This document shows, piece by piece, positions 1 through 64,000 of a stretch of 64,000 nucleotides of DNA. This stretch comes from Escherichia phage vB_EcoM_G10400. The stretch lies in the sequence record MK327937.1; one strand, written 5' to 3'. The stretch's first letter is position 1; the number at the start of each line of letters is the position of its first letter. Made by a program: the position numbers and the translations under genes. The notes beneath the pieces were generated by a model, which was given only the letters and a program-made list of their open reading frames with translations, had not been told where the DNA came from and searched no databases.

Positions 1-442
1 TTCATAATACGCATGACGAGCAGGTGCAGATTTAATTTTGTTCTGAATAACTTCCATTGCGTTATCAGAAAGAGACAAAACCCATGCTCGACGAATTTTA
101 TTTTGGTTTTGTGGATTTGATTCAGAACGCACGTGTTTTGGCTGAATATCTTTTACATCAACAGTATAATTCACAGTAATTTTAGTCATAATACACCTTT
201 AGTCATAATAATCAGTAACAGTCCAAGCTTCATTTCTATTGGACATTATTTTTGTATATTCTGCTTTAAATGCATTCCTAAGCATAGATTCAGTAACTAT
301 ATGCTCTTCATTAGAAAAATTATTTCTCAGAATATATCGTTTTATTTCAGGAAAAGTTAATAAATGCTGTCCAGTTGAATATTCCATGTTTTTCCTCCAT
401 AGAGATTATACTCTAATAAATTAAAGCATAATCTCTTATAAA

Positions 443-2125
443 TTAAACCATTACAGTAAATCGACCAACTTTCTTCATTTGAAGATGCTGACCATATTCT
501 TGCGGGTCATGGTCTTTATGCGAAATTATAAAAACATTAGTGTTTTTCATTGAATTTATAATATTAGCTACACCTTTAATACCTTCGGCATCAAATGACC
601 CATCAAACACTTCATCAAGAATTAATGTACTAATACTAACACCAGATACGATAGAAGCAATATCACGCCAAGTAAATAAAAGAGCAATATCAATTCGTGC
701 CTTTTCACCTTCACTAAATGAAGCATAACTAAAATCTTCACGACCACGGGATTTAATTGTCTCATTAAATTCTTCATCTAATGTAAACACATAATCCGCT
801 TCCATTATTTTAAGATAATGGTTAATCTGCTTATTAAATAATGGAATGTACTTTTTAATAATAGCACCTTTAATACCAGAATCTTTGAGCATATCAGTCA
901 AAATTCCTCGGTGGTATTTTTCCATTACTAAATTAGTTTTTGTCTTAACAATTTTATCAAGTTCTTCTTGAAGCAATGCTATTTCATCAGCATGGTCAAT
1001 AAACTCGGATGATGCTTTTTCTATAGCTGCTTTAACTTTTTTAGCTTTATCTACTGTCGTGATTAGAGATTGCTTTTTATTGCGAATATCATTTGCCAAC
1101 GACTGCTGGGTTTTAATATTATCTCGGTATTCATCAACAAGAACTTTTAAATTATCACGGTGTGTTGAAAGCTGTTCAAACGAATGCGTACATTCAGAAA
1201 CTTTATCTTTAATTTTAGAAACAACTTTATCACCGGAACTTAATTGTGACAAACAGGTTGGACATAATCCACCTTCGTGATACATATTAATGACTTTATT
1301 ATACGAGTCAATTTTTGATTTAATTAAAACTGCTTCTTGACCGATTTTATTAAATGCATCAGTCGGGTCTTCATCTAAAACAATATTAACTAATCTTTCA
1401 TTAGCTTCTTCTATTTCCGATTTTAGCGTTCTAGCTTCTTTTGCCAAATCATCATACATATTTTGAAGACGAGTAAGGTTGTCACCCGTTAATTTTTTCT
1501 GGCGTTCAACGTTATCATTATATATTTTAATTTGTTGGATAATACTATCTTTTTTAACATCAAGCACTTGGTTCTGTGAGTTTAATTCACGTATTAGTGC
1601 TTTATTAAGCTTATCCATTTCAGCTAATGTTCCTACCTCAAGCAGGTCTTCCACAAGCTTTCTTCGCGCAGGGGTCGACAAACCCATGAAAGGGGTATAC
1701 CCTGCTGTACCAAGGACAACAATCTGCTTGAAACTGGCATATGACATTCCGATAAGCTGTTCAAATTCTGCTTGGAAATCTTTACTGCTGGCAGATTCAT
1801 TAAGACGTGTACCGTTAACGGTGATTTCAAAAACGTTCGGTTTTTGTCCTCTTTTGATATAGTACTTTTTCTCATCATATTCCATCCACAGTTCAACTAA
1901 AAGTTCTTTCTTATTTGTGCTGTTTATTAATTGACCTTTCTTTACATCACGAAATGGCTTGCCAAAAAGCCCAAATGTGATGGCTTCTAGCATAGTAGAC
2001 TTACCACCGCCATTTCGTCCAGTAATAAGAGTTTTTTGAACCTTATCTAATTGAATGTCAATAGGATTTCCACCTACTGACATTATATTTTGATACCTAA
2101 CTCGGTTTAGTTTAAAATTCTTCAC
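443..2125 (-). CDS. 46: Recombination endonuclease subunit gp46 (SbcC/Rad50-like ATPase)
   Basis: 560 aa ORF; N-terminal Walker A (GRNGGGKST), long central coiled coil, C-terminal ABC signature/Walker B region; sits directly downstream of gene 47 as in T4. Start codon appears to be GTG. Confidence 0.9.
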   Translation of the reverse strand: MKNFKLNRVRYQNIMSVGGNPIDIQLDKVQKTLITGRNGGGKSTMLEAITFGLFGKPFRDVKKGQLINSTNKKELLVELWMEYDEKKYYIKRGQKPNVFEITVNGTRLNESASSKDFQAEFEQLIGMSYASFKQIVVLGTAGYTPFMGLSTPARRKLVEDLLEVGTLAEMDKLNKALIRELNSQNQVLDVKKDSIIQQIKIYNDNVERQKKLTGDNLTRLQNMYDDLAKEARTLKSEIEEANERLVNIVLDEDPTDAFNKIGQEAVLIKSKIDSYNKVINMYHEGGLCPTCLSQLSSGDKVVSKIKDKVSECTHSFEQLSTHRDNLKVLVDEYRDNIKTQQSLANDIRNKKQSLITTVDKAKKVKAAIEKASSEFIDHADEIALLQEELDKIVKTKTNLVMEKYHRGILTDMLKDSGIKGAIIKKYIPLFNKQINHYLKIMEADYVFTLDEEFNETIKSRGREDFSYASFSEGEKARIDIALLFTWRDIASIVSGVSISTLILDEVFDGSFDAEGIKGVANIINSMKNTNVFIISHKDHDPQEYGQHLQMKKVGRFTVMV

Positions 2126-2385
2126 AAAAGATTCCTTTTAATGTATCTTTTAGACCATTCTATCATATCATCATAATCTAAAAAGTATTCATCAAATTCA
2201 GCCATGCAAACAACGCCTTGTGCTGTTTTTGATGTAATATAAATTATTCCAACATATCTAGAATCTTCTTCGGTGTAATCAATATTTGCTATGAATTCAT
2301 CATTAATGTCAAATGTCGAAAACTTCACAGTATGCATCCTTAATACAAGATACAGCCATATCTCGTAATGATTTAGGTGTGTCAT
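2122..2385 (-). CDS. Hypothetical small protein between genes 47 and 46
   Basis: 87 aa ORF in the sense orientation of the early transcription unit; overlaps its neighbour by 77 nt, so the true start may be internal. Confidence 0.4.
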   Translation of the reverse strand: MTHLNHYEIWLYLVLRMHTVKFSTFDINDEFIANIDYTEEDSRYVGIIYITSKTAQGVVCMAEFDEYFLDYDDMIEWSKRYIKRNLL

Positions 2386-2572
2386 TATCTAAAATGTTGA
2401 AGTTAAAAGATACAGCCCAGTCAGTGCAGACCGTGACCTTTTTAATACAATTATCTTCAACCTCTAGCGGTTCAAACCAATATTCAATAATTTCTTTATG
2501 ACCAATATCATCTTTTACTTCGCATTCAAAATGCTGACTCATCATAACATTTTTAAATTCATCAAAAGTCAT
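2309..2572 (-). CDS. Hypothetical small protein between genes 47 and 46
   Basis: 87 aa ORF; stop/start overlap with gene 47. Confidence 0.4.
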   Translation of the reverse strand: MTFDEFKNVMMSQHFECEVKDDIGHKEIIEYWFEPLEVEDNCIKKVTVCTDWAVSFNFNILDNDTPKSLRDMAVSCIKDAYCEVFDI

Positions 2573-3588
2573 TGTGTTGCCTCTACATATAGCTGATTCG
2601 CATATTGAATAAGTGCTTCACGGTCAGAATCAGTGATGTCTGGAATTGCATTAATGTATTCTTCCATCAACGTCTGAAGAGATTGAACTTCAACTTCTTC
2701 ACTGTCATCTGACTCGACAGAGTTATCAATCTTTGACACAACTCGTAATGAATGCACAACTTTTTCTAGTTCAGATTCGAACTTCGTTAGATTTTTGTCT
2801 ACTTCAGTTACTATAACACGTACTGATAGATTTGTAAAATCTTTATAGTCAATTTTTCCTTTAAATGGATAATGAATTCTACGATGCCAAGTAGTGTTGT
2901 TTGGAATAAATTCCATTCGTTCTGTTTCTGTATCAAACATCCAGAACCCACGAGGGTCATTCTCGTCACCTGCAGTTAGTGTCCATGGTGTCCCAATATA
3001 TCTGACGTTTGCAGCCTCAGAAATAGTATGGAAGTGACCAGACCACACTTCTTTATAAGTCTTAAGGAAATCAGGTTCAAGACCGTGAGATTTCATTCCT
3101 TTATAAAAATAAAATCCATTCAGTTCCCAGTGACCAACGCAAAAAGAAGCAGATGAAGTTTTGATGTGCTCAAGAATTTCACCAGTATTTTCTTCACACA
3201 TCCAAGGAATTAAATCAATTAAACATCCGTCAAAATCTACTGTAGTAGGCTTATCATATACTTTAACATTAGGATATTTAGCCAAAAGCTCAGTAGAAGC
3301 ATTTGGATGCATTACATTTTTGTAGTGGAGATCGTGATTTCCTACAATAGTATGTAATGTGATTCCAGCACCATCAAGCATTTGAACTATTTCACGGGCA
3401 AACTCCATAGTTTTATGCGTGATCGCTTTTCGCACATCAAAAATATCACCGTATTGAATCCATACCGTAATTCCATTTTTCTTAGAATATTCTATCGCTT
3501 GCTTAATTCCATCAATTTGAATACCGCGAATCCACTCATCATCGGCTTTAACGCCTAAATGCCAATCACCTAAATTTAAAATTTTCAT
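2569..3588 (-). CDS. 47: Recombination endonuclease subunit gp47 (Mre11/SbcD-like phosphoesterase)
   Basis: 339 aa; calcineurin-like phosphoesterase motifs (GDWHLG, GDIFD, GNHD, GHWE); paired with gp46. Confidence 0.9.
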   Translation of the reverse strand: MKILNLGDWHLGVKADDEWIRGIQIDGIKQAIEYSKKNGITVWIQYGDIFDVRKAITHKTMEFAREIVQMLDGAGITLHTIVGNHDLHYKNVMHPNASTELLAKYPNVKVYDKPTTVDFDGCLIDLIPWMCEENTGEILEHIKTSSASFCVGHWELNGFYFYKGMKSHGLEPDFLKTYKEVWSGHFHTISEAANVRYIGTPWTLTAGDENDPRGFWMFDTETERMEFIPNNTTWHRRIHYPFKGKIDYKDFTNLSVRVIVTEVDKNLTKFESELEKVVHSLRVVSKIDNSVESDDSEEVEVQSLQTLMEEYINAIPDITDSDREALIQYANQLYVEATQ

Positions 3589-3750
3589 ATATCAAGAACC
3601 GTCATTGAAATGCAAAATAAAATTAATGAAATAAATCCATCTGGAGTGCTAAAGAACCCAATCCAACATGCTCTGGTGAACAAATAAAACGCTAGAAAAA
3701 GTATCACATATCCAAGAAATATCATTATATCAAACTCCGTATAAAGCTAA

Positions 3751-3764
3751 AGGGCCGAAGCCCT
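3751..3764 (-). terminator. UUCG-tetraloop hairpin at the a-gt 3' end
   Basis: Minus-strand RNA GGGCUUCGGCCC immediately after the a-gt stop codon; weak U-tract. Confidence 0.45.
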
Positions 3765-4967
3765 TTATTTTGTAATAATGTCAAATTGCTCTTTAAAGCA
3801 GAAGCTTGAATCTTGATGCTGATACAAAAATTCATAAGCTTTTTCACGTTCACGGTCATAAAGAGTTCGATCAGATGACAGTTCTTTAATACGTTCAAAT
3901 GTTGATTTCATATCATTTTCATCAAACCAAATGATACCGCTATCATGCGAGGTCAAAGGAGTATTATCAACACGGAATTTTAAATTTTCGCCAATAGATT
4001 TCCAAAATACCGGAATTGTTCCACATGCACCAAGCTCGAGATGAGTATATTCTAAAGAGCGCTGTAGATATTTTTTATCCAACTTACTCAACTGATAACC
4101 AAAACCGGATTTGCTCATGCGTTCAAGCATTTCGCTATTTACATAACGGTCAAGAATTTGCGTTGGCAAATTAGGAGCAATTTTAATTTGGTCTACTTGA
4201 TGAAGACGATAATACTCGTATGGAATTCCTTTTTCTTTAATAGGAATGAACGCTGGAGAACGTTCCAGACCTTCCATAATAGTACTTAGTCCTGCAGGTT
4301 TAAGATGTTTTTCGTGAAAATCAAACATCTGATAAAAGCCTTTCCATGTAGTAGTACGACCAATCCAACGGTTGATATTCATGTTAATTTCAGAAACATC
4401 TTTCCAGTAGGTTGATCGAACCTTCGCAATATCCATAGGAGGCTGAAAGTTATATACTGTCGGCGCTTCTTCAATATCATCAAACAAAGAAACTGTTTCA
4501 GGATACCATTCTTTCATCAGAACTTTATTAAAATCACCATTATCAGAATGGCTAAAAATAACATCAGCTCGACGAACAGTTTCTTCTAATCCCAAATTTC
4601 GGCGCAAAGAAAGAGAAGAATGGTCATGTTGATAAACTACAACACGAACAGAAGGTTTAATGTTATCAATAATTTTTTTATAGTTATTAATAGTGTCTTC
4701 TTCAACCGAAGTAGCAGGAACTGAATTGATAATTAGAATATCACAATCATTTACCAGCTTAAGTGTTTTATCATATTCTTTTGCCAATAAAACCGGAATT
4801 GAAAATGATTTATAATCATGCGCGCAATTACGAGTAAATGATTTATCTTTAGCATAAACCAAAGTTACTTCATGACCATTCTTAATAAACCAATCACGTT
4901 GCTCAAGAGAAAATTTAGTTACACCACAACCTTCAAGACCTCGAGCCATAAAAATACATACTTTCAT
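3765..4967 (-). CDS. a-gt: DNA alpha-glucosyltransferase
   Basis: 400 aa; N-terminus MKVCIFMARGLEGCGVTKF closely matches T4 alpha-glucosyltransferase as I recall it; same length and position. Confidence 0.85.
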   Translation of the reverse strand: MKVCIFMARGLEGCGVTKFSLEQRDWFIKNGHEVTLVYAKDKSFTRNCAHDYKSFSIPVLLAKEYDKTLKLVNDCDILIINSVPATSVEEDTINNYKKIIDNIKPSVRVVVYQHDHSSLSLRRNLGLEETVRRADVIFSHSDNGDFNKVLMKEWYPETVSLFDDIEEAPTVYNFQPPMDIAKVRSTYWKDVSEINMNINRWIGRTTTWKGFYQMFDFHEKHLKPAGLSTIMEGLERSPAFIPIKEKGIPYEYYRLHQVDQIKIAPNLPTQILDRYVNSEMLERMSKSGFGYQLSKLDKKYLQRSLEYTHLELGACGTIPVFWKSIGENLKFRVDNTPLTSHDSGIIWFDENDMKSTFERIKELSSDRTLYDREREKAYEFLYQHQDSSFCFKEQFDIITK

Positions 4968-5020
4968 TTAATATCCTCTTTGTTTTGGTTTATTTTACCA
5001 AAAATTTATAAAGCAATATA

Positions 5021-5034
5021 GGAGCCGAAGCTCC
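5021..5034 (-). terminator. UUCG-tetraloop hairpin
   Basis: Minus-strand RNA GGAGCUUCGGCUCC between gene 55-region ORFs and a-gt. Confidence 0.4.
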
Positions 5035-5382
5035 TATCCACATAATACGCCATACAGAGGCTCGTTAGAACTTTTAAATTTTATGCGCTTATATTTTATA
5101 GTTCCTTCTGCTTTAGCTTTATCATGAGACGCTTTAAAGAGTCTCATCATTTCCTCTTTAGAGGAACGAATTTTATTATAATCTATTTCAGAAGTCTGGG
5201 TGTTCATCTTTCACAGTTGCCACCATTTTTTGACTTGGTAAGAATCAACCCACACTTTCATATTAGGGTCTGCTCTTACAATAGGAGGATTAACTTCTTT
5301 AATTGAACTATCATGGTATTCTTTTTCAGAAATTTTCACACAAAGATGACCATTCAAAGATTCAGTAAATCCTGCATTAATT

Positions 5383-5700
5383 TTAAGACGCTTGAATTTT
5401 ACGTGTGTAAGCATCAATCATATCCTCAATCTGCGATCTAGTAGTCTTCCAAAGAATACTGATGAGTTCATCGTTATATGGCTGTTTCAGAATATCCCGA
5501 CTTTTCTTGATAGCATATTCGTATTGAGCAAAATTATTATTTTCAGCTGCAATCTGAGCGTGCTTATAAAGACGATTCAGTTCGCGTTTGTTTTTAGACA
5601 ATAACTTATTTGCTTTTCTTTCTGCTTCAAGACGGTTCTTTTCTTCAATAGAAGAAATAAGCTTTTCCACTTCATCATTAATTTCGGGTTTATCAGTCAT
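5383..5700 (-). CDS. Hypothetical coiled-coil protein
   Basis: 105 aa, charged and helical; early-strand ORF between gene 55 and a-gt. Confidence 0.45.
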   Translation of the reverse strand: MTDKPEINDEVEKLISSIEEKNRLEAERKANKLLSKNKRELNRLYKHAQIAAENNNFAQYEYAIKKSRDILKQPYNDELISILWKTTRSQIEDMIDAYTRKIQAS

Positions 5701-5701
5701 A

Positions 5702-5920
5702 TTATTTCTCTAATATAAAATAAAAATCATCATCTGTTAAATGATACCGATAGTTTAATTCTACACCATTAGATTTAAAAGCGGTATCATACGGATTTTC
5801 TGGATCAATATCAATGTCAAGAGCTAAAACTTCCCTGAGATACATTTTAAGTAAATAGGGAATAGCTTCAACTTCAGGTATTTCTTCCAAGAATCCGGAG
5901 AGGTTAATCGTTAGCCTCAT
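5702..5920 (-). CDS. Hypothetical protein
   Basis: 72 aa ORF immediately downstream of gene 55. Confidence 0.4.
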
Positions 5921-6467
5921 ATAAAAAATCCAAACTAGGAGAATCGTCTACAACACTTTTCTTTTCAGCCCCCGGTGTTCTATAGGTTGATTCTTCGTAA
6001 TGCGTCATTTTATCGTAGATGTCTTGAATAAAAGTTTCATCTACTAACGCAACCATATCGTCGTCACGACTGTCATAGACATTGTGAACGAAGTAACTAT
6101 ATTTCTTTGCAACTTCCTTACGTTCTTTTTTAATACGTTGGACGAATGCATTAAAACAAGCTTGAGTTATATACGCATGTGGGTTTTTATATTTCGTTTC
6201 ATCAAAATTATGAAGCCCCTTAATAGAAGCTTCTATACCATCTGCAATCATTTCTTGTTTCCAAGACTGGGTGTATCCTGAAAAGTTGAAACGTTTAGAT
6301 AAGCCTTCTGCAATAAGCATAATGGCTAATCCGATAGTATCATTTTGACGAACTACTTTATTTGGGTCTTTATTATTTGCTAATTCTGTTTTCCAATCAA
6401 TAATAGCTTGTAAAAGCTCTTTATTGTTTACGTAATTATATTTAGGCTTAGTTTCTGGCATTTTCAC
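5904..6467 (-). CDS. 55: Late-promoter sigma factor gp55
   Basis: 187 aa; sequence ([22 protein letters not shown]...) matches T4 gp55 from memory. Confidence 0.9.
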
Positions 6468-6539
6468 CTCTTAGCTCAATTCATAGATCTATTATATCAT
6501 AATATTTGAAGATCTATCTTAAAGCATAGAGGATATCAG

Positions 6540-6809
6540 TTATCTAAGTAAGCAGTATGCTTGGAACACTTTCTCCATCATCTTTTTAAATTCATGAATA
6601 TCTATGTAATGATCATTAATATCAGCGCGATATAAAAAGTCTAAAAACTTTTTATGGGTATTAGAATATTTACTTCCAGTTAATTCAGAAACATGGCTTT
6701 CCCAATATCCAACACCAGTTTTATTTGGGAAAAATGAAATTTTCATGTATTGGTCAACATAGAAAATACCAAAATTTTCAATAGCAATAGAAATATTAAT
6801 TAATTTCAT
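6540..6809 (-). CDS. Hypothetical protein
   Basis: 89 aa ORF in the early-strand array upstream of gene 55. Confidence 0.4.
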   Translation of the reverse strand: MKLINISIAIENFGIFYVDQYMKISFFPNKTGVGYWESHVSELTGSKYSNTHKKFLDFLYRADINDHYIDIHEFKKMMEKVFQAYCLLR

Positions 6810-7027
6810 ACATTCATCAACTTAGCCGCTTCAAAAGCTGCATCTAGTGAATCAAACTGGTCAACGTATTCAATCAATTCGCCGTAATTGGCATATAACC
6901 ACCATTGGCTAAATTCATACTCAAGGATGAATCCGTTTCCTTCAATTTGAGTTAAACCAATGCCATTTGTATTTACTTCATATCCGGCAAGACGTAAATC
7001 GTTAATAAGAGCTTCGTTCATATTCAT
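6806..7027 (-). CDS. Hypothetical protein
   Basis: 73 aa ORF; stop/start overlaps with both neighbours. Confidence 0.4.
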   Translation of the reverse strand: MNMNEALINDLRLAGYEVNTNGIGLTQIEGNGFILEYEFSQWWLYANYGELIEYVDQFDSLDAAFEAAKLMNV

Positions 7028-7350
7028 ACCTTAGCAATTTTCAGGTCTGCAAATTTTTTCTTGCGTTGATTTTTCATGCGACGAATAGTTTTATCGGAAA
7101 TTTCATGCTTTTGATAAGCTTTAGATTCTACACCAAAAGCTTTAACATCAAATTCTGACAAGATATATTGAACCAACAATTCACGGACAGTATTGCGTCC
7201 AATCTTCTGATCATTCTGTTTCATCGTCTGATGAAGCTCTTTTTCCCATTTATCCAAAATTTGAGGAGTTACAATATCGCCTTTTTCTAGCAAAGAAACT
7301 ACTTTATCATATGCGTAAGAATTAATGACGTTTTTAATTTGAATAGTCAT
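7024..7350 (-). CDS. Hypothetical protein
   Basis: 108 aa ORF; translationally coupled with the downstream ORF. Confidence 0.45.
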   Translation of the reverse strand: MTIQIKNVINSYAYDKVVSLLEKGDIVTPQILDKWEKELHQTMKQNDQKIGRNTVRELLVQYILSEFDVKAFGVESKAYQKHEISDKTIRRMKNQRKKKFADLKIAKV

Positions 7351-7383
7351 ACATTATCCTCAATTACGTTAAAATTTTATTAT

Positions 7384-7402
7384 CCAAAAAGGGCCGAAGC
7401 CC
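7384..7402 (-). terminator. Intrinsic terminator (UUCG hairpin plus U-tract)
   Basis: Minus-strand RNA GGGCUUCGGCCC followed by UUUUUGG. Confidence 0.55.
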
Positions 7403-7603
7403 TTAGCTAAACTTTTTGGCACCCTTCCAGCCTTCATACATCATTGCGGCTGATATTAATATTGCTCCTGAGCAACTTGAATATTTGTGATTCCAAAACC
7501 AGTTTAGAAAAACTTCATCATCAATACCTTGGGCTATCATATTTTCAAAGAACTGACGACGAGATTCGGCAATTCGTTGTGATAATTTAGATTCAGGATT
7601 CAT
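7403..7603 (-). CDS. Hypothetical protein
   Basis: 66 aa ORF; preceded by a terminator hairpin at 7391-7402. Confidence 0.4.
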   Translation of the reverse strand: MNPESKLSQRIAESRRQFFENMIAQGIDDEVFLNWFWNHKYSSCSGAILISAAMMYEGWKGAKKFS

Positions 7604-7819
7604 TTAAATTTTCCAGTTACCGTTTTCATCAATAAATTTAATCCAGTCATTTACTGACCACTTAGTTGTATCACCTTTTGGAGTAACATTTAAAGTGTAT
7701 AACCCCTGCTTAAAAAGCATTCGTTTGATATTCATAATTTCCTCAGCTGTAACGATAACACTCGTTTGATTTACGTTTAGCAACTCGTTGAGAAGTATTA
7801 TAATCAAAATCATCGTCAA
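7604..7819 (-). CDS. Hypothetical protein (start probably internal, near 7735)
   Basis: 71 aa ORF overlapping the upstream ORF; an internal ATG at 7733-7735 is preceded by a GAGGA ribosome-binding site. Confidence 0.35.
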   Translation of the reverse strand: MTMILIIILLNELLNVNQTSVIVTAEEIMNIKRMLFKQGLYTLNVTPKGDTTKWSVNDWIKFIDENGNWKI

Positions 7820-8075
7820 TGTAAACTGATTTTTTCAACTTTCTTACTTCACCGCGTAATTGACGATTTAGCTCATCTTTAACTTCTGAATCAATACCTT
7901 TCATTCTACGCCATTTATCTGAGCGAAAAATGTTTTCAACCATATCTTTATGACTTACACCATCAGGAGCTTTACGCTTTCCGAAATAGTCATAATCACG
8001 CACTTTTAAGTCTTTACGACGATACGTTTTACCCATGGAGTTTAATTTCCTTAGCAATTGAACTAAATGCAGCAC
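7743..8075 (-). CDS. Hypothetical basic protein
   Basis: 110 aa, lysine/arginine-rich. Confidence 0.4.
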   Translation of the reverse strand: MLHLVQLLRKLNSMGKTYRRKDLKVRDYDYFGKRKAPDGVSHKDMVENIFRSDKWRRMKGIDSEVKDELNRQLRGEVRKLKKSVYIDDDFDYNTSQRVAKRKSNECYRYS

Positions 8076-8211
8076 GATCGCAAATCATGTGTTTATGTAA
8101 CTTAAGTATAAGATAATAAACATCATAACCATTTACGTAAGTAACGCGAACAGCATTACCATTAATAAGATAATACTGTCCCTTTTTAATTTCTTTATCA
8201 ATCATAACCAT
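8029..8211 (-). CDS. Hypothetical protein
   Basis: 60 aa; first ORF downstream of the early promoter at 8241-8290. Confidence 0.4.
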   Translation of the reverse strand: MVMIDKEIKKGQYYLINGNAVRVTYVNGYDVYYLILKLHKHMICDRAAFSSIAKEIKLHG

Positions 8212-8240
8212 ATCAATTCCTCAAAGGCAATTCATGTGTT

Positions 8241-8290
8241 AATAATACCATAGTTTGAGCTCGTTGTAAACAACTTTGTGAAAATTATTT
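8241..8290 (-). promoter_or_regulatory. T4-type early promoter
   Basis: On the minus strand: A/T-rich upstream element, -35 GTTTAC (plus 8266-8271), about 17 nt spacer, -10-like TATTAT. Confidence 0.6.
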
Positions 8291-8345
8291 TAGGGAATGA
8301 TAAGAAAGGAACGATAGCTTAGAATGGTAATATACAGAATGTGAG

Positions 8346-8367
8346 AAAGAAAGGCCCAGAGGGCCCG
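8346..8367 (-). terminator. Intrinsic terminator-like hairpin
   Basis: GC stem (ggccc/gggcc) followed on the minus strand by UUUCUUUC; downstream of nrdH. Confidence 0.45.
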
Positions 8368-8369
8368 TC

Positions 8370-8678
8370 TTAGTCTTCTATGATATCTTTATCATATCCA
8401 AGTGAAATGAGAGTTTCTTTGAAGTGTTTAATGTTCTTTTGTCTAGAATCATTAATGAAAATGACCGGATAACGAATGTTAAGAGATGTGAATCCAGCGC
8501 GTTTAGCAAGAGATACAATCAGCGGACGATCATACTCAATCTTACCATTATTTGTAAGAACTTTATAGAAAGTAAAAGGAGCATTGAGCTCCTTTAGAAG
8601 TTTTGTAACTGATTGACATCCAGGACAACGACCTACTTCATCTGGAATTCCATAGACTTCAATCTTATTTTGTTTCAC
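8370..8678 (-). CDS. nrdH: Glutaredoxin-like protein (NrdH-like)
   Basis: 102 aa with a CPGC redox motif near the N-terminus; adjacent to nrdG/nrdD. Confidence 0.7.
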   Translation of the reverse strand: MKQNKIEVYGIPDEVGRCPGCQSVTKLLKELNAPFTFYKVLTNNGKIEYDRPLIVSLAKRAGFTSLNIRYPVIFINDSRQKNIKHFKETLISLGYDKDIIED

Positions 8679-8680
8679 AA

Positions 8681-8893
8681 TTATTCCTTATTAAGAGCAG
8701 CATTCAGCTTGTTAGTAATTTTATCCAGACGCTCATTAAACTCACTAGAAGATAAGCCCTTTTCTGGAGAAATCAAACTAATCACGAAAAATATAGCAAT
8801 AAAAGGAATAAGGAAAATAGCTCCAACTGCCATAAACAGAAAGAATGTTACAGTTGTAAGAAAATCAGCTAAACCTTTACGAAATTTATACAT
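8681..8893 (-). CDS. Small membrane protein
   Basis: 70 aa with one strongly hydrophobic transmembrane segment. Confidence 0.45.
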   Translation of the reverse strand: MYKFRKGLADFLTTVTFFLFMAVGAIFLIPFIAIFFVISLISPEKGLSSSEFNERLDKITNKLNAALNKE

Positions 8894-9008
8894 ATTTTAC
8901 CCTTAATTGATTAACCAAGCATTGATAAGCACTAAACTATACTGTGAATAAAATTCTGGACCAAAATGAAAAATCATATCATTTATAGTATCCATAATGT
9001 AATTCAAT

Positions 9009-9479
9009 TTAATCATGTTTCCACACCCCATCGGTATTTGACCAAAGTCGCTGATTATCTGATCCTCGCCACAGCTTTTTAGTCGGAAGATTTTTCTCAT
9101 ACTTCCCATCAATAATAACATCAACATATTTAAGCATTTCTAGTTGTTTAATATCTTCAAACTTATATCCTGTCCACAACCAAATGCTTTTATTGGGATA
9201 AAGATTTTTTACTGTTTGAACAATGCAATGAATAACATCTCGGTTATCAGGATAGAGAGGGTCACCTCCAGTTATAGTCAATCCTTCTATATAATCATTA
9301 TTCAAACATTCAATTAATTGTTCTAGTGTTTCACCAGTGAATGGAACGCCATTTCTAGCGTTCCATGTTGATTTATTATAACACCCTTCACATTTATGCA
9401 AACAACCTGTAACGAAAAGAACGACCCTGCATCCAGGGCCATTCACAAAATCGCAAGGATAAAATCTATCATAATTCAT
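9009..9479 (-). CDS. nrdG: Anaerobic ribonucleotide reductase activating protein (radical SAM)
   Basis: 156 aa; CxxxCxxC radical-SAM motif (CLHKCEGC); translationally coupled to nrdD. Confidence 0.9.
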   Translation of the reverse strand: MNYDRFYPCDFVNGPGCRVVLFVTGCLHKCEGCYNKSTWNARNGVPFTGETLEQLIECLNNDYIEGLTITGGDPLYPDNRDVIHCIVQTVKNLYPNKSIWLWTGYKFEDIKQLEMLKYVDVIIDGKYEKNLPTKKLWRGSDNQRLWSNTDGVWKHD

Positions 9480-11293
9480 TGGTGTTTAACCCTATGCATG
9501 ATTTCTTTATTTTTGCCGAGATTAAATCCACGTTCGTTCGGATTTCCCAAATAACCACAAGTTCTTCTTATTGTGTTCATCTTTTTAGGATCAGTTTCTC
9601 CACAAATAGAACAAACAAACCCGTTTTCAGTAGGAGTCATTTCATGGGTACTTCCACACGTAAAACATTTATCTACTGGCATGTTAACACCAAAATAATC
9701 TAAATGTTGTGCAGCATAATCCCAGACAGCCTCAAGACCTTTTAGGTTATTTTTCATATCAGGAAGTTCAACATAAGAAATGTGACCACCTGTCGCAATG
9801 AAATGATATGGCGCTTCACGAGAAATTTTTTCAAACGGAGTAATATTTTCTTCTACTGAAACGTGGAAACTATTAGTGTACCAGCCTTTATCGGTAACAT
9901 CTTTTACACTTCCATATTTTTCTGTATCAAGTTTACAGAAGCGATAACAAAGGTTTTCAGCAGGAGTCGAATATAAACTAAAAGCAAATCCAGTTCTTTC
10001 AGTCCACTGTTTAAGATGAGCATTCATTTTAGTTAAAATTTCTTGTCCAATATCACGACCGACAAGAATATTCAATTCGTGAATACCAATGTATCCTAGG
10101 GACACTGAACTTCTACCATTTTTAAATAACTCAATTATATCGTCATCAGGTTTAAGACGAACCCCGAATGCACCTTCTTGGTAAAGAATAGGAGCAACAG
10201 TCGCTTTAACTCCTTTTAAGGAACTAATTCTACACATCAAGGCTTCAAAGCACAGATCCATTCGTTCATTAAATAGCTCAACAAATTTCTGTTCATTGAA
10301 CTGTGTTCCAATATAAGAATCTAATGCGATACGAGGAAGATTCAGTGTTACAACACCGAGATTATTACGTCCATCAAGAATTTCATTACCAGTCGAATCT
10401 TTCCATACGCTCAAGAAACTACGGCAGCCCATCGGAGAAACAGGAATAGATGAACCAGTGATAGCTTTATTGTTCTTAGCTGAAATAATATCAGGATACA
10501 TCCTTTTGCTTGCACACTCTAGAGCAAGCTGCTTAATATCATAGTTCGGATCGTCTTTATAAAGATTAACACCTTCTTCAACGAACATAACAAGCTTAGG
10601 GAAAATAGGAGTTATCCCATCACGACCGAGACCTTTAATACGATTTTTCAGAATTGCTTTCTGAATCATTCGTTCAGTCCAGTCAGTTCCCGTACCAAAT
10701 GTAATTGTTACAAAAGGTGTTTGCCCGTTTGAACTAAAGAGAGTATTTACTTCATATTCATAAGCTTGAAATGCATCGTATACATCTTTTTCTGTTTTAG
10801 ATTGAGCATAATTCAACGCATCAGCGATTTGCCATTTTTCTGCATCCTCAATATGTTTTGCATAGGTGCGTTTAACATAAGGAGAAAGTACTTTATCTAC
10901 ATTAGCAAAAGTCGTTCCGCCGTATTGGTGAGAAGCAACCTGTGCAGTAATTTGTGCCATAATTGCAGTAGCAACTCCAATTGATTTAGGAGTTTCAATC
11001 TGTGCATTACCAAGCTTAAATCCGTTCTCAAGCATTCCTTTTAAATCTACTAAACAGCAATTAGTAAAAGGCAATGATATACTGTAATCTAAATCATGAA
11101 AATGAATTAATCCAACATTATGGGCATTTACAATATGACTTGGAAGAATACGACAAGCGATATGTTTAGAAACAATACCGGCCATTAAATCTCTTTTTGT
11201 TGGAAAGACGCGAGAATCTTTGTTGGCGTTTTCCGTATTTAATTCTTTATCTTTATTTGAAATAAAATTTAAAACATCTTTTTCTAAAGACAT
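9476..11293 (-). CDS. nrdD: Anaerobic ribonucleoside-triphosphate reductase
   Basis: 605 aa uninterrupted ORF; C-terminal glycyl-radical motif (RRTCGYLG) and a Cys-rich zinc site. Confidence 0.95.
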   Translation of the reverse strand: MSLEKDVLNFISNKDKELNTENANKDSRVFPTKRDLMAGIVSKHIACRILPSHIVNAHNVGLIHFHDLDYSISLPFTNCCLVDLKGMLENGFKLGNAQIETPKSIGVATAIMAQITAQVASHQYGGTTFANVDKVLSPYVKRTYAKHIEDAEKWQIADALNYAQSKTEKDVYDAFQAYEYEVNTLFSSNGQTPFVTITFGTGTDWTERMIQKAILKNRIKGLGRDGITPIFPKLVMFVEEGVNLYKDDPNYDIKQLALECASKRMYPDIISAKNNKAITGSSIPVSPMGCRSFLSVWKDSTGNEILDGRNNLGVVTLNLPRIALDSYIGTQFNEQKFVELFNERMDLCFEALMCRISSLKGVKATVAPILYQEGAFGVRLKPDDDIIELFKNGRSSVSLGYIGIHELNILVGRDIGQEILTKMNAHLKQWTERTGFAFSLYSTPAENLCYRFCKLDTEKYGSVKDVTDKGWYTNSFHVSVEENITPFEKISREAPYHFIATGGHISYVELPDMKNNLKGLEAVWDYAAQHLDYFGVNMPVDKCFTCGSTHEMTPTENGFVCSICGETDPKKMNTIRRTCGYLGNPNERGFNLGKNKEIMHRVKHQ

Positions 11294-12105
11294 AATTCTA
11301 ATTTATCCTTTTGAAATTCTTCGTCTAAATATGGGTTCCAACCCATTTTAAACCTTTTGATGAAATTATCAATTCTAAATTTCGGTAAGTTTAAATCCGC
11401 AAAAATAGATGATTTACTTTTAAAATCTGGACTTAAATAATCATATAAAATTTCTGCGTATTTTAACCATAATATACAAGTACCAGATTTAATTGCTCTT
11501 GGAGTTTTCCAAGGTTTTACACCATACATCGGATTTCCGCTTCCTTTATGCCTGATAGAAGATGAAATTCCAATTTTAATTTTAGCTTCCTTTGTATGCG
11601 AAAATCCACGATGTGGATTTTCTTTCCAGTATTTTTTAGAAGCTTCTGATATTTTCTTTCTAGCTAAATTAGTATGATGCTTTCCATAAAATCCATGATT
11701 TTTGCCTTTATTACGATTTCTTTTAATCATGGTTATTGATTGCTTTTCTCTAGTTTCTTTAGAAGGAGAAATACCATATGTCGTAAATCGGCCATCAGCA
11801 TATGCTAAATTAAAATACTCTTTATTCCATACATCTTTTTCTATATTCTTTTGAAATTCAGCTTCAATGCTAGTTATTTGTTCATCTCCGACTAATTGAA
11901 AATATAATATTTCAACTTTCGGCGTTTCTTTCAATAAGGCTTTTTGAAATTCGGAAGATGACGAAGACGAATAATAAAATTTACCATTTTTATCAATAAT
12001 ATTCGTTCCATCAAAAGTGCAATTGGTTTTACTTCCAATGTAATAATATGGTGGGGTTTTAGCATTAATTCTATTAATAAATGATAGTTTATATACTACA
12101 TTCAT
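11284..12105 (-). CDS. GIY-YIG family homing endonuclease (free-standing)
   Basis: 273 aa; N-terminal GIY-YIG-like motif (VYKLSF...YYYIGSK) followed by repeated H-T-x-E-x-K-x-K-I-type DNA-binding motifs; its stop overlaps the nrdD start. Confidence 0.7.
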   Translation of the reverse strand: MNVVYKLSFINRINAKTPPYYYIGSKTNCTFDGTNIIDKNGKFYYSSSSSSEFQKALLKETPKVEILYFQLVGDEQITSIEAEFQKNIEKDVWNKEYFNLAYADGRFTTYGISPSKETREKQSITMIKRNRNKGKNHGFYGKHHTNLARKKISEASKKYWKENPHRGFSHTKEAKIKIGISSSIRHKGSGNPMYGVKPWKTPRAIKSGTCILWLKYAEILYDYLSPDFKSKSSIFADLNLPKFRIDNFIKRFKMGWNPYLDEEFQKDKLELCL

Positions 12106-12575
12106 TTTAAACTCTTTCTAAGCTGCTTCTTGAATGAAGCTATTAATTGTGTTTTGGTGTCAGATTCATTATATTCAAATCCTCTTTGAAGCATCTCAGC
12201 CATCATTTCCTCTTTTCCTAAACGAGAAAATTCCTTTGATTTATCTCCAACAAAGTTAGGGTGAATATTATTTTGGGTGTAATCGGATTTTAAATAAGTA
12301 AGTAAATTTTCTAACCATTCAAGATAATCAACCCCTTGTCCCTTTAAGCCAGAACGATTAAATTTATGTTTCATTTGACCTTCTGCGGCATTACAGAGAT
12401 TACAAAGCAATCCACGTACCTTTCCTGCTTTTGGTCCATTTAATTCATGGTCATGGTCGAGGTGATTAGCTTGAACGTCAGGATTTAGTTCTCGTTGGCA
12501 AATTAAACATTTACCATTTTGTGCATCATAAAATTTCTGTTTTTCTTCTTTGTATAATTTGCCAGTCAATAACAT
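12102..12575 (-). CDS. 49: Endonuclease VII (Holliday-junction resolvase)
   Basis: 157 aa; zinc-binding Cys cluster and HNH-like core; matches T4 gp49 from memory. Confidence 0.9.
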   Translation of the reverse strand: MLLTGKLYKEEKQKFYDAQNGKCLICQRELNPDVQANHLDHDHELNGPKAGKVRGLLCNLCNAAEGQMKHKFNRSGLKGQGVDYLEWLENLLTYLKSDYTQNNIHPNFVGDKSKEFSRLGKEEMMAEMLQRGFEYNESDTKTQLIASFKKQLRKSLK

Positions 12576-12582
12576 AATAAAC

Positions 12583-12607
12583 CCTTACCTTAAATAGATA
12601 AGGGTAT
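12583..12607 (-). promoter_or_regulatory. Stem-loop in the gene 49 leader
   Basis: Inverted repeat accctta / taagggt (7 bp stem, 11 nt loop) just upstream of the gene 49 start; regulatory role inferred. Confidence 0.35.
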
Positions 12608-12616
12608 TTATTATTT

Positions 12617-13120
12617 TCAAGTATTGTAAAACATTTGATTCAATCGCTTATATTGCCGAATCTTTTGGTCAGAAAAAGAAATTTGAGTTTCAAGCCATTC
12701 AATGTATTCTGCGGCAGCTTGCATCAGGTTACCTTCATAACCATCGTTATTTTCTTGCGCAGCTAATTTAGCTAATGCGTATGAAATACGTTCACCTTGA
12801 AAATCGGCTTTAGGCTTCTGAACAACTTGATTAGTTCGCTCTACAACTTCTTCAATTTCGCCATTTTCAACGGATTCAGTATTCCATAAGCACCAATACG
12901 TAATTGGCTTATCATAGATATTAATAATCTTTCCGTCGGAAAGTTCAATTTCAATAATTCCAGTATCAGGCTCTATATCATCTTCACATTCTTTTGCAAG
13001 TTCACGAACTTTAAAGACAGTACCTGCGCTAAGTTCCGGCCAGTAATTACACAGCCCTGTATCAGTACGATTAATTCTAAACCACTTATCTACTGTAATC
13101 ATGTCCCATCTCCATATCAA
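12617..13120 (-). CDS. Hypothetical protein (occupies the position of T4 pin)
   Basis: 167 aa ORF between gene 49 and nrdC; the pin assignment is by synteny only. Confidence 0.45.
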   Translation of the reverse strand: MIWRWDMITVDKWFRINRTDTGLCNYWPELSAGTVFKVRELAKECEDDIEPDTGIIEIELSDGKIINIYDKPITYWCLWNTESVENGEIEEVVERTNQVVQKPKADFQGERISYALAKLAAQENNDGYEGNLMQAAAEYIEWLETQISFSDQKIRQYKRLNQMFYNT

Positions 13121-13225
13121 TTAAGTCATTTATCGTTGGTTCATTATATACTGTTTCTTCATCAGTGTAAACCGGTTCTTCCGGCTCTGGCTCTACAGTT
13201 TCCCATCTAGCCGCCCACCAAGGTT

Positions 13226-13546
13226 TTATAGCGTAATCCATTCTCGTACTGTCTGAGTTACTACACGTTCATGGGGCTCTACTAGTTCAACAGTCGGAAC
13301 TGCATAATACCAGTCAGAATGATAAGAACCTGACCGAGATTCATTTACGGAAACATGTACGTTATGTTTTGGACTAAAATAAACACACTGACGATATTGG
13401 CATTTACCATCTTGCACCCAGTCTTCTATTTCGACAGGTTTAAGATAATCGGAAAAATCGAAATCATAGTTTTCCGAAAATGCATCGTGGTCTTCAATGA
13501 TTTCGCTCAGAACTGCATCAACATCTAATTTATTTTCAGTATTCAT
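13226..13546 (-). CDS. Hypothetical acidic protein
   Basis: 106 aa ORF. Confidence 0.4.
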   Translation of the reverse strand: MNTENKLDVDAVLSEIIEDHDAFSENYDFDFSDYLKPVEIEDWVQDGKCQYRQCVYFSPKHNVHVSVNESRSGSYHSDWYYAVPTVELVEPHERVVTQTVREWITL

Positions 13547-13557
13547 TTTTTCACCAA

Positions 13558-13767
13558 TTAATTTCGCAATTTATTAAGTTCTTCATCATCAATCCAGGAT
13601 TCTAGTCCTGTTGGCAGGTCACATTCAATTTCCCAAAGAAGTTCTTCAATTTTATGAAGACGATCTAATTCTTCAACAGGAATAGTAACCATTGACGGAG
13701 CTCGTGATACATTAATATCGTAAATCATATTTACCCCAGTTTGACCATGCAATCGCCGTATTTCCAC
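13558..13767 (-). CDS. Hypothetical protein
   Basis: 69 aa ORF. Confidence 0.35.
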   Translation of the reverse strand: MEIRRLHGQTGVNMIYDINVSRAPSMVTIPVEELDRLHKIEELLWEIECDLPTGLESWIDDEELNKLRN

Positions 13768-13946
13768 TTAGAAATAGACTTTTCACCATTAGAATAATAA
13801 ACTTCGAGTTTAGCACGATTATTTTTAATTTGAATAACCTTGGCTGTCATCAAAGTTCCATACCCATAATAAACTGCAACTTCATCACCTACATACACCG
13901 CGCTTCCACGGTAATCATGGATATAATCAGTTCCTTCGAGCATCAT
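13731..13946 (-). CDS. Hypothetical protein
   Basis: 71 aa ORF; stop/start overlap with nrdC. Confidence 0.4.
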   Translation of the reverse strand: MMLEGTDYIHDYRGSAVYVGDEVAVYYGYGTLMTAKVIQIKNNRAKLEVYYSNGEKSISKWKYGDCMVKLG

Positions 13947-14206
13947 TTAAAATATTCTCGCAGTTGGTCAAATCCACCAATATGACTTCCATCAGGAGCA
14001 AATACCTGAGGCATTGTCAAGCCGATTTGAGTATCACGACCTAGTTTAGTCAGAAGCTCAGCGATTTTCTCATCATCAAAAACACCTTTTTCCGGCATAA
14101 TGTTGACAAATTCAAATGGCTGTTTCTTCACGGTCAAAAGACGTTTTGCATTATCACAATACACGCATTTGTGGATGTTGCTATCATAACCATATACTTT
14201 AAACAT
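13943..14206 (-). CDS. nrdC: Thioredoxin (glutaredoxin-type)
   Basis: 87 aa; CVYC redox motif; matches T4 NrdC from memory. Confidence 0.85.
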   Translation of the reverse strand: MFKVYGYDSNIHKCVYCDNAKRLLTVKKQPFEFVNIMPEKGVFDDEKIAELLTKLGRDTQIGLTMPQVFAPDGSHIGGFDQLREYFK

Positions 14207-14207
14207 A

Positions 14208-14450
14208 TTATTCCTTAATTCCTAGTACTTGTTTAAAAGTCTCGTCGTAATCAAGACTTTGACCCGTTTGTTCTTTATGTTTGTATATAATATCACTTAC
14301 TTCTGATAGCATATTTTTATATGAACGAGTTAAAGCAGATTTAAGCACGCTGTATCTATCAGGAAATTTACCATGTTCATTATAATAAGCTATTGCTAAT
14401 TCACGGACTGCCTTTTCAGCAGCCTCCATATATTCTTTACGCTTGGTCAT
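14208..14450 (-). CDS. Hypothetical protein
   Basis: 80 aa ORF; first of eleven ORFs between nrdC and the 21.7 kb mark. Confidence 0.45.
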
Positions 14451-14452
14451 TT

Positions 14453-14842
14453 TTAATCCAAAATATTATTAGGCATTGGTTGAACACTCACAAGTTCTTT
14501 AAAGAACTCAGTAGAGTCAGGCAATTTAACCATTTCCGGAGCATGCTTACTGAATTTATGTTTACATTGACGGCATTTATATTCAAGCTCTGGTTTACGC
14601 CAGTTAATCAATTGAACTTGTTCAGTACCGCATTCAGGGCAATTAGGAACGTTTTTAGAAGCTCTTTCACGTCGTTCAACCATAGCCATAATAGCATCCC
14701 ATGCTGGAGGTTTAAAATCTAAATCGTCGCAGCCGTGAATCTTTCCACGCATTTCCATATCATCTTCCTCACCAGCCATAATAATTTTAATTAAACTGGA
14801 ATTACTTGAAGCTGCAATGTCTTCTAATAAACGCTTTTTCAT
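14453..14842 (-). CDS. Zinc-ribbon protein
   Basis: 129 aa with a CPECG...CRQCKHKF Cys4 ribbon. Confidence 0.5.
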
Positions 14843-15765
14843 TTCAATACCTCAATAGCATTACGTAAACCATTTGCTTTTGCATTAAGAGCTTTTAACA
14901 ATTTGGTGTGTTCTGCAATTTGGGCTTCAACTTCAATCAAACGGGCATTGAGATATTCACGTTCTTCACTCAGATTATCAACCTTTTCTACTTTAGGCTC
15001 TTTTACAACTGTCTTATATGTATTAGGGTTCTTCAGTTTAATTAGAATGCGTGAACTGTATAACATTGAACCATTATCTTCGGTTTCATCATACATTTCT
15101 ACTACGTCCATGATTTTTAACATCATGCGGAGTTTATAAGACAATGAACGAATAGTTTTGTTGTGCTTATTAATTTCTCTAGAGTTCATGGTGCCGAGAT
15201 TACGTGAGTAATAATAAGGAACCTGGATATTAATTAACACTGATGAACCACCTGGCTTGTGTGTTACTTCATCAGCAATAACCCAATCCTTAACATGAAC
15301 TGTATTTGTACGGTCATCGCCTGCGGTAAATAGTTTGCAAGCATGCTTAAAAAGCATATTCACTTGGGTATTGAATTGACAAGCAAATTTATCAGCAAAT
15401 TTAGTTTCAGGAATGGTAGATAACCAATCAGCTAAATGGGTCTTTTTAACATCGTTAACAATAGTAAATTCAACCAAATCGGTTATAGATGTCGCAGTTT
15501 TAATGAATCTCGGCTTCATAAAGTTTTTAATGTTATCGCGAGCTACAGTAGAAGATAACATACGAGAACGTTTAAACCATTCAAGCAAATTGCCTAACGA
15601 ATGAGAATAAGCGTTTTGAGTATCTTTACAGATATGATTTTCCTGGCCAACATATTGAAGGAAATCACGAAGAATATTATTAATTACTGCTCTGTGTCCG
15701 ATCTGATAATTGTGGTGTTTAGTAATAAGACTGTCAAAATAATCAATATAATGTTTACGAGTCAT
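14839..15765 (-). CDS. Hypothetical protein with C-terminal coiled coil
   Basis: Track ORF 14839-15816 begins with a TTG; the ATG at 15763-15765 follows a GAGGAG ribosome-binding site (308 aa). C-terminal ~50 aa is a heptad coiled coil. Confidence 0.55.
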   Translation of the reverse strand: MTRKHYIDYFDSLITKHHNYQIGHRAVINNILRDFLQYVGQENHICKDTQNAYSHSLGNLLEWFKRSRMLSSTVARDNIKNFMKPRFIKTATSITDLVEFTIVNDVKKTHLADWLSTIPETKFADKFACQFNTQVNMLFKHACKLFTAGDDRTNTVHVKDWVIADEVTHKPGGSSVLINIQVPYYYSRNLGTMNSREINKHNKTIRSLSYKLRMMLKIMDVVEMYDETEDNGSMLYSSRILIKLKNPNTYKTVVKEPKVEKVDNLSEEREYLNARLIEVEAQIAEHTKLLKALNAKANGLRNAIEVLK

Positions 15766-15822
15766 ATTAATCTCCTCAGTAGAAAGTAAGAACATTATAC
15801 CACATCCTTGTGGCAAAGTAAA

Positions 15823-16845
15823 CTAGTTCAGTGCATTTAGTGCGTTGTTCAGTTTAGAACGTTGCTTTGTCAGATTTTGAACCCTTGACTGAGCTTGTTC
15901 TAACGCCTTTTCAGCTTCTAGCACTTCATTGGTCGCTTTAACGAGTTCATCATCTACTGCCTTAAGAGACTTCTCAATCGCGTCAGCGTGCCATTTTTCT
16001 ACAGGTTTAAAATTTGAATTTTCAGTAGGAAGAAAACTCACTTTATTAAGTTTACATGCATCTATATTGCTTGAGCTATACATCCAAAATTTAGGATCGT
16101 TTGATAAGTAATTGGATAAATTTAAGTTATCTTGCACTTCCTGCTTTTTCTCTTGCGGGACTTCGTCCTTTCTCAAAAAATCGTATTTAAATGAAACGAT
16201 CATATCAAGTTCATATGTTGTTGTATGTTCCCAATTTCGCTCAAAACGAGGTAAAATCTTAGATTGAACAGCAGCAACAACATCCATATACTTAAATGCT
16301 TCTGTCAACTGTGATTTAAGGCATTCACAAATTGAAAGAGAATTTTTAGTATTAGGCTTAAAGCTAATTCGTGCAGTTCTATTATTTTCTTTAGATGGTC
16401 TTACTTCCATTTGAAGAGTATAACCATCAAATTTCAGATTCTTTAAGTTAATATCAGAACCTTTTAATCGACTAGCCGTCGACAAAATTTGCTTTAATTG
16501 TCTACGGAACAGAGCAATAAATCTCCATTCAAGACGATAATGATTTGGATTGAAAAATCCAGATGATAAATCGACCTTACTTTGACCAACGCCTCGAACA
16601 AATAGAGGATTTTTATAATCAATAGTTTTACAGAAATCGGTGAGCTGCTCACGAGCAGTCATTTGTGTAATATACCCCGCTTCATTAAAATTACGCACCC
16701 ATTCACTGCTGTTTAGATGTTTAAAGGCGTGAATGGAACAATTAACTTTATCAGGGTCTAAATTATTTTCACACAAAAATGTCATAACATCACAAGTATA
16801 ACTGGCATTACGAACCATATCTTCAATTTGAGAACGAGTTTTCAT
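15823..16845 (-). CDS. Hypothetical protein with C-terminal coiled coil
   Basis: 340 aa; ATG start with AAGGA ribosome-binding site; C-terminal coiled coil. Confidence 0.55.
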   Translation of the reverse strand: MKTRSQIEDMVRNASYTCDVMTFLCENNLDPDKVNCSIHAFKHLNSSEWVRNFNEAGYITQMTAREQLTDFCKTIDYKNPLFVRGVGQSKVDLSSGFFNPNHYRLEWRFIALFRRQLKQILSTASRLKGSDINLKNLKFDGYTLQMEVRPSKENNRTARISFKPNTKNSLSICECLKSQLTEAFKYMDVVAAVQSKILPRFERNWEHTTTYELDMIVSFKYDFLRKDEVPQEKKQEVQDNLNLSNYLSNDPKFWMYSSSNIDACKLNKVSFLPTENSNFKPVEKWHADAIEKSLKAVDDELVKATNEVLEAEKALEQAQSRVQNLTKQRSKLNNALNALN

Positions 16846-16853
16846 GGTGTTCC

Positions 16854-17741
16854 TTAAGATTTAAGTAAATCAACAATTTTAATTAATTTTTCACGCTCAG
16901 ATTTAGCTTTACTACTCAATCCAGATAGTCTGAAAATTTCATCATCATATTGCTGAATAGAAATATTTAGCTCTTCAATCTGCTTATTAAAATAAGCAAT
17001 TTGTTCAGAATGTTTTTCATTACTGCGAACTGGTACAGGTTTTGTAGGTAATTTAGATGAACTGGATTCATCCGGGCGATAAATTAAAATACAACTTGAA
17101 CCAATCGGACATTTAGCACCAGACACATATTCTAATGTTCCAGCTTCTTTTAAAACTTCAAAAGCTAAACAGAGATGATGACCCATATTGACATAATCTG
17201 TAGAGCGAGCTCTGATGTAATAATCATCTCCACGAATACTAAATTTAAAGCATTTAAGGTCTTCTGTATTATTGGTCTTAAAAATCATTTGTTTATCTAG
17301 ACCTTTAGCTAATCGAGCGCCTAATGCTAATAATCGTCGTTGATTTTCCCACAAATCCGCGATCATTTGGTCAAATGATAATTTCGGCATTAGTCGACCA
17401 TAAAGGTCGTATCCTTTATTATAATTGCGAAGGATTTCACTCGCGTTAATGCGAGACAACGCTCCAATTTTATTAAGGGCTTTCATGATGCGATTAGATA
17501 AAAGCATTCCAGACCCGTTTGTTCGTTGTAAATGTTTTTCTAATCCAAATCCAATATCAACTTTAAACTTATCTAAAATTTCGGCGTGAACATCTTTATC
17601 AATAACATTTAAATTTAGTACTGGGTTAAATTTATGAAAAAATTTATCTGACTCGTCGTGTTGAAGTACAGTCCATTCATTTGATTTTTTATTAACTAAA
17701 GATTTAATTACTGCATTGACATTATTAATTACTACTGACAT
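16854..17741 (-). CDS. Hypothetical protein with C-terminal coiled coil
   Basis: Track ORF 16854-17765 begins with a TTG; the ATG at 17739-17741 follows a GAGGA site (295 aa). C-terminal coiled coil. Confidence 0.55.
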   Translation of the reverse strand: MSVVINNVNAVIKSLVNKKSNEWTVLQHDESDKFFHKFNPVLNLNVIDKDVHAEILDKFKVDIGFGLEKHLQRTNGSGMLLSNRIMKALNKIGALSRINASEILRNYNKGYDLYGRLMPKLSFDQMIADLWENQRRLLALGARLAKGLDKQMIFKTNNTEDLKCFKFSIRGDDYYIRARSTDYVNMGHHLCLAFEVLKEAGTLEYVSGAKCPIGSSCILIYRPDESSSSKLPTKPVPVRSNEKHSEQIAYFNKQIEELNISIQQYDDEIFRLSGLSSKAKSEREKLIKIVDLLKS

Positions 17742-17748
17742 ATTTTCC

Positions 17749-18150
17749 TCACTCAATTTTACCAATTACGCGGAATAAGATTGAACAGACTATATAAGCA
17801 CCGCATATAGATTGAACTAATGCCATTCCAAAGAACCAAACAATATTATCAAACCATGTCTGTTTTACGTCGAAAGGACGTAAACTTACAGTAATATTAT
17901 CGCCTTTTTCTATTGAAGAATACATCTCCGGTGAAATATATTCACTAAATCTATAACCGTCATTTAGTTCATATACGGCAATAAACGATAAACTAGACCC
18001 CTTTCCTTGAGTTCCTGCAAGGGTATTAACTACAGTAACATCATAATCTTTATAATGCATATAATCATTAATAGCATAATAACCATATGCAATTACTATA
18101 CATAAACAACATATCAATAAATTCAATCTTTTAATTATCAACTGTTTCAT
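17749..18150 (-). CDS. Membrane protein
   Basis: 133 aa with N- and C-terminal hydrophobic helices. Confidence 0.5.
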   Translation of the reverse strand: MKQLIIKRLNLLICCLCIVIAYGYYAINDYMHYKDYDVTVVNTLAGTQGKGSSLSFIAVYELNDGYRFSEYISPEMYSSIEKGDNITVSLRPFDVKQTWFDNIVWFFGMALVQSICGAYIVCSILFRVIGKIE

Positions 18151-18205
18151 AATAATCTCAATTAAAAGGGCTTAAAACCATTATACCATCCTTGGTATAA
18201 AGCAG

Positions 18206-18733
18206 TTATGCGAGTACCGTCTTTAACCGTTCTTCAAACTTCCGAAGAGTATTTTGGCGTTCAGCTCTTTGCTTTTTGTAAGTTTCAATACGCTCTGAAA
18301 TGAGAGTGTATCGTTCATTTACTGATTCTTTCATAAAATCAGGAATTTCACGAGAAGCTTTAATCTCATCAAATTTATCAATAACAGCTTGCTCTTCAGC
18401 AATTAAGTTATCATACATCAAAATATCTTTCTTGATGAACTCAATATCTTCTTGAGTTACACGAGATAATTTAGATGCTTTATCCTTTTTGTACTGTTCG
18501 TTAGTATCACGAGACCAGTGTAATATACGATTTTTATTCATATTTTTGTAAATTTCTACAATACCAATCTCATCGATAATAACGATCCAATTCCAACGAG
18601 ATTTGTAAATTTGTCCTCCATCAACAGTGATTTCACCTCCGATTGAGATGTCATTAAAGAACTTGCTTTGTGCTTCAGATTTAAATTTACCATCATTGTA
18701 GTTTACCAAGTTGAAAATATCTTTAGCATTCAT
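18206..18733 (-). CDS. Hypothetical protein
   Basis: 175 aa; GGAGGA ribosome-binding site; downstream of the early promoter at 18755-18800. Confidence 0.5.
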   Translation of the reverse strand: MNAKDIFNLVNYNDGKFKSEAQSKFFNDISIGGEITVDGGQIYKSRWNWIVIIDEIGIVEIYKNMNKNRILHWSRDTNEQYKKDKASKLSRVTQEDIEFIKKDILMYDNLIAEEQAVIDKFDEIKASREIPDFMKESVNERYTLISERIETYKKQRAERQNTLRKFEERLKTVLA

Positions 18734-18754
18734 TTTCTGTTCCTCCGTAGTTGA

Positions 18755-18800
18755 TAGTTATATAGTACCACAGAGGAACAGTCTTGTAAACAACTAAAAG
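18755..18800 (-). promoter_or_regulatory. T4-type early promoter
   Basis: -35 GTTTAC (plus 18786-18791) and the recurring -10 block TGGTACTATA (plus tatagtacca, 18761-18770). Confidence 0.6.
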
Positions 18801-19108
18801 AAACTTCTTTCACAATTTTTTCCACTGAACCACGCGCTCACTGCTTTCTTAGTCTCAGGAGCGGTGTTATCCATAAACCATTCAAAGGCAGCCTTTTTAT
18901 GATTCTGGAGGGCTTCTCGGGCTTTAATCTGCTCACGGTCTATTAACACTAACATATGAGCCTTTCTTGTCACCAGGGGCTTCTTATGATTTTTTGAATA
19001 TTCCCAATCATTTGTCCAACGCATTGTCGTTGCGAACTGATGAACTGCGTCTTTAATTTTAGTTTCATAAATTTCACGAGCCTTTGAGTATAACATCACT
19101 ACCTCCAT
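18794..19108 (-). CDS. Hypothetical protein
   Basis: 104 aa ORF. Confidence 0.45.
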   Translation of the reverse strand: MEVVMLYSKAREIYETKIKDAVHQFATTMRWTNDWEYSKNHKKPLVTRKAHMLVLIDREQIKAREALQNHKKAAFEWFMDNTAPETKKAVSAWFSGKNCERSFF

Positions 19109-19198
19109 TTACCAGTTTAATTCTAGTCATCTTTTTGATGGCAGTCCATATAATCTATTTCTGAACTGCCTTTTTGTCTTAGAAGTCCTCTTATGAAT

Positions 19199-20167
19199 TT
19201 ATTTCAGAAGAGTAACCTCAGCGATTTCTTCCCAACCGTTTTTGTCGGTCATAATAAAGTCAGCAAGATAAAGAGCAGTACGCAGTGAAACATTACGTAA
19301 ACGGTTAACATTGACTTTCATCCATGATAATGCTTTATAAGTTTCTTCATCAGAAAGACCGCGCTTTTGCATCATGTCGGTTGAAAGAATAACATCTTCA
19401 ACCCTGACCATAATTTCTTCATTAGTGTGAACACCCAAATCTAAATAAACTGAGCGGGACACTAATGCTTGTAAATGTGGAGCAAGTTTAGTACCACGGT
19501 CTAATTCGCGGTCAATATCAACGTTTGTGATAAAAACAATCGTTCCTTTAAATTCAAACTCACGCTCAATGCCTTTTTCTTCTAAGTAAGAAGATGCAGT
19601 GCTCCAGCAGACTTTACGGGTCTCTCCAGTGTCCAGAGCGGCTTTTAGAAGATTAAGAATGTCCATATCAGAGAAAACATCCACATCATCAATCAAAAGG
19701 ACAGAATTCTCTTCACGATTATTCCAAAGCTGCTCATAAAGACCAATGCCAGAGATTTTACCGTTAATGCTTTTATATTCAATGTATCCATTATCATTTG
19801 CTTTATTCAAAGCTTTATCTAAAGAATACGTTTTACCAATACCTGCTGCACCAGAGATAATTAATGAACGAATGTTTCCGTTAATAATACCATTCGTCAT
19901 CATTCCCATAACATTAAATCTTTTATTAATGCGGGTTTTCATATCTTCATATGATTCTTTAACTTCTTCAACTTTTACACCATCATATGAAATGTCTGAT
20001 TTGTAAACCCAAACACCGCGACGTTTACCGTCAATTTCAACAAAAACTTTACCATCTCCTTGTGCATCTACCGGAGCATTATCTGGGAACCATTCGCCTA
20101 AGAGCTCAAAAGTTCCAGAGATTTCTTTACCAAAGTAGATACCCTTATTGATAGTTACAGTTTTCAT
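19199..20167 (-). CDS. P-loop ATPase (AAA-like)
   Basis: Track ORF runs to 20284, but the ATG at 20165-20167 (MKTVTINKG) follows a GGAG site and lies downstream of the promoter at 20195-20250 (322 aa). Walker A GAAGIGKT, Walker B VLLIDDVD, sensor-like FITN. Confidence 0.6.
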   Translation of the reverse strand: MKTVTINKGIYFGKEISGTFELLGEWFPDNAPVDAQGDGKVFVEIDGKRRGVWVYKSDISYDGVKVEEVKESYEDMKTRINKRFNVMGMMTNGIINGNIRSLIISGAAGIGKTYSLDKALNKANDNGYIEYKSINGKISGIGLYEQLWNNREENSVLLIDDVDVFSDMDILNLLKAALDTGETRKVCWSTASSYLEEKGIEREFEFKGTIVFITNVDIDRELDRGTKLAPHLQALVSRSVYLDLGVHTNEEIMVRVEDVILSTDMMQKRGLSDEETYKALSWMKVNVNRLRNVSLRTALYLADFIMTDKNGWEEIAEVTLLK

Positions 20168-20194
20168 TTTATTCTCCAAATCCGTATCAGTTGA

Positions 20195-20250
20195 TAGTTG
20201 TATAGTACCATAAAGCTTTATGCTTGTAAACCGTTTTGTGAAAAATTTTT
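20195..20250 (-). promoter_or_regulatory. T4-type early promoter (drives the ATPase gene)
   Basis: -35 GTTTAC (plus 20226-20231), -10 block tatagtacca (20201-20210), A/T-rich upstream element. Confidence 0.65.
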
Positions 20251-20278
20251 GAAATAAAAAGGGAGCCCGAAGGCTCCC
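20251..20278 (-). terminator. Intrinsic terminator after the nucleotidyltransferase-like gene
   Basis: Minus-strand RNA GGGAGCCUUCGGGCUCCC followed by UUUUUAUUUC. Confidence 0.6.
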
Positions 20279-20280
20279 TA

Positions 20281-21294
20281 TCATTTATAATAACTTCGAT
20301 GGTTTTCAAGATAGACCTTCTCAAGGAAGTCATCCCAAAAACCCATGTCCACTTTTTGCTGCATACCGTTCTTAGAAGCTTCAGTAGATGCTGCTTCTAC
20401 TTGATCGACCACATCTTCCAAAAACTCTTGAACGGTTTTAAATGGATGTTTACCCAACTTCACGTCAAGAATAAATGGAGCGTCTTGAAGTGGATAAACC
20501 AAGTCGCCAGTTTTGTAAATTTCCAATAGTTGAAGTCCACCACGACAGGCATGGCTCAGAGCTTTCCAGTCAATACCTTCATTGGCTTCGGCCTTACGAG
20601 CACGTTCACCGTATTCAGCATCTAATTTGTTCAGTGACTGCTTAAGCTCAATAAGAGAAAGCGTTGTCTGATATTTACGACCCAACACTGTGTAAAACGT
20701 TTGTGGGCCTGTTTTCTCATGATTATGGAACACCCATTCACAGAATTCGTTTTCTGGAAGACGATGCTTAATATCTTCAACTTTAGTACGACGCTGCTTA
20801 ATAGAACCATCTTCTTGGTAATCAACCCATTGCTCAGGGATTTGATTAACTACTTTCAATACATCACGTAATGCAGCCAAACGAGAACCCTTGACACCGT
20901 ATTTAGAAGCTTGCTTGCGGACATATCCTAAATATGATTTCATGTTAGTCGTATAAAAACGAAAACGGTTGTCTTGAATAAACTTCCACACATCAGGCAA
21001 ATCAGATTTAACCACTAGTTCAGGTGGAGTGTGAAGCATATCCAACGCTACAGTTTCACCGTCTGCTGCTAATTTAAAGAAATATTTAAGACTGTATAGT
21101 TCATGGTCAATATCATCTTTAGTGTTTTTAGATGATGTATTGTTAGTGTTTTTACTCATATGCTCTTTGACATTTCCGATAAGAATATCGCGAGCAGGAG
21201 GAACAAAGATTTCTTTAAAATCTACATCAGATTCTGGGGTAGAAGTTCCATAAAGATGGCTACCAAAATAACTTTTCATTACTGTTTTCATCAT
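20281..21294 (-). CDS. Nucleotidyltransferase-fold protein (pol-beta superfamily-like)
   Basis: 337 aa; N-terminal YFGSHLYGTSTPESDVDF matches the G[SG]-x9-13-DxD nucleotidyltransferase signature, with a further acidic cluster (DDIDHE) about 40 residues later; helical C-terminal region. Confidence 0.55.
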   Translation of the reverse strand: MMKTVMKSYFGSHLYGTSTPESDVDFKEIFVPPARDILIGNVKEHMSKNTNNTSSKNTKDDIDHELYSLKYFFKLAADGETVALDMLHTPPELVVKSDLPDVWKFIQDNRFRFYTTNMKSYLGYVRKQASKYGVKGSRLAALRDVLKVVNQIPEQWVDYQEDGSIKQRRTKVEDIKHRLPENEFCEWVFHNHEKTGPQTFYTVLGRKYQTTLSLIELKQSLNKLDAEYGERARKAEANEGIDWKALSHACRGGLQLLEIYKTGDLVYPLQDAPFILDVKLGKHPFKTVQEFLEDVVDQVEAASTEASKNGMQQKVDMGFWDDFLEKVYLENHRSYYK

Positions 21295-21752
21295 TCAGCC
21301 TCATATTCAATAACAGGACATACTTTAGCTTTACGAGCTTTTAAAAATTCAACGATAATCGATTTCTTGGGTTGAATAGGAGGTAAACCTTTATACGCTC
21401 TATCAATATTTTCTACGTGTAAAGCATAATCCTTCTTCCATTTATAATCTTTATATTTTTCACGCAAATGTGCAGGAATAACAAATGAACCGATAATAAG
21501 TAAAACAACCAAAAGCGCAAGTATAAATGCTGATGGAAGCAAAGTCCATAAACTACCGAAAATAAGCCAACGTTGTAGACTTTCTGCACAAATAATTGTT
21601 AGCCCTACGAGTATAGCACACCCAAAAATAGAAACGAAAAATGTAGGAATGGCAATAGACCAAAAATATGCGCATAGTGTCTTAGGTCGTTGCCATTCAT
21701 CGTTAAACAGTTTGAATAATTTATAGTGCCAAGAGTTTTCATTAATAATCAT
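21291..21752 (-). CDS. Integral membrane protein
   Basis: 153 aa with at least three predicted transmembrane helices. Confidence 0.5.
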   Translation of the reverse strand: MIINENSWHYKLFKLFNDEWQRPKTLCAYFWSIAIPTFFVSIFGCAILVGLTIICAESLQRWLIFGSLWTLLPSAFILALLVVLLIIGSFVIPAHLREKYKDYKWKKDYALHVENIDRAYKGLPPIQPKKSIIVEFLKARKAKVCPVIEYEAE

Positions 21753-21754
21753 AA

Positions 21755-22276
21755 TTATCCTTTCATTGAAGGCGTAACGGTTGTTAAATACTTAATCATA
21801 GCTTCAGCTTCTGATTTTGATAATGAAATTTCTCCATTGTTTTGACGAATAGAAATAAAATCCGGATGACGGTCACCACCAGCTTTTAAAACACACATAT
21901 AAGTATCAGCTTCGCCTTCAATATTTGAAATGATTGAAGCAGTTCCACATGAATGTGGTTTTTGATAAATCAATACAGCTTTTCTTCCACCGTTTGATTG
22001 TTCATAGGCTTTTAATACATCAAGCAAATCAGTTCTTTTATCAATAGCTAAGATGTTATTTTCATCTTCAATGTTAAATCCTTCGGATACTTCATAAAGC
22101 GTTACCCATAAATCACCAATGTCAATAACAGCATTTACTTTTCCACGGCTTTCAAGAGTATGACAAATTTTCTTGATTTCGTCATAACTCATTTTAATAA
22201 TATCATCTCCTTGAATAAGGAAGATGTCATTTTTAAATTCAACACGAATTAAACCGCTTCCACTTGAAATAAACAT
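21755..22276 (-). CDS. Hypothetical protein (paralog of 22283-22816)
   Basis: 173 aa; C-terminal region resembles that of the adjacent ORF (…IRQ…SKSEAEAMIKYLTTVTPSM vs …IRQ…TKDEAIALKTYLDSVIPTM). Confidence 0.5.
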   Translation of the reverse strand: MFISSGSGLIRVEFKNDIFLIQGDDIIKMSYDEIKKICHTLESRGKVNAVIDIGDLWVTLYEVSEGFNIEDENNILAIDKRTDLLDVLKAYEQSNGGRKAVLIYQKPHSCGTASIISNIEGEADTYMCVLKAGGDRHPDFISIRQNNGEISLSKSEAEAMIKYLTTVTPSMKG

Positions 22277-22282
22277 ATTTCC

Positions 22283-22816
22283 TCACTTTGAAATCATAGT
22301 TGGAATAACAGAATCAAGATAAGTCTTTAGTGCAATAGCTTCGTCTTTGGTAAATGTGACAATATGTGCTCGAGAATCATCAATTTGGCGAATAGTTAAG
22401 ACATCTCCATCTTCATAACATTTTGATACGTTTAAAACAGTTTCATCATTCTGGTTGCAAGCGTTAGTAATAATAGCATTGCAATTTTTGAGCCATTTTA
22501 AACTGTGTTTTCTTTCATTAGAATAATAAAAATATTTAATCTTAGTTATAAAGCTATCCCAATGGATAACTGATAAACACATTGACTCACTTTTAATATT
22601 AAATCCTGGGCATGAAGAATAAAAATGAATTTTGTGCTCATCATTGATGCTTACTATTTTATCAGTATAAGGATATTCAATTTGGGTTAAATGAATGATT
22701 TCACTAGGCGTAAAATATAGCATATCGTCTTCTTGCGTCAAACGATACATGTTATTTACTTTTTCTATAGCCAATTCACCAAAAAGCGGACTAACTTCTA
22801 ATACTAATCGTTTCAT
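22283..22816 (-). CDS. Hypothetical protein (paralog of 21755-22276)
   Basis: Track ORF begins with GTG at 22840; ATG at 22814-22816 gives 177 aa. Confidence 0.5.
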   Translation of the reverse strand: MKRLVLEVSPLFGELAIEKVNNMYRLTQEDDMLYFTPSEIIHLTQIEYPYTDKIVSINDEHKIHFYSSCPGFNIKSESMCLSVIHWDSFITKIKYFYYSNERKHSLKWLKNCNAIITNACNQNDETVLNVSKCYEDGDVLTIRQIDDSRAHIVTFTKDEAIALKTYLDSVIPTMISK

Positions 22817-22969
22817 ATTGATTCTCTTCGACTCACTCACAATTACATACTCCTTTGAATAATATCAATAATGTTGTTCACCAGATTATAAGTAAACATT
22901 GGGTAATTATATTGAATCATTACATACACAACAAACAAAACTTTCATTCTCTTCTCCTTGGCAGTTGAC

Positions 22970-23010
22970 AAGATTACTATATCATAACCTTGCCAACTTG
23001 TAAACCATTA
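22970..23010 (-). promoter_or_regulatory. Probable early promoter
   Basis: -35 GTTTAC (plus 23000-23005) with a TATAGT-like -10 about 18 nt downstream, inside a 170 bp non-coding gap. Confidence 0.45.
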
Positions 23011-23181
23011 AATAACGTTTTCAATAAAATTCTGAAGCTTTGTATGAGCATCAACCATGATTTTCATTTCTTCTTTAGCGAAAGCTGTGCCTCTTTCCCG
23101 AGAAGAACACTCATAGTCAGAAACTGCATTAGCATATTCTTCAATTAGCTTCATTAAAAACATCTGCTTTTCAGTTTTCAT
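23008..23181 (-). CDS. Hypothetical small protein
   Basis: 57 aa ORF (below the track threshold) found by manual translation; ATG start overlaps the stop of the upstream ORF. Confidence 0.3.
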   Translation of the reverse strand: MKTEKQMFLMKLIEEYANAVSDYECSSRERGTAFAKEEMKIMVDAHTKLQNFIENVI

Positions 23182-23365
23182 TATTCCACCTAATCATTTC
23201 AAGATATTGAACTAACTTAGCTTTGGATTTATCCAAATCTCTTTTAGCTGCTTCTATACCGTCGTATGAATATCCTTCACAATGCTCAACTGCCAATTGA
23301 TATGAATCTATTTCAATATCACGTGCTAATTTAATGATTTTTTCAAACTGTTCGCGTGTTAGCAT
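23171..23365 (-). CDS. Hypothetical protein
   Basis: 64 aa ORF. Confidence 0.4.
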   Translation of the reverse strand: MLTREQFEKIIKLARDIEIDSYQLAVEHCEGYSYDGIEAAKRDLDKSKAKLVQYLEMIRWNNEN

Positions 23366-23367
23366 AC

Positions 23368-23607
23368 TTAAACTCTCGTATTATGATCGATAATTTCATC
23401 AAGAAACATATCTAACGCTTCTACAGCATTGTTAACTTTATCTTCAAATTCTTCAATACTTTTATTTGCAATGCCTGACGAAAACCAAGCAAAGTCACTA
23501 AGTTCCTCATCTGCTTTACGAATTAAAGCTACCAATTCCTTAATTTTATCAGCTTGTTCGATACTAATCATTATTCCACCACATATGAAAGAGAGAATAT
23601 TGCACAC
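23368..23607 (-). CDS. Hypothetical protein
   Basis: 79 aa ORF. Confidence 0.4.
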
Positions 23608-23759
23608 GCCATGTGAGTTGCAACTTCATCACACATATTATAACGTTTCTTAAGAAGTTCTACAAGTTCTTCACTAGTAACTTCATCCATGTCGACGAAA
23701 AAATCACCATTAATGATGACGTAGATATTTCCTTCTTGATTGAGTGCTTCAATTTTCAT
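23571..23759 (-). CDS. Hypothetical protein
   Basis: Track ORF extends to 23804 into the promoter; ATG at 23757-23759 follows a GAGGAG site (62 aa). Confidence 0.4.
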
Positions 23760-23780
23760 GATGTTCTCCTCTTTATCCGA

Positions 23781-23830
23781 TAGTTGTATAGTACCACAGC
23801 TCAAACGGAAAGTAAACCGGTAAAATGAAA
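23781..23830 (-). promoter_or_regulatory. T4-type early promoter
   Basis: -35 GTTTAC (plus 23813-23818), -10 block tatagtacca (23787-23796). Confidence 0.6.
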
Positions 23831-23849
23831 AAAGTCTCCCGAAGGAGAC
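23823..23849 (-). terminator. Intrinsic terminator
   Basis: Minus-strand RNA GUCUCCUUCGGGAGAC followed by UUUUUUCAUUUU. Confidence 0.6.
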
Positions 23850-23854
23850 TAATG

Positions 23855-24241
23855 TTATTCGAGGGAAAGAAGATACTTACTCTGGTAAAACATTCCAGTA
23901 ATATCATCTATCGTGCTTTGGATGGCTGGAGGCATTTCTTTATAAATGCTGTTAGATTGGTCTAGTATGCGATCAATCATTTTAATTGTGTCGGTAGGAA
24001 GTTTACTGGCATCTGGAATTGAAGGTGTGTATTTTCTACCAGAATACCCCAAATACTGCTCACCAAATTTATCAATCAAATCTGGTAACTCGGAGAAAAT
24101 AAAATCGTATGCTTTGTGTCTAGCATAATTTTTAGTTTCAAAATGTGCAGAATGAAAATAAGCTTGTGCAGCCATTAATAAACCTAAGTATTCATCTGCC
24201 TTTGAAGGTTTTCCACTTTGTGAAAAGTCGCTGAATTTCAT
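23855..24241 (-). CDS. Hypothetical protein
   Basis: 128 aa ORF preceded by a terminator hairpin. Confidence 0.45.
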
Positions 24242-24531
24242 TCAGTCTCCAATTTAATGTTCATAATTCTAGCGTATGATTGTGCCATCTCCGCGCCTCG
24301 TTCTATACATTCAAAATCAGAAGAGCACGGGTCATTTTTATAGGTCGTTCTCATAAAACTATAGAATTGTTCAGACGATTCTACGCTTTTATTTTCAAAA
24401 AGCATATAAACGTGCCTAATACCAGATTCCATAAATTTATCAAAATGAGGATCGACATTCGCTTCAATCGATGGAGATAAAACAAACGCTAATCCTAGCA
24501 TGGCAAATAGTGCCGTTGCTTTTAAGGCCAT
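24238..24531 (-). CDS. Secreted/periplasmic small protein
   Basis: 97 aa with an N-terminal signal-peptide-like segment (MALKATALFAMLGLAFVLSPSIEA) and two Cys. Confidence 0.45.
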   Translation of the reverse strand: MALKATALFAMLGLAFVLSPSIEANVDPHFDKFMESGIRHVYMLFENKSVESSEQFYSFMRTTYKNDPCSSDFECIERGAEMAQSYARIMNIKLETE

Positions 24532-24543
24532 AAAGGCCTCCTA

Positions 24544-24756
24544 TCATTTTTGTCCTGTATTTACTTTATGCCGGTGCACGGCCTTAACTTTATCAAGGTA
24601 TTTTTCAAAATTTCGCAATCTAGTATAGTCTGCCGGAGATTGGTTGAGCAATACTTCTCGACGCAAAGCTGAAATGATATTTCCAACTTCCCTACGAATT
24701 TCATCTAATTGAAGCACAGTAAGATTGCGAAGTTGCTTTTCAGTTAATTGTAGCAT
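24544..24756 (-). CDS. Hypothetical protein
   Basis: 70 aa ORF immediately downstream of tk. Confidence 0.4.
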
Positions 24757-24798
24757 ATATACCCCTTTAGTTAGATAAACCTATTTATAACTTTTGCA

Positions 24799-25380
24799 CT
24801 AACCAAGCTTTTTAGTTAATTCATTCCAATGTTTTCTGCACAAAGAAACATAAATTTCATCACCAATACAGATTTGATTACCTTCTTTAACTGGTGTTCC
24901 ATCTTCCATTAATCGAGCTGTCATAATCGCTTTTTTGCCGCAATGACAAACTGCCTTTAGTTCAATAAGTTTATCTGCAATCGCTAAAAGTTCTTTAGAA
25001 CCTTCAAACAATTTTCCAGCGAAATCAGTCCTTAATCCATAAGCCATAACAGGAACATTATATGTATCAACAATTCGGCTTAATTGGTGCACCTGTTCAG
25101 TTTTTAAAAATTGGGCTTCATCTACAAATACGCAATGAATATCTTTTTGTGCTTCAGCCCATTTATAGAACTCGAAAATATCCATATCATCTGTAATAAT
25201 ATTCGCTTCCTGCTTAATTCCAATGCGAGAAACGACTTCACAGACAGAATCGCGAGTATCAATAGCAGGCTTAAGAACTAATACACTCATTCCACGTTCT
25301 TTATAATTATGCGCAGCAGTCAAAAGAGAAGCAGATTTTCCAGCATTCATTGCTGCATAAGTAAAAATTAAACTCGCCAT
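24799..25380 (-). CDS. tk: Thymidine kinase
   Basis: 193 aa; P-loop AMNAGKS and C-terminal zinc-binding Cys pairs typical of type II thymidine kinase. Confidence 0.9.
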   Translation of the reverse strand: MASLIFTYAAMNAGKSASLLTAAHNYKERGMSVLVLKPAIDTRDSVCEVVSRIGIKQEANIITDDMDIFEFYKWAEAQKDIHCVFVDEAQFLKTEQVHQLSRIVDTYNVPVMAYGLRTDFAGKLFEGSKELLAIADKLIELKAVCHCGKKAIMTARLMEDGTPVKEGNQICIGDEIYVSLCRKHWNELTKKLG

Positions 25381-25567
25381 CTTAGTCCTTAGTTAAATTT
25401 TCTAAATATGTTTCTAAATCATTTTCAGCTTTATCGATAGATTTTACTAATTCATAATATGTTTCGGCATCTCCATAATCAGAAGATAATTCAAAAGACA
25501 AATCCTTTTCTAAACTAATAATTTCACCAACTAAAAATAATATTTCGTTCTTTTTGTTCGCGAGTAA

Positions 25568-25753
25568 TCATAAGGAATTTATATAATTAATAAGTTCTTG
25601 TTCTTTATTATCGAATTCTTTAGAAAGTTCTTCGTACTCGTTTGCACTAAAAGGACCGCATTCATTACAAACTTTTTCCAATTCACTATTTTTATCCATA
25701 ACTTCATGGATAAGAGAAAAGAGTTTGTCTTTTTGTTCTTTGCTTAGGCTCAT
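25568..25753 (-). CDS. Hypothetical protein
   Basis: 61 aa ORF. Confidence 0.35.
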   Translation of the reverse strand: MSLSKEQKDKLFSLIHEVMDKNSELEKVCNECGPFSANEYEELSKEFDNKEQELINYINSL

Positions 25754-25919
25754 ATATTAATTTCCAGAAGTTTTAAAATAATTCGCTTTTGCTTAAATAT
25801 TTCCATAGTTAAATGATCAGTATCTTTTTGACCAATTCCAATAGCAAAACCTTTATTAGCAGCGAGTTCAATTAAATTATCAAGTTCACGTGACACTTCA
25901 TATTGTAACTCAAAACTAT

Positions 25920-26147
25920 TCATTTCGGTTTACCTTCTTTAACGAAATCTGGATAAGGATAAAACCCCGAATAAAATCCTTCACCTTTATGATTGATGCA
26001 TCCTTTATTAGAACAATAGCACCAATAATCGAAATCACAAACCATTTCATCGTTGCATAAAGCAAAAACAACCGGCCATTTACACTTTTCACAGTGGGCA
26101 TTTTTAAGAATGCTAGTTTGGCTCATAACCATGTAACCTTTAAGCAA
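25920..26147 (-). CDS. Cys-rich small protein
   Basis: 75 aa with multiple CxxC-like pairs; preferred over the overlapping 25916-26101 frame. Confidence 0.4.
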   Translation of the reverse strand: MLKGYMVMSQTSILKNAHCEKCKWPVVFALCNDEMVCDFDYWCYCSNKGCINHKGEGFYSGFYPYPDFVKEGKPK

Positions 26148-26350
26148 TATTCTTCTACATGCTGTTTACGACCTTTCTTATCAATAAAGGTATATTCAAC
26201 GAATGTTCCAATATAGTCTTTATCTACATCATGTGGACTATTAATTGGGCATTTAGTACGGCAAATGCGTTCCCATTGACGAATAATTACTGCCTTATTC
26301 TTTGGGTCATATGGATGTGGATAATGTATATTCATAATAACGGTTCCCAA
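26123..26350 (-). CDS. Hypothetical protein
   Basis: 75 aa ORF. Confidence 0.4.
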   Translation of the reverse strand: MGTVIMNIHYPHPYDPKNKAVIIRQWERICRTKCPINSPHDVDKDYIGTFVEYTFIDKKGRKQHVEEYCLKVTWL

Positions 26351-26799
26351 TCAACAATCACAATTTCTAATTTAGAGGAATATGTATCTAAAATCCCCTC
26401 AATAATATCCCAGTTCCCTTTACCTATGCCTGCACCAATCCTAGGCATATAGATTGTAGGTTTAATCAGTTTATTTTCACCAAACTCATTTAATTCTAAC
26501 ATACAATTCATTAAAGCGGAATACTCAAAATTTGGCCCTGGTTGAAATTGAGTATAAAGGTTGAAGCAATACGCTTTATGAGTCCTAAAGTATTTTTCAT
26601 AGACTGAGTAAGAACCGAGTTTAGTTACATCACCCCATTCAGTCTGTAATTTATCAGCTTCCAAAATTTTAGGGAAAGCTTTGGTTAATTGACCCGCTAC
26701 GCCTGAACCCATAGTATGAAAACAATTGCATCCATGCGCAATATTTTTACCTTCAGCGAAAAGGGCGACAATATCGCCCTTGATATATTTTACAATCAT
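26332..26799 (-). CDS. Macro-domain protein (predicted ADP-ribose binding/hydrolase)
   Basis: 155 aa; motifs characteristic of macro domains (…AHGCNCFHTMGSGVAGQL… and …PRIGAGIGKG…). Confidence 0.65.
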   Translation of the reverse strand: MIVKYIKGDIVALFAEGKNIAHGCNCFHTMGSGVAGQLTKAFPKILEADKLQTEWGDVTKLGSYSVYEKYFRTHKAYCFNLYTQFQPGPNFEYSALMNCMLELNEFGENKLIKPTIYMPRIGAGIGKGNWDIIEGILDTYSSKLEIVIVDWEPLL

Positions 26800-27137
26800 C
26801 TAGTACTCAATCCTCGATTATAAGAATCTACCAAACGGTCAACCATTGAATGACAAGCGGCTTTATCTTTCTCCTCCGCAACTGAACATTCTAAGGTATT
26901 CCACTTTTTAGCATATCGTTTTAATAATGTATCGTTTTTGTATCTGCTTGATTTATCTCTTTCTCCGTCTTTATATGCATATATTAATTTCTGTGCAAAT
27001 TCAGCTTGGCATGCTTTATTTTTCCCACAATAATCCGCTGCAGTACGGTTTACATACTCTCTAATTTCAGTATATGATGTATCTGCTAACGCAGAAAATG
27101 AAATTAATCCTATACATAAAACCAAAATTTTAGTCAT
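26796..27137 (-). CDS. Secreted Cys-containing protein
   Basis: 113 aa with signal-peptide-like N-terminus (MTKILVLCIGLISFSALA) and four Cys; at the position of T4 vs by synteny (uncertain). Confidence 0.5.
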   Translation of the reverse strand: MTKILVLCIGLISFSALADTSYTEIREYVNRTAADYCGKNKACQAEFAQKLIYAYKDGERDKSSRYKNDTLLKRYAKKWNTLECSVAEEKDKAACHSMVDRLVDSYNRGLSTR

Positions 27138-27675
27138 TTACTATTTCCAAAAGTTTATTATTTTTAAGGTAATTAGCCTTTTCTAGGACTTCAGAAGCAT
27201 ATTTAGAACCTGCTTTAACATTCCATCCCGAATTATAAGAGGATATTGCTTTTCTTATATCGCCCTTATGTATATTTAACCAATAAGAAAGTTCAATGTA
27301 CGCCCAGGAAGCTGAATTGGACCGTTTATTCAACATTCTTTTTATTTCAGCATCGGTCATATTATAACCAAGTTCCTTAACTCTTGCTCGCATAGTAGGC
27401 AAATAATTTTGGAACATTCCGTAGGCGTGATGCTTTGCTTTAGATTTTAAATTAACTCCGCCAGAGCTTTCTTGCCATAAAATAGCAGCCATTATATGAC
27501 CCAATCCGCTCTTGTGGATATTTTTGTGTGTTTTATATTTTCCATCCTTAGAAAATTGTTCCCCGAATTGATACGCGTAACGCATGTTATCGAGTTGGAC
27601 ATTACTGAAAGTATGCTCGGAGCTATGTGCCATCATTGAAATGGCCAATAGACCAGCGAGTAGTGCTTTTCTCAT
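27130..27675 (-). CDS. Periplasmic lytic-transglycosylase-like protein
   Basis: 181 aa; signal peptide (MRKALLAGLLAISMMA); SLT-like catalytic motifs (WQESSGG … AYGMFQ). Confidence 0.55.
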   Translation of the reverse strand: MRKALLAGLLAISMMAHSSEHTFSNVQLDNMRYAYQFGEQFSKDGKYKTHKNIHKSGLGHIMAAILWQESSGGVNLKSKAKHHAYGMFQNYLPTMRARVKELGYNMTDAEIKRMLNKRSNSASWAYIELSYWLNIHKGDIRKAISSYNSGWNVKAGSKYASEVLEKANYLKNNKLLEIVND

Positions 27676-27682
27676 GCTTACC

Positions 27683-28144
27683 TCATTGAGTTTTAATTAC
27701 TGCTTTAGAAGCCTTTCCTGGTAAACGACGACTGTTGATAATTGCCATCCTGCATTGAAGTGACGGGTCTTTGAACTTCTCATTAGGCTTACAAACAGTA
27801 AATCCAAGCCAAAGATTTCCATCTGTGATTTCTAAACGTCCAGGACGATATTCAACCCCATCAATAAAATCCTCGTCAATGTCAGGACGCGGAGGCATAC
27901 TCAGGAATTCATTAACTTCTAAAACATGGTCTTTTATTTTATGGAATAATTCAAAAACATATGTCTCATCAATCTCCCGTTGAATTGCACGATCAAGAAG
28001 ATGTTGAGAATATTTTAGATGAAACGATGAGACTCCTGCTGCTTTTGATGCCTCACGAATCTCATTGTTAATTTGACGAAACTCCGACTCAAAGTGACGA
28101 CGAAGCTTATTTCGACGGATAAAAACTTCTGTATTGATAGTCAT
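27683..28144 (-). CDS. regB: Site-specific endoribonuclease RegB
   Basis: 153 aa; sequence and length match T4 RegB from memory; own early promoter at 28165-28210. Confidence 0.8.
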   Translation of the reverse strand: MTINTEVFIRRNKLRRHFESEFRQINNEIREASKAAGVSSFHLKYSQHLLDRAIQREIDETYVFELFHKIKDHVLEVNEFLSMPPRPDIDEDFIDGVEYRPGRLEITDGNLWLGFTVCKPNEKFKDPSLQCRMAIINSRRLPGKASKAVIKTQ

Positions 28145-28164
28145 GTTGTTCTCCTCTTAACTGA

Positions 28165-28210
28165 TAGAAAAATTATACCACAGTCAAGAGGAAAAGTAAA
28201 CAGTTATTCT
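28165..28210 (-). promoter_or_regulatory. T4-type early promoter (regB)
   Basis: -35 GTTTAC (plus 28196-28201), -10 block aattatacca (28171-28180). Confidence 0.6.
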
Positions 28211-28524
28211 TTAAATCTAATCAATTTATTCATAGACTTTGAAACTTCTGCACGAACCTCATGTAAGTTTTTAAGCTGTTCAAGACGCTGCTCATAGTAA
28301 GCAATTTCATCTTCTTCGAGACAGTCCTGTGAATCTTCTTTAAGATAACGTGCATAGTCCTGAAAAGCTTTACGGACTACTTCCTGGAAGTCATCAAGAC
28401 TTTGAATTTTCTTAGGAGCGGCAGATACACGACGAGGTGCAGTATAATACTCATAACCAAACCCTGCACTTAATTGAGCCATTAGTATTTTTCCTCTGGT
28501 TGGAACACTGCACGACAAGCCCAC
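28204..28524 (-). CDS. Hypothetical protein
   Basis: 106 aa ORF. Confidence 0.4.
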
Positions 28525-28784
28525 ATACTGGCTTCTTTGAGTTTCGTTTTAGCAATAGTTAACTGATCGAGGCTTTCAGCATAATTCTTCGCGAGTTCAT
28601 CGTCTTCACAGCTATCAAATGCTTCCCAAAATTCATCGTATAAAGCATCAAAGATAAGTCCTAAACGAACTTCAGCGTCTTTAATAGCATTTACTTTACC
28701 GATTTTTTCGTCGGTATGTGGCTTATAACCTTTAATATCTTCAATCATATTTGACTTCCTCACCAGTGCATAAATCATATTCAA
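28482..28784 (-). CDS. Hypothetical protein
   Basis: 100 aa ORF. Confidence 0.4.
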
Positions 28785-28962
28785 CTAAACGAATAGGTTC
28801 ATGAATGCCATATCCTTGAACAGAAATTTCTGTCGTAGGATAAATTCCATCAATATCACCCATATTCCAGGCTTCATTAAATTGCTGTTCGCCTGAATTA
28901 CTAAACCACTCGGCGAAAGCATTTAGCACATCTTTAGAACCTTCAATAATTATCTTTGCCAT
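28741..28962 (-). CDS. Hypothetical protein
   Basis: 73 aa ORF. Confidence 0.4.
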   Translation of the reverse strand: MAKIIIEGSKDVLNAFAEWFSNSGEQQFNEAWNMGDIDGIYPTTEISVQGYGIHEPIRLVEYDLCTGEEVKYD

Positions 28963-29324
28963 TACAAACTCTCGGTGAAGGTACGAGCAATAACGTCGCG
29001 CTGCTGTTCCGGAGTCAGAGAGTTAAAGCGAACTGCATAACCAGATACACGGATGGTCAGCTGCGGATATTTTTCCGGATGCTTAACTGCATCTTCCAGA
29101 GTTTCACGACGCAGAACGTTAACGTTCAGGTGTTGACCACCTTCAATTTTAACTGTAGGCTGTTGCTCAATTTCAATTTCACGGGCATGCAAACCGTAGA
29201 AAATTTCTGGGTCTACAAAAGAGTCCTCTTTAAAGGTTTTAGAGACAATAATTCGTGCTTGAATACCATCTTCAAAATAAATAGTACCTTTATGTGTGCC
29301 TTCAAGAATTTGATATGCTTTCAT
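28962..29324 (-). CDS. Autonomous glycyl-radical cofactor (GrcA/YfiD-like)
   Basis: 120 aa; C-terminal half carries the pyruvate-formate-lyase glycyl-radical signature (RVSGYAV) and is encoded by markedly GC-rich DNA (about 28962-29170). Confidence 0.8.
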
Positions 29325-29331
29325 ATAAACC

Positions 29332-29658
29332 TCAATTAGAAAATAAATTTATCCAAGATTGTTCTTTAATTAAAAATGGCTCAGAATCATATGCCATTAA
29401 ACTTTGGGTGATTAGTCCTTTAAAAGGTCCATCAATAAATTCCATGGTAAAATATGGAATTTTATTCATTAACTGTGCGTTAGGAGCAGTGCACAAAACT
29501 CTGCATCCTTTGAATACACCTTTTTGTAATTTGTATTGCTTGGGATAAAATTCGCTTAAAATGTTGTTATTTGCCAAAATTTCAAAATGATTTACCAATT
29601 TATTTTTAATAGTTTTTGGCGAAAAATAGAGATATTCGAAAAGCTGTGTGTCTGTCAT
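29332..29658 (-). CDS. Hypothetical protein
   Basis: Track ORF 29332-29712; ATG at 29656-29658 (MTDTQLFEY) overlaps the upstream stop (108 aa). Confidence 0.45.
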
Positions 29659-30254
29659 TATTGCATTCCGATTACGAAAAACTGTGGACGAGTAATACCA
29701 CCAATGCAACATTTACTATTACAGCAGTAGTGTACAGTGTCAATATGGACGCTATAAATCTTATCCATATCAGGAGATTTGACAGGCTCATCAATTATAT
29801 ACAAAATTCGCGAAAGCGATAAACCTCTGAACTTGCTTCCTTTATTACCAATAAAACTGCGTACAGAATCAGTAAATAAACGAAAACGTATATCATCATT
29901 AGAATAACGCGAAAATTCCTTTTTAATGTTATTTGCAGAAATTTTAGCGTAAGCTGAAGTATTAGAAAGAACAATAACTGTTCCGCCATCATACAGCCAA
30001 TTAGCAGCAAAGTTAGTCACAGCAATTGATTTACCAGATTGACGTCCACCATCTATACGAAGTGTGCAGTACTGTTTAAGTAATTCTTCAAATGGCGGGA
30101 TATATTCGTTTTTACAAATTTCTTCTACTCTAGCATCAGAATGGTGTGTAAAAGCATTCATCAGGGATAGATACGGGCCAGTTAAAAATGTTCTCATATT
30201 TTCTCTCTTAATTTTTGGGCCATTCCATGGCACATGAGTTGTCCATTCCTGCAT
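29658..30254 (-). CDS. Small P-loop NTPase
   Basis: 198 aa; Walker A GGRQSGKS and Walker B-like ILYIIDEP. Confidence 0.5.
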   Translation of the reverse strand: MQEWTTHVPWNGPKIKRENMRTFLTGPYLSLMNAFTHHSDARVEEICKNEYIPPFEELLKQYCTLRIDGGRQSGKSIAVTNFAANWLYDGGTVIVLSNTSAYAKISANNIKKEFSRYSNDDIRFRLFTDSVRSFIGNKGSKFRGLSLSRILYIIDEPVKSPDMDKIYSVHIDTVHYCCNSKCCIGGITRPQFFVIGMQ

Positions 30255-30332
30255 TACCCATTACCGCGCTTTGGCTCGACCTTATCACAGGTTGGCGGGA
30301 ATACCTCAAATGAGGTCCAGGCTGTTCCCATA

Positions 30333-30806
30333 TTATTTGAACGATTTAACGTACTGAATAGAACCTTTACTATTTACAAAGGCAATTTTACCATTTTTAT
30401 TATACATGGTAGCAGTACGTTGATAACCATAAGTTTGTTTACCAGATTGATAACCAACTAATGCGAAATTATCTTCACCCATTTTATTCTGTTTAGCGCG
30501 AATGCGTTCATGACCATGTGCCATAAGAACCTTAGCATCACCAGTTGCAATGGATCTACGAGTTTTTTCATCTTCAACTGTATTAACAAAGTCGTCAAAT
30601 GAATCAAATTTAGCATGAGATTTATTATACAGTTTTCCATCTACTGTATAATTATATCCCTGTACATCCATCTCAACTTCTGTACCATCATCCAATACAG
30701 CAGTGATTTTTTGACCTTTTTTAAATTTCAAAAGATCAGTAAAAGATTCAGCAATAATTTGAGAATTAATAGCTGCTTCAGTGATAAATTCTTGATATGT
30801 TTTCAT
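30333..30806 (-). CDS. Internal head protein candidate (IpII/IpIII-class)
   Basis: 157 aa; N-terminus MKTYQEFITEA is the conserved capsid-targeting sequence of T-even internal proteins; lysine-rich body. Confidence 0.65.
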   Translation of the reverse strand: MKTYQEFITEAAINSQIIAESFTDLLKFKKGQKITAVLDDGTEVEMDVQGYNYTVDGKLYNKSHAKFDSFDDFVNTVEDEKTRRSIATGDAKVLMAHGHERIRAKQNKMGEDNFALVGYQSGKQTYGYQRTATMYNKNGKIAFVNSKGSIQYVKSFK

Positions 30807-30815
30807 ATGTTTCCT

Positions 30816-31232
30816 TTAAATGTAAATATTTTTACCGTAATACTTATACCAATGTGGTTTCATTAAAATTTTTTCATCAAGTCGTTGTTGACTCAATTTA
30901 ATAGCTGATTTGCATGGATTATAATCATTTTTCCATTCTACTGGAATATCGCTGATGTCAGGAACTTCAGTATCTTTTATACTGAACCCTCGTTTTAAGC
31001 ATTCCGTTATAATGTCCGATTGACGCTTTCGCAAAAATTCTAACTTATCGTAAAAGAACGTAACATGACCAGAACCTAAAATAAACTCGGAAGATATTTT
31101 AAAATCTTTAACGCGCTTACCGTTTGCCACATGCTTACGAACTATACCAAAAACACGTGGCAATTCACGGTATTCTGCGATTAAATGTTGATCAGCAAGT
31201 TCAGATACTAAAGTCAAATTAATACGAGTCAT
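30816..31232 (-). CDS. denV: Endonuclease V (pyrimidine-dimer DNA glycosylase)
   Basis: 138 aa; near-identical to T4 DenV from memory ([17 protein letters not shown]…). Confidence 0.9.
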
Positions 31233-31251
31233 TTTATCCCTCCAAGTAACT

Positions 31252-31822
<571 letters not shown>

Positions 31823-32278
31823 TTAAAAGAGGTTGTTCATTATTCGGTAAAGTGAAGGACCCATCACATATTGCCACTGAGTACGAGGAATAAGAGCAAA
31901 AGCGTCCATCTCTGGAATCATAACGCCATCTTTATTTTCAAAATAAGACTCGCAGCGGCAATTTCTAAACATCTCATGCTCTACTGGAATCATATAATAA
32001 AACAACTGTAGGTCTTTATTACTAGAATATTTAAATACACCTAGGTCTTCTAGAAGGTCTGGATTATAATTGCTAAAACCGGTCTCTTCTAAACATTCTC
32101 TTCGTGCTGCATCTAATGCGCTTAAATCAGAATTTTCTACACGGCCCTTTGGAATATCCCAACGATGTGCCATCATTCCAGGCTTACGAGAACCAGTAAC
32201 CCGACCCATAAATAAATCTTTATCTTCTGTCATAAAAATAATACCAGCTGATAATGTTTTCATTTTAATTTCCTGCAT
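31823..32278 (-). CDS. nudE: Nudix hydrolase
   Basis: 151 aa; Nudix box (…GRVENSDLSALDAARRECLEETGF…). Confidence 0.85.
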   Translation of the reverse strand: MQEIKMKTLSAGIIFMTEDKDLFMGRVTGSRKPGMMAHRWDIPKGRVENSDLSALDAARRECLEETGFSNYNPDLLEDLGVFKYSSNKDLQLFYYMIPVEHEMFRNCRCESYFENKDGVMIPEMDAFALIPRTQWQYVMGPSLYRIMNNLF

Positions 32279-32748
32279 TCAGTGATAAAGTTATTTAAAT
32301 TTTGAGTATATTTCTTTTCATCAAAAATCTTTTGCTGTCTGCGTAACCGCCATGGCATTTCAATGAACGCGCACCATATCCCAGATAATATTGCTGCTGT
32401 CAAAATATTAACAAGCATAATTAAAAGAATCCAATCTCCTGTTCTGCCTATTGGACTTTCTCCAAAGAAGCAAAATACGAATGATGACACAGGAAGACTA
32501 ATAATATACCACAGAATCATAATTTTATTTGTAAACCAATCAGCATTTGTTAACTTAGCGCGACCGTTTTGAATACATACGAACTTATCATCTGTTATAG
32601 TAGATGGCTTAGCTGCTTGATATCCCATTCTAAACTCCCTAATCAAACAAATTTTCATATCTTCGGAACAACCATTCCAGTCAACTCTATCAACTGAAAT
32701 GCCATCATCCCCATCATCTAAATCATACCAGCGAGTTTTTAAAATCAT
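32260..32748 (-). CDS. Membrane protein (first of three tandem paralogs)
   Basis: 162 aa; transmembrane helices and a conserved C-terminal tail ending …ITECRKLK. Confidence 0.5.
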   Translation of the reverse strand: MILKTRWYDLDDGDDGISVDRVDWNGCSEDMKICLIREFRMGYQAAKPSTITDDKFVCIQNGRAKLTNADWFTNKIMILWYIISLPVSSFVFCFFGESPIGRTGDWILLIMLVNILTAAILSGIWCAFIEMPWRLRRQQKIFDEKKYTQNLNNFITECRKLK

Positions 32749-33107
32749 TTAATTTTCCTACAATCACTCACAAACTCTTCCATTGATTCTTTTTCAATAT
32801 AAGACATGTAGCTATTATATTCTTTTAATTGTATTTTGTAATCTTTTTTTCTTTGCCAATTTATTTTAAAATTATCATAATGAAAATATAACATGGTACC
32901 AAAGAATGAAAATAATGAAATCGCTATAGTATAACGAAGTTCACTCCAAACCTCTGTTATAATTACTGTGCCGTCAATGTTTAAAATAAAACAGTCAATT
33001 AACAATCCAATAAGACTACCCGCAAGAGCTGCAAATACTGATACAGCAAGAATTAATAGTGACTCAGGAAACGAATATTTGACTTTATTTAATTTTGGCT
33101 TTTGCAT
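32745..33107 (-). CDS. Membrane protein (second tandem paralog)
   Basis: 120 aa; two transmembrane helices; tail …VSDCRKIK. Confidence 0.5.
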   Translation of the reverse strand: MQKPKLNKVKYSFPESLLILAVSVFAALAGSLIGLLIDCFILNIDGTVIITEVWSELRYTIAISLFSFFGTMLYFHYDNFKINWQRKKDYKIQLKEYNSYMSYIEKESMEEFVSDCRKIK

Positions 33108-33502
33108 CGTGATTCCTTAACAAATTTCATAATTTCATCAAATTCATACATATCAAGTTTAAGCTGATGTTCTTTTTTAATCTTTTTGCACTGGGCTTTC
33201 CAATCACGTACACGTTTACGATAGTGTCTTCCTTGATACCAGTATCCTATCCAATTTATAGGTACTAATAAAATTGGAACTACAAATGGAAGAATTAGCG
33301 TTGACGCAAATATTGTATTAGATTCAATATCAGTCATAACGTCTATAACCATTCCAGCAATCAGCAGAATCACAAATGATACAGCTACCACAGGACCTAT
33401 TAACACATCAGTAGAAATTATCTGACGCTTTAATTCATACTTCAACGGTTTACTTGGAAGGTATAGTGATGGTTTTGACATATTCTCTGCATTCCTTAAC
33501 AA
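33089..33502 (-). CDS. Membrane protein (third tandem paralog)
   Basis: 137 aa; transmembrane helices; tail …KESRCKSQN. Confidence 0.5.
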   Translation of the reverse strand: MLRNAENMSKPSLYLPSKPLKYELKRQIISTDVLIGPVVAVSFVILLIAGMVIDVMTDIESNTIFASTLILPFVVPILLVPINWIGYWYQGRHYRKRVRDWKAQCKKIKKEHQLKLDMYEFDEIMKFVKESRCKSQN

Positions 33503-34055
33503 ATTTTTCTAATAATAAATCGCTTTCAAAATTGGGATTTTCTACGAATTTATCAAAAAGATCATCAACAATAGTTAAGATATTCTTTTTACTAAGAATA
33601 CGTTTATTTTCATGCTTCGTTTCAGAATCAACTATAAGAGTAAAGAAATATTTCTTGCCCTGAAATTTTACAGTAGTATCAATATAAAATAAATTTGACT
33701 TTTGTAAATTACGTTTAAACCATGTGTCACTTAAACTATAAATACCGAGATAATCATAATCGTCGTTTAAATAACATACTGTCCATTCAGGAGAAATGAA
33801 ATCAGTAAATTCAACATCAAAATCACACGTCAATGAATGAATTGATTCAATACTGTTAATAAGTATTCCAGGACGTATTAAAGACTTTTTACCTTTATAA
33901 AATCCAGAAAGACTTTCATCAGTTTCATATGAAGAACCCCAATAATAATTACGTCCTTCTGCCATACGTTTAAGAGCATTTAGTAATTGGTCTGGAACAT
34001 CAACCTGTCTTTGAAACTCTTCAAACATTGAATTGAAATCACTTTGCATTTTCAT
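33450..34055 (-). CDS. Hypothetical protein
   Basis: 201 aa ORF. Confidence 0.45.
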   Translation of the reverse strand: MKMQSDFNSMFEEFQRQVDVPDQLLNALKRMAEGRNYYWGSSYETDESLSGFYKGKKSLIRPGILINSIESIHSLTCDFDVEFTDFISPEWTVCYLNDDYDYLGIYSLSDTWFKRNLQKSNLFYIDTTVKFQGKKYFFTLIVDSETKHENKRILSKKNILTIVDDLFDKFVENPNFESDLLLEKFVKECREYVKTITIPSK

Positions 34056-34076
34056 TCCTATTTACTCCAAGTAATA

Positions 34077-34091
34077 GGGGCCCGAAGCCCC
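34077..34091 (-). terminator. UUCG-tetraloop hairpin
   Basis: Minus-strand RNA GGGGCUUCGGGCCCC; weak U-tract. Confidence 0.4.
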
Positions 34092-34097
34092 TTATCA

Positions 34098-34691
34098 TTA
34101 TTTCAGAGAATTAATATATTCCTGAACATCGGCAGAGGTAGTTTCAACCCCAGAAATATTACCATTAAAGGTTTCAACTCGAGCAAGAGTATCTTCAATA
34201 TCAACCTTAGTCAGTGCTGCAATTTCAACTACATCATCAGCAGTACTAATTCCAAGGGCATTCGCTGCACGAGTTTCACGGATATATTCCAATTTAACCG
34301 CAAGTTCTTGACGAGCATCATCTAACTCAACTACTTTCTTGGCGATTTCAATTCGCATTTCAGCATAACCGTCAGCCTTAGTAGTCAACTGCTCAGCTGT
34401 TCGACGATATAGTAAACCGAGTTTAGCATGCATTGTTACATCTTGACCTTCGGAAAGAAGCTTGCGAATTTCACGCTCTTTTGATTCGGCTTGCTTATTC
34501 TTTTCGACAATAAGTTCACGAATACGCTTTTCTTCATTAATAGATTTAACGGAAGCAGTTTTTAGATCTTTAATCTTATCAAGTAGTTTTGCTGCCGCAG
34601 CAGTATACTGTTCTTCAACAGATAGATTTTTAGCCATAGCAGAACCAAGTTTAGTGCGAATAAACTCAACAATTTTCTTCAGTGTGTTCAT
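34098..34691 (-). CDS. Coiled-coil protein
   Basis: 197 aa, largely alpha-helical; somewhat higher GC than its neighbours. Confidence 0.5.
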
Positions 34692-34704
34692 AGTATTTCC
34701 TTAG

Positions 34705-34750
34705 GTTGGTATAATTAGATAATATCACGTTTCTAATAGATTGTAAACTT
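34705..34750 (-). promoter_or_regulatory. Possible early promoter
   Basis: GTTTAC (plus 34743-34748) with TATAAT/TATTAT-like elements 17-20 nt downstream; overlaps the stop of the upstream ORF. Confidence 0.35.
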
Positions 34751-35084
34751 ATTCTTCGTCTAGCTCGTCGATAAAGGCGTTGATGGCCTCGATAACGGCA
34801 TCATTGATAGCTAATAAAATAAAATCATCGTCAGTACCTTTAGAAGATTCTAAAGCATTGATATATGCTTGGTTGGCGAGTTCCCAAGCCTTTTTAAAAT
34901 AAGGAGCTTCATCATCAGGACAAATATCCCGCACGCCTTCAAAGATACGTTTGGCATAATCTAACACCCATTGTACAGGCATGTTTTGAGAACGTTCGTT
35001 AAACTCTTTAAAGTCCTTAGATTCAAAAAGCTCTTCAGGATAATTATTTCTATTACAAAAAGCTTTGCTAAAATTACGTTTCAT
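34749..35084 (-). CDS. Hypothetical protein
   Basis: 111 aa ORF downstream of the promoter-like element at 35100-35145. Confidence 0.45.
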   Translation of the reverse strand: MKRNFSKAFCNRNNYPEELFESKDFKEFNERSQNMPVQWVLDYAKRIFEGVRDICPDDEAPYFKKAWELANQAYINALESSKGTDDDFILLAINDAVIEAINAFIDELDEE

Positions 35085-35099
35085 AATGTTTTCCTCATT

Positions 35100-35145
35100 T
35101 GTATAGGCTCATAATATCTCAATCATGAGCCTATGTAAACTTATT
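35100..35145 (-). promoter_or_regulatory. Probable early promoter with a palindrome around the -10
   Basis: GTTTAC (plus 35135-35140); 9 bp inverted repeat taggctcat/atgagccta (35104-35133) brackets the -10 region. Confidence 0.45.
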
Positions 35146-35416
35146 TCATATTATTGAAATATTCTTCTGCGATTTCATCGTTATCATGGTAAACTTTAGA
35201 AGACAGTTTAACATAACCTTCAGCAGTGAACATGTTAATCACAACCTTTACAGTATACCACTGACCATCTTCATTACCCATTACTGCGTAAGTTTCAAAC
35301 ATCGGATGATCAGGACCGATAACTTTAATATCATTCACTGTACGACCGAAATCTTCTGAAACACATTTCATAAAGAAGTTGAACAGTTCGCCGTAATTAT
35401 CCATTTCGTTCTCCAA
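35141..35416 (-). CDS. Hypothetical protein
   Basis: 91 aa ORF downstream of the early promoter at 35441-35495. Confidence 0.45.
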   Translation of the reverse strand: MENEMDNYGELFNFFMKCVSEDFGRTVNDIKVIGPDHPMFETYAVMGNEDGQWYTVKVVINMFTAEGYVKLSSKVYHDNDEIAEEYFNNMK

Positions 35417-35440
35417 GTTGTTTTCTGTATCAGTAGTTGA

Positions 35441-35495
35441 TAGTTGTATAGTACCATGGAAGAACAGGGATGTAAACAGTTTTGTGAAAAAATTT
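35441..35495 (-). promoter_or_regulatory. T4-type early promoter
   Basis: -35 GTTTAC (plus 35472-35477), -10 block tatagtacca (35447-35456), A/T-rich upstream element. Confidence 0.6.
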
Positions 35496-35606
35496 TTAAA
35501 AAGTTTTAGGGAATTCTAGGGTCAGGAGGGGCAATTAAAAGATAGGATAATATATTATAAAGGGTAGAAACTAAATGATGCCTAGAGAGGCCCGGAAAGG
35601 CCTAGA

Positions 35607-35641
35607 TACCAAAAAGCCCCAACCTTTTGGTCGGGGCTAAG
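35607..35641 (-). terminator. Intrinsic terminator (repeat copy A)
   Basis: Minus-strand RNA AGCCCCGACC-AAAA-GGUUGGGGCU followed by UUUUUGGUA; 35 bp element repeated at 36166-36200. Confidence 0.6.
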
Positions 35642-35645
35642 AATG

Positions 35646-36119
35646 TTATTTGATTTGTTTAGCAGACCAAATGCGGTCTTTAATAATTTTTTGGATGTCT
35701 TCAACATACTCAAGAGAGTGAGCATGTGGGTTATCTTTGAAACTATAAGCACGAGCTAGCTTTTGGCCTTCAGTTTTGATTACTAAAAGCTCTTTAAGGA
35801 TAGCTTCATATTTAGAGATAATTCCTTTAACAATATTTTTTTCTTGTGCAGCTTTAGGATCTGCTTTAGGAGCAGGTTTACCTGAAGCCTTTGCAAAAGC
35901 AGCGCCAGTAGCAACTAAACTTTTCCAGGCCATACTAACTGCATTTCCCGTAAATCCTTCCGCTTTCATGTCGCGTGCGAACTGGAATCGCGATTCATCA
36001 GAAGCATCTTTATAAGAATATTTACCCGCTGCAATGGCTGCTTTTGCGACAGCTTGAATTTCGGTGCTAGATGCTTCATTTAACACCGCTTCATTTAAAA
36101 ATTGAGTATATGATTTCAT
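35646..36119 (-). CDS. Internal head protein candidate (divergent capsid-targeting sequence)
   Basis: 157 aa; N-terminus MKSYTQFLNEA resembles the internal-protein targeting sequence; a TATAAATA late promoter lies just upstream; alanine/lysine-rich body. Confidence 0.6.
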   Translation of the reverse strand: MKSYTQFLNEAVLNEASSTEIQAVAKAAIAAGKYSYKDASDESRFQFARDMKAEGFTGNAVSMAWKSLVATGAAFAKASGKPAPKADPKAAQEKNIVKGIISKYEAILKELLVIKTEGQKLARAYSFKDNPHAHSLEYVEDIQKIIKDRIWSAKQIK

Positions 36120-36159
36120 CTTATTTCCTGTTTTAATTTGTAGATATTTAATATACTAA

Positions 36160-36167
36160 TATTTATA
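36160..36167 (-). promoter_or_regulatory. Late promoter upstream of the internal-protein candidate
   Basis: TATAAATA on the minus strand, about 40 nt upstream of the ATG at 36119. Confidence 0.55.
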
Positions 36168-36200
36168 CCAAAAAGCCCCAACCTTTCGGTCGGGGCTAAG
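36166..36200 (-). terminator. Intrinsic terminator (repeat copy B; end of the tRNA/stable-RNA operon)
   Basis: Same 35 bp element with one substitution (GAAA loop), followed by a U-tract. Confidence 0.6.
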
Positions 36201-36510
36201 CCTTGCGGCAACCTTGTCGGGGTTCCACCTGCTAAGGCAAGTGTTTGTACGAAACGCCGGGATTCGAACCCGGTTATTAAGCAGTTGACGCTACTCAATA
36301 TTTTTAAAAGGCCATATCTCGACCATATCCGAACGTTCCGTCAAAAACACTACTCGGCTTACGGCAAAGATATTTCCTCGAATCGATAATTCGGTGCGCC
36401 GTTTCTGCTGTGATGTAAGAGGGCATCAATAAACGCAAAGATTATTAACGCAATTCCTTACTCAGGGAACATCAGTCCGACGACTTGCCGGTAGCGACCC
36501 GGCTTCTTGT
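36201..36510 (-). ncRNA. Candidate small stable RNA region (T4 species 1/2-like)
   Basis: About 310 nt with no ORF between the operon terminator and tRNA-Arg; contains a tRNA-like T-arm (CCGGGTTCGAATCCCGG on the minus strand, about 36257-36273) and extended stem pairing (ccttgc…gcaagg). Boundaries not determined. Confidence 0.4.
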
Positions 36511-36511
36511 C

Positions 36512-36587
36512 TGGTCGAGGCAGTAGGGATCGAACCTACGACCCAGGACTTAGAAGGTCCTTGCTCTTCCTTCTGAGCTATGCCCCG
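36512..36587 (-). tRNA. tRNA-Arg (anticodon UCU)
   Basis: Hand-folded cloverleaf: acceptor CGGGGCA/TGCCTCG, anticodon arm AGGAC-CTTCTAA-GTCCT, T-arm GGGTTCGATCC; CCA encoded. Confidence 0.85.
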
Positions 36588-36590
36588 TAA

Positions 36591-37256
36591 TTAAAATTTC
36601 ATTTTTCGACCTTTAAACCATCCTTCTGGAATTGGGTCAGTTTTCTTAATACGTTTAGAAACTTTTTCATCTAATGAATGAATCCACATCATGCCAAATT
36701 GGGAATTCTTTTCACCTTGTTGGTGTTTATTTCTGGCGTGAGATTCTTTCATTTTATTAATAGTTTCAGGAGTATGGGTCTTACCCAAGAAAGATTTAGT
36801 ATTTAAAAATTTCTCTCTATACTTAGGATTATCCCAAAGCTGTTTAAACCTTTCTGAACCCATTTTACGATATTTTTCTTTAAGGTCTGGGTCGTTCTCA
36901 AATCTGGTTTTAAAAGCGGCAGCTCCTTTTAAGGAAGCTTCTTTCTTTTTATCCAAATATTCTTTAGTGTTTAAATGGTCCCAACCACCTTCACCACCTA
37001 ATTTCAAATTATAAACATCAGAGCGCTTTAAAAACTCTTCAGTCACAATATTCTTTTCTGACTCAAACATAGAGGTTTTATCGTCAAAGAACTCTAATAT
37101 TTCTTTAGAAAAATTTTCTATACCATACTTATCTTGGGCTCTTTTTAATAATTTACCAGAACCCATATATCCATCATCTAAATTTTCGGTAGAATGAGCG
37201 CCTATATAGATTTTATTATTAATTTTATTTGTTATTTTATAAATGTAATGGAACAT
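36591..37256 (-). CDS. segB: GIY-YIG homing endonuclease SegB
   Basis: 221 aa; N-terminal GIY-YIG motif (YIYKITNKINNKIYIG); embedded in the tRNA cluster, as T4 segB is. Confidence 0.8.
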   Translation of the reverse strand: MFHYIYKITNKINNKIYIGAHSTENLDDGYMGSGKLLKRAQDKYGIENFSKEILEFFDDKTSMFESEKNIVTEEFLKRSDVYNLKLGGEGGWDHLNTKEYLDKKKEASLKGAAAFKTRFENDPDLKEKYRKMGSERFKQLWDNPKYREKFLNTKSFLGKTHTPETINKMKESHARNKHQQGEKNSQFGMMWIHSLDEKVSKRIKKTDPIPEGWFKGRKMKF

Positions 37257-37297
37257 AAATATCTCCTATTTCTAAGAGTATTTATGTTCTCAAAATA

Positions 37298-37369
37298 TGG
37301 CCCTGGGTGGAATTGAACCACCATCTGGCGATTATGAGTCGCTTGCTTGAACCTTCCAGCTACAGGGCC
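37298..37369 (-). tRNA. tRNA-Ile (gene anticodon CAU; would score as Met)
   Basis: Hand-folded: acceptor GGCCCTG/CAGGGCC, anticodon loop CTCATAA, T-arm GGTGGTTCAATTCCACC. Ile assignment follows the T4 tRNA set. Confidence 0.75.
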
Positions 37370-37375
37370 TTGATA

Positions 37376-37448
37376 TGCTGATTGACGGAATCGAACCGCC
37401 GACGTCCTCATTACAAGTGAGGTGCTCTACCTACTGAGCTAAATCAGC
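37376..37448 (-). tRNA. tRNA-Thr (anticodon UGU)
   Basis: Hand-folded: acceptor GCTGATT/AATCAGC, anticodon arm CCTCA-CTTGTAA-TGAGG, T-loop TTCGATT. Confidence 0.85.
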
Positions 37449-37455
37449 GAAATTA

Positions 37456-37542
37456 CGGAGGCGATAGGATTTGAACCTATGAGTCGCCGGAGCGACTGCC
37501 GGTTTTCAAGACCGGTGCATTAAACCACTCTGCCACGCCTCC
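37456..37542 (-). tRNA. tRNA-Ser (anticodon UGA)
   Basis: Hand-folded: acceptor GGAGGCG/CGCCTCC, anticodon arm CCGGT-CTTGAAA-ACCGG, long variable arm, T-loop TTCAAAT. Confidence 0.85.
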
Positions 37543-37544
37543 AG

Positions 37545-37618
37545 TCTCCGCGGCAGGATTTGAACCTACGACATTCTGCTCCCAAAGCAGATGCTCTACC
37601 AAACTGAGCTACACGGAG
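37545..37618 (-). tRNA. tRNA-Pro (anticodon UGG)
   Basis: Hand-folded: acceptor CTCCGTG/CGCGGAG, anticodon arm TCTGC-TTTGGGA-GCAGA, T-arm GTAGGTTCAAATCCTGC. Confidence 0.85.
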
Positions 37619-37630
37619 TAAATTAAATTT

Positions 37631-37702
<72 letters not shown>

Positions 37703-37708
37703 AAACTT

Positions 37709-37795
37709 TGGTACGAGAAGTGGGACTCGAACCCACAAGGAAATCATTCCGCAGCATTTTAAGTGCTGTGCCTTTACCAATTTGACCATTCTCGC
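37709..37795 (-). tRNA. tRNA-Leu (anticodon UAA)
   Basis: Hand-folded: acceptor GCGAGAA/TTCTCGT, anticodon arm CAGCA-CTTAAAA-TGCTG, long variable arm, T-arm GTGGGTTCGAGTCCCAC; CCA encoded. Confidence 0.85.
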
Positions 37796-37801
37796 GCTAT
37801 A

Positions 37802-38434
37802 TTATTTATTACGTGAAAAAGACTGTTCTATCAATTCTGGACACTTTCGTTCTATCCATTTTCTAGCTTTTTGTGGGCTTATACCTATTATTTTAGCAGC
37901 TTTACTAACCCATCCAAATTTAGAATAATCGATTTTAACTAATTCTTCGTAAATTTCATCAGTTAAAATCTTTTCATTAATATTTACCAGTAAATGATAT
38001 AATTTATTATCATTAGCAATTTTAATGAATCTTTTATAGTTTCCGCCTTTACTTAAACCTAATGAAGTAATTGCAGATGATATAGTAGCCGAATTTAATA
38101 GTGCGTTTAAAATTTCTTCATCACTAACATTATAACGCTTTTTATTATTTTTAATATTTTTACCAGCAAAAGTATCAGTTTGCGAATGGCAATTTGGACA
38201 TAATAATCTTAAATTTGATTTAAGATGATTTTTGTTATTTCCATCAATATGGTCTAATTGCAGAACAATATGCTTATTTTGCCATTTTGAAATTTTACAA
38301 ATTGCACACTCATATGGAAAAATATTTTCTTTTATTATTTTGTCTTTCAGCTTTCCTGTACTAAAATTTGGATGTTTTCCTTCAAAAATTTCAGCTAATT
38401 TAGTATCCATAATATGATTCCCAATTATTAACAA
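37802..38434 (-). CDS. HNH family homing endonuclease
   Basis: 210 aa; HNH core (…LQLDHIDGNNKNHLKSNLRLLCPNCHSQTD…) with flanking Cys pairs; stop codon 6 nt from the 5' end of tRNA-Leu. True start may be the internal ATG at 38410. Confidence 0.7.
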   Translation of the reverse strand: MLIIGNHIMDTKLAEIFEGKHPNFSTGKLKDKIIKENIFPYECAICKISKWQNKHIVLQLDHIDGNNKNHLKSNLRLLCPNCHSQTDTFAGKNIKNNKKRYNVSDEEILNALLNSATISSAITSLGLSKGGNYKRFIKIANDNKLYHLLVNINEKILTDEIYEELVKIDYSKFGWVSKAAKIIGISPQKARKWIERKCPELIEQSFSRNK

Positions 38435-38520
38435 AGGCTCTCAAACAAGAACCCTTGATGATAGAGGGTATTAATCAGTGCGGTATGAGTTAATAATAAC
38501 AAATAATTCTTAAAGCATAT

Positions 38521-38814
38521 TTACCATTTATGATAATACATATTTACGATGCATTCAAGGCCCAAAGGATTCCTGAAAATATCATATTCAAGAGGACCTT
38601 TTTCTGTTTCAATAAAGAAATCAAAATTTACTGTATTAAATTTACGGTCTTCCTTCACTAATTTAACTTGGGAAGATGAACGGTCAACATAAACCTTTTC
38701 AACTTCAAAACACGTTAAAACGCCATAATCATCAATCAAGGCTTTAGCCGCGTCTTGATCATATTTATATCCATTTTCAATGGACGATACTTTTGCATAA
38801 AGAATCATTATCAC
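38521..38814 (-). CDS. Hypothetical protein
   Basis: 97 aa ORF. Confidence 0.4.
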   Translation of the reverse strand: MIMILYAKVSSIENGYKYDQDAAKALIDDYGVLTCFEVEKVYVDRSSSQVKLVKEDRKFNTVNFDFFIETEKGPLEYDIFRNPLGLECIVNMYYHKW

Positions 38815-39191
38815 ACTCCGTAGTCTATCTTGACCAATCTACCTTTGTAGTAGCCAAAGTTCTTTGGAAAGGCATCATACTCAAAGAAATCACGGTCAAG
38901 CGTTCTGCATTCATCACCATCAACATCATTATAGAGCTTTTGCAAATCAGATTTAAAAAGCTCCTTATCCTCAACTGGCTCTGCTTTGTGCATCACAACC
39001 ATGAGACCAAATCTGTTTGAGTATGCTATTGGGCATAGGTATTTGTTATCATACCCCTTCCACTGACCTTCTGTAAGATTGCTGAGCATACCCTGCACGA
39101 AGTGTTTCCATGTCTTGGGGATAGGGAACTTAATAGCATACTTATGTGTTAGTAGTACCCATCTGGTTCCACCCGATTTAATTAATTTCAT
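38811..39191 (-). CDS. Hypothetical protein
   Basis: 126 aa ORF. Confidence 0.45.
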   Translation of the reverse strand: MKLIKSGGTRWVLLTHKYAIKFPIPKTWKHFVQGMLSNLTEGQWKGYDNKYLCPIAYSNRFGLMVVMHKAEPVEDKELFKSDLQKLYNDVDGDECRTLDRDFFEYDAFPKNFGYYKGRLVKIDYGV

Positions 39192-39265
39192 AGTCTCAGC
39201 TACCTCAATATTAATTTAAGCAATATCATTCCTGTAAGGTAGTACTTTAGCATAAAGAATCATTG

Positions 39266-39676
39266 TCAGCCTCTATCAACGATAGCATGAGTATGGGCAT
39301 TTACGATTTGCCACCAGTCGAAACGATTGAAACCATAATCTGGTTTATTTTCATTTTCTTTAATGATATCACGCAGCTTATCTTCTGTTTCAGCATACGC
39401 AATTAAATCATCATATCCACCACAAGGGTAATAATTATCACCTGCGAATAAAAGAAAATTTACCTTAGATGGATTTACATAATAATGGTCTTTAGGATAT
39501 TTAGTTCCTCTCCAATCAGTTACTTCAACATAACGGTAAGAAAATCCATTTTTACTTTCAATCCAACTCCACGCTTCAAAAGGAGTATTAAAAACTTTAT
39601 CAGGTATTAAATTACCTTCAAAATGAGAAGGATTTGCATAATCCCCAGCATAAACATAATATTCGTTAATACTCAT
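39266..39676 (-). CDS. Hypothetical protein
   Basis: 136 aa ORF, aromatic-rich. Confidence 0.45.
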   Translation of the reverse strand: MSINEYYVYAGDYANPSHFEGNLIPDKVFNTPFEAWSWIESKNGFSYRYVEVTDWRGTKYPKDHYYVNPSKVNFLLFAGDNYYPCGGYDDLIAYAETEDKLRDIIKENENKPDYGFNRFDWWQIVNAHTHAIVDRG

Positions 39677-39862
39677 TTATTCACCTTTAGAAATTTTATC
39701 CATAACGATAGCAATTAAACCAATTAAAAATGCTACTACAAGTGAAAACGCATTTTCTGCTGTAGTTAATAATCCGCATATAAATCCAACAAACATTGAA
39801 AAACTAAAAGCAGAAGCAGAAATTGCAATAGCAACATTTCGAATTAATTCACAGCGTTTCAT
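39677..39862 (-). CDS. Small membrane protein
   Basis: 61 aa with two hydrophobic helices; downstream of the early promoter at 39885-39935. Confidence 0.4.
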   Translation of the reverse strand: MKRCELIRNVAIAISASAFSFSMFVGFICGLLTTAENAFSLVVAFLIGLIAIVMDKISKGE

Positions 39863-39884
39863 TTTATTCTCCTCAGTAGTTGAT

Positions 39885-39935
39885 AGGGTAATAGTATCAC
39901 AACTAAAACCCTATGTAAACAACTTTGTGAAAAAT
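39885..39935 (-). promoter_or_regulatory. T4-type early promoter
   Basis: -35 GTTTAC (plus 39915-39920), -10 block atagtatcac; inverted repeat taggg…cccta spans the -10. Confidence 0.55.
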
Positions 39936-39938
39936 TTA

Positions 39939-40223
39939 TTACAAAAGATTTTTAGCAATAATTTTAAGCTGAGCTACTGAAATATGCTTGGCTTTAAACA
40001 AAGCAGTTTCTTCAGCAGGGGAGATAATGATTGTAGCACCATCTTTCTTAGCGGACCATCCATCACCCAGGTAAACAGTACCTTTAACTTCTTCGCCATC
40101 AACCAGGCTAATCATCGGTTTACCTTCACGTCCTTTGTTTGCTTTAATAACTTCAGAAGTAAGGGTCGCTTCAGTCAAAGTAGAAGCGTTAGTCGTTGAA
40201 GTGAATTCTTGATAAGTTTTCAT
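39939..40223 (-). CDS. Internal head protein at the ipI locus (divergent from T4 IPI)
   Basis: 94 aa; N-terminus MKTYQEF is the capsid-targeting sequence; sits immediately before 57B, where T4 has ipI; the body does not match T4 IPI as I recall it. Confidence 0.6.
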   Translation of the reverse strand: MKTYQEFTSTTNASTLTEATLTSEVIKANKGREGKPMISLVDGEEVKGTVYLGDGWSAKKDGATIIISPAEETALFKAKHISVAQLKIIAKNLL

Positions 40224-40244
40224 TTTATTTTCCTAATTAATTTT

Positions 40245-40295
40245 GATGAGGTAATAGTATCACTACCTCATCAGCATGTAAACAACTTTGTGAAA
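40245..40295 (-). promoter_or_regulatory. T4-type early promoter (ipI locus) with a palindrome around the -10
   Basis: -35 GTTTAC (plus 40278-40283), -10 block taatagtatcac; 9 bp inverted repeat gatgaggta/tacctcatc (40245-40271). Confidence 0.55.
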
Positions 40296-40992
<697 letters not shown>

Positions 40993-40993
<1 letters not shown>

Positions 40994-41718
40994 TATAGTA
41001 CCTTTAGTGTATTTTTAATTTTAGAAAAAAGTTCTTCAAGAGAACCATCGTTTGTAATTACTAAATCGCCATCACGAATTGGCAATCCAGCTTCTGTAAT
41101 ATGTGTATCATTGGATTTTTGACCAGGACGAACTACATGAATTACTGTAGCACCCATCGCCCTAGCCGCATCCATTTCATGATCTTGACGAGTATCAGGA
41201 ACGATATAATAATCATAACCTGAGTTAAATTTATCAAGATAATCTAAAGCAAATAATTTTACCCAGTACATGCGATCGAAGTTATTAACAATCAAATCCG
41301 TACCTAGGGCTTGCATCAGACGACGGACTGACCATTGATCTTCAATATTATTTATAACGTCAATAATCTTGTTAAATGCTACGGAATTAACTGATTCTTG
41401 TCCTTCGTCATCAAAAACAAACACACCTTTAATTGGGCTTTTACCATTAAGATAGCAAAATGCTTGTTCCATAATCGTGATTACTTCTGATTTAGTCAGA
41501 TTTAAATTAGTCTCACGATCATAGTCAATTCCTTCAAACTCTTTACGAGTTAAGCAAGGATAGTCAGTGTTTGCTGCAAATACTCCCCATGCATAAGCCA
41601 ATGCATCCTTAATAGGACCAGCAAGTTGGTATTTAACTGCAGAATAATTGCTCATGATAAAATCAGCAGTAGTATCTTTTCCACTACGCTTTACACCGCT
41701 TAAAAAGATTAGTTTCAT
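40993..41718 (-). CDS. 1: Deoxynucleoside monophosphate kinase
   Basis: 241 aa from the ATG at 41716-41718 (MKLIFLSGVKRSGKDT, P-loop) with GAGGAG site; the track ORF extends 13 codons further upstream. Confidence 0.9.
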
Positions 41719-41767
41719 GTGTTTCTCCTCAAATTTAATTAAGATTATAACACACAAAACTGAAGCA

Positions 41768-42298
41768 TTAAACTTCTGCTATAATTTTTCCATCTTTTTC
41801 TACTTGAAAATAGGTGTAAGGAATCGTTGCAGTACATACTAAAGCCGGGTCTGAATCTTCCGTATAGCTAAATTCTACTTCAGATAGGTCAGAAACCCAA
41901 GGCTTATAAAAATTTATTGACATCACGATTTCAGTTTTGCTATTATCTAAGATGTAAAGCGTAATGTACTCAGGACCTGTTTTTTGGGCAGTATTTTCAC
42001 CTGTAAGATAGTTGCTAGTTCCTAGCATCCATTCATACATTCCTATCCATGACTTAAGTTCTTCATCAACTATAAATCTCACAATGAGTGGATCATACTC
42101 AAATGTAACACCTGGACGTTGTGCTCGGCCCAGTCCAAACGGCCCAGTCACGGTATCAGTAACAGGTATTCTAATTCCTGGAATAGGAACTGACTGAGCA
42201 TTTAAAGTAAAAGCAGATGTAGTATTACTATGTGGTATTGATACTACAAAGTTAGTTGTATTTGCTTGGTTAAAAATTTGTTGCAGAGCTTGCGACAT
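41768..42298 (-). CDS. 3: Tail completion/sheath-stabiliser protein gp3
   Basis: 176 aa from the ATG at 42296-42298 (MSQALQQIFNQ…), matching T4 gp3; the track ORF is extended upstream. Confidence 0.85.
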   Translation of the reverse strand: MSQALQQIFNQANTTNFVVSIPHSNTTSAFTLNAQSVPIPGIRIPVTDTVTGPFGLGRAQRPGVTFEYDPLIVRFIVDEELKSWIGMYEWMLGTSNYLTGENTAQKTGPEYITLYILDNSKTEIVMSINFYKPWVSDLSEVEFSYTEDSDPALVCTATIPYTYFQVEKDGKIIAEV

Positions 42299-42404
42299 AT
42301 ATTCCTCATAATGCTTTATAACTGTTAGTGGTATAATGGGTCTAAGTCCCTTCCATTCAATTCCATTTAGAACAAACAACAGAAAAGAATGGAAGATAAT
42401 AGAA

Positions 42405-43229
42405 TTAGATATTTGACCAGACTTTGTTTGCAGAGAAACGTTTTCCTTTTGAAACGAACTGCTGAAGTGGCATCAACACAACGTTCGCCCAGTCTTTCGG
42501 GGCGATTTCAACAAGGCTACCCATAATATTACCAGGTATATATGCCTTAATCATTTGGTCTGCGCCCCTAAATCCTTTCACTTGACTCCAATCAATTTTT
42601 AATTTCGTTTTATTAGTAATAGTAGGTGTATTTGAATATTGCTTTAAAAGCTCTTCTAGAAATTGCTGACGAGCTTTAGGTGGAATATAGTGCAAGTTTA
42701 ATCCGTACATTAAATTGTGCTTACCTAAACCAAGGTAAATTATCAAAGGAAATTTATCCCAGTAAGGAAGAGTTTCCTTGTGTTTAGCATCATAAGCAAA
42801 AGCATATATTCGTCCCGGCTGCGGGCGAACAACTTTATGTCCTTTTACTTGCTTAATAGTTTCAGCAAACCATTTTCTGGTTTTATTATTAATTGCTGCG
42901 CCTTCATTACGAATTTTATCACGCAATGTTTGTCTGAATGAATTTATCATAAGCAGTTGTCTTTCTTGCTTATTGAGTTTATTCATTGGTTTTGATTCAA
43001 GCTTTTGAATCTTTTCAGCCGTTTTAATTCCTGAAGCATATTTTGACATTGCTGAAGTAAACGTAGAGTATTTGATTCCTCTTTCTTCAGCAAATTGCTT
43101 TCCTGTCATTCCTTTTGCTTTGGCCTTTTTATATTCAAGACCTATCTGAATCCATTTCTTTTCGTTTAATGATTGCTTAACCTTTGGAACTTGGGGAGTG
43201 CTTTCATTAATTATTTGAAAAATAGCCAT
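42405..43229 (-). CDS. 2: DNA end-protector protein gp2
   Basis: 274 aa; length and position as T4 gp2. Confidence 0.85.
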
Positions 43230-43681
43230 TATGCCCCCTTAAAGCCAAGAGCTCGTAATCCATCTTCTGTTAGAATTCTAAATTTTATTCCACGCTTTTC
43301 AGCTAAAGATTGTGCTGCTTTCCATTTGTCAGTGTTCACAGACCAGGTATAAATTTCATTCATAAATCTTTTCTTCGCTGCGGTTGTTAGATGTGCTGGT
43401 TTAACTGGTGGTTGTGTTTCTTTTTTAGGTTTTATTTCAATAAAAAATTCTTGTCCAGAAGAATCTTTCATCCAAATATCCATGAAGTATCTACGTTTTT
43501 TCCCTTCGGCATTACAAAAATAAGGAATTACTGCTGTTTCACTACCCCATGCAATAATTTCTGGATTTTTATCTAACCATTCAAAAAAGAATTTTTCCCA
43601 ATTTGATCTATACGTAATTTTTTTAGGGTCACCTCTATATTTTGATATATTTTTAGGAACCCATTTTCCAGAATATGCCAT
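43229..43681 (-). CDS. 4: Head completion protein gp4
   Basis: 150 aa; overlaps gene 2 start; divergent from gene 53 across a late-promoter region. Confidence 0.85.
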
Positions 43682-43692
43682 TGGATTCTCCT

Positions 43693-43700
43693 TATAAATA
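43693..43700 (+). promoter_or_regulatory. Late promoter for gene 53
   Basis: TATAAATA about 30 nt upstream of the gene 53 start. Confidence 0.65.
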
Positions 43701-43707
43701 GATAATA

Positions 43708-43715
43708 TATTTATA
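43708..43715 (-). promoter_or_regulatory. Late promoter for gene 4 (divergent from gene 53)
   Basis: TATAAATA on the minus strand about 27 nt upstream of the gene 4 ATG. Confidence 0.55.
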
Positions 43716-43728
43716 AACAGGAGGGCCC

Positions 43729-44319
43729 ATGCTCTTTACATTTTTTGATCCGATTGAATATGCGGCCAAAACGGTGAATAAAAACGCGCCGACTATTCCT
43801 ATGACAGATATTTTTAGAAACTATAAAGACTATTTTAAACGCGCTCTTGCGGGATACCGCTTACGTACTTATTATATTAAAGGTTCACCACGCCCGGAAG
43901 AATTAGCAAATACTATATATGGAAATCCACAGTTGTATTGGGTTTTATTGATGTGTAATGATAATTATGACCCGTATTATGGATGGATTACTTCGCAAGA
44001 AGCTGCTTATCAGGCATCTATACAAAAATACAAAAACGTAGGTGGAGACCAAATAGTATATCATGTAAATGAGAACGGTGAAAAATTTTATAATTTAGTA
44101 TCATACGATGATAATCCATATGTTTGGTATGACAAAGGTGATAAAGCTAGAAAATATCCTCAATATGAAGGAGCACTTGCTGCTGTTAATACGTATGAAG
44201 CTGCTGTTCTTGAAAATGAAAAACTTCGTCAAATAAAAATAATAGCAAAATCAGACATCAATTCATTTATGAACGACCTTATACGTATAATGGAGAAATC
44301 TTATGGAAATGATAAGTAA
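43729..44319 (+). CDS. 53: Baseplate wedge protein gp53
   Basis: 196 aa; first late gene on the plus strand; TATAAATA promoter 30 nt upstream. Confidence 0.9.
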   Translation: MLFTFFDPIEYAAKTVNKNAPTIPMTDIFRNYKDYFKRALAGYRLRTYYIKGSPRPEELANTIYGNPQLYWVLLMCNDNYDPYYGWITSQEAAYQASIQKYKNVGGDQIVYHVNENGEKFYNLVSYDDNPYVWYDKGDKARKYPQYEGALAAVNTYEAAVLENEKLRQIKIIAKSDINSFMNDLIRIMEKSYGNDK

Positions 44320-46030
44320 TAACCTTAATTGGTTTGTTGGTGTTGTTGAAGATAGAATGGACCCATTAAAATTAGGTCGTGTTCGTGTTCGTGTGGTTGG
44401 TCTGCATCCACCACAAAGAGCACAAGGTGATGTAATGGGTATTCCAACTGAAAAATTACCATGGATGTCAGTTATTCAACCTATAACTTCTGCAGCAATG
44501 TCTGGAATTGGAGGTTCCGTTACTGGACCGGTAGAAGGAACTAGAGTTTATGGTCATTTTTTGGACAAATGGAAAACTAACGGAATTGTTCTTGGCACGT
44601 ATGGTGGAATAGTTCGCGAAAAACCGAATAGACTTGAAGGATTTTCTGACCCGACTGGGCAATATCCTAGACGTTTAGGAAATGATACTAACGTACTAAA
44701 CCAAGGCGGAGAAGTAGGATATGATTCGTCTTCTAACATTATCCAAGATAGTAACTTAGACACCGCAATAAATCCCGATGATAGACCACTATCAGAGATT
44801 CCAACTGATGATAATCCAAATATGTCAATGGCTGAAATGCTTCGCCGTGATGAAGGATTAAGACTAAAAGTTTATTGGGATACAGAAGGATATCCGACAA
44901 TTGGTATTGGTCATCTTATCATGAAGCAGCCAGTTCGTGATATGACCCAAATTAATAAAGTTTTATCAAAACAAGTTGGTCGTGAAATTACCGGAAATCC
45001 AGGTTCTATTACAATGGAAGAAGCGGTAACTTTATTTGAACGCGATTTGGCTGATATGCAACGTGACATTAAATCACATTCTAAAGTAGGACCAGTCTGG
45101 CAAGCTGTCAACCGTTCTCGTCAAATGGCATTAGAAAATATGGCATTTCAGATGGGTGTTGGCGGTGTAGCTAAATTTAACACAATGTTAACTGCTATGT
45201 TAGCAGGAGATTGGGAAAAAGCATATAAAGCCGGTCGTGATTCATTGTGGTATCAACAAACAAAAGGCCGTGCATCCCGTGTTACCATGATTATTCTTAC
45301 GGGGAATTTGGAATCATATGGTGTTGAAGTGAAAACTCCAGCTAGGTCTTTGTCGGCAATGGCTGCTACTGTGGCGAAGTCTTCTGATCCAGCTGACCCT
45401 CCTATTCCAAATGACTCAAGAATTTTATTCAAAGAACCAGTTTCTTCATATAAAGGCGAATATCCTTATGTGCATACAATGGAAACTGAAAGTGGACATA
45501 TTCAGGAATTTGATGATACCCCTGGGCAAGAACGATATAGATTAGTTCATCCAACTGGAACTTATGAAGAAGTATCACCGTCAGGGAGAAGAACAAGAAA
45601 AACAGTTGATAATTTATATGATATAACCAACGCTGATGGTAATTTTTTGGTAGCCGGTGATAAAAAGACTAACGTCGGTGGTTCAGAAATTTATTATAAC
45701 ATGGATAATCGTCTTCACCAAATAGATGGAAGCAATACAATATTTGTACGTGGCGATGAAACTAAGACGGTTGAAGGTAATGGAACTATCCTAGTTAAAG
45801 GTAATGTTACTATTGTAGTTGAAGGTAATGCTGACATTACAGTTAAAGGAGATGCTACTACTTTAGTTGAAGGAAATCAGACTAATACAGTAAATGGAAA
45901 TCTTTCTTGGAAAGTTGCTGGGACAGTTGATTGGGACGTTGGTGGTGATTGGACAGAAAAAATGGCATCTATGAGTTCTATTTCATCTGGTCAATACACA
46001 ATTGATGGATCGAGGATTGACATTGGCTAA
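44303..46030 (+). CDS. 5: Baseplate hub and tail lysozyme gp5
   Basis: 575 aa; central lysozyme domain similar to gene e (MAEMLRRDEGLRLKVYWDTEGYPTIGIGHL) and C-terminal VxGxxxxxx beta-helix repeats. Confidence 0.95.
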   Translation: MEMISNNLNWFVGVVEDRMDPLKLGRVRVRVVGLHPPQRAQGDVMGIPTEKLPWMSVIQPITSAAMSGIGGSVTGPVEGTRVYGHFLDKWKTNGIVLGTYGGIVREKPNRLEGFSDPTGQYPRRLGNDTNVLNQGGEVGYDSSSNIIQDSNLDTAINPDDRPLSEIPTDDNPNMSMAEMLRRDEGLRLKVYWDTEGYPTIGIGHLIMKQPVRDMTQINKVLSKQVGREITGNPGSITMEEAVTLFERDLADMQRDIKSHSKVGPVWQAVNRSRQMALENMAFQMGVGGVAKFNTMLTAMLAGDWEKAYKAGRDSLWYQQTKGRASRVTMIILTGNLESYGVEVKTPARSLSAMAATVAKSSDPADPPIPNDSRILFKEPVSSYKGEYPYVHTMETESGHIQEFDDTPGQERYRLVHPTGTYEEVSPSGRRTRKTVDNLYDITNADGNFLVAGDKKTNVGGSEIYYNMDNRLHQIDGSNTIFVRGDETKTVEGNGTILVKGNVTIVVEGNADITVKGDATTLVEGNQTNTVNGNLSWKVAGTVDWDVGGDWTEKMASMSSISSGQYTIDGSRIDIG

Positions 46031-46559
46031 TATACTTCCAATGAGCGCTGATTTAGGAGAATCCATGGAAGGTTCTTCTATCGACGTCACCTTTACCGCT
46101 CAATTAGAAACAGGTGAAACGTTAGTATCTATAAATATAACTAGTTACGAAGAAACTCCTGGGGTTTTAGTAGAAGAAAATCGCTTATATGGAACATATG
46201 AATCTGTGTTTGGATTTGGAAATGACGCGTTGAAATATCGTTTAGGTGATGAATTTAAAACTGTTGCTTCATGGGAAGAACTTCCTACTGATTCTGATAC
46301 TCAGTTGTATTTGTGGAAAGCTCCTCAAAATCTCCAGAAGACATTCACTTACGAAGTAACATTAATATATGACTACCAAGAACAAAGTGAATCTGGAGGT
46401 TCTGGCAGTAATTCTAGGTCATCTTCTGATACTACTGAACCAACAGATCCTCCTGCTCCAGTAAGAAAAACTCTCGTTAAAAATTATACTAAAACTATAG
46501 TTGGAAATTGGAGTCGTTGGGCTAATAAATTAAGAAGCTATGTGTATGAGAGGTCATAG
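46002..46559 (+). CDS. Hypothetical protein downstream of gene 5 (5.1-like)
   Basis: 185 aa ORF overlapping the gp5 stop. Confidence 0.55.
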
Positions 46560-46853
46560 ATGTCAGGATTAAGTTATGATAAATGTGTTACTGCTGGTCA
46601 TGAAGCATGGCCTCCAACAGTTGTGAATGCTACACAAAGTAAAGTATTCACTGGAGGAATTGCTGTTCTCGTAGCAGGTGATCCAATTACAGAACATACA
46701 GAAATTAAAAAGCCATATGAAACACATGGCGGAGTGACACAACCTAGAACTTCTAAGGTATATGTCACAGGAAAGAAAGCTGTTCAAATGGCTGATCCAA
46801 TATCATGCGGTGATACTGTGGCTCAGGCATCATCTAAAGTATTCATTAAATAG
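46560..46853 (+). CDS. 5.4: PAAR-repeat spike-tip protein (gp5.4-like)
   Basis: 97 aa; small PAAR-like protein at the position of T4 gene 5.4. Confidence 0.75.
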
Positions 46854-46861
46854 GATTTAAA

Positions 46862-48844
46862 ATGGCAAATACCCCTGTAAATTATCAATTAACAAGAACA
46901 GCAAATGCTATTCCCGAGATATTCGTCGGGGGTACGTTTGCTGAAATAAAACAAAACCTCATTGAATGGCTTAATGGCCAAAATGAATTTTTGGATTATG
47001 ATTTTGAAGGCTCAAGATTAAACGTTCTGTGCGACCTTTTAGCTTATAATACATTGTACATTCAGCAGTTTGGTAATGCTGCTGTGTATGAAAGCTTTAT
47101 GCGTACTGCTAACTTACGAAGTTCAGTTGTTCAGGCTGCACAAGATAATGGATATTTACCTACTTCAAAATCCGCTGCACAGACCGAAATTATGTTAACA
47201 TGCACCGACGCATTGAATAGGAATTACATTACTATTCCTCGCGGAACTCGCTTTTTAGCATATGCAAAAGATACTTCTGTTAATCCATATAACTTCGTTT
47301 CTACCGAAGACGTTATTGCTATTCGTGATAAAAATAACCAATATTTTCCACGATTAAAATTAGCCCAGGGACGTATAGTAAGAACTGAAATCATTTATGA
47401 TAAATTAACACCTATTATCATTTATGACAAAAACATAGATAGAAACCAAGTTAAACTATACGTTGATGGAGCAGAATGGATTAACTGGACAAGAAAGTCA
47501 ATGGTTCATGCTGGTTCTACATCAACAATTTACTACATGCGTGAAACTATTGATGGAAACACTGAATTCTATTTTGGCGAAGGTGAAATTTCTGTTAATG
47601 CGGCAGAAGGAGCTCTAACTGCTAACTATATTGGAGGTCTTAAACCTACCCAGAACTCTACTATTGTTATTGAGTACATCAGTACTAACGGTGCAGATGC
47701 GAATGGTGCAGTCGGATTTTCATACGCAGATACATTAACAAATATAACTGTCATCAATATTAACGAAAATCCAAATGATGACCCAGATTTTGTTGGGGCA
47801 GATGGCGGTGGCGATCCAGAAGATATTGAGCGTATTCGCGAATTGGGTACTATTAAACGCGAAACCCAGCAACGCTGCGTAACTGCGACCGACTATGATA
47901 CATTCGTTTCAGAGAGATTTGGTTCTATTATTCAAGCTGTGCAGACTTTCACTGATTCTACTAAACCTGGGTATGCATTTATTGCTGCTAAACCTAAATC
48001 AGGACTATATTTAACTACTGTGCAACGTGAAGATATTAAAAATTATCTCAAAGACTATAATTTAGCGCCTATTACACCGTCAATTATTTCTCCTAATTAT
48101 CTTTTTATTAAGACTAATTTAAAAGTCACATATGCTTTAAATAAACTACAAGAATCCGAACAGTGGCTTGAAGGTCAAATAATTGATAAAATTGATCGCT
48201 ATTATACCGAAGATGTAGAAATTTTTAACTCATCTTTTGCCAAGTCTAAGATGTTAACTTACGTAGATGATGCAGATCATTCTATCATTGGTTCATCAGC
48301 GACTATTCAAATTGTTCGTGAAGTACAAAACTTCTATAAAACGCCTGAAGCAGGTATTAAATACAATAATCAAATAAAAGATCGTTCTATGGAATCTAAT
48401 ACGTTTTCATTTAATTCTGGACGAAAGGTTGTAAATCCTGATACTGGTTTAGAAGAAGATGTATTATATGACGTTCGTATAGTATCAACAGACCGAGATT
48501 CTAAAGGAATTGGTAAAGTTATTATTGGTCCATTTGTTTCTGGCGATGTTACAGAAAATGAAAACATTCAGCCGTATACGGGCAACGATTTTAACAAATT
48601 AGCAAATTCTGATGGACGCGACAAATACTATGTTATCGGTGAAATAAATTATCCAGCTGACATGATTTATTGGAATATCGCTAAAATTAATTTAACATCT
48701 GAAAAATTTGAAGTTCAGACTATTGAATTATATTCTGACCCAACTGATGATGTTATCTTTACTCGCGATGGTTCACTGATTGTATTTGAAAATGACTTAC
48801 GTCCACAATACTTAACTATCGATTTGGAGCCTATATCACAATGA
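46862..48844 (+). CDS. 6: Baseplate wedge protein gp6
   Basis: 660 aa; length and order as T4. Confidence 0.9.
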   Translation: MANTPVNYQLTRTANAIPEIFVGGTFAEIKQNLIEWLNGQNEFLDYDFEGSRLNVLCDLLAYNTLYIQQFGNAAVYESFMRTANLRSSVVQAAQDNGYLPTSKSAAQTEIMLTCTDALNRNYITIPRGTRFLAYAKDTSVNPYNFVSTEDVIAIRDKNNQYFPRLKLAQGRIVRTEIIYDKLTPIIIYDKNIDRNQVKLYVDGAEWINWTRKSMVHAGSTSTIYYMRETIDGNTEFYFGEGEISVNAAEGALTANYIGGLKPTQNSTIVIEYISTNGADANGAVGFSYADTLTNITVININENPNDDPDFVGADGGGDPEDIERIRELGTIKRETQQRCVTATDYDTFVSERFGSIIQAVQTFTDSTKPGYAFIAAKPKSGLYLTTVQREDIKNYLKDYNLAPITPSIISPNYLFIKTNLKVTYALNKLQESEQWLEGQIIDKIDRYYTEDVEIFNSSFAKSKMLTYVDDADHSIIGSSATIQIVREVQNFYKTPEAGIKYNNQIKDRSMESNTFSFNSGRKVVNPDTGLEEDVLYDVRIVSTDRDSKGIGKVIIGPFVSGDVTENENIQPYTGNDFNKLANSDGRDKYYVIGEINYPADMIYWNIAKINLTSEKFEVQTIELYSDPTDDVIFTRDGSLIVFENDLRPQYLTIDLEPISQ

Positions 48845-51800
48845 CAGTAAAAGCACCTTCAGTCACTAGTCTCAGAATTTCCAAGTTATCCGCTAATCAG
48901 GTGCAAGTACGCTGGGATGACGTTGGTGCTAATTTCTACTACTTTGTAGAAATCGCTGAGACAAAATCAAACTCGGGAGAAAATCTCCCGAGTAATCAAT
49001 ATCGTTGGATTAATTTAGGATATACAGCAAATAATAGTTTCTTTTTTGATGATGCTGATCCACTGACATCATATGTTATTAGAGTAGCTACAGCTGCGCA
49101 AGATTTTGAGCAGTCTGATTGGATTTATACCGAAGAGTTTGAAACTTTTGCTACAAATGCTTATACATTTCAAAACATGATTGAAATGCAATTAGCCAAT
49201 AAATTCATTCAGGAAAAATTTACTCTTAATAATTCTGATTATGTTAATTTCAATAATGACACAATAATGGCTGCGTTGATGAATGAATCATTTCAGTTCA
49301 GCCCATCGTATGCTGATGTCTCATCAATCAGTAATTTTATTATTGGTGAAAACGAGTATCATGAAATACAAGGTTCTATTCAGCAAGTATGTAAGGATAT
49401 TAACCGAGTTTATTTGATGGAATCAGAAGGGATTCTATATCTTTTTGAGCGTTATCAACCTGTAGTTAAAGTATCCAATGATAAAGGACAAACCTGGAAA
49501 GCTGTAAAGCTCTTCAATGACCGTGTAGGATATCCTTTATCTAAGACTGTATATTACCAATCTGCAAACACAACATACGTTCTAGGATACGATAAGATTT
49601 TCTATGGCCGTAAATCGACTGACGTTAGATGGTCAGCAGATGATGTCAGATTCAGTTCACAGGATATAACATTTGCTAAATTAGGAGACCAACTTCATTT
49701 AGGATTCGATGTTGAAATCTTCGCTACTTATGCGACTTTACCAGCGAATGTATACCGTATAGCTGAAGCCATTACTTGTACGGATGATTATATCTATGTT
49801 GTTGCCAGAGATAAAGTTAGATATATAAAAACGAGTAATGCACCTATAGATTCTGACCCGTTATCACCAACATACTCGGAAAGACTTTTTGAACCTGATA
49901 CAATGACTATAACTGGAAATCCTAAAGCTGTATGCTATAAAATGGATTCTATTGGTGATAAAGTTTTTGCTCTTATTATTGGTGAAGTTGAAACATTAAA
50001 TGCCAATCCGAGAACTTCAAAAATAATTGATTCCGCTGATAAAGGAATATATGTTTTGAATCAAGACACGAAAACATGGAAAAGAGTTTTCGGTAATACC
50101 GAAGAAGAAAGAAGACGTATTCAACCTGGATACGCAAACATGTCAACTGATGGTAAATTAGTTTCTCTGTCTTCGAGTAATTTTAAATTTTTAAGTGATA
50201 ACGTTGTTAATGACCCTGAAACTGCTGCAAAATACCAGTTAATCGGTGCTGTCAAATATGAATTTCCTCGCGAATGGTTAGCTGATAAACATTATCATAT
50301 GATGGCGTTTATAGCGGATGAAAAATCTGATTGGGAGACTTTTACTCCTCAACCGATGAAATACTACGCAGAACCGTTCTTTAATTGGTCTAAAAAATCT
50401 AACACTCGTTGTTGGATAAACAACTCTGATAAAGCTGTTGTAGTTTATGCAGATTTGAAATACACCAAAGTTATTGAAAATATTCCAGAAACGTCACCAG
50501 ATAGATTAGTGCATGAATACTGGGATGATGGCGATTGCACTATAGTAATGCCAAATGTTAAATTCACTGGATTTAAAAAATACGCATCAGGAATGCTTTT
50601 TTATAAATCTTCTGGTGAAATAATTTCTTATTATGATTTTAACTATCGTGTGAGAGATACAGTAGAAATTATTTGGAAGCCGACTGAAGTATTTTTAAAA
50701 GCATTTTTACAAAACCAAGAGCGTGAAACTCCTTGGTCACCAGAAGAAGAACGTGGATTAGCTGACCCTGATTTAAGACCATTAATTGGCACAATGATGC
50801 CTGATTCTTATTTGTTACAAGATTCTAATTTTGAGGCATTTTGCGAAGCATATATTCAGTATCTTTCTGATGGATATGGAACTCAGTATAACAATTTACG
50901 AAATTTAATTCGTAACCAATATCCACGAGAAGAGCATGCGTGGGAATATTTATGGTCAGAAATATATAAAAGAAACATTTATTTAAATGCTGACAAACGC
51001 GATGCTGTTGCAAGATTTTTTGAATCACGTAGCTATGATTTTTATTCTACTAAAGGAATTGAAGCATCATATAAATTTCTTTTTAAAGTTCTTTATAATG
51101 AAGAAGTTGAAATTGAAATTGAATCGGGAGCAGGTACTGAATATGATGTAATCATTCAATCTGATTCTCTTACAGAAGATTTAGTAGGACAAACTATCTA
51201 TACTGCAACTGGAAGATGTAATGTTACTTATATAGAAAGAAGTTATTCTAATGGTAAATTGCAATGGACTGTGACTATACATAATCTTTTGGGGCGGTTA
51301 ATAGCAGGACAAGAAGTTAAAGCAGAAAGACTTCCGGGCTTTGAAGGTGAAATTATTCGTGGGGTTAAAGGAAAAGATTTGCTTCAAAATAATATAGACT
51401 ATATTAATAGAAGTAGATCATATTATGTAATGAAAATTAAATCCAATTTACCTTCTTCCCGCTGGAAATCTGACGTTATTCGTTTTGTTCACCCAGTAGG
51501 ATTTGGATTTATAGCAATCACGCTTTTAACTATGTTTATTAATGTCGGTTTAACTCTTAAACACACAGAGACAATAATTAATAAATATAAAAACTATAAA
51601 TGGGATTCTGGATTGCCTACTGAATATGCTGATAGAGTAGCTAAATTGACTCCAACTGGTGAAATTGAGCATGATTCGGTAACAGGCGAAGCAATTTATG
51701 AGCCTGGCCCAATGGCTGGTGTAGAATATCCTCTTCCTGATGACTATAATGCTGAAAATAACAATTCAATATTTCAAGGTCAATTGCCGTCTGAACGACG

Positions 51801-51939
51801 TAAATTAATGAGTCCTTTATTTGATGCATCTGGAACAACATTTGCGCAATTTAGAGATTTAGTTAATAAACGTCTAAAAGATAATATAGGAAATCCAAGA
51901 GACCCTGAAAATCCAACACAGGTTAAAATAGATGAATGA
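48841..51939 (+). CDS. 7: Baseplate wedge protein gp7
   Basis: 1032 aa; length and order as T4. Confidence 0.9.
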   Translation: MTVKAPSVTSLRISKLSANQVQVRWDDVGANFYYFVEIAETKSNSGENLPSNQYRWINLGYTANNSFFFDDADPLTSYVIRVATAAQDFEQSDWIYTEEFETFATNAYTFQNMIEMQLANKFIQEKFTLNNSDYVNFNNDTIMAALMNESFQFSPSYADVSSISNFIIGENEYHEIQGSIQQVCKDINRVYLMESEGILYLFERYQPVVKVSNDKGQTWKAVKLFNDRVGYPLSKTVYYQSANTTYVLGYDKIFYGRKSTDVRWSADDVRFSSQDITFAKLGDQLHLGFDVEIFATYATLPANVYRIAEAITCTDDYIYVVARDKVRYIKTSNAPIDSDPLSPTYSERLFEPDTMTITGNPKAVCYKMDSIGDKVFALIIGEVETLNANPRTSKIIDSADKGIYVLNQDTKTWKRVFGNTEEERRRIQPGYANMSTDGKLVSLSSSNFKFLSDNVVNDPETAAKYQLIGAVKYEFPREWLADKHYHMMAFIADEKSDWETFTPQPMKYYAEPFFNWSKKSNTRCWINNSDKAVVVYADLKYTKVIENIPETSPDRLVHEYWDDGDCTIVMPNVKFTGFKKYASGMLFYKSSGEIISYYDFNYRVRDTVEIIWKPTEVFLKAFLQNQERETPWSPEEERGLADPDLRPLIGTMMPDSYLLQDSNFEAFCEAYIQYLSDGYGTQYNNLRNLIRNQYPREEHAWEYLWSEIYKRNIYLNADKRDAVARFFESRSYDFYSTKGIEASYKFLFKVLYNEEVEIEIESGAGTEYDVIIQSDSLTEDLVGQTIYTATGRCNVTYIERSYSNGKLQWTVTIHNLLGRLIAGQEVKAERLPGFEGEIIRGVKGKDLLQNNIDYINRSRSYYVMKIKSNLPSSRWKSDVIRFVHPVGFGFIAITLLTMFINVGLTLKHTETIINKYKNYKWDSGLPTEYADRVAKLTPTGEIEHDSVTGEAIYEPGPMAGVEYPLPDDYNAENNNSIFQGQLPSERRKLMSPLFDASGTTFAQFRDLVNKRLKDNIGNPRDPENPTQVKIDE

Positions 51940-52936
51940 TTCAAGTGTTATCTATCGTGCGATAGTTACTTCAAAATTTAGAACAGAAAAAATGTTGAAT
52001 TTTTATAATTCAATTGGAAGTGGTCCGGATAAAAACACTATCTTTATCACATTTGGAAGATCAGAACCGTGGTCATCAAATGAAAATGAGGTGGGCTTTG
52101 CCCCACCTTATCCTACCGATTCTGTATTAGGTGTAACTGACATGTGGACTCATATGATGGGAACAGTAAAAGTTCTTCCATCAATGCTTGATGCAGTTAT
52201 TCCTCGTCGAGATTGGGGAGATACTAGATATCCGGATCCATACACATTTAGAATTAACGATATTGTAGTGTGTAACTCAGCTCCTTACAACGCTACTGAA
52301 TCAGGCGCGGGATGGTTAGTGTATCGCTGTTTAGATGTTCCTGATACTGGAATGTGCTCAATAGCATCTTTAACTAATAAGGATGAATGCCTTAAGTTAG
52401 GTGGAAAATGGACTCCTTCTGCTAGGTCAATGACTCCTCCTGAAGGTCGAGGAGATGCTGAAGGAACAATTGAACCTGGGGATGGATATGTTTGGGAATA
52501 TTTATTTGAGATTCCGCCTGATGTATCTATAAATAGATGTACGAATGAATACATCGTGGTTCCTTGGCCTGAGGAATTAAAAGAAGACCCGACTAGATGG
52601 GGGTATGAAGATAATCTCACTTGGCAACAAGATGATTTTGGATTAATTTACCGTGTTAAGGCAAATACTATCCGTTTTAAAGCATATTTAGATTCAGTTT
52701 ATTTTCCTGAAGCTGCATTGCCGGGAAATAAAGGATTTAGACAAATATCAATAATTACGAATCCTCTTGAAGCTAAAGCTCATCCAAATGACCCAAATGT
52801 TAAAGCTGAAAAGGATTATTATGATCCGGAAGATTTAATGAGGCATTCGGGCGAAATGATTTATATGGAAAATAGGCCACCTATTATTATGGCAATGGAT
52901 CAGACAGAAGAAATCAATATTCTGTTTACATTTTAA
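51932..52936 (+). CDS. 8: Baseplate wedge protein gp8
   Basis: 334 aa; followed by a terminator hairpin. Confidence 0.9.
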   Translation: MNDSSVIYRAIVTSKFRTEKMLNFYNSIGSGPDKNTIFITFGRSEPWSSNENEVGFAPPYPTDSVLGVTDMWTHMMGTVKVLPSMLDAVIPRRDWGDTRYPDPYTFRINDIVVCNSAPYNATESGAGWLVYRCLDVPDTGMCSIASLTNKDECLKLGGKWTPSARSMTPPEGRGDAEGTIEPGDGYVWEYLFEIPPDVSINRCTNEYIVVPWPEELKEDPTRWGYEDNLTWQQDDFGLIYRVKANTIRFKAYLDSVYFPEAALPGNKGFRQISIITNPLEAKAHPNDPNVKAEKDYYDPEDLMRHSGEMIYMENRPPIIMAMDQTEEINILFTF

Positions 52937-52941
52937 ATTAA

Positions 52942-52966
52942 GGGAGCCCATGGGCTCCCTTTTTCT
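52942..52966 (+). terminator. Intrinsic terminator after gene 8
   Basis: Perfect palindrome gggagccc-at-gggctccc followed by TTTTTCTTT. Confidence 0.65.
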
Positions 52967-52967
52967 T

Positions 52968-52975
52968 TATAAATA
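52968..52975 (+). promoter_or_regulatory. Late promoter for gene 9
   Basis: TATAAATA about 25 nt upstream of the gene 9 ATG, directly after the gene 8 terminator. Confidence 0.65.
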
Positions 52976-52999
52976 CTATAAACTCATAAGGAAACCGCT

Positions 53000-53866
53000 A
53001 TGTTCATTCAAGAACCAAAGAAATTGATTGATACCGGCGAAATTGGTAACGCTTCTACTGGTGATATCTTATTCGACGGTGGTAATAAAATTAATAGTGA
53101 TTTTAACGCAATTTATAACGCGTTTGGCGATCAACGTAAAATGGCAGTAGCAAATGGCACTGGAGCAGATGGTCAAATTATCCATGCTACTGGATATTAT
53201 CAAAAACACTCTATTGCAGAGTATGCAACTCCAGTAAAAGTTGGCACTAGGCATGATATTGATACCTCTACTGTAGGTGTTAAAGTTATCATTGAAAGAG
53301 GCGAACTTGGCGACTGCGTTGAATTTATTAACTCAAATGGATCAATATCAGTTACTAATCCTTTAACGATTCAAGCTATTGATTCAATTAAAGGCGTTTC
53401 AGGTAATTTAGTAGTAACTAGTCCATATAGTAAAGTTACCTTACGTTGTATTTCATCTGATAATTCTACGTCGGTTTGGAATTATTCTATTGAAAGTATG
53501 TTTGGTCAAAAGGAATCACCTGCTGAAGGTACATGGAATATTTCTACATCTGGATCAGTTGACATTCCACTATTTCATCGCACTGAATACAATATGGCTA
53601 AATTGCTAGTTACGTGCCAATCAGTAGATGGAAGAAAAATTAAAACAGCAGAAATAAATATTCTTGTGGATACTGTTAATTCAGAAGTTATTTCTTCTGA
53701 GTATGCTGTCATGCGAGTTGGAAATGAAACAGAAGAAGACGAAATCGCTAATATTGCATTTAGTATTAAAGAAAATTACGTAACGGCGACTATAAGTTCT
53801 TCAACTGTCGGTATGAGAGCAGCAGTTAAAGTTATCGCTACGCAGAAAATCGGGGTGGCTCAATAA
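53000..53866 (+). CDS. 9: Baseplate protein gp9 (long tail-fibre socket)
   Basis: 288 aa; own TATAAATA late promoter. Confidence 0.9.
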   Translation: MFIQEPKKLIDTGEIGNASTGDILFDGGNKINSDFNAIYNAFGDQRKMAVANGTGADGQIIHATGYYQKHSIAEYATPVKVGTRHDIDTSTVGVKVIIERGELGDCVEFINSNGSISVTNPLTIQAIDSIKGVSGNLVVTSPYSKVTLRCISSDNSTSVWNYSIESMFGQKESPAEGTWNISTSGSVDIPLFHRTEYNMAKLLVTCQSVDGRKIKTAEINILVDTVNSEVISSEYAVMRVGNETEEDEIANIAFSIKENYVTATISSSTVGMRAAVKVIATQKIGVAQ

Positions 53867-55671
53867 TGAAACAAAATATTAATATCGGTAATGTTGTAGA
53901 TGATGGTACCGGTGACTACCTGCGTAAAGGTGGTATAAAAATAAATGAAAACTTTGATGAGCTTTATTATGAACTCGGTGATGGTAATGTTCCATATTCA
54001 GCCGGTGCCTGGAAAACTTATAATGCTTCATCTGGGCAAACATTAAAAGCTGAATGGGGAAAATCATACGCTATTAATACTTCGTCTGGAAGAGTAACAC
54101 TGCAACTTCCTAAAGGAACTGTTAATGATTATAATAAAGTAATTAGAGCTAGGGATGTATTTGCAACATGGAATGTTAATCCAGTTACTTTAGTAGCCGC
54201 TTCTGGTGATACTATCAAAGGATCATCGTCATCGGTTGAAATTAACGTTCAATTTAGTGATTTAGAGCTAGTTTATTGCGCTCCGGGTCGTTGGGAATAT
54301 GTCAAAAATAAACAAATTGACAAAATTATTAGTTCAGACATTAGCAATGTAGCTCGTAAAGAATTTTTAGTCGAAGTTCAAGGACAAACAGACTTTTTAG
54401 ATATTTTCCATGGAACTAGTTATAATGTTAATAACATCAGAGTAAAACACCGCGGTAATGAATTGTATTACGGCGATGTTTTTAGCGAAAACAGTGACTT
54501 TGGCTCTCCAGGGGAAAATGAAGGAGAATTGGTTCCTCTTGATGGATTTAATATTAGATTAAGACAGCCTTGTAATATTGGTGACACTGTTCAAATTGAA
54601 ACATTTATGGACGGTGTATCGCAGTGGAGAAGTTCATACACAAGACGTCAAATAAAAGTATTAGATTCAAAATTAACATCAAAAACTTCTTTGGAAGGAA
54701 GTATTTACGTTACTGATTTATCGACAATGAAATCAATTCCATTCTCCGCATTTGGATTAATTCCAGGAGAACCTATTAATCCTAATTCTCTTGAAGTTCG
54801 TTTTAATGGAATTTTACAACAACAAGCTGGAACAGCAGGATATCCTCTGTTTTTATGTGAAGGCGCTAATTCAGATACACAAGAAGGATGTATATCTCTT
54901 GGTGGTGAATGGAAAGAATCAAACACAGATTATTCTATAGAATATGAAGATGGAAAACCGATCAGTCTTTTATTTGATAGAAAATTTGAATCAGGTGATA
55001 TAATCGTTATAACATGGTTCAATAATGATTTAGGAACTCTTTTGGAAAAAGATGACATTATTGAATTAACTGATGAACGCTATGTTAGCAAAGGATCATC
55101 TACTGAAGTTACTGGTGATGTAGCCTTAACTGATTTTGATAAAATCGGTTGGCCAAATGTTGAAAAAGTTGATTCTTATACTAGAACATATAATTCAATA
55201 TCATCTATTTTCGATAGCATTTATCCCATTGGTTCAATTTATGAAAATGCTATAAACCCAAATAATCCGGTGACTTATATGGGATTTGGTTCATGGAAAT
55301 TATTTGGTAAAGGACAAGTTTTAGTAGGATGGAATGATGATGTTACGGATCCAAACTTTGCATTAAATAACAATGATTTAGATTCTAGCGGAAATCCTTC
55401 GCATACTGCCGGTGGAACAGTTGGAACAACATCAGTGACACTTGAGAACGCAAATCTTCCTGCAACTAAAACTGATGAAAAAGTTTTAATTGAAGATGAA
55501 AACGGATCAGTTATTATTGGAGGTTGCCAATATGACCCAGATGAAACTGGTCCTATATATACAAAATATCGTGAAGACTACGCAACAACAAACTCTTCAC
55601 ATACTCCTCCTGCTAATATTAGTAATATTCAACCGTCTATTACTGTATACCGTTGGATAAGGATTGCATAA
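53866..55671 (+). CDS. 10: Baseplate wedge protein gp10
   Basis: 601 aa; stop overlaps the gene 11 start. Confidence 0.9.
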
Positions 55672-56330
55672 TGAGTTTACTTAATAATAAAGCGGGAGTT
55701 ATTTCCCGCTTAGCAGATTTTCTTGGTTTTAGAACTAAGAAAAATGATATTTCGGTTATGAATAATCAGCCAGTAGGTGCTGTAACAATTTCACAAATAG
55801 CAAAAGGTTTTTATGACCCAAATGTAGAATCTGCTATCAATGATGTTAGAAATATGGCAGAGCAACAGGTTGGAGCTGTATTAGTTAATATAAGTGGCGT
55901 ATCTCCTACTGGCGTGCAGCAAACAGACTATTGGTCATTTGAAGGAACTGTTACTGATACTTCAGCCAAACCAGGTGACCCAGTTATTGTTAATATGTTT
56001 GGCATTCCTGTTAAAGCTACTAATGGAATGACTTCAATCGAATTTACCAGTGCCGTTAGAACAGCTCTACAGGAAATGGTTGCAAAATTTATTGCAATTG
56101 ATTCATTTGAAGACCATCCTACCATAGGAAATAAAATACAAGTTAAGTATTTAGATAACCAAGAACATATCTTAGAACAATACTCTGATAAAGGAATTAC
56201 TTTCAAACAGGAAATAATTTCTCCTTCTAAACCTGGGTATGGAACTTGGCAATTATTAGGTGCGCAAACTGTTACGCTAGATAGTCACACCCAACCTACA
56301 GTATTTTATTATTTTGAGAGAATAGCATGA
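55671..56330 (+). CDS. 11: Baseplate wedge protein gp11 (short tail-fibre attachment)
   Basis: 219 aa from the ATG at 55671 ([20 protein letters not shown]), matching T4 gp11; the track ORF starts 6 codons earlier. Confidence 0.9.
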
Positions 56331-57877
56331 GTAACAATACATATCAGCACGTATCAAATGAATCAAAATACGTTAAATTCGATCCTGTAGGATCGAATTT
56401 TCCTGACACTGTCACGACAGTGCAGTCAGCATTATCAAAAATAAGTAATATCGGCGTAAATGGTATTCCTGATGCAACTATGGAAGTTAAAGGAATAGCA
56501 ATGATTGCATCGGAGCAAGAGGTTTTAGATGGAACTAATAATTCTAAAATCGTTACACCAGCTACATTAGCAACAAGATTATTGTATCCAAATGCTACTG
56601 AAACTAAATATGGATTAACACGCTATTCAACAAATGAAGAAACTTTAGAAGGCTCAGATAATAATTCATCAATAACGCCACAAAAACTGAAATACCATAC
56701 TGACGATGTATTCCAAAATAGGTATTCATCTGAATCATCAAATGGAGTTATTAAAATATCATCTACTCCTGCGGCTTTGGCTGGAGTTGATGATACTACG
56801 GCAATGACTCCATTAAAAACCCAAAAACTTGCAATAAAATTAATTTCACAAATAGCTCCTTCAGAAGACACAGCATCAGAATCTGTTAGAGGTGTAGTTC
56901 AGTTATCAACTGTCGCTCAAACTCGTCAAGGAACTCTTCGCGAAGGATATGCAATTTCTCCGTATACCTTTATGAATTCTGTTGCAACACAAGAATATAA
57001 GGGTGTTATACGTTTAGGAACACAATCGGAAATTAACAGTAATTTAGGAGATGTTGCAGTAACAGGCGAAACATTAAATGGTCGAGGAGCTACTGGTTCT
57101 ATGCGCGGTGTAGTAAAATTAACGACGCAAGCCGGTATTGCCCCCGAAGGTGATGGCTCTGGAGCATTAGCATGGAACGCAGATGTAATTAATACTCGCG
57201 GTGGACAAACTATTAACGGTTCTTTAAATTTAGACCATCTTACAGCAAATGGAATTTGGTCACGCGGCGGTATGTGGAAAAATGGCGATCAACCTGTTGC
57301 CACTGAAAGATATGCGTCTGAAAGGGTTCCAGTTGGAACTATTATGATGTTTGCGGGTGATTCTGCACCTCCAGGTTGGATTATGTGCCATGGTGGAACC
57401 GTGTCAGGAGATCAATATCCTGATTATAGAAACACAGTTGGAACAAGATTTGGTGGTGATTGGAATAACCCTGGCATTCCTGATATGCGAGGTCTTTTCG
57501 TCAGAGGAGCTGGCACAGGAGGTCATATTTTAAATCAACGAGGACAAGATGGTTATGGAAAGGATAGACTTGGCGTAGGATGTGACGGAATGCATGTTGG
57601 CGGTGTTCAAGCACAACAAATGTCATACCATAAACATGCTGGTGGCTGGGGAGAATACCAAAGACATGAAGCTCCATTTGGCGCGTCCGTTTATCAAGGA
57701 TATCTTGGAACTAGAAAATATGCCGACTGGGATAACGCTTCATACTTCACTAATGATGGATTTGAATTAGGTGGACCGAGAGATGCCCTTGGTACACTTA
57801 ATCGTGAAGGATTAATTGGTTATGAAACTAGACCATGGAATATATCATTAAACTATATTATTAAAATTCATTACTAA
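56327..57877 (+). CDS. 12: Short tail fibre gp12
   Basis: 516 aa; repeat-rich N-terminus and C-terminal receptor-binding domain. Confidence 0.9.
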
Positions 57878-57886
57878 GGATTACAA

Positions 57887-59344
57887 ATGATTGAATTAAA
57901 AGAGTTACCTTTTGTTGATAGCGTTCCTGGCGAAGGTCAGGAACGTATTTCATGGATTAAAAATGGTGAAGAAATATTAGGAGCTAGTACTAAGTATGGA
58001 AACGATGGGTCAATGAATAGACCAACTGTTTCCGTGTTTAAAAACGTCGAGGTTCTCGACGAAAATGTAGGAATTCTTAAAACTGCCATTGAAACATCTC
58101 AGGAAGATATTAAAACTATTCAAGGCATTTTAGATGTATCAGGAGATATAGAAGCGCTATCACAGATCAGCGTTAATAAAAATGATATATCAAGTTTAAA
58201 GACGCTCACAAGTGAACATACTGATATATTAAATGGTACAAATACTACGGTTGATAATATTCTTTCTGATATTGGTCCATTTAATTCGCAAGCAAATTCA
58301 GTTTATAGAACGATTAGAAATGATTTGTTATGGATTAAAAGGGAATTAGGACAATATGCTGGACAAGATATTAATGGTCTTCCTGTTGTAGGAAATACCA
58401 GCACGGGAATGAAGCATCGTATTATTAATAATACAGATGCTATAACTTCCCAAGGAATACGTCTAAGTGATTTAGAAGAAAAATTTATTGAATCTGATGT
58501 AGGTTCGCTTACAATCGAAGTAGGAAATCTTAGACAGGAATTAGGACAAAGACCACCTTCATTTAGTGAAAGTATATATTCACGTGTGCATAATTTAGAT
58601 CAATCTCAAATTAATCTTAGTTCCGAAATTAAATCTATCAAAACTTCTATTGGATATCCAGGAAATACTTCAATAATCACAGATGTTAACACTAATACAC
58701 GAGAAATTTCAGCTTTAAATGATGAACTAAATAAAAGTGGCGGCGTTAAACAGCGATTAACTGTTATTGAAACATCGATTGGTTCAGATGATATTCCTTC
58801 TAGTATTAAAGGTCAAATTAAAGATAATACCACTTCTATTGAATCTTTAAATGGAATTGTAGGTGAAAACACCTCGTCCGGTTTAAGAGCTAACGTTTCA
58901 TGGCTAAATCAGATAGTTGGAACTGATTCTAGCGGAGGTCAACCTTCTCCTCCGGGGTCTCTTTTAAATAGAGTTTCAACAGTTGAAACCTCTGTTAATA
59001 GACTTAACAATGATGTTCAAAACTTACAGGTTGAAATTGGTAATAACAATTCCGGAATTAAAGGGCAAGTTGTAACATTAAATAAATTAGTAAATGGAAC
59101 AAATCCGAATGGTTCAACTGTCGAAGAACGCGGATTGACTAATTCAATAAAAGCTAATGAGACTAACATTTCTTCAATTAATCAAGAGATTCGTAGTATT
59201 AAAGGTAATGTGTCCTCATTACAGAGGGATGTCCAGACTTTACAAGAAGCTGGTTATATTCCTGAAGCTCCAAAAGATGGTCAAGCTTACGTTCGTAAAG
59301 ACGGCGAATGGGTATTGCTTTCTACCTTTTTATCACCAGCATAA
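57887..59344 (+). CDS. wac: Fibritin (whisker protein)
   Basis: 485 aa; long heptad coiled coil and C-terminal foldon-like sequence ([27 protein letters not shown]). Confidence 0.9.
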
Positions 59345-59347
59345 CAT

Positions 59348-59372
59348 GGGGCCGCAAGGCCCTAAAGGATTT
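59348..59372 (+). terminator. GNRA-tetraloop hairpin between wac and gene 13
   Basis: ggggcc-gcaa-ggcccc hairpin followed by taaaggatttt; may terminate or attenuate. Confidence 0.4.
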
Positions 59373-59375
59373 TAA

Positions 59376-61077
<1,702 letters not shown>

Positions 61078-61118
61078 TAAATATTATAAACTAATTAAAG
61101 CCCAGATTAGGAGAAATC

Positions 61119-64000
<2,882 letters not shown>

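Follow-up and report, generated by a model that had tools for sequence, protein, structure and literature searches.

Why a 273-codon open reading frame (ORF) should lie between gene 49 and nrdD, which in T4 overlap directly, is the question raised by the nrdD locus of Escherichia phage vB_EcoM_G10400 (MK327937.1), of which one stretch of 64,000 nucleotides (the window) was analysed. The genes of the locus are all on the minus strand: gene 49, encoding endonuclease VII (12102..12575; Pfam EndoVII), is followed by the ORF in question (11284..12105; ORF list, sequence and PHROG), by nrdD, encoding the large subunit of the anaerobic ribonucleotide reductase (9476..11293; Pfam NrdD, E=8e-171), and by nrdG (9009..9479; ORF list and Pfam NrdG). 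As an earlier, sequence-only reading of this DNA had described, nrdD is a single uninterrupted ORF of 605 codons, and the 273-residue ORF lies directly upstream, with its TAG stop 10 nt inside nrdD (overlap ATGTCTTTAG); the two are, however, not fused, as had been proposed, being in different frames and hence overlapping. At its other end, the ATG of the ORF shares the letters ATGA with the gene 49 stop. Since the final 30 nt of gene 49 are the same, or one base apart, in phages with and without the ORF (junction alignment), this ATG occupies the exact position of the nrdD ATG of the phages that lack it (seg-less phages). The nrdD/nrdG junction of the window is seamless, with a 4-nt overlap, and thus carries no mobC or SegH-type gene at this second insertion site. 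The answer favoured here, with good though not full confidence, is that the ORF encodes a functional Seg-family homing endonuclease which, together with a foreign nrdD 5′ end that makes the intron-less nrdD chimeric, would form a mobile cassette, flanked on its left by gene 49 and homing into nrdD of seg-less phages.

As regards the protein, the ORF is a Seg-type GIY-YIG endonuclease, previously uncharacterised and belonging to a well-known class rather than to a new type of system. It matches the PHROG families 7504, 314 and 655 (‘homing endonuclease’), it is 40% identical to T4 SegG over ~125 amino acids of the catalytic domain, and HHalign puts its Tyr/Tyr-Ile-Gly/Glu/Asn motifs in register with GIY-YIG. 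A modular build is predicted, in which the N-terminal GIY-YIG catalytic domain (residues 1 to ~105; 11791..12105, minus strand) is followed by a linker and a C-terminal DNA-binding part of the NUMOD type (together residues ~106-273), beginning at a NUMOD3 motif (residues 130-153; 11647..11718, minus strand; Pfam PF07460, E=6e-7, above the curated cutoff); a second, weaker NUMOD-type stretch emerged from the profile search. In P0002, the sole other nrdD-associated homolog, the C-terminal part is 55% identical to that of the window protein. The SegG similarity, the aligned motifs and the NUMOD3 motif bear out the GIY-YIG identity that the sequence-only reading had assigned to the ORF.

Across the subfamily (17 members), Y5, R12, Y22, G24, S25, K26, Y44, S47, E81 and N99 are invariant. 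The GIY and YIG motifs are V4-Y5-K6 and Y22-I23-G24, which fall in the corresponding columns of canonical members and, in the AF2 model, on strands 2-8 and 21-26, whereas E81 and N99 align with the canonical invariant Glu and Asn (E75 and N90 of I-TevI). The three-stranded sheet plus helices of the GIY-YIG fold is found, the C-terminal helices being modelled at lower confidence. The canonical GIY-to-YIG spacing of 10-11 residues is not (17 from Y5 to Y22, versus 11), a 6-residue insert between the motifs forming a short helix that bears the invariant R12; since T4 SegG also has the long spacer, this is a mark of the subfamily and no argument against membership. The canonical catalytic Arg after the YIG motif (R27 of I-TevI) has no counterpart in the aligned column of any Seg-subfamily member; its role may be taken by R12 or K26, both invariant. 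A negative profile search had been named beforehand as a refutation: the Pfam GIY-YIG model (PF01541) does not match the protein even at E<=10, but neither does it match SegG, which has no Pfam match at all, or I-TevII, both of which are proven GIY-YIG enzymes, so that failure in Pfam is no refutation of the assignment. Similarly, the link to GIY-YIG was not recovered by phmmer against PDB sequences or by Foldseek against PDB, and a Seg-subfamily profile run against PDB sequences picked up nothing but beta-propeller-like proteins, spuriously matched to the 26-49 hairpin; as SegG and I-TevII fail in Pfam likewise, these negative searches of PDB and Pfam are judged to be uninformative.

The gene is intact, with 273 codons, in all 11 copies examined and, judging from a median dN/dS of ~0.14 (11 copies; 0.08 in the catalytic domain), is under purifying selection and is no chance ORF. 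Of roughly 680 records of related phages, 48 (~7%), belonging to two genera, contain the cassette, with 96-99.5% nucleotide identity. T4 has no ORF at the gene 49/nrdD position, and no such ortholog lacking nuclease motifs as the sequence-only reading had named against itself was seen there; the junction is seamless in 632 phage records, T6 among them, as well as in all of the more distant T4-like loci sampled that have nrdD beside gene 49. T2, like T4 and T6, is seg-less with the T4-type allele. The insertion of the endonuclease gene appears, on this distribution, to be the derived state. Free-standing, inasmuch as Rfam finds no intron surrounding it between gene 49 and nrdD, the gene also resembles the Seg family in being sporadic among collinear relatives and in showing a signature of flanking-marker co-conversion. 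Indeed, gene 49 beside the cassette can be of the Tequatrovirus type (97-98% identical) or, as in JK42, of the Mosigvirus type (81%), while the cassette itself stays 96-97% identical across both backgrounds, for each of which seg-less phages are also known. In the JK42 record the endonuclease is labelled ‘SegG’, a mistaken annotation transfer. Literature searches brought up no account of an endonuclease at the gene 49/nrdD junction, and scans of metagenome and viral contigs, with an alignment of the nrdD-associated copies as query, yielded near-identical copies only, none further diverged; partial tblastn matches in PspYZU05 and vB_Sen_ST2 were rejected as nrdD-associated copies, not being beside nrdD.

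What travels with the endonuclease gene is the first part of nrdD. The imported 5′ block, delimited by T4 alignment and dS, comprises CDS nt 1 to ~225, i.e. codons 1-75 (11069..11293, minus strand), and is ~62% identical to the T4-type allele, so that 86 of the 143 mismatches of nrdD with T4 are within its first 225 nt; beyond nt 225 the identity with T4 is about 96-97%. Between block and T4 allele, dS is ~3.1 (saturated) and dN 0.37. In 48 of 48 records, block and endonuclease gene adjoin, and the seg-less loci, with the exception of OLB35, all have the T4-type nrdD haplotype. The block can be read as a cleavage-resistant replacement of the target region. Its origin by rapid divergence in place, for the sake of self-immunity, was rejected, as synonymous sites are saturated and a diverged cassette, that of the metagenomic contig L057, has a related substitute end.

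From sequence comparison, nuclease activity, a cut in nrdD, self-immunity of the carrier and actual homing would combine as follows. The mobile cassette, of ~1.04 kb, would consist of the endonuclease gene and the foreign nrdD start of ~225 nt. During mixed infection, the enzyme would cut the endonuclease-less nrdD of the co-infecting phage within its first ~225 nt; in the T4-type allele the best guess for the cut site, from the sequences compared, is near nrdD nt 165, around ATTATGAAAGCGCATGAA. The break would be resected and repaired from the cassette-bearing genome, the homology arms being gene 49 on one side and nrdD past nt 225 on the other, and repair would bring the endonuclease gene into the recipient along with the divergent 5′ block. 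The block, ~38% different, would keep nrdD working and would probably shield the carrier from its own enzyme. By insertion, the endonuclease gene would have taken over the start context that nrdD originally had at the gene 49 stop, leaving nrdD to be translated from an ATG embedded in the 3′ end of the endonuclease gene. Transcription of both genes may be driven by a motif resembling a middle promoter of the MotA-box type (ATGCTTCAAAGAGGATTTGAATATAAT; 12168..12194, minus strand; a pattern match from a motif scan) at the 3′ end of gene 49; several seg genes are promoter-less cassettes relying on upstream promoters (PMC2988022).

The embedded start also lends itself to another explanation, considered quite unlikely, namely that the endonuclease was once mobile, has lost homing, is retained for the downstream signals it contains (the nrdD start, its ribosome-binding context and possibly a promoter) and is passed on by vertical descent and ordinary recombination. 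The nrdD ATG and its upstream context do lie within the endonuclease ORF, where a sigma-70-like match at the 3′ end of the gene (TTGATA-16-TAAAAT, 10/12; 11345..11372, minus strand; pattern match only), ~50 nt upstream of the nrdD ATG, may be an embedded nrdD promoter, and embedded promoters are known to favour the keeping of seg and mob genes (PMC2988022). Scans of the region for promoters and terminators gave no enrichment over shuffled sequence (11 promoter matches versus 10.5 expected). The low frequency of the gene (~7%) and the missing canonical Arg also suit a relic. Nevertheless, retention for such signals would constrain the last ~60 nt only, yet selection is strongest in the catalytic domain, every subfamily-invariant residue is present, and the cassette is accompanied by gene 49 of two different types. 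Furthermore, nrdD can do without the gene, as exemplified by OLB35, where a clean deletion left nrdD intact: nrdD starts there with MNVVYKL, the first seven residues of the endonuclease, in-frame with the foreign block, and the locus is, on this junction, a deletion scar from which the endonuclease gene was lost. OLB35 was therefore also rejected as an ancestral seg-less source of the block, its nrdD opening with GIY-motif codons of the endonuclease. A different form of decay is met in FL18, which has a truncated endonuclease copy, along with loss of nrdD.

Bearing on whether the enzyme homes into nrdD itself is L057, a contig linked to SRR27536177 that also shows a frameshift, in which the order is gp49, a 55-codon native nrdD remnant, an endonuclease homolog (55-66% identical in protein to that of the window) and a full nrdD. 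The first ~75 residues of the latter are foreign (43-64% identical to native) and the remainder is 96-100% native; nucleotide homology restarts at native nrdD nt 166, precisely where the remnant stops. L057 thus has the appearance of an independent second lineage, in which a diverged unit would have inserted within nrdD at nt ~165. A tentative extension of this view, held at somewhat less than even chances, is that the endonuclease and the substitute nrdD 5′ end are an old, co-evolving composite, which invades the interior of nrdD (nt ~165) without intron or intein by supplying a new start codon and a resistant N-terminal segment, and that the window presents the matured form, after loss of the native fragment. 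It could be objected that the target is in gene 49 or elsewhere, and that the divergent block is baggage from the lineage first inserted into. Free-standing endonucleases may cut hundreds to thousands of bp from their own gene, and the block boundary falls at a conserved motif. Moreover, Sandegren et al. in 2005 are said to have found that SegH and Hef also cut their own genomes, in which case a resistant allele would not be obligatory. A target other than nrdD is still thought unlikely: a substitute nrdD 5′ end is present in each of two very diverged units (their proteins 55-66% identical), as is the same overlap between the nrdD start and the 3′ end of the endonuclease gene. This speaks for a function of the nrdD fragment within the element. 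The insertion point in L057, moreover, is within nrdD, at nt ~165.

A target in nrdD recalls the group I intron of 1033 nt, with I-TevII, which T4 and other phages carry in this gene. Alignment with T4 nrdD located its insertion site between CDS nt 538 and 539 (10755..10756, minus strand), which is empty here and carries the exon allele common to all intron-less relatives (13 loci compared); a search of the whole window with Rfam, in which the T4 nrdD intron scored 105 bits as positive control, detected no group I intron. The sequence-only reading, right in calling nrdD intron-less, misnamed the T4 intron endonuclease as I-TevIII, which belongs to the nrdB intron (PMC2988022, Table 1), the nrdD intron encoding I-TevII. 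It also proposed ‘intronless homing’, of which the homing agrees with the patchy spread, the two genera and the strict linkage to the foreign block, whereas the implied tie to the nrdD intron does not survive. According to such a tie, the endonuclease would mobilise the intron in trans, or would replace I-TevII in intron-less alleles. T4 MobE does mobilise the nrdB intron in trans (PMC2790892), and the endonuclease gene is only ~540 nt from the intron insertion site. However, the gene is found together with the intron and I-TevII in fPS-2 and G8 (and in Manna, F26 and Lv5cm, as judged by span length) and is absent from most intron-less phages, so that gene and intron assort independently, all four combinations of their presence and absence being observed. 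The intron-linked exon polymorphisms (+8 to +20) are separate from, and unlinked to, the cassette block (nt 1-225), similarity of the endonuclease to I-TevII is not significant beyond a short motif, and the diverged L057 copy is at the nrdD 5′ end, away from the intron site. The tie to the intron is, thus, regarded as highly improbable.

The reading of the locus as a cassette homing into nrdD is of interest because free-standing homing endonucleases shape both the mosaicism of T4-like phages and marker exclusion among them. The gene 49/nrdD cassette represents a further endonuclease insertion site within or next to nrdD, in addition to those of the I-TevII intron (nt 538), of mobC/SegH-type genes (nrdD/nrdG) and, in a distant relative, of an intein at codon ~79, which would place nrdD among the most heavily parasitised phage genes. 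The variants described form what may be a life-cycle series at one locus, from insertion with an orphan fragment (L057), through the tidy cassette (the window and 47 further records), to truncation (FL18) and scar (OLB35). The predicted cut site is concrete and cheap to test, since characterised isolates exist both of carriers such as TadeuszReichstein (Bas43) and of the model phages, T4 and T6; fPS-90 and Lutter are further carriers. The labels ‘homing endonuclease’ or ‘hypothetical protein’ in other records can become nrdD-associated Seg paralog.

Among the nearest known systems is T4 SegG, at genes 32/59, with which the protein shares MNxVYK, the long spacer with invariant R12, YYIGSK, a beta-hairpin insert ending in Y-x-x-S, the Glu and the Asn, and likewise a failure to be detected by the Pfam GIY-YIG model. 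Both genes are free-standing, with overlapping, translationally coupled boundaries. They differ in site (49/nrdD versus 32/59), in target (presumably nrdD versus gene 32) and in the C-terminal 150 residues, which are unrelated, similarity being limited to residues 1-126; with another locus and no full-length similarity, the protein is taken as a paralog of SegG and not as its ortholog. SegH, a Seg-type endonuclease, is likewise sporadic and is also found near nrdD in T4-like phages, where it is reportedly a GIY-YIG endonuclease replacing mobC, a description ascribed to Sandegren, Nord and Sjoberg in 2005. The place of mobC, and hence of segH, is the nrdD/nrdG junction (PMC2988022, Table 1), at the opposite end of nrdD and empty in the window, and identity with SegH was rejected by this position only. 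Elsewhere this junction is occupied by mobC (T4), g076c (fPS-2) or a 279-aa gene (TadeuszReichstein); the GIY-YIG/NUMOD3/I-TevI-DBD genes found there in fPS-2 and FL18 have no catalytic-domain similarity to the present ORF. I-TevII, also a GIY-YIG enzyme targeting nrdD, has in common with it a short ‘YIG...Y-x-SSS’ motif, but no significant overall similarity, is intron-encoded at CDS nt 538 rather than free-standing at the nrdD 5′ end, and co-occurs with it in several phages. The behaviour proposed here accords with what is published of Seg endonucleases, which cut away from their insertion sites and cause the flanks to be co-converted (PMC2988022). Finally, in mobE splitting nrdA of Aeromonas phage Aeh1 (PMC2988022; PMC3045599), a free-standing endonuclease gene is similarly found in or at a ribonucleotide reductase gene, the function of which is kept by compensation. 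Here, in contrast to two interacting protein pieces, compensation would be provided by a replacement for the 5′ coding end, complete with a start codon, and in L057 the displaced native nrdD 5′ end survives as an orphan fragment.

The window derives from a T4-like phage of the genus Tequatrovirus, its best matches over 8900..12700 being ~97.5% identical, and the genes considered here all lie on the minus strand: pin (12617..13120), gene 49, encoding endonuclease VII (12102..12575), a free-standing endonuclease ORF of 273 codons (11284..12105), nrdD (9476..11293) and nrdG (9009..9479). As the sequence-only reading had stated, nrdD is a single uninterrupted ORF of 605 codons whose start is overlapped by the end of the upstream ORF, the TAG of the latter falling 10 nt within nrdD in a different frame; at its other end, the ORF begins with an ATG that shares bases with the stop of gene 49 (ATGA). 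In T4, it is the nrdD ATG itself that overlaps this stop; T4 thus has no gene at all at the 49/nrdD position and, therefore, no ortholog there lacking nuclease motifs.

The proposal that the ORF encodes a GIY-YIG endonuclease is supported by 40% identity between residues 1-126 and the T4 SegG catalytic domain (E=5e-27), by an AlphaFold model that is confident over residues 1-100 (pLDDT ~93) and by a profile-profile match between 17 Seg-subfamily domains and canonical homologs, the latter being nine proteins bearing PF01541 (77.6% probability, E=1.9e-5), in which Y5, Y22-I23-G24, E81 and N99 align to the GIY, YIG, Glu and Asn columns. In Pfam, PF01541 did not match the product even at E<=10, a NUMOD3 motif at residues 130-153 being the sole report; however, SegG is without any Pfam match and I-TevII is likewise missed by PF01541, so that this negative result, of a kind that the sequence-only reading had named as refuting its assignment, carries no weight. 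PDB sequence searches and Foldseek gave no GIY-YIG link either. The product departs from the canonical pattern in that the spacer between the motifs has 6 extra residues and Arg is absent from its canonical column, R12 and K26 being invariant in the Seg subfamily instead; both departures are common to SegG. All 11 copies compared from different phages have 273 codons and their median pairwise dN/dS is 0.14 (catalytic domain, 0.08; remainder, 0.22), so that the gene encodes a selected protein and is not a decaying remnant.

The seamless T4-type 49/nrdD junction is found in 632 phage records, T6 among them, and in all more distant T4-like loci sampled that have nrdD beside gene 49. The ORF is present in 48 records (~7%), with carriers in Tequatrovirus (Lutter, MLP2, PD112, fPS-2, fPS-90 and TadeuszReichstein) and in Mosigvirus (JK42 and AV118). 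The JK42 copy is 96.8% identical to that of the window, gene 49 only 81%, and both gene 49 types also occur in phages lacking the ORF; since all four combinations exist, the element has been mobile with respect to its left flank, with the caveat that nrdD-nrdG is common to both genera at 92-98% identity even without the ORF. Between Tequatrovirus and Mosigvirus-like loci (L017, L018, L021, L026, L049 and L051), nrdD and nrdG are 92-98% identical and the adjoining gene 49 only 78-82%, and this mosaic boundary falls sharply and exactly at the 49/nrdD junction whether the endonuclease is present or absent.

The ORF is accompanied by a divergent nrdD 5′ end. Of 143 nrdD mismatches to T4, 86 fall within CDS nt 1-225 (window 11069..11293), beyond which identity to T4 is ~96-97%. 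All carriers have the window-type haplotype of this block, with a sharp edge near nt 225, and all loci without the ORF have the T4-type one, except for the scar in phage OLB35. At >=90% identity the block occurs in 49 records and is contiguous with the ORF in 48 of these, forming one unit of 1037 nt; other matches reach at most 80% identity, over partial coverage only. The two block types differ by a dS of ~3.1, which is saturated, and a dN of 0.37; given this synonymous divergence, the block is an import from a distant lineage, not a product of evolution in place.

Three natural variants bear on the history of the unit. In the Escherichia phage OLB35 (Mosigvirus, MH992122.1, a record flagged UNVERIFIED), nrdD has normal length and begins MNVVYKLLYFISNKDKELNT (locus 3650-3724, minus strand), i.e. 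with the first seven endonuclease codons in frame with a window-type block; this is a scar left by the clean deletion of the endonuclease gene (812 nt). The Escherichia phage FL18 (PP400780.1, locus 2147-4575) has no nrdD whatsoever, and an endonuclease copy truncated to 222 aa directly abuts a second endonuclease gene (GIY-YIG/NUMOD3, 276 aa), followed by nrdG; apparently, a deletion joined the two endonuclease genes that normally flank nrdD, and nrdG lost its partner. The third variant, a metagenome contig (Logan SRR27536177, region 2188-3336; L057), comes from a lineage with a native nrdD similar to that of the viral contig L038. Its order is gp49, an orphaned 5′ end of the native nrdD (55 codons), an endonuclease homolog (55-66% identical) and a full nrdD, the ATG of which again lies inside the 3′ end of the endonuclease gene. 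Stops and a frameshift interrupt the homolog, the frameshift possibly being an assembly error as it is located where the poly-Ser run of the window ORF (residues ~47-50) aligns. Over its first ~75 residues, the full nrdD has 43-64% identity to the native type, rising to 96-100% thereafter. The orphan ends at nt 165 and nucleotide homology restarts exactly at native nt 166, so that the endonuclease gene and the substitute nrdD 5′ end are together a simple insertion, and this single contig shows a cassette inserted within nrdD at nt ~165. At the extreme N-terminus, the substitute ends of L057 and the window are closer to each other than to either native type.

The group I intron of T4 nrdD (1033 nt) codes for I-TevII (PMC2988022 Table 1) and not, as the sequence-only reading had it, for I-TevIII, which is found in the nrdB intron (PMC2988022). 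Alignment to T4 places the intron site between CDS nt 538 and 539 (window 10756/10755); it is empty in the window, where Rfam, which scored the T4 intron at 105 bits as a control, found no group I intron anywhere. The intron-bearing T4, fPS-2 and G8 share exon changes at -2, +8, +11, +14, +15, +17 and +20 from the insertion site, and the other exon allele is common to all intron-less phages, the window included (around 10700-10780). I-TevII cuts at ~+13 to +15, in the zone of these changes, and the intron-linked haplotype would fit co-conversion or resistance polymorphisms. ORF and intron are found together in fPS-2, in G8 and, as far as span length indicates, in Manna, F26 and Lv5cm, and most intron-less phages are without the ORF. 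Thus, the two are independent elements and the intron-less state of nrdD is irrelevant to the ORF: 'intron-less homing' is apt as a name for Seg biology, but its link to an intron-less nrdD does not hold.

Characterised Seg enzymes cleave, at a distance, the allele that lacks the endonuclease gene, and spread as double-strand-break repair co-converts the flanks (PMC2988022). By analogy, the protein would most likely cut within the first ~225 nt of T4-type nrdD, the L057 insertion point suggesting a cut near nt 165. Repair would proceed off the carrier genome, gene 49 serving as one homology arm and the part of nrdD beyond nt 225 as the other, and both gene and block would be copied in, as the block, at ~62% identity, is unable to support homologous exchange itself. 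The block would keep NrdD functional and plausibly give the carrier self-resistance. No separate promoter is obvious for the endonuclease gene; a MotA-box-like pattern match (12168..12194) at the 3′ end of gene 49, together with the shared start context, suggests that the endonuclease gene uses the signals serving nrdD in phages without it. nrdD would be initiated at the ATG embedded in the endonuclease gene, possibly by translational coupling, and a sigma-70-like match (11345..11372) may be an embedded promoter, although matches in the promoter scan were not enriched over shuffled sequence.

Other mobile genes are found in and around nrdD. T4 carries mobC, an HNH endonuclease gene, between nrdD and nrdG (PMC2988022 Table 1). 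At this junction, relatives have at least two other endonuclease types, namely a GIY-YIG/NUMOD3/I-TevI-DBD protein, which is probably SegH-like, and a 279-aa NUMOD1/I-HmuI-like protein (loci fPS-2 2077-2811, FL18 2614-3444, Pu-Krd-SF5 85-915 and TadeuszReichstein 2070-2909); fPS-2 has three endonuclease genes in and around nrdD. In L038 (IMGVR_UViG_2706796082_000001, 6468-9245), NrdD is one 925-aa ORF with a ~300-residue insertion splitting the conserved PFTNC|CLVDL motif at codon ~79-80, just downstream of the block boundary of the cassette; Rfam finds no intron in this nrdD, and the most likely identity of the insertion is an intein, which would add another class of mobile element to nrdD. 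Elsewhere in the window, a tRNA cluster (36515-37795) holds, in a gap between tRNA genes, a 221-aa ORF (36591-37256, minus strand) with a canonical GIY-YIG N-terminus (MFHYIYKITNKINNKIYIGAHS...); it presumably matches T4 SegB in position and size, and would thus be a second free-standing Seg gene. By catalytic domain, the closest full-length paralog of the 273-codon ORF product is P0003, a protein of 273 aa whose N-terminal half shows 56% identity and which is encoded between gp5 and a 5.1-like gene (ENA ERZ13617658 contig, 4001-4822), the position of segC in T4; the pair illustrates the same catalytic module with different DNA-binding tails at different loci.

GenBank records label the ORF 'homing endonuclease', 'hypothetical protein' or 'SegG'. 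The last label, as in the Shigella phage JK42 (MK962756.1, 2716-3537, 'SegG homing endonuclease'), is rejected, the gene not being at the 32/59 locus and the annotation having been transferred from catalytic-domain similarity: since both the locus and the C-terminal domain differ, the latter being unrelated, the ORF is a paralog, not an ortholog, of SegG. SegH reportedly takes the place of mobC at the nrdD/nrdG junction, a position that excludes it as the identity of the ORF; the GIY-YIG genes that fPS-2 and FL18 carry there have catalytic domains unrelated to that of the ORF. An intron-encoded endonuclease is likewise rejected, the gene being free-standing in a window without an Rfam group I intron. 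The searchable literature yielded no account of an endonuclease at the 49/nrdD junction. The sequence-only observation is borne out, and its interpretation is supported in part. The product would work like SegG, SegF and SegE, and is an uncharacterised member, new to this well-known class, of moderate interest in that its gene moves together with a replacement for the 5′ end of the gene that it probably targets.

Follow-up and report, generated by a model that had tools for sequence, protein, structure and literature searches.

Three consecutive open reading frames (ORFs) of about 300 residues lie close to nrdC in Escherichia phage vB_EcoM_G10400 (MK327937.1), within the 64,000-nucleotide stretch analyzed here, referred to as the window. 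Their similar size and layout raise the question of whether they are related and what they do for the phage. A preliminary description, made from the DNA alone, proposed a diversified family in which distinct N-terminal domains share a C-terminal coiled coil as a common oligomerization module. We examined this proposal using profile comparisons, structure models, related phage genomes and the literature on the locus.

Identity of the genes

The source of the window is a T4-like phage (Tequatrovirus), and the three ORFs are orthologs of T4 nrdC.3, nrdC.5 and nrdC.6, in a locus collinear with T4 nrdC.3–nrdC.8. The ORF list confirms three minus-strand frames of 308, 340 and 295 aa, as first described (Table 1). 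Upstream TTG codons would extend nrdC.3 to 325 aa and nrdC.6 to 303 aa; the ATG starts are favored by the lengths of homologs and by Shine-Dalgarno sequences (GAGGAG for nrdC.3, AAGGA for nrdC.5 and GAGG for nrdC.6). The genes of the block are adjacent and tightly packed, and the start region of nrdC.2 overlaps with the final 10 codons of nrdC.3. All three genes belong to the T4-type early genes.

The nrdC.3 gene is a divergent allele, with 60.5% identity to T4 NrdC.3 and 98% to the copy in Shigella phage JK38. The middle ORF is the ortholog of the T4 NrdC.5 studied by Srikant, Guegler and Laub (eLife 2022), with 91.8% identity at the same locus and on the same strand, and matches PF23882 over its full length (395 bits, profile positions 1–307 of 307; gathering score 30 bits). 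The same model gives weak, tail-limited matches to nrdC.3 members (best E = 0.012) and none to nrdC.6. The nearby nrdC.8 is highly conserved (67–99% identity across four genera) and was considered as a further family member. It was dropped, since it shares a heptad tail but has an unrelated head, for which profile comparison finds no similarity to the nrdC.3/.5/.6 family.

Many GenBank records label these genes as thioredoxin or glutaredoxin. Pfam and NCBIfam give no thioredoxin match, and none of the three proteins contains a CxxC motif; the records apparently took the label over from the name of the neighboring nrdC gene. The assignment given here corrects this widespread misannotation.

Table 1. 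Coordinates of the nrdC.3–nrdC.8 block and its features in the window.
Feature	Position	Strand	Basis
nrdC.3 ortholog, 308 aa	14839..15765	-	phrog_1435, E = 2e-116; family PF26897; T4 gene names
nrdC.3 C-terminal heptad tail, aa 267–308 (42 aa)	14842..14967	-	above-threshold windows 258–308, z = 4.0
nrdC.4 deletion junction	15755..15765	-	alignment with T4/JK38
Early-promoter-like site, (G)TTTACT - 17 nt - TATAAT	15794..15822	-	10/12 consensus matches, extended TG; consensus match alone
nrdC.5 ortholog, 340 aa	15823..16845	-	Pfam DUF7235 (PF23882), E = 2.7e-118
nrdC.5 C-terminal helix/heptad tail, aa 281–340	15826..16005	-	AlphaFold2 helix 281–339, pLDDT 61–91
nrdC.5 linker, probably disordered, aa 223–280	16006..16179	-	pLDDT <50 at 223–276; least conserved blocks
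nrdC.6 ortholog, 295 aa	16854..17741	-	phrog_2257; PF26899
nrdC.6 tail, aa 241–295	16857..17021	-	helices 241–271 and 277–294, invariant S-G-L turn between
nrdC.7, predicted membrane protein in T4 annotation	17749..18150	-	context, between nrdC.6 and nrdC.8
nrdC.8, 175 aa, C-terminal heptad tail	18206..18733	-	heptad score 10.1 at residues 145–172

Domain architecture and predicted structures

In each of the three proteins, a globular head of ~225–245 aa is followed by a linker that is disordered or modeled with low confidence, and then by a C-terminal heptad helix spanning 42–59 aa. Heptad scores and AlphaFold2 helices support the originally proposed division into a ~250 aa N-terminal domain and a ~50 aa C-terminal coiled coil, which can be refined by adding the linker (residues 223–280 in nrdC.5 and 226–240 in nrdC.6). 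The AlphaFold2 model of nrdC.6 has a pLDDT of 77.7 and a pTM of 0.65, and that of nrdC.5 is poor overall (pLDDT 52); the order of secondary-structure elements is identical in the two. The nrdC.6 tail is modeled as a helical hairpin, broken at the invariant S-G-L, rather than as one continuous coil. In the family plan, conserved helices at the N-terminus precede a variable α/β core (long helix, G-x-D, β-hairpins, helix, β-hairpin), which is followed by a flexible linker and a coiled-coil tail of 6–8 heptads.

No relative of the head was found in the PDB, where sequence profile searches with all three family profiles gave nothing relevant at E ≤ 1; thus, the fold supports no particular mechanism. 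A search of BFVD with the nrdC.5 model gave two weak full-length matches (Serratia phage CBH8 and Salmonella phage Melville) and noise. NCBIfam profile searches yielded nothing usable for the family, and PADLOC models gave zero matches to the three ORFs, nrdC.7 or nrdC.8 at E ≤ 0.1.

Heptad tails

Coiled-coil propensity was measured by an ad hoc heptad a/d score in 28-residue windows, compared against 200 shuffles. The best window falls in the C-terminal tail of each of the three proteins, with shuffle z values of 4.0 (nrdC.3), 5.7 (nrdC.5) and 2.8 (nrdC.6); the observed score was reached by 1, 0 and 2 of the 200 shuffles, respectively. C-terminal scores of at least 8 occur in 5 of 84 window ORFs, namely nrdC.3, nrdC.5, nrdC.6, nrdC.8 and ORF 57887–59344. 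The last of these is fibritin (Fibritin_C, E = 2e-34), which serves as a positive control for the score, and the remaining top scorer in the window is the Rad50-like gp46. With five positives among 84 ORFs, three adjacent positives arise by chance in ~1% of arrangements. Fibritin (wac) resembles the nrdC proteins in its heptad scores within the window. However, it is a late structural trimer made mostly of coiled coil, whereas the nrdC tails are short C-terminal appendages of early non-structural proteins.

The tails of all three proteins, as well as that of nrdC.4, share one heptad register when counted from the C-terminus. This register is unbroken across 56 residues in nrdC.5, and the a/d positions of the nrdC.3 tail are mostly L/I/V/A. 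The tails are predicted coiled coils, with periodic heptads whose a/d positions are hydrophobic and, in nrdC.5 and nrdC.6, with helices in the AlphaFold2 models; they may act as oligomerization modules. A g–e′ charge-pair analysis of homo- versus hetero-association was uninformative. All three proteins, and no further ORF of the window, end in the motif L-x-x-[AI]-[ILV]-x-x-L-[KN]. A relaxed version, L-x-x-[AIVM]-[ILVM]-x-x-[LI]-[KN], defined post hoc, ends exactly 3 of the 134 window ORFs, these being nrdC.3, nrdC.5 and nrdC.6, and is also found at the end of Merlin gp91, T4 NrdC.4 and the nrdC.5-like and nrdC.6-like proteins of JN02. The tails are at least as conserved as the heads (mean pairwise identity in nrdC.3 of 0.87 for the tail versus 0.77 for the head), and synonymous changes in the conserved nrdC.3 tail indicate purifying selection. 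Comparison of the tails alone by hhalign was weak (best E = 7e-4).

Relationship of the heads

Pairwise BLASTP among the three ORFs gave no significant match, and Pfam assigns them to three separate DUF-type families (PF26897, PF23882 and PF26899), none with a known function. A first pass of hhalign with shallow alignments gave no clear signal, which came after sequences from Gapriver-, Dhaka-, Mosig-, Moon- and Gelderlandviruses were added. The enriched profiles link nrdC.3 to nrdC.4 (97.9%, E = 5.5e-13), nrdC.4 to nrdC.5 (~94% [93.6%], E = 1.4e-7), and nrdC.3 to nrdC.5 (62%, E = 7.5e-5), over 227–249 collinear columns. Global-mode E-values were discarded as unreliable, since the unrelated EndoVII scored 0.0019. 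On the basis of these profile alignments, the heads of nrdC.3, nrdC.4 and nrdC.5 are homologous and represent paralogs.

The nrdC.6 protein is probably a remote member of the same superfamily, bridged through gp91 of Citrobacter phage Merlin. Merlin gp91 and Melville gp079 match the nrdC.3/.4/.5 profile (96.9%, E = 1.5e-10), and the superfamily profile matches nrdC.6 over 69 core columns (87%, E = 3.7e-6). As a single sequence, nrdC.6 is near background (E = 0.011 versus 0.022 for the best unrelated ORF). Its AlphaFold2 model matches Merlin gp91 in BFVD over the full length, and likewise further ~300-aa proteins from T4-like phages; the Foldseek TM-score with Merlin gp91 is low (0.23). Family members also have the N-terminus M(K)TR..YI in common, a likeness that reaches the DNA level.

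The N-terminal domains do not map to three unrelated known families, as the separate Pfam families are related by profile comparison. The hhalign links, the common tail register and the terminal motif all bear out a diversified family. With the heads related as well as the tails, its members are linked more firmly than the preliminary description proposed. It is a new relationship among known genes.

Loss of nrdC.4 and the promoter-like region

The full array has four members, of which nrdC.4 is deleted in the source phage, a feature missed earlier. At the junction, ATGACTCGTAA and all sequence upstream match the 5′ end of nrdC.4 in T4/JK38, and the sequence downstream is nrdC.3. The nrdC.3 genes of T4/JK38 start with ATGAAAACTCGTAAA and nrdC.4 with ATGACTCGTAAC. 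The alignment indicates that nrdC.4 was lost through recombination between paralogous 5′ ends. The early-promoter-like site, which precedes nrdC.4 in T4, lies directly upstream of nrdC.3 here. It is conserved in T4 and JK38 and overlaps the hairpin TGCCACAAGGATGTGGTA.

Variation and distribution among phages

The nrdC.3/.4/.5/.6 family is confined to T4-like phages (Straboviridae); when 1.84 billion representative proteins were searched with the nrdC.5 profile, 13 matched. Comparison with other T-even genomes, suggested along with the original proposal, shows that four genera keep the gene order nrdC.6, nrdC.5, (nrdC.4), nrdC.3. The presence of nrdC.4 varies between phages, and members have been lost one at a time: nrdC.4 from the source phage, nrdC.5 from ACG-C40 and from SP18, and nrdC.3 from Dhaka- and Gapriverviruses. 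Merlin and Melville each have a single family member. Alleles of nrdC.3 fall into classes of ~96%, 75% and 59% identity in phages that are otherwise ~95% identical, with the divergence concentrated at residues 90–270. Frameshifted or split copies are present in T4 (nrdC.6), and in SP18 and Ec_YwIITB1 (nrdC.5), while deletions and in-frame chimeras are found in Manna, ACG-C40 and P0033. Allele divergence, gene gain and loss, broken copies and the narrow distribution constitute the signature of an arms race.

One of the 13 matches, P0202 (173 aa), which joins an unrelated N-terminus to an identical nrdC.5 tail, was not used, since phage genomes gave only ordinary nrdC.5 genes. It may be an assembly chimera.

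Proposed anti-defense function

The T4 gene nrdC.5, described as early, lets a T4 mutant with a large deletion plate again on cells carrying ECOR17 Dsr1 when it is expressed alone from a plasmid (PMC9391042). That publication is concerned with genetic rescue only, without mechanism, domain analysis or family relationship; in the present analysis, NrdC.5 becomes one of four tandem paralogs with a common coiled-coil tail. The TPR sensor of Dsr1 recognizes the major capsid protein. The three ORFs are located 1–3 kb from gp49.2, which inhibits OLD (PMC13096335), and NrdC.1, which inhibits Septu (bioRxiv 2025.11.20.689424), and the Lon inhibitor Pin is also encoded in the window. The real context of the block, overlooked in the preliminary description, is an anti-defense island and not nucleotide metabolism. 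Our literature search found no functional data on nrdC.3, nrdC.4 or nrdC.6. An anti-Dsr1 function is expected for nrdC.5 of the source phage from its orthology and 91.8% identity to the T4 protein. Experimental support for anti-defense is limited to NrdC.5, and comes from T4 rather than from the source phage.

The action of T4 NrdC.5 against Dsr1, and of its neighbors against OLD and Septu, makes an anti-defense family the best reading. We hold with moderate confidence that the tandem paralogs are a diversifying family of stoichiometric anti-defense inhibitors with a common oligomerizing tail. The paralogs are early, dispensable accessory proteins inside the island, and each would be produced ahead of the late proteins that trigger immunity. 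Each would bind one host immune protein via the fast-evolving part of its head, the target of NrdC.5 being the Dsr1 sirtuin NADase. The tail would turn the inhibitor into a dimer or higher oligomer, providing avidity for oligomeric targets. Direct binding, oligomerization by the tail and anti-defense roles of nrdC.3 and nrdC.6 are the elements of this scheme that we infer. The universal retention of nrdC.6 and nrdC.8, which are kept in 741/741 matching phage records, counts against it, being more typical of conserved housekeeping than of an expendable counter-defense gene.

Alternative explanations

The leading alternative, in our view an unlikely one, is that the paralogs co-assemble through compatible tails, possibly with nrdC.8, into one hetero-oligomeric machine with a single function. 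The common register and terminal heptads of the nrdC.3/.4/.5/.6 tails would suit such an assembly, as would the tight packing of adjacent genes and their conserved order in four genera. However, the plasmid rescue on Dsr1 cells was achieved with nrdC.5 alone (PMC9391042), and natural phages lose members singly, with Merlin and Melville having one each.

Conservation of the tail at all heptad positions, beyond a and d, raises a second alternative, to which we give slightly less credence: the tail could be a docking element for one common partner (a host factor or a phage protein, e.g. nrdC.8), with the heads giving specificity. The last ~20 residues have a mean pairwise identity of 0.88–0.99 in nrdC.3 and nrdC.4, the synonymous changes point to purifying selection on the tail, and the nrdC.6 tail is modeled as an intramolecular hairpin. 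However, there is no known partner, and between families only the last ~10 residues show sequence conservation. The conservation of the nrdC.3 tail may also be partly a DNA-level constraint, owing to its overlap with the start region of nrdC.2.

A bolder idea, which we consider doubtful, is that the paralogs are a sensor-blocker toolkit aimed at different capsid-sensing TPR receptors (Dsr1, Avs7 and other effector fusions), possibly forming mixed oligomers by virtue of their common tail register and terminal heptads. If so, one particle with mixed coiled coils could neutralize several immune receptors together.

It is very unlikely that the proteins are dimeric DNA-binding regulators whose N-terminal helices form a SAM-like domain as in tyrosine recombinases. 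Residues 29–87 of nrdC.3, the best-conserved segment of the head when the families are compared, weakly match Pfam Phage_int_SAM_1 (E = 0.089; 13.5 bits for a cut-off of 22.3) and NCBIfam tyrosine recombinase/XerD models (E = 3.7e-4 and 0.011; 19.8 bits for a cut-off of 279), with all scores far below the curated cut-offs. The Phage_int_SAM_1 match recurs in 6 of 15 nrdC.3 family members (E ≥ 0.077), and the similarity is absent from the scans of nrdC.4, nrdC.5 and nrdC.6. The PDB sequence profile search found nothing, and no catalytic recombinase domain is present.

Least probable of all is convergence of three unrelated proteins that each end in an amphipathic helix, which would fit the negative BLASTP result and the three separate families in Pfam and PHROGs, but is contradicted by the profile-profile results, the conserved gene order, the N-terminal motif shared down to the DNA level and the confinement of register plus terminal motif to exactly 3/134 ORFs, and is largely refuted already for nrdC.3 and nrdC.5.

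Comparison with known systems and implications

Two cryo-EM studies describe DSAD1 of SPβ-like Bacillus phages as a repressor of DSR2 (PMC10981675, PMC11087589). DSAD1 is a functional analog of NrdC.5, being a phage protein that neutralizes a defense-associated sirtuin. It reportedly binds the sensor region of DSR2. It differs in host range and showed no sequence relationship in our PDB profile searches (E ≤ 1), which may not have included DSAD1 chains; a coiled-coil tail is not known for DSAD1. Genes of T-even anti-defense islands (gp49.2/NrdC.1, and the anti-TA genes tifA/dmd/adfA) are likewise small, early, dispensable and fast-evolving, each acting on one host system. Those known so far are unrelated singletons, whereas here one fold has been expanded by tandem duplication.

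Few inhibitors of sirtuin-type NAD+-depleting defense are known, and NrdC.5 is among them. Since it disarms Dsr1, its relatives nrdC.3, nrdC.4 and nrdC.6 make good candidates for additional inhibitors of host immunity, and for undiscovered anti-defense activities in the best-studied phage. The domain organization suggests constructs for mapping the interaction with Dsr1, such as tail-less proteins, head swaps and the natural Manna chimera. The family also explains part of the variation in gene content among hundreds of T4-like phages that are therapeutic candidates.

Organization of the locus

The window derives from a T4-like phage. Many Tequatrovirus genomes match the 2.9-kb region at 93–96% identity, and gene order at the locus follows that of T4 (gene 49, pin, 49.x, nrdC and nrdC.1 to nrdC.11). 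The lengths previously described for the three ORFs, the orthologues of nrdC.3, nrdC.5 and nrdC.6, are reproduced when ATG starts are taken, and these starts are supported by homologue lengths and fitting Shine-Dalgarno sequences. Most Tequatroviruses, T4 and Shigella phage JK38 among them, have a fourth ORF, nrdC.4, between nrdC.3 and nrdC.5; it is absent from the window. The order nrdC.6, nrdC.5, nrdC.4 or nrdC.3 is also seen in Gaprivervirus, Dhakavirus and Mosigvirus.

Coordinates of the features (positions with an L prefix are in loci of other phage genomes).
Feature	Position	Strand	Length (aa)	Pfam	C-terminal ending
nrdC.3	14839-15765	minus	308	PF26897	LRNAIEVLK
nrdC.3 residues 29-87	15505-15681				
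nrdC.5/nrdC.4/nrdC.3 junction	15755-15822	minus			
nrdC.4 (other Tequatroviruses)			~333		LEQALQLIK
nrdC.5	15823-16845	minus	340	PF23882 (DUF7235)	LNNALNALN
nrdC.6	16854-17741	minus	295	PF26899	LIKIVDLLK(S)
nrdC.8	18206-18733	minus	175		...ERIETYKKQRAERQNTLRKFEERLKTVLA
nrdC.10	19199-20167	minus			
nrdC.11	20281-21294	minus			
NUMOD3 ORF	11284-12105	minus	273		
T4 reference nrdC.6	L005:10067-10894		275		…IFLFNNMMMKFSDYLD
Manna gp094	L019:3215-4252				
ACG-C40 deletion	L020:3805-4216				
SP18 nrdC.5	L004:4956-5860				
Ec_YwIITB1 nrdC.5	L022:4245-5306				
Merlin gp91	L024:15166-16170				
Melville gp079	L025:3929-4918				

The ORF with a NUMOD3 motif adjoins gene 49 (EndoVII) and is probably a seg/mob-type homing endonuclease. 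The nrdC.10/nrdC.11 pair is kept adjacent to the nrdC.3–nrdC.6 array; nrdC.10 has AAA/STAND-type NTPase matches, all sub-threshold, and nrdC.11 has a match (E = 1.4e-11) to RlaP, a DNA polymerase beta-like nucleotidyltransferase family of the RNA repair pathway. In many genomes deposited in GenBank, genes of the nrdC.1 to nrdC.11 series carry the label 'thioredoxin', and in one nrdC.7 is called 'Mur ligase domain-containing'. A thioredoxin identity was rejected for nrdC.3, nrdC.5 and nrdC.6, which have no such Pfam or NCBIfam match and no CxxC motif.

Family relationships

Pfam and PHROGs assign nrdC.3, nrdC.5 and nrdC.6 to separate families, all three of unknown function, the middle ORF being a bona fide DUF7235/NrdC.5 member. 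The preliminary description suggested that the three form one diversified family; pairwise BLASTP gives no significant match among them, but profile comparison unites nrdC.3, nrdC.4 and nrdC.5. With alignments enriched with Gaprivervirus, Dhakavirus and Mosigvirus sequences, hhalign relates nrdC.3 to nrdC.4 (97.9%, E = 5.5e-13, 227 columns), nrdC.4 to nrdC.5 (94%, E = 1.4e-7, 249 columns) and nrdC.3 to nrdC.5 (62%, E = 7.5e-5, 228 columns), all collinearly. The nrdC.3/nrdC.4 signal persists when the tails are removed (98.0%, E = 1.8e-13); with the shallower first alignments, the heads alone gave 27% (E = 6.6e-4) for nrdC.4/nrdC.5 and 3% (E = 0.014) for nrdC.3/nrdC.5. These three also begin with a common M(K)TR..YI, a likeness that reaches the DNA level. 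Coincidence is largely excluded as the account of the look-alike ORFs.

For nrdC.6 the link is weaker, though consistent. It is matched by the merged nrdC.3/.4/.5 profile at 59% (E = 9.5e-5), rising to 87% (E = 3.7e-6) across the core helices when Citrobacter phage Merlin gp91 and Salmonella phage Melville gp079 are included. Those two proteins, from the equivalent locus in Moonvirus and Gelderlandvirus, themselves match the nrdC.3/.4/.5 profile (96.9%, E = 1.5e-10). In Foldseek, the NrdC.6 model matches Merlin gp91 over its full length, as well as ~300-aa proteins encoded by T4-like phages of Enterobacter, Pectobacterium, Acinetobacter and Yersinia. A control weakens the case somewhat: single-sequence NrdC.6 ranked third among 53 window ORFs, barely above noise. 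We consider it quite probable that nrdC.6 belongs to the same superfamily. Merlin and Melville each carry a single family member, neighboured by a conserved ~260-aa protein without a coiled-coil tail (Merlin gp92, Melville gp080). PDB profile searches found no solved structure sequence-related to nrdC.3, nrdC.5 or nrdC.6.

Residues 29–87 of nrdC.3 are the head segment best conserved across the paralogues. A DNA-binding role is a less likely rival reading, suggested by a weak likeness of this segment to the SAM-like core-binding domain at the N-terminus of tyrosine recombinases (NCBIfam E = 3.7e-4, Pfam E = 0.089).

The predicted C-terminal coiled coils

The C-terminal heptad coiled coil described for all three ORFs is borne out by heptad scoring and, for NrdC.5 and NrdC.6, by structure prediction. 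By an ad hoc score of heptad a/d hydrophobicity in 28-residue windows, the best window is the C-terminus in nrdC.3, nrdC.5 and nrdC.6 (z = 4.0, 5.7 and 2.8 against 200 shuffles, of which 1, 0 and 2, respectively, equalled the observed score). Only five of 84 window ORFs reach a C-terminal score of at least 8: these three, nrdC.8 and fibritin. The other top scorer in the window is Rad50-like gp46; both it and fibritin can serve as positive controls, since they are true coiled-coil proteins. AlphaFold2 predicts a single helix in the NrdC.5 tail (281–339, pLDDT up to 91) and two in that of NrdC.6 (241–271 and 277–294).

One unbroken heptad register, counted from the C-terminus, is common to the nrdC.3,.4,.5 and.6 tails. 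The terminal motif L..[AIVM][ILVM]..[LI][KN], defined post hoc, closes exactly nrdC.3, nrdC.5 and nrdC.6 among 134 window ORFs of at least 60 aa. Conservation of the tails equals or exceeds that of the heads, and the two nrdC.3 alleles differ in the tail by many synonymous changes, which argues for purifying selection rather than recent exchange. In two rival readings of the array, the tails could assemble the paralogues into a single hetero-oligomeric complex, or dock onto one common partner.

The strong heptad tail of nrdC.8 follows a head unrelated to nrdC.3–nrdC.6; its identity across four genera is 67–99%, and it occurs in 741 phage records, equal to nrdC.6. A metagenomic protein of 173 aa (P0202) has an unrelated N-terminus of 120 aa followed by the NrdC.5 tail, identical over 53 aa; this protein reflects either genuine transfer of the tail or chimeric assembly, and its gene was not found in any phage genome of the collection.

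Gene loss and rearrangement

Identity of the window proteins to T4 is 60.5% for nrdC.3, 91.8% for nrdC.5 and 97.7% for nrdC.8, the divergence of nrdC.3 being concentrated at residues ~90–270. At the junction, the nrdC.5–nrdC.4 intergenic region, with a putative early promoter (GTTTACT-17-TATAAT) and a predicted hairpin, and the first 11 bases of nrdC.4 (ATGACTCGTAA) are joined to the nrdC.3 body, which points to deletion by recombination at the paralogous 5' ends (ACTCGTAA). Salmonella phage Manna gp094 fuses nrdC.6 residues 1–266 in frame to nrdC.4 residues 251–333 at a 'DEI' microhomology; protein P0033 combines nrdC.5 residues 146–272 with nrdC.3 residues 128–308; and ACG-C40 has an out-of-frame nrdC.5-to-nrdC.3 deletion. 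Frameshifts divide nrdC.5 into two ORFs in SP18 and Ec_YwIITB1, as either pseudogenes or sequencing errors. In the T4 reference (NC_000866), nrdC.6 leaves the family tail after ...QIEEL, which looks like a frameshift removing most of the coiled coil. A search of 1.84 billion representative proteins yielded only 13 relatives for the nrdC.5 family.

Functional implications

The early T4 gene nrdC.5 enables T4 to overcome Dsr1, the sirtuin defence of ECOR17 (Srikant et al., PMC9391042). Among its close neighbours, gp49.2 inhibits OLD (PMC13096335) and NrdC.1 inhibits Septu (bioRxiv 2025.11.20.689424). Dsr1 detects the major capsid protein via a TPR sensor domain. Based on these observations, the array most likely represents a diversifying family whose members are made early and inhibit immune proteins stoichiometrically, a role that nrdC.3 and nrdC.6 may share; PADLOC models gave no match for nrdC.3, nrdC.5 or nrdC.6. 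Binding to a host immune protein would fall to the variable portion of the head, and oligomerisation of the inhibitor to the tail. By analogy with DSAD1 and DSR2, the inhibitor would block the sensor ahead of the late trigger.

The feature is real and composed of genes already known. Its new elements are the relationship among the family members, their common tail and the variable region, and these make nrdC.3, nrdC.4 and nrdC.6 testable anti-defence candidates.

Follow-up and report, generated by a model that had tools for sequence, protein, structure and literature searches.

The closest described counterpart of the gene considered here is tk.4 of bacteriophage T4, whose orthologues matched the A1pp (macro) domain already in 2006 (PMC1524935). 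Many GenBank records of its homologues read 'macro domain protein', and the label given in PHROG 335 and RefSeq is 'phosphatase', which is probably misleading for Tk.4. Recently, the HIDEN-SEQ analysis of a T4 transposon library on a DarTG2 host gave one significant hit, tk.4, and a clean tk.4 knockout sensitised T4 to DarTG2; the gene was renamed adfM, for 'anti-DarT factor Macrodomain', and removal of ADP-ribose from DNA by T4 AdfM was proposed in the words 'seems likely' (bioRxiv 10.1101/2025.11.20.689424, November 2025, not peer-reviewed). A biochemical assay of Tk.4 itself was not found in the literature searched, and the CmdTAC paper makes no mention of phage macro domains. The name AdfM was given independently to gp104 of phage PhiKZ, which removes ADP-ribose from DarT2-modified DNA in vitro (Cell Rep 2026, PMC13309987). 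Among the cellular enzymes, SCO6735 from Streptomyces coelicolor removes ADP-ribose from thymidines in DNA with high efficiency and gives cells protection against DarT; its activity is lysine-independent, is abolished by Q85A or Q85E and almost abolished by N27S, Asn27 being the residue that holds Gln85, and on DNA it is almost abolished by K34E (PMC9411070). Proteins carrying Glu/Asp-linked ADP-ribose are likewise substrates of both SCO6735 and human TARG1, which remove the modification (PMC9411070), and TARG1 is described as reversing DarT-type DNA ADP-ribosylation as well (PMC8501950).

The stretch of DNA analysed here (the window; 64,000 nucleotides of Escherichia phage vB_EcoM_G10400, MK327937.1) carries this gene at 26332..26799 on the minus strand, with an ATG start, 155 codons for amino acids and a single macro domain; it is the longest ORF within these limits and has the same orientation as all its neighbours. 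The product has 100% amino-acid identity with T4 Tk.4 (X04567 ORF 60.5; T4 assembly OZ209057; UniProt P13309), the two genes differing by 6 synonymous and 0 non-synonymous substitutions, and the annotation of the ORF in RB32 is likewise tk.4. The gene order regB-vs.1-vs-tk.4-tk.3-tk is common to the window, RB32 and T4, with vs as the upstream neighbour of tk.4 and tk.3 as the downstream one. The start of tk.4 overlaps the stop of vs in an ATGA at 26796..26799 (minus strand), its stop overlaps the start of tk.3 in another ATGA at 26332..26335 (minus strand), and a Shine-Dalgarno-like GAGGA (26811..26815, minus strand) lies 11 nt upstream of the ATG, within the 3' end of vs. In megablast searches the region is 95-99% identical to 465 records of T4-like phages (Tequatrovirus). 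The window phage is not T4 itself, since its DNA is about 97% identical to that of T4 and, as in RB32, it has an insertion of about 370 bp between tk.2 and tk.3. This additional stretch (25755..26121), missing in T4 and found in RB32-type phages, has two small ORFs of 57 and 75 aa (25750..25923 and 25920..26147, respectively, both on the minus strand); the 75-aa product has many Cys residues (CEKC ... C ... C ... C) and is a possible zinc-binding protein.

The product of tk.4 is a macro-domain protein. The first-pass annotation had made this assignment for the 155-aa ORF from two signature strings, AHGCNCFHTMGSGVAGQL and PRIGAGIGKG, both of which are found in the ORF, at residues 21-38 and 119-128, respectively, and the assignment is borne out, well beyond chance, by a Pfam profile, an AlphaFold2 model and Foldseek, with matches to the macro families in the profile and structure searches that it had suggested (PF01661; TARG1, Poa1p, BT1257 and DarG). 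The match to Pfam Macro PF01661 (E=2.9e-6, 27.7 bits; gathering cut-off 22 bits) extends over profile positions 2-113 of 118 (112/118 covered), and PHROG 335 matches the product with E=1.3e-65. Against PDB sequences, phmmer placed BT1257 first (1.3e-9), followed by Poa1p, SCO6735, DarG and TARG1. The AlphaFold2 model, built with 69 homologues as input, has a mean pLDDT of 96.2 and a pTM of 0.91; its six strands and five helices agree with the three-layer alpha/beta/alpha architecture and six-stranded sheet of macro domains. Foldseek against the PDB returned TARG1 (1.4e-9) and then Poa1p, BT1257 and DarG (about 2e-7 to 4e-7), with a probability of 1.00 and TM values of 0.7-0.8; viral MacroD-type domains rank much lower than these. 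The fold matches of TARG1 and DarG type place Tk.4 in the macro class formed by TARG1, DarG and SCO6735 and named ALC1-like in the SCO6735 paper (PMC9411070), Poa1p and BT1257 being structural matches that are equally close. In HMM searches with Tk.4, DarG-like and SCO6735-like profiles, tk.4 is the sole macro domain of the 64-kb window.

Both Gly-rich loops, whose absence would have told against the assignment according to the first-pass annotation, are present and have aligned counterparts in TARG1, DarG and SCO6735. Residues 21-38 (26686..26739, minus strand) contain, according to the SCO6735 and DarG alignments, an H22-G-C-N25-C motif and Gly-rich loop 1 (GSGVAG, residues 31-36), and residues 119-128 (26416..26445, minus strand) form the Gly-rich, diphosphate-binding loop 2 (IGAGIGKG, residues 121-128), with PRIGCGLDRL in TARG1, PPLGVGNGGL in DarG and PRIGCGLAGG in SCO6735 as its counterparts. 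The remaining motif, NLYTQ (residues 80-84; 26548..26562, minus strand), ends in Q84, which in the alignments to TARG1, BT1257, DarG and SCO6735 falls in the column that holds the catalytic Lys in DarG and TARG1 and Q85 in SCO6735. Among 69 phage and metagenome homologues spanning 35-98% identity, G23, N25, G33, A35, D49, Y82, Q84, P119, I121, G122 and G124 are invariant, and Q84 is kept in 69/69 of them as well as in 80/80 bacterial homologues, the best of at least 505. In the hhalign comparison with a DarG set (M. tuberculosis, T. aquaticus, Thermosipho and PhiKZ gp104; probability 98.8), the Lys of the invariant FPTK (DarG K80) pairs with Q84 and the conserved Asn of DarG with N25, and in the TARG1 profile alignment the catalytic K84 pairs with Q84 and D125 with G126. 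Because Q84 aligns there, Tk.4 lacks the defining catalytic Lys of DarG and TARG1. The DarG-like affinity contemplated in the first-pass annotation therefore stands at the level of the class, and gives way at the catalytic residue, where Lys is replaced by an invariant Gln, as in SCO6735.

The alignment of the Tk.4 family with SCO6735/BT1257 (hhalign probability 99.0, E=4.7e-18, about 22% identity) pairs H22 with H24, N25 with N27, Q84 with Q85, G122 with G126 and G124 with G128 of SCO6735, whose sequence was obtained via BT1257, to which it is closely related (E=1e-53), and whose numbering was matched to that in PMC9411070. A reading of Q84 as the mark of an inactive, binding-only macro domain was rejected in view of the invariance of this Gln and of the activity of SCO6735, which has Gln in that position. 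The DNA-positioning lysines of SCO6735 are absent from Tk.4 in the hhalign alignment: K34 pairs with S32, in a column that is Ala in 64/80 of the bacterial homologues, and no Lys pairs with K89. As judged from these alignments, the active site of Tk.4 is Gln-type and SCO6735-like, not DarG-type, which, together with the use of the name AdfM for a different protein in PhiKZ, is a modest addition to what is known about the gene. A further residue, D49 (26653..26655), is Asp in all 69 phage and metagenome and all 80 bacterial homologues; it is aligned with Tyr51 of SCO6735, and DarG has no acidic residue there.

The early expression proposed for the gene agrees with its T4 record, in which tk.4 is classed as early RNA and middle protein (PMC9697503 supplements), and with an early-type promoter upstream of regB. 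This T4-type consensus promoter, likely that of the unit (GTTTACT, 17 nt, TGGTATAAT; 28201..28172, minus strand; from the scan and the sequence), scores 10/12 with an extended -10 in the sigma-70 scan, and the genes downstream of it, regB, vs.1, vs, tk.4 and tk.3, form a tightly spaced run in a single orientation, with no minus-strand terminators predicted between 28172..28201 and tk.4. The sigma-70 promoter/terminator scan of 24.5-30.5 kb gave 25 sites versus 24.1 expected in shuffles, which is not above background, and the promoter assignment consequently rests on position and on the T4 expression data. No middle promoter is assigned to tk.4, since the MotA-box pattern has no minus-strand match in 18.7-32.6 kb, an interval that covers about 5.8 kb upstream of the gene. 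Over the whole window, the same pattern (TGCTTNA-N10-14-TANNNT) occurs 17 times, mostly on the minus strand, versus 8.1 expected, a number reached in 0/100 shuffles; examples such as 403..428, 18180..18204 and 41742..41767, none of them near tk.4, fit T4-type middle promoters. Within the 5' end of tk.4, in antisense, there is a terminator-like hairpin (26761..26781, plus strand) with an 8-bp stem, 5 G-C pairs and a following T-run, and the mRNA of tk.4 would be able to form this stem too, over codons 7-13. Such a hairpin might terminate antisense or late-strand transcription or influence translation, or the match may be fortuitous.

The reading that we consider probable is that tk.4 encodes an early-made, single-domain and lysine-independent macro ADP-ribosyl glycohydrolase with which the phage withstands host DarTG2. 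The gene would be transcribed from leftward-strand early promoters and translated in coupling with vs and tk.3; at infection, host DarT2 would ADP-ribosylate thymidines in single-stranded phage DNA and block replication. The two Gly-rich loops of Tk.4 would then bind the ADP-ribose, with the distal ribose positioned by N25 and Q84, and the ribose-thymine bond would be hydrolysed in a water-mediated, lysine-independent manner like that of SCO6735, restoring the base and releasing free ADP-ribose. The anti-DarTG2 role itself derives from T4 genetics with an identical protein, so that, among the roles suggested in the first-pass annotation, the reversal of a DNA-acting host defence is the one directly supported, the T4 protein being needed on DarTG2 hosts according to the preprint. 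We infer the hydrolytic chemistry from the homology to SCO6735 and from the invariant active-site set, and enzymatic protection, thymidine-linked ADP-ribose on DNA as the substrate and the part played by Q84 are deduced in the same manner. The absence from Tk.4 of K34 and K89, the DNA-positioning lysines of SCO6735, speaks against this glycohydrolase reading.

A gene for a Nudix hydrolase, nudE (31823..32278, minus strand), lies about 5 kb upstream of tk.4 in the same leftward gene series. The T4 NudE hydrolyses ADP-ribose, and the enzyme could, speculatively, dispose of the product of the macro domain. The gene and its role in T4 have already been described, and the observation and its interpretation in the first-pass annotation, correct as they are, are not new.

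A consistency check for the anti-DarTG2 role is provided by phage T5, which is reported to be DarTG2-sensitive (bioRxiv 10.1101/2025.11.20.689424). No macro domain was detected in the whole T5 genome by a six-frame search with the Tk.4, DarG-like and SCO6735-like HMMs, in which the best match, of 9.1 bits, was an unannotated ORF antisense to T5.047; the tk.4 of the window was found by all three HMMs. In the same genome, the RefSeq label of T5.105 is 'Sir2', whereas the N-terminal sequence FLDIDGVLN resembles a HAD-type phosphatase motif, and the label may be wrong.

The distribution of the family bears on how widely this role may be drawn. Homologues of tk.4 are encoded in 2,750/50,697 phage records, in the Straboviridae and several other large-phage groups, and a survey of viral NAD/ADP-ribose systems reported that 41% of myoviruses have macro domains (PMC9503650). 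The bacterial relatives, at least 505 in a scan of one genome per species, belong to many phyla and are mostly single-domain proteins of about 150 aa; in the best 80 of them Q84, D49, N80 and Y82, which were outside the search patterns of the scan, are invariant. Clustering of the genes flanking these 80 by BLAST alone gave no recurring toxin partner, the neighbour families being present at no more than 7/80 loci and lineage-restricted. The single-domain architecture and the lack of a recurring neighbour indicate that the bacterial homologues are stand-alone genes and not toxin-antitoxin modules, and, with no conserved DarT-like neighbour found beside them, the ancestral substrate of the family may be a different one, which counts against the glycohydrolase reading. 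These data also allow the view, tentative and rather doubtful at present, that the Tk.4 clade (HGCNC ... D49 ... NLYTQ) is a distinct lysine-independent eraser whose substrate range extends beyond DarT2-modified thymidine or lies elsewhere. It is based on the wide occurrence of the clade, which extends to thousands of phages and to many phyla of bacteria and has no toxin partner beside it, on the lack of the SCO6735 DNA-positioning lysines and on the clade's own invariant Asp49; the substrates might then include other nucleic-acid or protein adducts of ADP-ribose. If it were true, T4 AdfM would be a general counter to ADP-ribosylating defences, not a DarG mimic.

The glycohydrolase reading, directed against DarTG2, is nevertheless better supported than each of three further explanations, the first of which concerns the need for hydrolysis. 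Catalytically dead SCO6735, DarG and TARG1 inhibit DarT by interaction; in vitro this was observed for SCO6735 Q85A, DarG K80A and TARG1 K84A, with SCO6735 being the strongest (PMC9411070), which means that protection by Tk.4 need not be purely enzymatic. The T4 genetics, moreover, leave binding and catalysis unseparated, and Tk.4 could accordingly act mainly in stoichiometric amounts, either as a ligand that inhibits DarT2 or as a shield for the DNA that DarT2 targets, with hydrolysis being dispensable. We nonetheless take this to be unlikely, since nothing in the single domain of 155 aa that makes up Tk.4 corresponds to the C-terminal DarT-binding domain of DarG, and the strict invariance of N25, Q84, G122 and G124, even where there is no DarT partner, points to catalysis.

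The 'phosphatase' label in the databases suggests instead an enzyme that, like Poa1p, acts primarily on small molecules, either as a phosphatase of ADP-ribose-1''-phosphate or as a deacetylase of O-acetyl-ADP-ribose, and for which the DarTG2 phenotype would be secondary. The H-x-C-N-C motif common to Tk.4 and yeast Poa1p, the presence of Poa1p structures among the best fold matches (TM about 0.8) and the stand-alone nature of the bacterial homologues, which have no toxin partner, are in agreement with such a function. However, Poa1p has Ser at the invariant Q84 column and F152 in the place of G126, and T4 is not known to encode a Tpt1/KptA enzyme that could generate ADP-ribose-1''-phosphate. 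In addition, the sole recorded phenotype of Tk.4 is DarTG2-specific (bioRxiv 10.1101/2025.11.20.689424), and SCO6735, the Gln-type relative, acts on DNA and protein adducts (PMC9411070). A Poa1p-type activity as the primary function is, on balance, very unlikely.

As for the modifying enzymes of T4 itself, Alt, ModA and ModB modify arginine, a linkage that macro domains of this class are not known to cleave. That Tk.4 erases protein or RNA ADP-ribosylation set by these enzymes or by host defences, with DarT2 reversal as one of several activities, is therefore highly improbable, because, even if the removal of protein Glu/Asp-linked ADP-ribose by SCO6735 and TARG1 (PMC9411070) and a number of phage records and bacterial relatives exceeding what DarTG2 pressure alone easily explains speak for it, tk.4 was a hit for DarTG2 only among the T4 screens described (bioRxiv 10.1101/2025.11.20.689424), and nothing supports the editing of the phage's own Alt/ModA/ModB programme, an option raised in the first-pass annotation.

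With the anti-DarTG2 glycohydrolase as the preferred reading, tk.4 is a worked example of a phage that erases a DNA modification written by its host, of relevance for phage host range and for the choice of therapeutic phages against DarTG2-carrying strains. Among the known systems, SCO6735 (PDB 5e3b) and BT1257 from Bacteroides (2fg1/2afc), the latter being the best PDB sequence match, have the His, Asn, Gln and Gly-x-Gly set in common with Tk.4, whereas the family of Tk.4 is set apart as a separate clade by its own motifs HGCNC and NLYTQ and by the invariant D49. Human TARG1/OARD1 (4j5r) and yeast Poa1p (6lfq) are the top structural matches; the K84/D125 catalytic dyad of TARG1 is not found in Tk.4, which has Q84 and G126 in its place, and Poa1p, a small-molecule phosphatase, differs at the Q84 column despite the common H-x-C-N-C motif, the residues of its PDB mutant structures corresponding to H22 (H23), G126 (F152) and, by alignment offset, T29 (S30) of Tk.4.

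The macro domain of DarG (T. aquaticus 5m31, M. tuberculosis 5m3i) resembles Tk.4 in fold, class and target system, DarT2, but DarG has the FPTK catalytic Lys, a C-terminal DarT-binding domain and an adjacent darT, all three of which are lacking in Tk.4. The NCBIfam DarG equivalog NF048014 gives 30.3 bits on Tk.4 versus a cut-off of 250, and the PADLOC DarG model gives 252 bits for M. tuberculosis DarG, 133 for PhiKZ gp104, 66 for TARG1, 36 for Tk.4 and 34.5 for SCO6735. The possibility that Tk.4 is an orphan DarG was rejected on the grounds of the catalytic Lys, the domain architecture and these model scores. PhiKZ gp104 and Tk.4 are both phage-encoded, stand-alone macro domains acting against DarTG2; gp104 has the FPTK lysine and matches M. 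tuberculosis DarG with E=9e-25, and BLASTP aligns only 23 of its residues with Tk.4. In terms of sequence, the name AdfM covers two remotely related macro subfamilies, a Gln-type one in T4 and a DarG-like, Lys-type one in PhiKZ. Since the two proteins differ in the catalytic residue (Gln versus Lys), the mutant design and inhibitor logic of DarG K80A are not transferable to Tk.4, and the split between the two subfamilies matters for both annotation and the design of experiments.

Follow-up and report, generated by a model that had tools for sequence, protein, structure and literature searches.

Probable recurrent conversion of the 3′ half of the T-even phage gene vs.6 from host grcA

Within the window, by which we mean the whole 64-kb stretch of DNA analysed (corresponding to approximately 34–98 kb of the T4 genome), a gene encoding a protein of 120 amino acids belongs to a series of small genes that all point the same way. 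The gene, its parts and its two neighbours are listed below, together with two genes further away that serve as functional context only.

28962..29324, minus strand: ortholog of vs.6/Y06I, 120 aa, a predicted autonomous glycyl-radical cofactor (GrcA-like "spare part"); assigned from the ORF, identity and synteny with T4 vs.6, Pfam, TIGR04365 and PDB matches
29147..29324, minus strand: phage-lineage 5′ half, gene positions 1–178, residues 1–59, a diverged GrcA N-terminal region
28978..29146, minus strand: core tract derived from E. coli grcA, gene positions 179–347, residues 60/61–116; assigned from nucleotide identity, GC content and codons
28962..28977, minus strand: 3′ edge of homology, gene positions 348–363 with the stop codon as the last of them; synonymous states specific to phages are kept here
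29031..29051, minus strand: RVSGYAV glycyl-radical motif, residues 92–98, from the translation
29040–29042, minus strand: codon of Gly95, which pairs with Gly734 in the alignment to PflB residues 697–759 and is the counterpart of Gly102 in E. coli GrcA
28741..28962, minus strand: downstream ORF in the vs.5 position, whose ATG overlaps the vs.6 stop codon (TAATG), at the point where homology to the host ends; from the ORF list and the T4 annotation
29332..29712, minus strand: upstream neighbour in the vs.7 position, separated from the vs.6 ATG by 7 nt; from the ORF list and the T4 annotation
9009–9479, minus strand: NrdG activase (Pfam Fer4_12 and Radical_SAM), functional context only
9476–11293, minus strand: NrdD anaerobic ribonucleotide reductase (Pfam NRDD and Gly_radical), functional context only

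The annotated gene order in T4 is denV, vs.8, vs.7, vs.6, vs.5 ... regB, vs.1, and the homologs in the window follow a matching order. The gene itself shares 97.5% nucleotide identity with T4 vs.6, and up to 99.7% with its counterparts in other Tequatrovirus genomes. Same gene order and 97.5% identity to T4 together indicate that the window comes from a T4-type phage and that the gene is the ortholog of T4 vs.6 (UniProt name Y06I), in its conserved place between vs.7 and vs.5; the T4 YfiD-like ORF expected in the original prediction is this gene. The resemblance of T4 vs.6/Y06I to YfiD has been known since 2001 (Wagner et al., as presented in PMC8683613), and the Gly_radical domain of vs.6 was already noted in comparisons of T4-like genomes (PMC1524935).

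GrcA/YfiD cofactors are small proteins of approximately 14 kDa with a Gly_radical domain at their end, a description that the 120-aa product fits: Pfam Gly_radical (PF01228) matches residues 60–101 with 67 bits against a cut-off of 22.2, and the RVSGYAV-bearing domain is located in the 3′ half of the gene, where it had been placed from the letters alone. The NCBIfam GrcA equivalog model TIGR04365 (IPR011140) matches residues 20–120 with 154.9 bits, below its curated cut-off of 170, a shortfall that we attribute to the diverged N-terminal half. Among solved structures in the PDB, the closest is the NMR structure of E. coli GrcA, 6owr (residues 22–120), followed by the C-terminus of PflB, with which residues 58–120 align at positions 697–759 (E = 5e-26). 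The ORF in the vs.7 position (29332..29712) had no Pfam match, and a promoter and terminator scan around vs.6 returned nothing above chance.

Sliding-window GC and codon usage were calculated along the gene. The GC contrast between its two halves, from which the original prediction had started, held on calculation: the 3′ part (28962–29146, 185 nt) has a GC content of 0.481 and the 5′ part (29147–29324, 178 nt) one of 0.343, with a break in codon usage as well. This break is real and sharper than had been claimed, and it starts at 29146 rather than near 29170. Over the whole 64 kb, windows of 185 nt have a mean GC of 0.347 (sd 0.044); only 0.6% of them reach 0.481 or more, the others lying in the tRNA cluster (about 36.2–37.8 kb) and in one block at 57469. 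A GC step of this size is found at 1.2% of window positions. The two halves also differ in GC at third codon positions (GC3), with 0.426 for the 3′ one and 0.220 for the 5′ one. Codon usage of the phage itself, taken from 52 ORFs with 14,778 codons, served to score 61-codon windows; on this scale the 3′ half ranks in the lowest 0.85%, and the 5′ half is ordinary (43rd percentile). Codons in the 3′ half are of the E. coli type, with CTG at five of six leucines (CTG use in the phage is 5%) and CCG at all three prolines.

Using blastn, we found that gene positions 179–363 match grcA in all 5,426 complete E. coli genomes, with 178 of 185 nt identical (96.2%, E = 8e-79), and that the gene upstream of position 179 has no match among these genomes. 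The proposal that the 3′ half came from an enterobacterial grcA by recombination is thus supported. When the whole 64-kb window was compared by megablast with the same genomes, the grcA tract was the only matching stretch; the weak paralog pflB aligned at the same place with 81.8% identity and was rejected as a donor against the 96% of grcA. The encoded 60 C-terminal residues are 100% identical to those of E. coli GrcA. The core tract differs from grcA of E. coli SK1144 at 2 of 169 nt, positions 29043 and 28989.

The identity begins abruptly at gene position 179 (29146), the point where host and phage genes become alignable, and this 5′ junction is identical in all copies compared. At the other end it extends to approximately position 347 (28978), and the last 16 nt differ at five sites (TTC ACC GAG AGT TTG TAA in the window, TTT ACT GAA AGC CTG TAA in E. 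coli). Across phages, identity to E. coli fades 8–17 nt ahead of the stop codon, where homology ends, and the resulting 3′ edges are nested: measured back from the end of the gene, the E. coli-like sequence reaches −8 in T4, −11 in phiC120, −14 in T2 and −17 in the phage of the window. The tract is limited to the region in which phage and host genes align.

To identify the donor, grcA sequences of 56 enterobacterial and related genomes were compared. Tracts from Tequatrovirus and Mosigvirus match E. coli at 178–182 of 185 positions, the next-best genera being Citrobacter and Trabulsiella (166–168/185) and then Salmonella (about 156/185). In a neighbour-joining tree, E. coli, an Escherichia sp. 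and 17 Tequatrovirus/Mosigvirus copies are grouped with 97% bootstrap support. By these comparisons the donor resolves to the species that the phage infects. Within E. coli grcA, both halves have the same GC3 (0.42 and 0.43) and show congruent relationships to other enterobacteria; the tract is therefore at home in E. coli and foreign in the phage, and transfer ran from host to phage.

Not every phage carries such a tract. Those of Karamvirus, Slopekvirus, Pseudotevenvirus and Krischvirus had no close donor, with at most 86% identity to any of approximately 135 host sequences. Krischvirus phages infecting E. coli have a tract only 75% identical to that of E. coli, so infecting this species is not sufficient for an E. 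coli-type tract.

In the original prediction, the gene was a fusion of a phage-type 5′ half with a host-like domain. We found that the N-terminal half of vs.6 is itself related to the N-terminus of E. coli GrcA (36% identity over 39 aa, E = 1e-5, BLASTP), and the alignment to the GrcA model begins at residue 20, inside the phage-type half. Among the T-even relatives examined, Jiaodavirus, Karamvirus, Slopekvirus and Pseudotevenvirus encode a protein of 120 aa with the same layout, and Krischvirus one of 139 aa; the 3′ halves of their genes have 75–89% identity to E. coli. Since the 5′ half corresponds to a diverged GrcA N-terminus and relatives share the architecture, the sequences indicate that the 3′ half of a pre-existing, full-length phage grcA homolog was overwritten. 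The event was thus a replacement, not a fusion.

We then examined how far the mosaic extends among phages. A search of the phage collection with the E. coli tract returned 638 genomes at 95% identity or more and 8 at 90–95%, followed by a gap down to 87% or less. The 5′ half of the window's gene is 88.8–100% identical in 648 phages, and here too a gap separates these from the next matches, which lie at 79% or less. The whole Tequatrovirus/Mosigvirus group, approximately 646 genomes, thus bears the mosaic. A recent event in this particular phage, as originally proposed, does not fit: the tract is shared by all these genomes, and the window's copy is no closer to host grcA than that of T4, which is the nearer of the two (182/185 versus 178/185).

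Such a distribution also bears on the idea that the junction is an artefact of host-read contamination or chimeric assembly. Lysates contain host DNA, and a tract of this kind would attract host reads. Against this, the same in-frame junction recurs in approximately 646 independent genomes, among them those of T2, of the RB phages and of T4 as the reference, as well as in contigs of IMG/VR; phage-specific states are kept at the 3′ edge; and T4 Y06I has been purified and assayed as a protein (Wagner 2001, as presented in PMC8683613). We regard the probability of an artefact as practically nil.

To date the tract relative to the phage lineages, an alignment of approximately 1.1 kb spanning vs.7, vs.6 and vs.5 was built from nine Tequatrovirus and seven Mosigvirus genomes. 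Divergence between the two genera, with fixed differences per positions compared, was as follows.

vs.7: divergence 14–47%, fixed differences 73/290
vs.6, 5′ half: divergence 8–15%, fixed differences 9/172
grcA tract: divergence 1.3–2.4%, fixed differences 0/169
vs.5: divergence 22–33%, fixed differences 54/221

The deficit of fixed differences in the tract is significant relative to the 5′ half (Fisher test, P = 0.0035) and to vs.5 (P = 2e-15), and divergence between genera in the tract is not above the diversity within genera. The trough is bounded by fixed differences at positions 170 and 360, each no more than 10 nt from a limit of host homology. A low-divergence trough with no fixed differences implies that both genera gained or renewed the tract after splitting, so the tract is younger than the Tequatrovirus/Mosigvirus split.

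One explanation for near-identity without any such exchange is a single ancient acquisition from a host, after which purifying selection, for instance on expression at the codon level, would have kept the nucleotide sequence. The C-terminal 60 residues are indeed strongly constrained, being identical in E. coli, Tequatrovirus, Mosigvirus and Enterobacter phage EC-F2. Yet EC-F2 encodes these same 60 aa with 31 of 185 nt different, so protein constraint is insufficient to account for the nucleotide match; in EC-F2 and Miro together, the same or nearly the same protein goes with 31–36 differences in 185 nt. The match is moreover specific to E. coli rather than to Salmonella or Citrobacter, the codon usage of the tract is atypical for the phage, and synonymous divergence between genera collapses inside the tract only. 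This explanation is strongly disfavoured and, in our judgement, very improbable.

A different account starts from the same trough: a single recent conversion from E. coli, followed by spread between Tequatrovirus and Mosigvirus during co-infection. T-even phages recombine intensively, the tract is near-identical in both genera and every copy has the same 5′ junction, all of which this account would accommodate. It has more difficulty with the edges. On either side the trough closes no more than 10 nt from the limit of host homology. Exchange between phages should not stop there, because the two genera share approximately 90% identity in the adjoining 5′ half, enough for exchanges to have extended further. 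For this reason separate conversions from E. coli into the two genera are favoured. The variable 3′ ends of the tract, the coincidence of phage variants with host alleles described below and the parallel in Klebsiella phages, which one conversion followed by spread leaves unexplained, point the same way. We consider this account rather unlikely.

The Klebsiella parallel concerns Jiaodavirus, whose vs.6 changes at the same junction to a tract of the K. pneumoniae type, 94–97% identical to K. pneumoniae grcA. The host reference here was a metagenome-recovered grcA allele, L181, which is 100% identical to K. pneumoniae grcA, an identification reached through mislabelled PLSDB records. Five Jiaodavirus phages differ from it at 5–11 of 172 positions, whereas E. 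coli differs at 21, and PSE-D1 is identical to it over 103 consecutive nt. In the phage collection the K. pneumoniae tract was found in 138 phages (80 genomes at 95–99% identity and 58 at 90–95%); the four listed matches examined for genus were Klebsiella phages of the genus Jiaodavirus with genomes of approximately 166–168 kb. The residues encoded follow the host, with ETLEDAVKH in E. coli and its phages and ETLLDAVEH, the type with L76 and E80, in Klebsiella and its phages.

Variants are shared in this second system as well. Nine of the ten variants of the Klebsiella allele L184 and of K. aerogenes, whose grcA record has a 1-nt indel that leaves only the last 110 nt usable, are found among 16 Jiaodavirus variants (P = 5e-9), and phage Nispero has no private interior differences. 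The neighbour-joining grouping of K. pneumoniae with Jiaodavirus reaches a bootstrap of just 61%. Searches at 95% identity or more with Salmonella grcA found a Salmonella-type tract in none of the phages searched, and a grcA query from a Klebsiella sp. MAG returned no phage at that threshold. Taken together, the Jiaodavirus tract, the trough and the shared polymorphism indicate that independent exchange took place more than once. How many times it did so within the E. coli phages is something that we infer rather than count.

Base-by-base inspection covered 17 Tequatrovirus/Mosigvirus and 5 Jiaodavirus sequences. The E. coli-type tracts were compared with a host sample of 17 Escherichia-type grcA alleles (2 GTDB genomes, 13 metagenome contigs and 2 further complete genomes). 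Nine variants occur in the tract interior among the Escherichia alleles, and seven of these also segregate within the set of 17 phage copies: −172G, −169T, −160A, −145C, −82T, −82A and −28T, with positions numbered back from the end of the gene. The chance of at least seven coinciding is P = 8e-6, given that 17 of the 123 possible synonymous variants occur in the phages, and the site-level P is 0.003. Both interior differences between the window and SK1144 (29043 and 28989) are present as Escherichia alleles. The samples of host alleles are small, with 17 Escherichia-like and three to four Klebsiella alleles.

These shared variants, along with the nested 3′ edge, fit repeated copying from different host alleles. 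Their main alternative source, parallel mutation at the few synonymous sites that tolerate change, could partly explain them. Retention of ancestral phage states was also considered and set aside: 13 of 17 interior variants match outgroup phages, against 51–69% expected, which is not significant.

Shared polymorphism carries no inherent direction, and several of the variants in question change C to T, as AT-rich phages tend to do. The grcA alleles of E. coli and Klebsiella might accordingly have taken tract variants from phages, in a phage-to-host or two-way flow. The composition and codons of the tract are host-like, however, the halves of E. coli grcA are equal in GC3 and congruent in their relationships, and inheritance of phage DNA requires a cell that survives infection. 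We judge such a flow quite improbable, less so than a single ancient acquisition but more so than spread between phages.

The explanation that we prefer, and consider probable, is recurrent gene conversion of the 3′ half of grcA from host to phage, drawing on different host alleles. The phage lineage would long have carried a full-length grcA homolog, whose 3′ 170–185 nt would have been overwritten in E. coli phages by chromosomal grcA through homologous recombination. The sources would be E. coli for Tequatrovirus and Mosigvirus and Klebsiella for Jiaodavirus, and the tract appears to have been renewed repeatedly from the pool of host alleles. Recombination as the mechanism and the direction of each single event are our reading of the alignments.

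Replication of T-even phages relies on recombination, which suggests a possible route. A broken phage end within vs.6 would invade a fragment of host grcA and copy from it; re-annealing to phage DNA would be possible only if synthesis stays inside the homologous 185 nt. Confinement of synthesis to this region would explain why the 5′ limit is fixed and the 3′ limit ragged. A first conversion would lift identity to nearly 100% and make later conversions easier, and the converted part of the phage gene would then evolve in concert with the host gene. T4 breaks down the DNA of its host, and host–phage exchange should for that reason be rare; this counts against conversion.

More tentatively, the 3′ halves of vs.6 and of host grcA may form one recombining pool, with conversion that is ongoing, measurable in laboratory passage and maybe two-way; we think this possible but somewhat doubtful. 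If true, the 170–185-nt tract would be a natural, built-in reporter that shows recombination from host to phage even though these phages break down host DNA, and the phage spare part would be kept matched to the PflB and PflA of the current host species. Recurrent conversion, if true, would be direct natural evidence that strictly lytic, DNA-modifying T-even phages recombine with the host chromosome at approximately 170 bp of homology, and that a host-interacting domain is kept host-matched by gene conversion and not solely by selection on point mutations. There is also a practical side. A 2026 study chose grcA as a qPCR marker gene for Straboviridae (PMC12845203); primers within the tract would amplify E. 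coli or Klebsiella DNA too.

Work on T4 had already established the gene and its biochemical role, to which the window contributes no further functional information. Y06I of T4 and YfiD of E. coli both receive a glycyl radical from PFL activase and rescue O2-cleaved PFL (Wagner et al. 2001, as presented in PMC8683613). The window protein differs from Y06I by 2 aa, Q54 (P in T4) and R73 (H in T4), and because just two residues separate them it probably has the same spare-part function. By analogy, the host activase PflA would set the glycyl radical on Gly95 of RVSGYAV, and the C-terminal domain would stand in for the C-terminus of pyruvate formate-lyase lost by O2 cleavage at Gly734. Output of acetyl-CoA and formate might in this way be sustained in infected cells through oxygen shifts. 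Formate, a PFL product, is the reductant of class III ribonucleotide reductase. It is plausible that vs.6 helps to supply anaerobic dNTP synthesis via formate for NrdD/NrdG, which would be its physiological benefit to the phage.

Among known proteins, T4 Vs.6 (Y06I) is the closest counterpart: it shares the length of 120 aa, the neighbours, the mosaic and the 5′ junction, and differs in having three tract differences from SK1144 grcA where the window has seven. E. coli GrcA (YfiD) shares the C-terminal 60 aa, RVSGYAV, a similar length and a remotely similar N-terminal region. The window protein is seven residues shorter than GrcA, and its N-terminal 59 residues are approximately 36% identical over 39 aa; grcA lies between ung and eamB in E. 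coli, and the window gene within a phage operon. The C-terminal glycyl-radical domain of PflB, which aligns with residues 58–120, is the piece that the spare part replaces. Our literature search found no description of nucleotide-level identity to host grcA, of the mosaic, of the trough or of the shared polymorphism; an earlier mention is possible, but the conversion dynamics appear to be undescribed so far.

The closest known phenomenon is the intragenic exchange of psbA between hosts and cyanophages, whose psbA and psbD genes undergo intragenic recombination with those of Prochlorococcus and Synechococcus. In both cases a host-derived metabolic gene is carried by T4-like phages, and segments of host composition mark intragenic exchange. 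The vs.6 case differs in that the exchange involves one half of a very small gene, with limits set by the end of homology; in that it occurs in T4 and its close relatives, which degrade host DNA; and in that identity is specific to the host species in two systems, E. coli and K. pneumoniae.

Within Jiaodavirus, the host-derived tract of vs.6 varies more than the phage-lineage 5' half. Among the five loci compared (L006, L180, L261, L262 and L264), we counted 2–12 differences per 172 nt in the tract and 0–6 differences per 178 nt in the 5' half. This internal pattern is the reverse of that observed between Tequatrovirus and Mosigvirus, and it fits a history in which more than one Klebsiella allele was copied and the copies then decayed towards AT.

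Genes resembling grcA are also found in other enterobacterial phages, namely T5-like phages (about 105–122 kb) and jumbo phages (about 345–357 kb), as represented by IMG/VR loci L115, L117–L118 and L133–L158 together with 20 match rows (H55–H74). Their glycyl-radical halves share only ~69–76% identity with the E. coli-like tract of the window; the T5-like and jumbo phage genes thus show no recent host conversion, as judged by this divergence.

Three phages carry a damaged or altered vs.6. RB55 (L174) has lost the GYAV codons through a 13-nt deletion that also causes a frameshift, a 55-nt tandem duplication within the tract splits the gene in two in vB-Eco-KMB39 (L005), and OES_C-2 (L171) has a 6-nt in-frame deletion in the 5' half. 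Based on these lesions, vs.6 appears to be dispensable for phage propagation in the laboratory, unless they are sequencing errors.

Some host grcA records are questionable in labelling or quality. Chromosomal grcA is contained in several records of the plasmid collection PLSDB (NZ_CP093490.1, CP125156.1 and LR134122.1), and one grcA-bearing PLSDB record is 5.37 Mb long; such entries are apparently whole or partial chromosomes under a wrong label. In the K. aerogenes NCTC10006 record, a 1-nt indel puts grcA out of frame. The presence of an enterobacterial grcA in the genome labelled Vagococcus sp. WN89Y (GTDB locus L040) suggests that this genome is contaminated or mislabelled.

The similarity between phage and host genes also bears on diagnostics. 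A 2026 study (PMC12845203) picked grcA as the core-gene marker for primers in qPCR detection of Straboviridae. Because the 3' half of the phage gene is 96–99% identical to E. coli chromosomal grcA, primers sited in that half could amplify host DNA.

Elsewhere in the window, we considered the other GC-rich blocks and an ORF lying between the vs.8 and denV homologs:

30200–30324, local GC peak spanning the 5' end of the ORF at the vs.8 position and the spacer upstream of that ORF
30333–30806, minus strand, DUF7412 ORF of 157 aa (full-length Pfam match, E = 1e-95)
36156–37795, minus strand, cluster of seven tRNA genes (Arg, Met, Thr, Ser, Pro, Gly, Leu)
57469–57653, high-GC coding block (GC 0.481) within a 516-aa ORF on the plus strand (56327–57877)

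At 30200–30324, GC reaches up to 0.53 in 100-nt windows, and megablast against E. coli gave no match. The block at 57469–57653, the sole other protein-coding block in the window to match the GC of the grcA tract, likewise gave no match by megablast against E. coli. The remaining GC-rich blocks largely overlap the tRNA cluster, which T4 also possesses. The DUF7412 ORF is flanked by the vs.8 and denV homologs, whereas in the T4 reference vs.8 directly follows denV; it therefore represents an insertion or deletion difference between the window and T4.

Follow-up and report, generated by a model that had tools for sequence, protein, structure and literature searches.

The region analyzed here, a 64,000-nt stretch of Escherichia phage vB_EcoM_G10400 (MK327937.1; hereafter referred to as the window), represents a segment of a Tequatrovirus (T4-like coliphage) genome, being 96 to 99% identical to Tequatrovirus genomes. 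The region around ip4 displays 99.1% identity to phage vb_EcoM_bov9_1 and at least 95% identity to several hundred other T-even genomes, and the last 4 kb of the window, which ends in gene 17, is 100% identical to phage G29. Genes of the minus strand are arranged in the order gene 1, 57A, 57B, ORF-C (positions 39939 to 40223), a tRNA cluster that includes segB-like and HNH genes, and ORF-B (positions 35646 to 36119), followed by e.8- to e.2-like genes, nudE, e, denV, ip4 (positions 30333 to 30806; ORF-A), and a vs.8-like gene, all of which are encoded on the minus strand. The position of ip4 between denV and the vs.8-like gene is that of the hyperplastic e-denV-vs.8 ip locus, and ORF-C, located beside 57B, occupies the hyperplastic 57B-tRNA.4 ip locus. 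The tRNA cluster harbors a segB-like GIY-YIG ORF (positions 36591 to 37256, minus strand), segB also being present in T4, and a 210-amino-acid (aa) ORF (positions 37802 to 38434, minus strand) whose product appears by eye to be HNH endonuclease-like (HIDGNNKNH…CPNCH) and which is located where T4 has no gene. As the layout of the cluster differs in close relatives such as G29, the window is considered to be mosaic at this point.

The ORF at positions 30333 to 30806 (stop codon included) encodes a 157-aa precursor which starts with MKTYQEFITEA and adjoins denV, as had been stated in the original prediction; its strand, which the prediction had not given, is the minus strand. The endonuclease V gene, denV (positions 30816 to 31232, minus strand; Pfam Pyr_excise, PHROG 1183), terminates 9 nt upstream of the ATG of this ORF. 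The ORF product matches Pfam DUF7412 over residues 1 to 157 of the 158-position model (E = 1e-95; 318.6 bits against a curated cutoff of 27 bits) and PHROG 3155, “internal virion protein” (E = 1.5e-101). It shares 98% identity and a TM score of 0.90 with UniProt entry Q38388, “Ip4 [Enterobacteria phage K3],” which represents its sole structural neighbor among viral models. Analysis by tblastn identified Ip4 in approximately 470 phage records, including those of T2, PST, RB3, RB18, and ime09, with the “internal virion protein” of T2 and the “Ip4” of ime09 being 99.4% and 98.1% identical, respectively, and with copies of approximately 70% identity in T4-like phages of Klebsiella and Salmonella. 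Cluster members bear names such as “IpIV internal head protein” (from T2) or “Internal head protein 4,” the gene is annotated as ipIV in the genome of phage PST, and an identical layout of denV, 9 nt, and Ip4 is already annotated in the RefSeq phage teqskov. The ORF is, therefore, the known and named gene Ip4/IpIV, of which the original prediction constitutes a correct rediscovery, and ip4 belongs to the polymorphic set of internal-protein genes found in Tequatrovirus phages. In comparison to the Ip4/IpIV proteins of K3, T2, and PST (DUF7412, PHROG 3155), which belong to the same family over their full length (98 to 99% identity, 157 aa, and the same leader), nothing of substance differs except the neighboring gene. 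Plus-strand ORFs which overlap positions 30234 to 30866 were rejected as spurious, being antisense to a gene conserved in 470 genomes and lacking support of their own.

A Shine-Dalgarno sequence, AAGGAA (positions 30811 to 30816, minus strand), was read within the 9-nt spacer between denV and ip4, where it overlaps the denV stop codon. Upstream of denV, a T4-early-type promoter (GTTTAC, 18-nt spacer, TAGTAT; positions 31258 to 31287, minus strand) was assigned by homology, the denV promoter region being near-identical to the T4 sequence located between e and ipIII, i.e., that which precedes ipIII in T4. This promoter was not reported by a simple sigma-70 scan; the early-promoter consensus described for PST/T4 is TTTACW-N17-TAYWAT (PMC4122927). 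Between denV and ip4, no promoter- or terminator-like site was found except TATAAGTA (positions 30841 to 30848, minus strand), which resembles a late promoter with one mismatch and is situated just upstream of ip4. As no terminator-like site separates the two genes, denV and ip4 are probably cotranscribed. An exact late promoter is absent directly upstream of ip4, where only TATAAGTA was detected, and an exact-match scan located exact late promoters upstream of e, at positions 31800 to 31820.

The original prediction ascribed the same leader to the three minus-strand ORFs, and this holds insofar as all three fit the pattern M-K-[S/T]-Y-x-x-F, the leaders themselves being similar rather than identical: MKTYQEFITE|A in Ip4, MKSYTQFLNE|AVLNE|A in ORF-B, and MKTYQEFTSTTNASTLTE|A in ORF-C. 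The start of ORF-B, MKSYTQFLNEA, is identical to the Ip4 leader at 6 of 11 positions, with conservative T/S, E/Q, and I/L changes, while that of ORF-C comprises MKTYQEF followed by TSTTNASTLTEA, forming a longer, IPI-type leader. A six-frame scan of the 64-kb window for ATG-started M-K-[ST]-Y-x-x-F identified only these three ORFs; given that the window contains 597 frames which begin with ATG and span at least 40 aa, approximately 0.01 such starts would be expected by chance, as estimated from rough amino acid frequencies. A 120-aa ORF at positions 28962 to 29324 (minus strand), vs.7-like by map position, starts with MKAYQILEG; this was considered as a fourth leader and set aside as probably a chance resemblance, since the fit is loose (Y4 and I-L-E at residues 6 to 8) and F7 is absent.

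The claim that the bodies of the three proteins are unrelated holds at the sequence level. When the Ip4 and ORF-B families were aligned profile to profile, residues 1 to 10 alone were matched, and Smith-Waterman scores obtained after removal of the leaders were no higher than those of shuffled sequences. A hidden homology between Ip4 and IPI, as raised by a BLASTP match (E = 3e-5), a weak cross-match to PHROG 4363, and a weak DUF7412 match on ORF-C, was rejected because the similarity loses significance once the leader is removed (162 of 2,000 shuffles scored at least as high as the leaderless pair), the BLASTP match being owed mostly to the leader. A single head-targeting leader borne by different cargoes is, moreover, the textbook picture of the T-even internal proteins, with ORF-A being Ip4 and ORF-C representing the IPI orthologue, and the reading of the three ORFs as a set of injected proteins with a common leader is thus supported, by analogy. 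The shared-leader idea is already known, the gene, the leader, and the shuffling of cassettes having been present in the literature since 1994. The idea of a common leader on different injected proteins reportedly goes back to Repoila et al. in 1994 and is also said to trace to Mullaney and Black in 1996.

The first 10 residues of Ip4, MKTYQEFITE (positions 30777 to 30806, minus strand), represent the predicted capsid targeting sequence (CTS) and match the T4 IPII/IPIII leader, MKTYQEFIAE, at 9 of 10 positions. In T4, the first 10 residues of IPIII are sufficient to package foreign proteins (PMC9026906, PMC3012670), residues 4 and 7 are the determinants of targeting, and residues 8 and 10 are those of processing by gp21, whose motif is L/I-X-E (PMC9026906). 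Y4 and F7 are present in Ip4, ORF-B, and ORF-C alike. A gp21 cleavage motif behind the leader, which the original prediction had named as the feature to look for, was sought at residues 8 to 10 or, in the IPI type, at residues 16 to 19, and is present in each case, so that the prediction was not refuted by the first of its own criteria, a missing motif: Ip4 carries I-T-E|A at residues 8 to 10, the same position as in T4 IPII/IPIII; ORF-B carries L-N-E|A at residues 8 to 10 as well as L-N-E15|A; and ORF-C carries L-T-E18|A, the A of which corresponds to the first residue in the solved structure of IPI*. Cleavage of Ip4 by gp21 is accordingly predicted after E10 (I-T-E|A), and residues 11 to 20 (positions 30747 to 30776, minus strand) contain a second candidate site, I-A-E20|S, on the grounds of family conservation. 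Among 14 Ip4 family members of 60 to 99% identity, E10 and E20 are invariant, and residues 18 to 20 conform to [I/L/M]-x-E in all but one, which has T at residue 18. This pattern suggests a second gp21 cut after E20, which would yield a 137-aa Ip4* with a pI of 9.3, the computed pI of mature Ip4 being 9.1 to 9.3. In the AlphaFold2 (AF2) model of Ip4, residues 10 to 18 are disordered and are followed by a compact alpha/beta body.

The corresponding leader of ORF-C extends over 18 residues of a 94-aa precursor which is matched by Pfam IPI_T4 (E = 3.5e-51) and whose map position, beside 57B, is that of T4 ipI. Residues 1 to 76 of mature IPI* (PDB 2JUB) match residues 19 to 94 of ORF-C (E = 1e-42), and cleavage is therefore placed after L-T-E18, giving a 76-aa IPI*. 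T4 IPI/IPI* (PF11634, PDB 2JUB), an inhibitor of the GmrSD enzyme from E. coli CT596, represents the same class of CTS-targeted, gp21-processed, and injected proteins. T4 IPII and IPIII resemble Ip4 in their near-identical 10-residue CTS, in a cleavage site at the same position, and in being small and basic; T4 ipII additionally shares with ip4 identical leader and ribosome-binding-site DNA, and ipII and ipIII are located in the same hyperplastic e-denV-vs.8 region. The mature bodies of IPII and IPIII are, in contrast, unrelated in sequence to that of Ip4, GmrSD targets have been identified for Ip2 and Ip3, and an additional conserved [I/L/M]-x-E site, at residue 20, distinguishes Ip4 from IPII/IPIII.

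To place these leaders in a wider context, denV loci were gathered from IMG/VR, from which 47 distinct CTS ORFs were recovered on both sides of denV. [LIM]xE occurs at residues 8 to 10 in 45 of these ORFs, whose upstream ribosome-binding-site sequences vary widely. Across the set, T3 is specified by four synonymous codons, I8 by three, and E6 and E10 by two each; since these residues are retained through synonymous changes, selection is considered to act on the peptide and not merely on the DNA. A phage using such a leader is expected to possess the gp21 prohead protease and a gp22/gp67/gp68 core. Gene 21 is located outside the window, which ends in gene 17, and phage G29, whose Ip4 orthologue is 99.4% identical, possesses genes for both the gp21 protease and the core proteins. 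A literature search retrieved no virion proteomics, mass spectrometry, or functional data for Ip4. When taken jointly, the assignment of the ORF as Ip4 and its CTS-directed packaging and processing are regarded as highly likely.

Based on the above, the following sequence of events is proposed. Transcription of ip4 together with denV would start at the early-type promoter at approximately positions 31258 to 31287, and read-through from the late promoters upstream of e may contribute. The CTS of the precursor, MKTYQEFITE, would then direct it into the gp22 scaffolding core during prohead assembly, as is deduced from the near-identity of this sequence to the experimentally tested T4 IPII/IPIII leader. 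Following cleavage by gp21 after E10, and probably also after E20, a basic product of 147 or 137 residues would remain with the packaged DNA, and mature Ip4, once ejected with this DNA, would most likely, by analogy, neutralize a defense directed against incoming glucosyl-hydroxymethylcytosine (hmC) DNA.

An alpha-glucosyltransferase is annotated in the genome regions which match positions 1 to 25000 of the window, and the phage DNA is therefore presumed to contain glucosylated hmC, the substrate of type IV enzymes. Ip1, Ip2, and Ip3 inhibit one GmrSD type IV enzyme apiece (PMC12373910), IPIII retains its activity when expressed in the cytoplasm without its CTS, and a CTS protein from the ipI locus of Bas37, another phage, blocks McrBC (bioRxiv 10.1101/2025.11.20.689424). 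The latter protein, Bas37_0260, represents a CTS cargo beyond Ip1 to Ip3 which is likewise an inhibitor of type IV restriction; as described, it has only the N-terminal signal in common with other internal proteins, without homology to IPI, IPII, or IPIII, and, set beside Ip4 on the basis of that description, it is encoded at the ipI locus, whereas Ip4 is encoded at the denV locus. By analogy with these proteins, a type IV restriction variant, GmrSD- or McrBC-like, is tentatively proposed as the target of Ip4, an assignment in which we place something short of even confidence. Ip4 displays no sequence or fold homology to Ip1, Ip2, or Ip3, searches with PADLOC, PDB profiles, and Pfam returned nothing beyond DUF7412, and its fold is an orphan. 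When ip4 to ip10 were assayed against a GmrSD panel, no reproducible inhibition was observed (Silas 2025, PMC12373910), the diversity of GmrSD being very large and 15 groups having been sampled (PMC12373910). Furthermore, T2 is restricted by GmrSD-ECOR21 and GmrSD-ECOR17 (PMC12373910); because T2 carries Ip4, these variants are not considered to be its target.

Two other functions may be envisaged for a protein that is packaged by way of its CTS, each of which is considered unlikely. According to the first, the main role of Ip4 would be structural, as a basic DNA counter-ion and a scaffold helper similar to IPIII. The basic pI of mature Ip4 is consistent with such a role, as is the reported contact of internal-protein lysines with DNA phosphates (PMC3012670), and approximately 300 copies of each internal protein accompany the DNA, with IPIII mutants exhibiting slower head assembly and a smaller burst (PMC9026906). 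Since the 64 kb contains three CTS ORFs only and the e-denV locus lacks ipII and ipIII, Ip4 may be the bulk internal protein of this phage, and the published panel did not yield a GmrSD target for ip4 (PMC12373910). The internal proteins of T4 are, however, dispensable on laboratory hosts, all four of the functionally solved CTS proteins are restriction inhibitors, and the distribution of Ip4 is patchy, the gene being swapped in the manner of an accessory gene; the structural and the anti-restriction roles are, moreover, mutually compatible.

The second function, to which a similarly low probability is assigned, is that of an injected effector acting against a target other than type IV restriction, i.e., another first-response defense or a component of host takeover. 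The negative outcome for ip4 against active GmrSD variants in published tests (PMC12373910) and the orphan fold of Ip4 are in keeping with this, and Alt, a gp21-processed and injected head protein, functions as an ADP-ribosyltransferase, not as a restriction inhibitor (PMC9026906); the target of Ip4 may be a defense not yet linked to internal proteins. Against this, the known targets of CTS proteins are type IV restriction systems in four of four cases, the huge diversity of GmrSD was sampled in no more than 15 groups, and neither the Ip4 model nor hidden Markov model (HMM) scans revealed enzyme-like features. The preferred reading remains that of a CTS-packaged protein whose target is, tentatively, a type IV variant.

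The gene which precedes ip4 varies among T-even phages: it is e in T2 (which lacks denV), ipIII in PST, and denV both here and in teqskov, whereas in many close relatives, such as teqsoen, slur02, and PhiZZ23, an additional small ip gene of 318 nt, absent from the window, lies between denV and ip4. In T4-like contigs, CTS ORFs are also found on either side of denV. A three-way DNA alignment, which included teqsoen (segment 2700 to 3060 against positions 30784 to 30830 of the window), revealed that the window corresponds to the denV-proximal leader of teqsoen on the upstream side and to ip4 downstream, from codon 9 onward. As the denV side matches up to the leader and ip4 matches from codon 9, the crossover is placed inside the intervening 26-nt repeat CATATGAAAACATATCAAGAATTTAT (positions 30784 to 30809, minus strand), which is common to the two tandem ip leaders in these relatives. 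The ip4 gene of the window and T4 ipII are identical over approximately 50 nt, from the ribosome-binding site through the eighth codon. The 31 nt which extend up to the ip4 ATG (positions 30807 to 30837), TAAAAATATTTACATTTAAAGGAAACATATG, are also those found upstream of T4 ipII; they consist of the last denV codons and the spacer, the denV allele ending in …GKNIYI* here and in …GKAIYA* in T4. As this stretch is located upstream of ipII in T4, where denV itself lies downstream, the ipII leader seems to contain a relic of a denV 3′ end, and, judging from the sequence, this relic seems to have derived from an arrangement similar to that of the window. The shared leader-coding DNA would also act as a recombination joint for the shuffling, insertion, and deletion of ip cassettes. 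The polymorphism of ip genes is reportedly attributed to Repoila et al. in 1994.

That the leader is nothing but a scar left by recombination or a portable module for translation initiation, with Ip4 remaining unpackaged and, if active at all, acting as an ordinary cytoplasmic early protein, would accord with the identity to T4 ipII around the ATG and its ribosome-binding site, with the cassette boundaries inside the leader repeat, and with the early-type promoter ahead of ip4, yet it is regarded as highly improbable, since the leader peptide is retained through synonymous changes while ribosome-binding sites differ among the 47 CTS ORFs, the retained residues are exactly those required for targeting and cleavage (PMC9026906), and the near-identical first 10 residues of IPIII suffice for the packaging of foreign proteins.

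The finding of Ip4 in itself is of little consequence, as the gene is known and annotated in RefSeq. Because all four solved relatives specifically inhibit type IV restriction, Ip4 nevertheless represents a reasonable probe for a new restriction variant which limits T-even host range, a matter of relevance to the choice of therapy phages. By-products of the analysis may be worth more, namely an apparently unannotated CTS family, that of ORF-B, at a third locus, and a covarying-helix RNA-like element which is shared with unrelated phage genera.

ORF-B (positions 35646 to 36119, minus strand), with its CTS-like leader MKSYTQFLNE|AVLNE|A, encodes a 157-aa member of the unnamed family PHROG 2280 and is flanked by the e.8-like gene and the rnaC/tRNA cluster, outside the hyperplastic ip loci. 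The late-promoter consensus TATAAATA (positions 36160 to 36167, minus strand) was identified by exact-match scan, its last base preceding the start codon of ORF-B by 40 nt. The ORF is bounded by a direct repeat consisting of a 35-nt terminator hairpin, of which two copies were observed against zero expected by chance, upstream at positions 36165 to 36199 and downstream at positions 35606 to 35640 (both minus strand); the consensus overlaps the end of the upstream copy, and ORF-B is contained in a 559-nt unit delimited by these repeats (positions 35606 to 36199). In phage G29, terminators are annotated at both copies. T4 possesses a single hairpin copy and no ORF at this position, which fits a repeat-mediated gain or loss of ORF-B. 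Members of the ORF-B family occur in 511 matching phage records, and the protein is designated “hypothetical” or “uncharacterized” in all 40 of the tblastn matches listed and in all 36 of the named members read across two clusters. The leaders of its homologues (MKTYNEFLNES, MKSYAEFLTEQ, MLEYSEFLKEL, and MKFKEFLAEA) are followed by a conserved x-x-E|[A/Q]S. Although the literature speaks of “two Ip loci” (PMC12373910), we propose that the repertoire may extend beyond these, with ORF-B being, on a reading that we hold with modest confidence, a CTS-targeted, gp21-processed, and injected protein whose self-contained cassette, comprising a terminator, a late promoter, the ORF, and a terminator, would constitute a third locus.

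This arrangement is reminiscent of the PeSL-type promoter/terminator cassettes (Arbiol 2010; Comeau 2014), in that ORF-B is likewise situated between repeats and displays a pattern such as insertion or excision mediated by repeats would leave. Unlike these cassettes, the ORF-B element pairs its terminator with a late promoter, TATAAATA, rather than an early one, and the recombination repeat of ip4 is, again unlike PeSL, a leader-coding sequence.

At a comparable tRNA-flanked locus of Yersinia phage fHe-Yen9-01 (segment 200 to 2037), three tandem CTS-like ORFs were observed, all of which are annotated as hypothetical. Their products are gp156 (52 aa), with the canonical start MKTYIEFINE; gp154 (189 aa), with the start MLQYNEFLKE and with TATAAATA ahead of its gene; and gp153, a homologue of ORF-B which starts with MLEYSEFLKE. 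As judged by these sequences, “ML.Y.EFLKE” may represent a variant targeting leader.

Immediately downstream of ip4, a GC-rich RNA-like element occupies positions 30215 to 30332 (minus strand), in the interval separating the ip4 stop codon from the vs.8-like gene; the RefSeq annotation of T4 assigns this stretch to the N terminus of vs.8. Rfam and tRNA scans of this GC-rich stretch matched no family, and the folding energy of the single sequence is unremarkable. The element possesses a near-invariant core of roughly 38 nt, AACCUGUAAUAAGGUCGAGCC-NNN-GYGCGGUAAUGRGU, with an invariant core at positions 30259 to 30283. Within Tequatrovirus, the core recurs, every time at the boundary between ip4 and the vs.8-like gene; it is also found in Vequintavirus and in one Pseudomonas phage, in unannotated spacers within tRNA clusters, and Campylobacter phages were matched in addition when blastn was performed with the element. 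Complementarity between loop and tail suggests a putative pseudoknot. The helix which closes the core and the abutting 5′ hairpin covary between lineages (e.g., GGGAA/UUCCC, GGGAG/CUCCC, GAGUG/CACUC, and GGAAC/GUUCC).
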